Virus record (IMG/VR): IMGVR_UViG_2660238446_000005
Span: 1 to 4,748 of that record
Source of the DNA: a virus
Lineage: Duplodnaviria; Heunggongvirae; Uroviricota; Caudoviricetes
Length of the DNA: 4,748 nucleotides
Direction: 5' to 3' (one strand)
Part shown: positions 1 through 4,748 of the stretch, in pieces
How the letters are laid out: every line of letters starts with the position of its first letter
How positions within the stretch are numbered: position 1 is the stretch's first letter
The notes under the pieces: generated by a model
Told to the model about the DNA's origin: nothing
The model's input: only the letters and a program-made list of their open reading frames with translations
Databases searched by the model: none
Program-made: the position numbers and the translations under genes

Positions 1-29
1 CGGGCGGTTTTGTCGTTTATGGAGCGTGA
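1..29 (+). CDS. 3' end of upstream tail gene (position of lambda tail assembly protein I); partial, start lies outside window
   Basis: Frame starting at nt 3 is open to the window edge and reads GGFVVYGA before TGA at 27-29, 3 nt ahead of the J start codon. Assignment to I rests on lambda gene order only; 9 codons are too few to identify the protein. Confidence 0.4.
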
Positions 30-32
30 GGA

Positions 33-1160
33 ATGGGTAAAGGCAGCAGTAAGGGGCATACCCCGCGCGAAGCGAAGGACAACCTGAAATCCACGCAGTT
101 GCTGAGTGTGATTGATGCCATCAGCGAAGGGCCGGTTGACGGTCCGGTGGATGGATTAAAAAGCGTGCTGCTGAACGGTACGCCGGTCCTGGACAGCGAG
201 GGGAAGACAAACTTTTCCGGTGTTACGGTGGTGTTCCGTGCAGGTGAGCAGGAGCAGACACCGCCGGAGGGTTTTGAATCCTCCGGCTCCGAGACGGTGC
301 TGGGTACGGAAGTGAAATATGACACGCCGATCACCCGGACCATCACGTCGGCAAACATTGACCGTCTGCGCTTTACCTTCGGTGTGCAGGCACTGGTGGA
401 AACCACCTCAAAGGGTGACCGGAATCCGTCGGAAGTCCGCCTGCTGGTTCAGATACAGCGTAACGGTGGCTGGGTGACGGAAAAAGACATCACCATTAAG
501 GGCAAAACCACCTCGCAGTATCTGGCCTCGGTGGTGGTGGATAACCTGCCGCCGCGCCCGTTTAATATCCGGATGCGCAGGATGACACCGGACAGCACCA
601 CAGACCAGCTGCAGAACAAAACGCTCTGGTCGTCATACACCGAAATCATCGATGTGAAACAGTGCTACCCGAACACGGCGCTGGTCGGCGTGCAGGTGGA
701 TTCAGAGCAGTTCGGTAACCAGCAGGTGAGTCGCAATTATCATCTTCGCGGGCGCATTCTGCAGGTGCCGTCGAACTATAACCCGCAGACGCGGCAATAC
801 AGCGGTATCTGGGACGGAACGTTTAAGCCAGCATACAGCAACAACATGGCCTGGTGTCTGTGGGACATGCTCACTCATCCGCGCTACGGCATGGGGAAAC
901 GTCTTGGTGCGGCAGATGTGGATAAATGGGCGCTGTATGTCATCGGCCAGTACTGCGACCAGTCAGTGACGGACGGATTTGGCGGCACGGAGCCGCGCAT
1001 CACCTGTAACTCTTACCTGACCACACAGCGTAAGGCGTGGGATGTTCTCAGTGATTTCTGCTCGGCGATGCGCTGTATGTCATCGGCCAGTACTGTGACC
1101 AGTCGGTGCCGGACGGCTTTGGCAGCACGGAGCCGCGCATCACCTGTAATGCCTGGCTGA
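33..1160 (+). CDS. J: J N-terminal ORF fragment (375 aa); last 27 residues are out-of-frame read-through of the duplicated segment
   Basis: ORF in frame 0; J-like sequence up to ...[10 protein letters not shown] at 1070, then [26 protein letters not shown] and stop. This is the same locus as the pseudogene call, listed separately in case the two pieces are annotated as separate CDS. Confidence 0.5.
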
Positions 1161-1210
1161 CCACACAGCGCAAGGCGTGGGATGTGCTCAGTGATTTCTG
1201 CTCGGCGATG
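931..1210 (+). repeat. Imperfect direct tandem duplication, 2 x 140 bp, internal to J
   Basis: Unit 1 (931..1070) and unit 2 (1071..1210) align without gaps with 12 mismatches (128/140 identical). The 9-mer cgctgtatg begins each unit and recurs at 1211. 140 is not a multiple of 3. Confidence 0.9.
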
Positions 1211-3652
1211 CGCTGTATGCCGGTATGGAACGGACAGATGCTGACGTTCGTGCAGGACCGACCGTCGGATAAGGTGTGGACCTATAACCGCAGTAATGTG
1301 GTGATGCCGGATGATGGTGCGCCGTTCCGCTACAGCTTCAGCGCCCTGAAGGACCGCCATAATGCCGTTGAGGTGAACTGGATTGACCCGGATAACGGCT
1401 GGGAGACGGCGACAGAGCTTGTGGAGGATACGCAGGCCATTGCCCGTTACGGTCGTAATGTCACGAAGATGGATGCCTTTGGCTGTACCAGCCGGGGGCA
1501 GGCACACCGCGCCGGGCTGTGGCTGATTAAAACGGAACTGCTGGAAACGCAGACCGTGGACTTCAGCGTGGGCGCAGAAGGGCTTCGCCATGTACCGGGT
1601 GATGTCATTGAAATCTGCGATGATGATTATGCCGGTATCAGCACCGGTGGTCGCGTACTGGCGGTGAACAGCCAGACCCGGACGCTGACGCTCGACCGTG
1701 AAATCACGCTGCCATCCTCCGGCACCACGCTGATAAGCCTGGTTGACGGGCAGGGGAATCCGGTCAGCGTGGAGGTCCAGTCCGTCACCGACGGCGTGAA
1801 GGTAAAAGTGAGCCGTGTTCCTGACGGTGTTGCTGAATACAGCGTGTGGGGGCTGAAGCTGCCGACGCTGCACCAGCGATTGTTCCGCTGCGTGAGTATC
1901 CGTGAGAACGACGACGGCACGTATGCCATCACCGCCGTGCAGCATGTGCCGGAAAAAGAGGCCATCGTGGATAACGGGGCACACTTTGACGGTGACCGGC
2001 GCGGCACGGTGAATGGTGTCACGCCGCCAGCGGTGCAGCACCTGACCGCCGAAGTCACCGCAGACAGTGGGGAATATCAGGTGCTGGCGCGATGGGACAC
2101 GCCGAAGGTGGTGAAGGGTGTGAGCTTCCTGCTTCGCCTGACCGTGGCAGCGGACGACGGCAGTGAGCGGCTGGTCAGCACAGCCAGGACGACGGAAACC
2201 ACATACCGCTTCAGGCAGCTGGCGCTGGGGAATTACAGTCTGACAGTCCGGGCGGTAAATGCCCGGGGGCAGCAGGGCGATCCGGCGTCGGTATCGTTCC
2301 GGATTGCGGCACCGGCAGCGCCTGTCACTATTGAACTGATACCGGGGTATTTTCAGATAACGGCGGTCCCGAAACTGGCTGTATATGACCCGACGGTGCA
2401 GTTTGAGTTCTGGTTTTCGGAAAAGCGGATTGCGGATATCAGGCAGGTTGAAACCACAGCACGCTATCTTGGCACGGCGCTGTACTGGATAGCCGCCAGT
2501 ATCAATATCAGGCCGGGCCATGATTATTATTTTTACGTTCGCAGTGTGAACACCGTTGGCAAATCGGCATTTGTGGAGGCCATCGGTCGGGCGAGCGATG
2601 ATGCAGAAGGTTATCTGAATTTTTATAAAGGGTTGATCAATAAAACGCATCTCGGCAAGGAGTTGTGGACGCAGATTGATAACGGTCAGCTTGCGCCGGA
2701 CCTGACTGAAATCAGGACGTCCATTACGAATGTCAGCAATGAAATCACGCAAACCGTCAATAAAAAACTGGAAAATCAGAGTGCTGCAATCCAGCAGATA
2801 CAGAAAGTTCAGGTTGATACAAATAATAACCTGAACAGCATGTGGGCTGTGAAGCTGCAACAGATGAAGGACGGACGCCTTTATATTGCGGGTATCGGTG
2901 CCGGTATTGAGAATACGCCAGCAGGAATGCAGAGTCAGGTGCTGCTGGCGGCAGACAGGATTGCGATGATTAATCCTGCGAATGGCAACACAAAGCCGAT
3001 GTTTGTTGGTCAGGGCGATCAGATATTCATGAACGACGTGTTCCTGAAATGCCTGACGGCTCCGACCATTACCAGCGGCGGTAATCCTCCGGCATTTTCC
3101 CTGACACCTGGCGGACGGCTGACGGCGAAAAATGCCGATATCAGCGGTAACGTGAACGCGAACTCCGGGACGCTCAACAACGTCACGATTAATAAGAACT
3201 GTCGGGTTCTGGGAAAATTGTCCGCGAACCAGATTGAAGGCGATCTCGTTAAAACAGTGGGCAAACCTTTCCCACGGGACTCCCGGGCACCGGAGAGGTG
3301 GCCATCAGGGACCATTACCGTCAGGGTTTATGACGATCAGCCGTTTGATCGGCAAATTGTTATTCCCGCGGTGGCGTTTCGCGGTGCTAAACATGAGCGG
3401 AAGAATAACAATATTTATTCGTCATGCCGCCTGATAGTGAAGAAAAACGGTGCTGAAATTTATAACCGAACGACCCTGGATAATACGCTGATATATACGG
3501 GTGTTATTGATATGCCTGCCGGTCACGGTCACATGACGCTGGAGTTTTCTGTATCGGCATGGCTGGTAAATGGCTGGTATCCCACAGCAAGTATCAGCGA
3601 TTTGCTGGTTGTGGTGATGAAGAAAGCCACTGCAGGCATCACGATTAGCTGA
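1106..3652 (+). CDS. J: J C-terminal ORF fragment (848 aa as called from GTG 1106); contains the putative receptor-binding C-terminal domain
   Basis: Frame 2 ORF. J-like sequence begins inside the second repeat unit (..[44 protein letters not shown]..). No Shine-Dalgarno sequence precedes GTG 1106, so independent translation is doubtful. Stop TGA at 3650-3652. Confidence 0.5.
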
Positions 3653-3670
3653 ATTTTATAACCCAGATAC

Positions 3671-3696
3671 GGGCACCAGAAATGGTGCCTTTTTTA
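3671..3696 (+). terminator. Rho-independent terminator downstream of J
   Basis: Perfect 7-bp stem ggcacca (3672-3678) / tggtgcc (3683-3689) with GNRA-type loop gaaa, followed by T-run tttttt (3690-3695). It lies 19 nt after the J stop. Confidence 0.7.
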
Positions 3697-3719
3697 TTGC
3701 AGAAAAGCGAGAGGTAATT

Positions 3720-4319
3720 ATGCGTAAAGTTTGTGCAGCCATTTTGTCCGCAGCCATTTGTCTGGCCGTATCCGGTGCGCCTGCATGGGCGTCTGAACAT
3801 CAGTCCACGCTGAGCGCCGGGTATCTTCAGACCCATACTGATATGCCAGGCAGCGATGACCTGAAGGGCATTAACGTGAAATACCGTTATGAGTTTACGG
3901 ATACGCTGGGGCTGATTACGTCATTCAGTTATGCCAACGCTGAAGATGAGCAAAAAACGCATTACAGCGATACCCGCTGGCATGAGGATTCCGTGCGTAA
4001 CCGCTGGTTCAGCGTGATGGCGGGGCCGTCTGTGCGCGTGAATGAATGGTTCAGCGCGTATGCGATGGCGGGTGTGGCTTACAGCCGTGTGTCGACTTTC
4101 TCCGGGGATTATCTTCGCGTAACTGACAACAAGGGGAAAACGCACGATGTGCTGACCGGAAGTGATGGCGGTCGCCACAGCAACACGTCTCTGGCGTGGG
4201 GAGCTGGCGTGCAGTTTAACCCGACCGAATCCGTGGCCATTGACCTTGCTTATGAAGGTTCCGGCAGTGGTGACTGGCGCACTGACGGTTTCATCGTGGG
4301 TGTCGGTTATAAATTCTGA
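3720..4319 (+). CDS. lom: Lom, Ail/Lom/OmpX-family outer-membrane beta-barrel protein (prophage lysogenic-conversion gene), 199 aa
   Basis: ATG at 3720 with GAGG at 3711-3714. N-terminal signal peptide MRKVCAAILSAAICLAVSGAPAWA with an AWA-SE cleavage-type site. Near-identical over long stretches to lambda Lom as I recall it (e.g. WHEDSVRNRWFSVMAGPSVRVNEWFSAYAMAGVAYSRV). C-terminus ends ...GVGYKF with a terminal Phe typical of outer-membrane beta-barrels. Same position as in lambda, between J and stf. Confidence 0.9.
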   Translation: MRKVCAAILSAAICLAVSGAPAWASEHQSTLSAGYLQTHTDMPGSDDLKGINVKYRYEFTDTLGLITSFSYANAEDEQKTHYSDTRWHEDSVRNRWFSVMAGPSVRVNEWFSAYAMAGVAYSRVSTFSGDYLRVTDNKGKTHDVLTGSDGGRHSNTSLAWGAGVQFNPTESVAIDLAYEGSGSGDWRTDGFIVGVGYKF

Positions 4320-4345
4320 TTAGCCAGGTAACACAGTGTTATGAC

Positions 4346-4372
4346 AGCCCGCCGGTTCAGGCGGGCTTTTTT
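4346..4372 (+). terminator. Rho-independent terminator downstream of lom
   Basis: GC-rich stem agcccgcc (4346-4353) / ggcgggct (4360-4367), loop ggttca, then T-run 4367-4372. It starts 27 nt after the lom stop. Confidence 0.75.
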
Positions 4373-4383
4373 GTGGGGTGAAT

Positions 4384-4710
4384 ATGGCAGTAAAGATTTC
4401 AGGTGTACTGAAAGATGGGGCGGGTAAACCTGTCGTAAATTGTGCGATTGAACTGCGGGCCAGAAGAACCAGTCCGACCGTTGTGGCACACGTTGTTGCC
4501 ACTTGCGTGACGGACAATAACGGTGCTTATGTGATTGAGGCTGAGCCGGGGTATTACGAGGTTGCGCTTCACTGTAACGGCTGGCAGCCAACCCGTGTCG
4601 GGGATATTGATGTGGCACCGACTGATGCACCGGGGACACTGAACGCGTTTCTGAATGCACCAAAGGATGGTGATTTACGTCCGGAGGTGATGAAGTGTCA
4701 GCGCCAGTGA
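4384..4710 (+). CDS. Side tail fiber (Stf)-like N-terminal domain protein, 108 aa; apparently truncated relative to lambda Stf
   Basis: ATG at 4384 preceded by gggg at 4375-4378 (an in-frame GTG at 4378 is an alternative start). The N-terminus MAVKISGVLKDGAGKPVVNCAIELRARR... resembles the lambda Stf N-terminus (MAVKISGVLKDG...), and similarity continues to about ...DGDLRPEV. TGA at 4708-4710 follows; the other two frames also hit stops within about 30 nt. Confidence 0.6.
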   Translation: MAVKISGVLKDGAGKPVVNCAIELRARRTSPTVVAHVVATCVTDNNGAYVIEAEPGYYEVALHCNGWQPTRVGDIDVAPTDAPGTLNAFLNAPKDGDLRPEVMKCQRQ

Positions 4711-4748
4711 TATAAGACGGTAATTCGCCATTTGGATTGTCCGCTCCA

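Follow-up and report, generated by a model that had tools for sequence, protein, structure and literature searches.

A 140-bp doublet in the J gene of a Shigella sonnei prophage contig is most probably a false duplication introduced during draft assembly

The question raised by this locus is whether a gene that appears broken in a database record is also broken in the cell. In the window, by which we mean the whole stretch of 4,748 bp that was analysed, the phage gene J contains two adjacent and closely similar units, and a sequence-only reading had taken these for a real tandem duplication that puts J out of frame and so keeps the phage from making infectious particles. The doublet as such is present in the sequence far beyond chance, as two repeat searches agree. 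Here, the repeat search of the window placed units of 140 nt each at 930–1069 and 1070–1209 with 91% identity, and Tandem Repeats Finder returned a period of 140 with 2.1 copies, 92% matches, 0 indels, and a score of 496. Between unit 1 and unit 2, 12 of the 140 positions differ. Since the 10-nt GCGCTGTATG is common to 930, 1070, and 1210, a phase of 931/1071 for the units is equivalent to the phase of 930/1070 used below. The features of the window to which the text refers are as follows.

33..1160, plus strand: ORF 1 of the split J, 375 aa, with Pfam FNIII-A_GpJ at aa 86–207
930..1069, plus strand: unit 1, the resident (canonical) S. sonnei allele of J by comparison with closed genomes
1070..1209, plus strand: unit 2, allele of a second J-like copy (J'), an E. 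coli/lambda-type haplotype with 12 differences from unit 1
1070..1079, plus strand: the join, a 10-nt GCGCTGTATG with which the left piece ends and the right piece begins
1106..3652, plus strand: ORF 2 of the split J, the remainder of the gene in a shifted frame, 848 aa from a GTG start
1211..3652, plus strand: the rest of J, a mosaic of canonical and paralog-type bases
3720..4319, plus strand: intact lom (Ail/Lom outer-membrane protein), whose exact protein occurs in some 1,874 blocks of the collection, closed S. sonnei genomes among them
4384..4710, plus strand: N-terminal fragment of stf, 108 aa, matching phage_tail_N at profile positions 1–104 of 134
4696..4748, plus strand: left end of a multicopy IS21-family element, with 100% identity to IS21-family istA regions at up to 43 places per genome

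Because 140 is no multiple of 3, the doublet brings with it a frameshift and two J ORFs, and on this point the sequence-only reading was borne out: the J frame is shifted by +2, such that the frame opened at 33 ends at 1160 and the rest of the gene is open in another frame (1106..3652). ORF 1 encodes the native J residues 1–346 (to nt 1070), followed by 29 out-of-frame residues that run through unit 2 to the stop. ORF 2, which in the record is called from the ATG at 1238 and is thereby 804 aa long, carries the Pfam domains Phage-tail_3, Ig_J, Ig_J_second, Phage_Tail_Tip, and Ig_GpJ_C. It was likewise correctly foreseen that loss of either unit would restore the gene, as both deletions, when computed, gave a single ORF of 1,159 codons, the two versions differing at 4 residues. 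An exact look-up of both single-copy 1,159-aa reconstructions found neither protein on record, which fits a mosaic consensus.

The alignment to lambda gpJ that had been proposed as a check confirmed the identity of the gene, with single-copy J matching 8iyk_J at residues 1–836 against 1–836 (2,135 bits, E = 0). Moreover, the J domain series is complete across both ORFs (FNIII-A_GpJ, Phage-tail_3, Ig_J, Ig_J_second, Phage_Tail_Tip, and Ig_GpJ_C), with all domains above the curated Pfam cut-offs, and the gene order is as expected, with M-L-K-I upstream in the closed relatives (our loci L002, L004–L013, and L022) and lom and stf downstream, as also in the window. The single-unit J thus resembles lambda gpJ (PDB ID: 8iyk and related entries) in its colinearity over residues 1–836, in its full Pfam series, in having I upstream, and in having lom and stf downstream, but differs from it in having a C-terminus (aa 867–1159) of another type and in lying inside an IS-truncated prophage remnant. 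This C-terminal receptor-binding part (residues 867–1159, window 2631–3652) is not lambda-type, and its best solved relative is 9wca ‘A8 gpJ 713’; judged from its sequence, it points to a receptor other than LamB. Downstream, lom differs from the closed S. sonnei genomes at seven nucleotides, all of them synonymous, and hence the Lom protein is identical to theirs; the seven differences may reflect either paralog mixing or a true second allele. Homology to intact stf genes stops at 4695, with stf being cut by an insertion sequence after about 105 codons, and the right end of the contig lies 53 nt into the IS21-family element that interrupts it. Terminator-like hairpins with T tracts are seen after J (3671–3700) and after lom (4346–4377), these being 2 found against 1.1 expected in shuffles.

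As regards provenance, an exact look-up of the 375-aa product revealed that the IMG/VR window is the whole of contig CXFO01000210.1 (4,748 bp) from the Shigella sonnei draft assembly GCA_001252515.1, in which the proteins of the split J are on record as CST52815.1 and CST52823.1, both named “host specificity protein”. The series CXFO01000001–CXFO01000367 appears as S. sonnei, run ERR042792, lane 6350_1#18, in the supplementary table of Page et al. (2016; PMC5320598), and by this listing it is a draft built from short reads and then both scaffolded and gap-closed. For the listed assemblies, the pipeline at the Sanger ran from Velvet to scaffolding by SSPACE and then to GapFiller v1.11 with 120 iterations (Page et al., 2016; PMC5320598). 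Here, contigs joined by the scaffolder receive an N gap, which GapFiller then attempts to close (PMC5320598), and both SSPACE and GapFiller are greedy, with false joins being possible (Page et al., 2016; PMC5320598). The most fragmented assemblies in the table of that paper are those of S. sonnei, with a mean of 405 contigs (PMC5320598). In GapFiller, the edges of a gap are cut back by 10 nt and then grown base by base (PMC3446322), and the gap is closed when the extensions overlap by at least 10 nt (the default) and the length is no more than 50 nt off the estimate (PMC3446322).

The two units of the doublet are different alleles. Compared with closed S. sonnei genomes, unit 1 shows 0 differences to FORC11 (L022) and 1 to L004, while unit 2 shows 11–12. 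The unit 1 allele is present in single copy in every S. sonnei J fragment examined and is rare in E. coli, where ten EIEC-like records come closest, at 98.3%. The unit 2 allele is the common E. coli type, as 73 records reach 99% identity or above, and the J of E. coli RM10042 carries 11 of the 12 bases that distinguish unit 2. A protein search with the unit 2 peptide returned short fragments only, among them P0069, a partial S. sonnei protein from the 262-nt contig LYEO01000265.1 (L040). This contig, which belongs to an independent S. sonnei draft, has all 12 of the unit 2 bases (TGCCATGCGGCG) in single copy and is identical to window 1075–1233. The units accordingly correspond to two variants that exist separately, unit 1 as the resident J and unit 2 as L040 (12/12 sites). 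Since L040 carries the unit 2 allele in single copy, S. sonnei has at least one further J-like copy, J', besides the resident J, and we infer that J' is present in the CXFO isolate itself. The unit 2 allele is absent from the 20-kb stretches that were fetched around the closed S. sonnei loci. Positions 1–19 of LYEO01000265.1 (AGAGGTGTATAATAGACAG), which precede the J' homology, do not read as J in frame, and represent either a contig-end error or a second J copy that is truly truncated on its 5' side, near reference position (ref) 935.

The relationship of the window to these two alleles changes over short distances. Differences between J and J' are dense at ref 956–1046, with near identity on both sides. 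Beyond the identity tract, LYEO01000265.1 and the window disagree at ref 1094, 1099, 1123, and 1140, with canonical J in the window at all four, and yet the window shows the base of J' at ref 1172. The J' tract in the window is therefore only 91–163 nt long, with the window being canonical again at ref 1094–1140. In all, about 30 scattered differences separate the window from closed S. sonnei, and these are shared with two sibling drafts (L023 and L024) in varying combinations. Such scattered J and J' bases have the look of a consensus drawn through collapsed paralogs. A simple two-parent chimera with an E. coli J allele identical to one side of the join was considered and rejected, as the best matches reach 97.0% (right) and 98.4% (left); neither side has an exact counterpart among E. 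coli alleles, and the mosaic of the contig is finer than two parents would give. The contigs of other S. sonnei drafts break inside J where the window departs from the canonical gene, and 57 tiny contigs (209–344 nt) from E. coli and Shigella drafts cover the J segment of the doublet, a pattern typical of an unresolved paralog bubble.

At the join itself, the details are those of the gap-closing software. In single-copy J, GCGCTGTATG occurs only at ref 930 and 1070, with no extension possible on either side, and the stretch between its two occurrences is exactly where J and J' differ most densely. The overlap at the join is exactly 10 nt, which is the default minimum of GapFiller (PMC3446322). 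Moreover, the join was closed without N, and so carries no flag in the record. A software signature, in the form of either an N or a minimum overlap, is thus found here, and the joins in the sibling drafts likewise show N or a 10-nt overlap. The junction can be recognized by a 30-mer such as TGCTCGGCGATGCGCTGTATGTCATCGGCC, the normal contexts being GATAAATGGGCGCTGTATGTCATCGGCCAG and CTCGGCGATGCGCTGTATGCCGGTATGGAA. Of the marks that a genuine microhomology duplication would leave, the short direct repeat at both borders is present (GCGCTGTATG at 930, 1070, and 1210). However, the copies are neither identical nor set apart by random later mutations only, given that the 12 differences in 140 make up a pre-existing foreign haplotype, and there is no recurrence in independent assemblies or related isolates.

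We also looked at the locus in finished genomes. An intact 1,159-aa J beside an identical Lom was found at all eleven closed S. sonnei loci fetched, the locus being single-copy in finished genomes of the same organism. In closed S. sonnei, the element comprises a Q antiterminator, IS elements, M-L-K-I-J-lom, and an IS-truncated stf; absent are the lysis, terminase, head, tail-tube, and tape-measure genes. The prophage is an IS-riddled dead remnant, and the predicted failure to make infectious particles becomes moot, as in the closed S. sonnei genomes the element is already without head, terminase, and lysis genes. One closed S. sonnei genome (L008; CP019689.1) has the whole M-L-K-I-J-lom module twice in tandem with an IS between the copies, and thus a true change in the copy number of the module does occur in S. 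sonnei. As for the doublet, an exact look-up of the 375-aa and 804-aa split products found no record outside CXFO01000210.1, and the junction is in no other S. sonnei record. A junction probe against 5,426 complete E. coli genomes gave no further S. sonnei-like junction, with E. coli 2014C-3011 being matched. The junction pattern GCGATGCGCTGTATGYCATYG gave 8 matches in species-representative genomes, 9 in JGI metagenomes, and 0 in IMG/VR; the 8 and the 9 were dismissed as true junctions, these being chance matches of 21–31 nt in unrelated organisms and none of them in a J gene.

Three sibling contigs from the same pipeline (L023, L024, and L025) cover the same locus, and while their end points are identical to those of the window, their internal structures differ. 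Mapped on the closed genome, they read as follows.

L024 (CXFS01000212.1): ref 1–2169, then a single N (at 2170), then ref 1617–4607
L023 (CXFP01000191.1): five mutually overlapping pieces, with N at 1448, 2063, 3471, and 5627–5633
L025 (CXCD01000247.1): a 423-bp ‘tandem duplication’ in J (1051–1902, 89% identity), free of N, and a further join with N

By these means the J region swells to some 7.1 kb in L023 and 4.0 kb in L024, and one outcome is an annotated ‘J’ of 1,919 aa. The sibling structures are overlapping paralog-derived pieces set in tandem by the scaffolder. In fact, the N-free join of L025 rests on exactly 10 nt (TGTTGGTCAG), where the upstream context of the paralog was taken from a matching E. 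coli allele as a stand-in, and its 423-bp doublet is a probable second gap-closure artefact of the same kind as in the window.

With a probability of roughly 0.9, we read the doublet as an artefact of assembly, in which the scaffolding and gap closing of a short-read draft produced a false duplication. The claim of a real duplication that disables the phage is not upheld, since the units are the different alleles of two J copies and the join bears the signature of gap closing in a short-read draft. The resident J and J', which differ densely at ref 956–1046, are nearly identical to both sides of it, such that short reads could not separate them, and for this reason the assembler would have yielded pieces overlapping in terms of the true gene. 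The first would have carried the resident allele through to about ref 1080, and the other, starting from about ref 930, the J' allele. The scaffolder would then have set both pieces in series, with the gap closer joining the ends by the 10 nt they share (GCGCTGTATG). As GCGCTGTATG lies naturally at both borders of the 140-bp stretch, the stretch would come to appear in both allelic versions, one after the other. The origin of the contig, the alleles of the units, the 10-nt overlap, the artefacts in the siblings, and the intact J of the closed genomes are each seen directly, while the exact software step is what we infer from them. Two points weigh against an artefact. A duplication with the same borders is found in the complete genome of E. 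coli 2014C-3011, and an event of this type is therefore biologically possible at the site. Further, L040 has 19 non-J bases immediately before GTATG, and if the J' of the isolate had a 5' end like this, extending J' specifically to the left would fail to give GCGCT.

The E. coli case merits a closer comparison. In 2014C-3011 (NZ_CP027591.1, 4,596,914–4,600,533; L001 4887–5166), J is likewise duplicated in tandem over 140 bp, at the borders seen in the window. These borders carry a 12-nt direct repeat (GCGCTGTATGCC), the frame is shifted by +2, and the copies are 100% identical, as would be expected of genuine slippage and in contrast to the window; the duplication may indeed be a genuine slippage event. 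The J allele is only about 76% identical to that of the window, and PGAP calls two pseudogene pieces of J there, inside a prophage with heavy deletions. The likeness between this pseudogene and the window thus extends to the 140-bp unit, the borders, the direct repeats, the +2 frameshift, and the degraded prophage, but not to the identity of the copies (91% in the window), the complete state of the genome, or the J allele, which is divergent. A count of E. coli genomes with the 2014C-3011 junction is uninformative, as the normal J halves, which lie 140 bp apart, merge into one place. We found no literature on strain 2014C-3011.

Given this precedent in a finished genome, a real chimeric duplication has to be weighed, in which unequal exchange or a template switch between the resident J and J' at the 10-nt microhomology would have set a J' version of the 140 bp after the resident one and turned the J of this isolate into a true pseudogene. 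Although the 10-nt direct repeat at the unit borders suits such an event, as does the placement of J in a decaying prophage remnant under no selection, we consider it improbable. The sequence would have had to switch again, returning to the resident allele no more than 48 nt beyond unit 2 (ref 1046–1094), and the event would be unique to one isolate, with the closed S. sonnei genomes fetched all having an intact J. Moreover, it leaves unexplained both the other J overlaps in the three sibling drafts, which are mostly marked by N, and the coincidence of the overlap with a software threshold. Very improbable is an older slippage that made identical copies, one of which then changed through mutation or gene conversion, with another copy of J as donor in the latter case. 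Here, the 12 differences are not random and reproduce an existing haplotype (12/12 in L040 and 11/12 in RM10042), and a divergence of 8.6% beside identical flanks is not credible as mutation. An old event should also recur in related isolates, and no other S. sonnei record has the doublet, even if the direct repeat at the borders and the identical copies of 2014C-3011 would speak for slippage as a starting point.

That the arrangement is functional, with the split J being expressed by programmed recoding or as two polypeptides, we hold to be of nearly negligible probability. Two long ORFs do exist, and nothing further favours it, whereas the relatives all encode a single 1,159-aa J, 47 residues would occur twice because of the overlap region, and the element is without genes needed for a virion. 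Across the junction searches (E. coli genomes, representative genomes, metagenomes, and IMG/VR) the arrangement was conserved nowhere, and programmed frameshifting was rejected on this account.

The artefact reading has a known parallel in the ‘heterotype’ false duplications that occur at scaffold joins and closed gaps in eukaryotic assemblies (Ko et al., 2022; PMC9516828). As in these, diverged versions stand side by side on one scaffold with variant-specific k-mers in each copy, a gap or gap filling lies between the copies, and the gene structure is falsely changed (PMC9516828). Two differences are apparent. The versions here are paralogous prophage genes in a haploid bacterium rather than the two haplotypes of a diploid, and the join of the window is N-free on a natural 10-nt repeat, with no flag in the record. 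Public drafts made by scaffolding and gap closing can hence hide N-free false tandem duplications in multi-copy prophage genes, and these come to be annotated as split or pseudogenised genes, as with CST52815.1 and CST52823.1. The warning signs are different alleles in the two copies, an overlap at the software minimum, other joins within that gene in sibling assemblies, and an intact gene in closed genomes.

Were the doublet real after all, the 10-12-nt GCGCTGTATG(CC) around the 140-bp stretch of lambdoid J would be a recurrent hot spot of microhomology duplication, an unlikely prospect in our estimation. The two uses of such a hot spot would be within a single allele in 2014C-3011 and between two copies of J in the S. 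sonnei isolate, and duplication of this kind would be one route of decay for the tail genes of resident prophages. On the preferred reading of an assembly artefact, the biological weight of the doublet is small, as it lies in a dead prophage remnant, and the break in J is very probably not in the DNA of the cell.

Follow-up and report, generated by a model that had tools for sequence, protein, structure and literature searches.

Exchange of the receptor-binding end of J as a module is well known among lambdoid phages. The locus described here raises the question whether its J gene, which starts out close to lambda J and departs from it towards the 3' end, is a mosaic of this kind, and which outer-membrane receptor the C-terminal end of its product would recognise. 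The stretch that we analysed (hereafter, the window) is the entire 4748-bp contig CXFO01000210.1 of the short-read draft assembly GCA_001252515.1, whose proteins are recorded as belonging to Shigella sonnei. [quoted passage not shown] A mosaic J with an OmpC-class end is a correct description of the gene, and it is already known biology.

The window is the tail-tip end of a lambda-like prophage in decay

All six Pfam families of a lambda-type J (FNIII-A_GpJ, Phage-tail_3, Ig_J, Ig_J_second, Phage_Tail_Tip and Ig_GpJ_C) were found in the expected order, each scoring higher than its curated cut-off (E between 1e-31 and 1e-43; Table 1). This domain set, together with the position of the gene before lom and stf, identifies the window J as a lambda-type tip attachment protein (TipJ, or central tail fibre). 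The order J-lom-stf is the same as in lambda and in prophages that have L, K and I upstream. While the lom-like gene is intact, stf is truncated by an IS21-family element: the stf gene of Escherichia coli FDAARGOS_943 is collinear with the window up to 4695, and positions 4692-4748 match perfectly (100%, 57 nt) a sequence about 50 nt upstream of istA in an IS21-like element of plasmid pCFSAN029787_01. The contig stops within the element, of which just the first 53 nt lie inside the window; the end sequence of this IS21-family element has 2944 matching places in E. coli records, most of them on plasmids. The nearest complete genomes, which are 97.6-97.9% identical across the window, include carriers of ipaH or of a large IS-rich plasmid, such as FDAARGOS_943 and CFSAN029787.

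Table 1. Features of the 4748-bp window and the evidence on which each of them was delimited
Feature	Positions	Strand	Evidence
J, all pieces	33-3652	+	ORF list, Pfam; two ORFs, 33..1160 and 1106..3652
J N-terminal ORF, 375 aa	33..1160	+	ORF list; Pfam FNIII-A_GpJ, E 1e-42
140-nt imperfect tandem repeat, copy 1	930..1069	+	Repeat search
140-nt imperfect tandem repeat, copy 2	1070..1209	+	Repeat search
J hub domains and two Ig/FNIII-like domains	1210..2619	+	Pfam Phage-tail_3, Ig_J, Ig_J_second
First divergent, AT-richer segment, J residues 816-920	2620..2932	+	Alignment to lambda; GC 0.454
Conserved block, J residues 921-1000, central straight fibre (beta prism)	2933..3172	+	Alignment; inside Pfam Phage_Tail_Tip match (~2786-3172)
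Receptor-binding domain (RBD), J residues 1001-1159, and stop codon	3173..3652	+	Pfam Ig_GpJ_C, E 2e-36, ~3260-3649
lom-like outer-membrane beta-barrel gene, 199 aa, intact	3720..4319	+	Pfam Ail_Lom, E 4e-129, full length
Side tail fibre gene stf, N-terminal part, broken at 4695/4696	4378..4695	+	Pfam phage_tail_N, E 1e-36
IS21-family insertion sequence, left end	4696..4748	+	100% nucleotide match to annotated IS21-like element

Identity to lambda and base composition change in steps along J

The first-pass annotation of this DNA had treated the whole of J as one gene frame. That point needs correction, as a frameshift splits the gene into two ORFs; for all protein comparisons given below, one copy of the 140-nt repeat was removed, which leaves a J protein of 1159 residues. 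The same annotation had described a protein that is very close to lambda gpJ up to about position 2590, departs from it afterwards, regains similarity over a conserved block and ends in an extreme C-terminus that is only loosely lambda-like, and this description held along the whole gene. Identity to lambda gpJ is 95.6% over residues 1-815, drops to 31.4% over residues 816-920 (where the window J also bears a 27-residue insertion, seen as 27-28 gap columns), returns to 83.8% over residues 921-1000 and falls again to 41.2% over residues 1001-1159; at the C-terminus it is thus far under 90%, whether the last 159 residues are taken or the last 175 (46.3%). Within the stretch that encodes the hub and Ig/FNIII-like domains (~96% identity), windows of 40 residues are 88-100% identical to lambda, and GC content is about 0.59-0.65. 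At the nucleotide level, identity to lambda stays at or above 87% as far as about 2610, does not exceed 40% at 2670-2820, and is 83-93% at 3000-3180 and 30-73% beyond, so that it changes in steps near 2610, 3000 and 3180.

Base composition follows the same outline. The gene had been noted to become AT-richer from about position 2590, and its GC content is indeed 0.586 over 33-2589 and 0.494 over 2590-3652 (chi-square p 4.7e-07). The profile is not flat, and it has two troughs, both of which lie on segments diverging from lambda; the AT-richer region is thus itself uneven, with GC of 0.454 at 2620-2932, 0.554 at 2933-3172 and 0.490 at 3173-3652. For the N-terminal part and these three segments in the same order, GC at the third codon position is 0.69, 0.54, 0.65 and 0.54. 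As third-position GC mirrors the overall pattern, amino-acid composition alone is not a sufficient explanation.

It might nevertheless be argued that the gene was inherited vertically, and that it owes its AT-richness and divergence to local amino-acid composition and to faster drift under selection. Lambda J itself shows GC dips at the same places, albeit shallower ones (0.584, 0.504, 0.562 and 0.543 along the four parts), and the first divergent segment of the window J is rich in Asn, Lys, Gln, Ile and Thr, both of which would fit such an origin. Against it stand the fall of third-position GC from 0.69 to 0.54, the sharp identity steps separated by a block of 83-93% identity, and the fact that the variable segments combine differently on different backbones (see below). 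We thus regard drift in a vertically inherited gene as very improbable, and we reject a GC shift due purely to amino-acid composition on the basis of third-position GC and of the assortment of modules.

The segments can be placed on the structure of lambda gpJ. According to cryo-EM of the lambda tail (PMC11101478), this protein comprises hub domains and a pair of FNIII domains, an alpha-helical shaft to which residues 841-861 belong, a central straight fibre folded as a beta-sheet prism and, as the fifth part, an Ig-like RBD whose four distal loops enter LamB. By alignment, residues 816-920 of the window J correspond to the lambda alpha-helical shaft and the top of the central fibre, residues 921-1000 to the fibre, and the last 159 residues to the RBD. 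In Pfam, the Ig_GpJ_C family is described as ‘C-terminal receptor binding domain’. An AlphaFold2 (AF2) model of the shaft and fibre segment is helical at residues ~811-888, at low confidence (pLDDT 50) and from a shallow alignment of near-identical homologues.

The shaft and the RBD assort independently on different backbones

When the window J was compared with J proteins of other phages, shaft and RBD were found to assort independently across lambda, PhiR70_1, PhiR55_1, VT1-Sakai and Stx2a_JNE122137. PhiR55_1 resembles the window in every part, with identities of 96.2% in the N-terminal part, 89.5% in the shaft, 95.0% in the fibre and 91.8% in the RBD. PhiR70_1 has nearly the same values for the first three parts (96.0, 89.5 and 95.0%) and 61.6% in the RBD; its shaft is of the window type, and its RBD is 99.4% identical to that of A8, an engineered gpJ variant discussed below. 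Stx2a_JNE122137, with 72.7% in the N-terminal part, 51.4% in the shaft and 78.8% in the fibre, carries an RBD 91.8% identical to that of the window. One RBD type is thus found on differing backbones and shafts, and one shaft type is found with differing RBDs. The fibre block (residues 921-1000) shows 79-99% identity across all the other J proteins compared.

The suggestion that this is a mosaic J with an exchanged receptor-binding module gains support from this independent assortment of segments, and the alignments support the view that the window J was assembled from exchangeable modules. It would consist of a near-lambda hub with Ig/FNIII domains, a longer and AT-richer variant of the shaft, the conserved fibre and an Ig-like RBD of the 1A2/A8 class. 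The conserved fibre block is probably the homologous anchor for module exchange: lying between variable segments, it would be the site where homologous recombination swaps RBDs among prophages. Such swapping would explain why identity and GC alike change in steps. It needs to be mentioned that “swapped” describes here a relation between alleles, with no direction, and does not imply lambda as the ancestor.

The RBD belongs to the class of the OmpC-using modules 1A2 and A8

The first-pass annotation had also proposed that this J probably targets a receptor other than LamB. To place the RBD among characterised J proteins we used 1A2 and A8, two chimeras in which Brodel et al. (Nature 2024, PMC11338833) joined the C-terminal ends of natural gpJ variants to lambda gpJ. 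[quoted passage not shown] A later preprint restates the OmpC assignment of 1A2 and A8. The RBD class as such has been exploited before: it was mined, built into engineered lambda (1A2, A8) and assigned to OmpC, and A8 was solved with OmpC.

A search of PDB sequences with the last 353 residues of the window J (phmmer) gave as its best match 9wca, ‘A8 gpJ 713’ (E 5e-124), while lambda gpJ was found at E 1e-100. Three OmpC chains are present in the related entry 9wcb, whose title reads ‘Open state of A8 gpJ 713 central tail fiber with OmpC G17 from E. coli EDL933’. Compared over its last 175 residues, the window J is 92.6% identical to P0002, a natural allele of 1A2 type that came from the homologue search, 67.8% to A8 and 46.3% to lambda; identity of the window RBD to A8 lies between 64 and 68%. 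The 1A2 sequence was stitched together from tblastn pieces across frame errors in the OCR-damaged supplement of PMC11338833, and the match between 1A2 and the P0002 RBD is accordingly a reconstructed and not an exact one. When an AF2 model of the window RBD (pLDDT 62, from a shallow alignment of near-identical homologues, and too poor for mapping contact loops or for serving as separate evidence of the fold) was submitted to Foldseek, 9wca and 9wcb ranked first with E 7e-13; at a TM of ~0.49 and with a large rmsd, this match largely echoes sequence similarity.

The closest characterised relatives of the J C-terminus are thus OmpC users, the 1A2 type first and A8 second, and their homology to the window RBD supports a receptor other than LamB. 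The window RBD lacks high identity to lambda gpJ residues ~974-1132, which form the LamB-binding RBD, and we reject the idea that it still binds LamB on the basis of the 41-46% identity to lambda and of the 1A2 and A8 experiments. Sequence comparison supports placing it in the OmpC-binding 1A2/A8 class and not in the LamB class, an assignment that by itself is no proof of receptor, since phage 434 (OL657227), whose host range is reported to be OmpC-dependent (introduction of PMC11101478), has an RBD just 42.5% identical to that of the window and OmpC use therefore spans sequence classes. Binding of OmpC by the exact window allele would be expected from its homology to 1A2 and A8. By analogy with lambda on LamB and A8 on OmpC, three RBD copies would then insert their distal loops into the OmpC trimer, and the tail tip would open for DNA ejection once OmpC binding had twisted the central fibre and flipped the helical shaft; for the window J, such a triggering mechanism is what the analogy suggests.

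Thirteen of the 175 positions differ between the window RBD and P0002, and five of these differences are clustered (RKNNN in the window, KEHTD in P0002) in the stretch that is the most variable among natural alleles of this RBD class. This stretch could be a receptor-contact loop. On one hand, one may suppose that the allele has the 1A2/A8 fold and, through such private substitutions, recognises a receptor other than OmpC (OmpF, for example) or few OmpC variants. Apart from the number, clustering and variability of the substitutions, it speaks for this idea that 1A2 and A8 themselves accept different OmpC variants, and that point mutations can move lambda gpJ towards OmpF (discussion of PMC11101478). 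On the other hand, 92.6% identity to an OmpC-using module is high, and A8 uses OmpC despite being only ~67% identical to 1A2. We consider a non-OmpC or narrow-range allele improbable, and retain the assignment of this RBD to the OmpC class.

The window RBD type is the norm among E. coli genomes

RBD types were counted in 5426 complete E. coli genomes, a type being scored as present if at least 80% of the query DNA was covered. By this measure the window RBD type occurs in 3350 genomes (~62%), at a median of two places per genome, and the window shaft type in 3547. The lambda RBD type occurs in 98, always at 99% identity or above, and the five matches listed are laboratory or (DE3) strains; none of the 98 genomes with lambda-type RBD DNA is of the window locus type. 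With 3350 genomes against 98, the window RBD type is the norm and the lambda type is the exception.

Among phage records, 57 carry the window RBD type at 88-95% identity (Stx1a and Stx2a phages, PPompW prophages, VT1-Sakai and several PhiR phages), 89 carry the A8 type at 60-65% identity to the window RBD, and 96 lie at about 41-44% identity, lambda and phage 434 among them. One further record, phage D2, matched 69% of the RBD query at 51% identity. The fragments listed in the homologue search are all 92-98% identical, apart from one at 77% owing to an internal duplication, which informs on prevalence and allele variation but shows no diversity. In annotation, J genes of this common type should be read as OmpC-type and not as LamB-type.

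In the contig as assembled, a 140-nt duplication shifts the frame of J

The window J as assembled lacks the one uninterrupted frame of about 1130-1160 codons. The cause is an imperfect tandem repeat whose length, 140 nt, is not a multiple of three and which thus shifts the J frame; deletion of either copy gives an intact J ORF of 1159 codons. In the N-terminal ORF, residues 1-346 are lambda-gpJ-like, and a further 29 out-of-frame residues lead to a premature stop; the remainder of J is read from 1106 or from a point downstream of it. With its J frameshifted as assembled, this copy would not yield a functional tail tip, and it is probably non-functional.

The 10-mer GCGCTGTATG opens each repeat copy and follows the second one (positions 930, 1070 and 1210), and it is present in ordinary J genes twice, 140 nt apart. 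The two copies differ at 12 of their 140 positions. Against the single copy in FDAARGOS_943 J, 2 differences were counted for copy 1 and 10 for copy 2; copy 2 is closer to PhiR70_1 J, with 5 differences. Copy 1 encodes the type of all other S. sonnei J read. Simple replication slippage as the origin of the duplication was rejected, as the copies differ at these 12 positions and match different J alleles.

Copies that derive from two alleles and are bounded by a 10-mer fit an unequal crossover, and they could also come from a gap closed on a 10-nt overlap. The duplication may accordingly be an artefact of assembly or gap closing, the true S. sonnei genome having an intact 1159-aa J, and several observations agree with this. 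The 4748-bp contig that makes up the window comes from a short-read draft, and the frameshifted J product is recorded on this contig alone; in other S. sonnei assemblies, J is either intact (1159 aa) or interrupted by a contig break at residues ~377-447, as would be expected in a region tangled by repeats. These three observations would suit a real crossover as well. A 44-mer spanning the duplication junction had no match in the genome-contig and viral-contig collections, and in complete E. coli genomes a 161-nt query across the junction matched only in two pieces and out of order, with no tandem copy. Some gap-closing tools join ends on overlaps as short as ~10 nt, the length of the shared 10-mer, and the origin of the two copies from different alleles is also compatible with an erroneous join. 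On the other side, 10 nt is far below the usual k-mer length of assemblers, and the junction lies exactly in a 10-nt direct repeat that is natural to J, which is the signature of a microhomology-mediated unequal crossover between resident alleles. Moreover, pseudogenes and IS elements abound in S. sonnei, and stf on the same contig is genuinely disrupted by one. We give the artefact a little less than an even chance.

A bolder proposal, which we put forward tentatively and consider rather doubtful as it stands, is that the duplication is a real microhomology-mediated unequal crossover at GCGCTGTATG between two resident J alleles and that, separately, RKNNN confers an OmpC-variant specificity beyond that of 1A2 and A8. 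If this were true, the duplication would be a case of inter-prophage recombination caught in the act of inactivating a tail gene. As a more general point, short draft contigs may hide or create frameshifts in genes of prophages that are present in multiple copies.

Comparison with known systems

Lambda gpJ (PDB 8iyk, 8xck and 8xcj) shares with the window J its place after I and before lom and stf, the Pfam set, the N-terminal residues 1-815 (95.6%) and the fibre (83.8%). It differs in the shaft, where the window J is 31% identical and 27 residues longer, and in the RBD (41-46% identical), which in lambda binds LamB (PMC11101478); moreover, the window copy is frameshifted.

The nearest counterparts are the chimera 1A2 and the natural alleles of its type (P0002, the J of VT1-Sakai/Sp15, PPompW prophages, Stx1a and Stx2a phages and PhiR55_1), which share an RBD that is 91-94% identical over the last 159-175 residues. 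The 1A2-type RBD differs from that of the window by the 13 substitutions that include RKNNN/KEHTD, and 1A2 as a chimera retains the lambda shaft and fibre, whereas the shaft of the window J is a non-lambda one.

The chimera A8 (9wca, closed; 9wcb, open with OmpC) has a homologous RBD, is the best solved-structure match to the C-terminal 353 residues, and has natural carriers that include PhiR70_1; for A8 itself, OmpC binding has been demonstrated both functionally and structurally. The A8 RBD forms an allele class separate from that of the window RBD, from which it differs by a deletion of 4 residues and an insertion of 5, and A8 has a broader OmpC range, K-12 OmpC included. Phage 434 combines a lambda-like J and a reported OmpC dependence with an RBD of a class different from that of the window.

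A tandem duplication shifts the J reading frame
The reading frame of J, the lambda-type tail-tip gene, is shifted by an imperfect 140-nt tandem duplication, whose junction lies within a 10-nt direct repeat, GCGCTGTATG, normally present twice in J genes at a spacing of 140 nt. Each copy corresponds to a different J allele. The duplication is either a true product of unequal crossover between the J genes of two prophages or an artefact of gap closing in the draft assembly. In many other S. sonnei assemblies contigs break inside J (residues ~377-447), which suggests that several J-like copies are present per genome.

The window is itself an entire short contig (CXFO01000210.1, Shigella sonnei GCA_001252515.1). 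As it starts only 32 nt upstream of the J start codon and its other end falls inside an IS21-family element, which cuts the side tail fibre gene stf after codon ~106, both contig ends probably lie at repeat boundaries.

Features in the window and in J genes of related phages
Feature	Coordinates	Remarks
Imperfect tandem duplication, 140 nt	window 930-1209	inside J; 12 differences between copies
RKNNN stretch	window 3398-3412	J residues 1076-1080, within the receptor-binding domain
IS21-family insertion sequence, left end	window 4696-4748	truncates stf
J of VT1-Sakai / Sp15	locus 1591-5063	Stx1 prophage of E. coli O157:H7 Sakai
J of Escherichia phage PhiR70_1	locus 1082-4564	

Duplications and breaks in other J genes
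The annotation of VT1-Sakai / Sp15 gives J as a pair of overlapping CDSs, 'truncated by a mutation', and the split lies at a position similar to that of the break in the window's J. The gene spans 3473 nt in total, which means that it lacks the 140-nt duplication. J pseudogenes seem to be common among resident prophages. Separately, one E. coli J fragment (P0003) contains a 30-residue tandem duplication internal to the receptor-binding domain, and this is either a further case of duplication within J genes or an assembly problem.

The receptor-binding domain in natural alleles
Among natural alleles of the window's receptor-binding domain class (that of the OmpC-using lambda gpJ chimeras 1A2 and A8), variability is highest at the RKNNN stretch, where RKNNN, RENND, KEHTD and REHTD occur; a flanking position, after 'AVAF', is also variable (R, S or C). 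Possibly this stretch forms a loop that contacts the receptor and adjusts the range of OmpC variants used. In PhiR70_1, the same divergent alpha-helical shaft variant as in the window's J (residues 816-920) is combined with an A8-like receptor-binding domain, which shares 99.4% identity with the module in the engineered A8 protein. The A8 chimera has its natural counterpart in this phage.

Follow-up and report, generated by a model that had tools for sequence, protein, structure and literature searches.

Why does a gene that begins like the side tail fibre gene (stf) of phage lambda stop after 108 codons, a few dozen bases before the edge of the sequence that carries it? The window analysed here, a stretch of viral DNA taken at its full length of 4748 bp, ends in just this way. 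A first-pass annotation, made from the letters alone, had read the abrupt end as a deletion or recombination junction, or as the boundary of a different downstream module.

According to the ORF list, three genes lie on the + strand of the window: those of the tail tip protein J and of Lom, and the truncated stf-like ORF. J, lom, stf is also the order of lambda's tail module. The lom gene (3720..4319, + strand) is intact and codes for an Ail/Lom outer-membrane beta-barrel protein of 199 aa, matched over its full length by PF06316 (428.6 bits). In a three-way alignment with lambda and an intact E. coli allele, the lom-stf spacer (4320-4383) is nearly base for base that of lambda; it is near-identical although the proteins encoded by the adjoining stf sequences share about 52% identity. 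Within the spacer a terminator scan finds a terminator-like GC hairpin with a T-run (4346..4373, hairpin 4346..4367, + strand). Its differences from lambda are few and located in the loop region, and the stem is still paired.

The stf-like ORF itself (4384..4710, + strand) has an ATG start and begins MAVKISGVLKDG; it counts 108 codons, or 110 if read from a GTG at 4378. Its residues 1-104 align without gaps to lambda orf-401, the N-terminal part of Stf, at 52% identity (E = 6e-33). They also match profile positions 1-104 of the 134 of Pfam PF08400, 'Prophage tail fibre N-terminal', with 126.4 bits against a curated cut-off of 26.6 bits. The 108-codon ORF with its sudden loss of homology, and its identity as the N-terminal tail-attachment part of a lambda-type side tail fibre, are thus as first described. 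Complete fibres carry a shaft and a C-terminal receptor-binding part in frame; this ORF ends at codon 108. Judged by its sequence, it appears to be a pseudogene fragment of the PF08400 family of lambda Stf type.

The exact place of the break was obtained by comparison with the intact allele of E. coli CFSAN029787, which encodes 471 aa and is annotated 'prophage tail fiber N-terminal domain-containing protein'. Bases 4300-4695 of the window match the lom-stf region of this strain at 99.5%, and the match ends there; 104 of 104 residues are identical between the intact protein and codons 1-104 of the ORF. Past codon 104, a Lys, the intact allele reads ...EVMK-RFEEMVAQAQQ..., while the window reads ...EVMK-CQRQ-stop. 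The breakpoint therefore lies at 4695/4696: not at about 4690, after ...DLRPEV, where the break had first been put, two codons early. On the + strand, the native 5' part of the gene (codons 1-104, 4384..4695) holds most of the PF08400 tail-attachment domain and is followed by Cys-Gln-Arg-Gln and a TGA stop (4696..4710). All three + frames do close around the break, with stops at 4688-4693 (TGA TGA), 4708-4710 (TGA) and 4713-4715 (TAA), that is, within 4688-4715. Members of the same cluster in S. boydii continue natively past codon 104 (...MKRFEE). Frameshift or sequencing error was ruled out, as the sequence past 4695 is unrelated to stf in any frame; the junction is structural, as had been proposed.

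What lies beyond the break is the left end of the insertion sequence IS21. Positions 4696..4748 (+ strand) comprise its first 53 bases, namely the left terminal inverted repeat TGTCAGCGCCA and adjoining sequence, and the contig ends inside the element. These 53 bases are all identical (53/53) to the IS21 left end of plasmid pCFSAN029787_01, and they start with the 5'-TGT terminus typical of the family. It follows that the final four codons of the ORF and its TGA are IS sequence. An IS element was among the things that the first-pass annotation proposed to seek past the ORF, and one is present at the break itself.

The stretch 4692/4696-4748 has about 2,900 matches in E. coli, for the most part on plasmids and otherwise on chromosomes. 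The two matches that we inspected lie about 100 bases 5' of an istA-istB pair annotated as IS21, and their far-side flanks are unlike: an IS66 fragment in one case, an ISEc53 transposase gene in the other. Against NCBIfam transpos_IS21, reference istA reaches 284 bits; reference istB reaches 302 bits against Pfam IstB_IS21. The full reference copy measures 2131 bp and splits the ISEc53 transposase gene with a 4-bp target duplication, ATGT; it starts with TGTCAGCGCCA and ends with TGGCGTTGACA, its terminal repeats being TGTCAGCGCCA/TGTCAACGCCA. Both the length and the 4-bp duplication are those of IS21 in ISfinder.

Just outside the left end, the pCFSAN029787_01 copy and the stf insertion site (4692-4695 of the window) have the same four bases, GAAG. 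That GAAG is part of IS21 was ruled out: the flank of the second copy differs, and its 4-bp duplication puts the terminus at TGTCAG. The shared flank may be due to chance or to a target preference; the right end of the plasmid copy lacks a matching duplication.

The window is identical to the entire 4748-bp draft contig CXFO01000210.1 of Shigella sonnei (GCA_001252515.1). By exact-protein look-up, the 108-aa product is found on eight records; the same look-up with the 110-aa version starting at GTG found no record. The junction is identical in 8/8 of these records, which are the finished chromosome CP010829.1, that of S. sonnei FORC_011 (PMC5447701), and seven draft genomes. All the draft contigs end 30 or 53 bases into IS21. 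The contig stops at 4748 as the short-read assembler failed to cross the repeated IS21, and the window edge is near the breakpoint because this repeat broke the assembly. Table 1 of PMC5447701 gives Holt et al. 2012 as the source of other CX-prefixed records, from which we infer that the CX-prefixed drafts are the short-read S. sonnei genomes screened in PMC7373316, with a mean read length of 59 bp.

Other deposited sequences tell of the same edge. The databases already contain the 108-aa protein, deposited from S. sonnei under the name 'prophage tail fiber N-terminal domain-containing protein'; more than 1000 S. sonnei contigs carry 'partial' prefixes of 99, 102 and 104 aa, which is what one would expect if this IS generally breaks assemblies of the species. 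Among 5,426 complete E. coli genomes, none matches 4300-4748 in full: alignments end at 4695 or comprise the IS part alone. The left junction was not found in a pattern scan of GTDB representative genomes. GTDB merges Shigella into E. coli and keeps one representative per species, so an empty scan is the expected outcome. Nor did a pattern scan of metagenome contigs find the predicted right junction, in which the IS21 right end would be followed by 3-8 bases and by stf from codon 105 on.

The 5' part of the contig is less regular than its end. The J gene (33..3652, + strand) is represented by two ORFs, 33..1160 and 1106/1238..3652, as defined by the ORF list, Pfam J domains and a self-BLAST. 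It is split by a 140-bp near-tandem duplication, in which 930-1079 and 1070-1219 are 92% identical. FORC_011 has a single copy of the duplicated stretch and an uninterrupted J of 1159 aa. Paralogous J genes of several lambdoid prophages have probably been misassembled here from short reads. On sister draft contigs the 'J' ORFs are odder still (1919 aa and 728 aa) and have no Pfam hit. Between the window and FORC_011 there are 53 differences, confined to J, lom and the spacer (within 359-4367) and clustered at 1096-1186 and 1750-1880; from 4368 to the window end the two agree throughout. For a clonal species this is a large number, and it suggests that the consensus blends paralogous prophage copies, or else that prophages have recombined with each other.

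The finished chromosome permits the locus to be followed past the contig edge. We mapped the FORC_011 locus (coordinates of the extract, L004) by BLAST against the intact E. coli prophage and reference IS copies, the map thus covering one complete S. sonnei genome. Stf bases 1-312 (10001-10312) are followed by IS21 bases 1-432 (10313-10740). Next comes a complete IS600 in the opposite orientation (10741-12007), with a 3-bp duplication, GTT, on its flanks. IS21 resumes with bases 428-1102 (12003-12677) and gives way to a second IS600 (12678-13858), which is 5'-truncated and lacks its first ~90 bases. From 13859 onwards the sequence is again stf, from base 746 to the end.

The 3' stf remnant of FORC_011 covers residues 250-471 at 96.8% identity to the intact allele, has no stops, and is followed by a DUF4376 gene, the same gene that follows stf in E. 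coli. Between this remnant and the 5' part lie about 3.5 kb of IS material. Two istA fragments past the junction score 60.7 and 174.3 bits against transpos_IS21. Missing are stf codons 105-249 (433 bases of the Ala/Gln-rich shaft), the right half of IS21, and istB. To judge from FORC_011, the strain from which the window derives presumably has the same downstream architecture.

The prophage around the gene is itself a remnant. Upstream of stf (L004 1-5800), the Q antiterminator region leads through IS3-family fragments directly to the tail genes M, L, K, I and J. Between the Q region and the tail genes of the FORC_011 prophage, no lysis or head genes were found; with these gone, the prophage is defective. 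At the other edge of the remnant, about 5 kb from the break, the DUF4376 gene adjoins a sitABCD-like metal ABC transporter operon of four genes (L004 15300-18749, minus strand), which encode a ZnuA-type binding protein, an Mn/Fe ATPase (592 bits against the Mn/Fe ATP-binding model) and two permeases. This operon looks like prophage-associated cargo and is unrelated to the stf break.

We now propose that IS21 interrupts the stf-like gene after codon 104, in a defective lambdoid prophage of S. sonnei, and that the contig ends within the element; of this we are almost certain. In the simplest history, IS21 (2131 bp, encoding the IstA transposase and the helper ATPase IstB) would have transposed into stf after codon 104, its left end adding four foreign codons and a stop to give the 108-codon ORF. 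Copies of IS600 would then have inserted into IS21 and into stf. Finally, a deletion with one end in the second IS600 would have removed everything from IS21 base 1102 to that IS600. This order of events (IS21, then the IS600 copies, then the deletion) is the most economical reading of the FORC_011 map, and the stf remnant is presumably without function. With the right end of the inserted IS21 deleted in FORC_011, no target-site duplication is demonstrable next to stf, so IS21 could conceivably have come in by recombination instead of direct transposition.

Might the junction instead be an artefact of assembly, the prophage contig being chimerically joined to IS reads and stf being intact in the real genome? 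The contig ends in a repeat, and the near-duplicate of 140 bp in J, absent from the complete genome, is an apparent assembly problem on that same contig. However, the junction recurs in the finished chromosome and in seven independently assembled drafts, and the finished genome runs on through 432 bases of IS21, so that we put the chance of a chimera at practically nil. It is also very improbable that the break is a boundary where recombination or deletion brought in a different downstream module, a cargo or effector locus of the kind found in EHEC prophages, as the first-pass annotation had considered. The 433 stf bases deleted downstream would fit such a boundary, and so would the Mn/Fe transporter operon just past the fibre genes. 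Yet the sequence at the break is an exact IS21 terminus, no effector gene is present, and after the IS debris stf codons 250-471 and DUF4376 resume, collinear with the intact E. coli prophage and 96% identical to it; this order lends no support to the notion of an exchangeable module at this point. Cargo near the tail fibre genes, correctly anticipated, is represented by the transporter operon, but the operon stands past the end of the fibre module and is not the cause of the break. Likewise, the deletion that had been suspected does exist, in that codons 105-249 are missing in FORC_011, but it falls outside the window and is secondary to the IS events; the break itself is the end of IS21.

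The ORF might, on the other hand, be a naturally short and functional Stf N-terminal protein under selection, for instance an attachment-domain decoy. It retains 104 of about 134 PF08400 positions together with the whole carboxypeptidase-regulatory-like fold, and it is conserved across the S. sonnei records; a known family of naturally short proteins with this exact end had been named as grounds against a junction, and a 108-aa protein ending so is indeed deposited from this species. But that end is made by IS sequence, which renders the match trivial, and in a clonal species such as S. sonnei conservation carries no weight. The head and lysis genes of the prophage have moreover been lost to IS events, and the relatives in E. 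coli and S. boydii continue natively. We give next to no credence to a short functional protein. That the 108-aa product is expressed from the prophage remnant, acts as a decoy against side-tail-fibre attachment of superinfecting lambdoid phages, and is kept in S. sonnei for this reason, is a highly doubtful idea.

Interruption by IS21 thus stands as the explanation, and both of its partners have well-known counterparts. The stf-like gene resembles lambda Stf (orf-401/orf-314 in lambda PaPa) in its position after J and lom, the near-identical spacer, the PF08400 domain and the N-terminal 104 residues. The intact E. coli allele differs from lambda Stf in its length of 471 aa, its other C-terminal part and its DUF4376 partner, which takes the place of lambda Tfa. 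In the sequenced strain lambda PaPa, stf is likewise inactivated, being split by a single-base frameshift, whereas stf of S. sonnei is split by an insertion sequence and a 433-base deletion. As for the element, the 53 bases in the window correspond to the left end of annotated IS21 copies, and istA follows in FORC_011; in contrast to those copies, the one in FORC_011 is broken by IS600 and has neither istB nor a right end, and is therefore a dead remnant.

IS21 is among the 12 IS types of S. sonnei 53G (Hawkey et al. 2020, PMC7373316). According to the same study, IS-driven gene loss is a hallmark of Shigella genomes, and pseudogenes made by IS elements are pervasive in S. sonnei; each reference genome contains 229-348 copies of IS elements and no fewer than 199 pseudogenes. 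The pattern of IS decay described there is seen here in full: an IS-inactivated gene, an IS600 nested in IS21, and an IS-bounded deletion.

IS-driven pseudogenisation of a prophage gene is already known in kind, and this instance is already in the databases. Its biological weight is accordingly small: it adds another defective-prophage gene to those that insertion sequences have destroyed in S. sonnei, a species in which such elements have expanded. The locus has something to teach about contig edges. When homology breaks off suddenly and stops close all frames, a few dozen bases short of where a short-read contig ends, this is the signature of an IS or other repeat boundary, and such edges should be compared with IS termini before a module junction is called.
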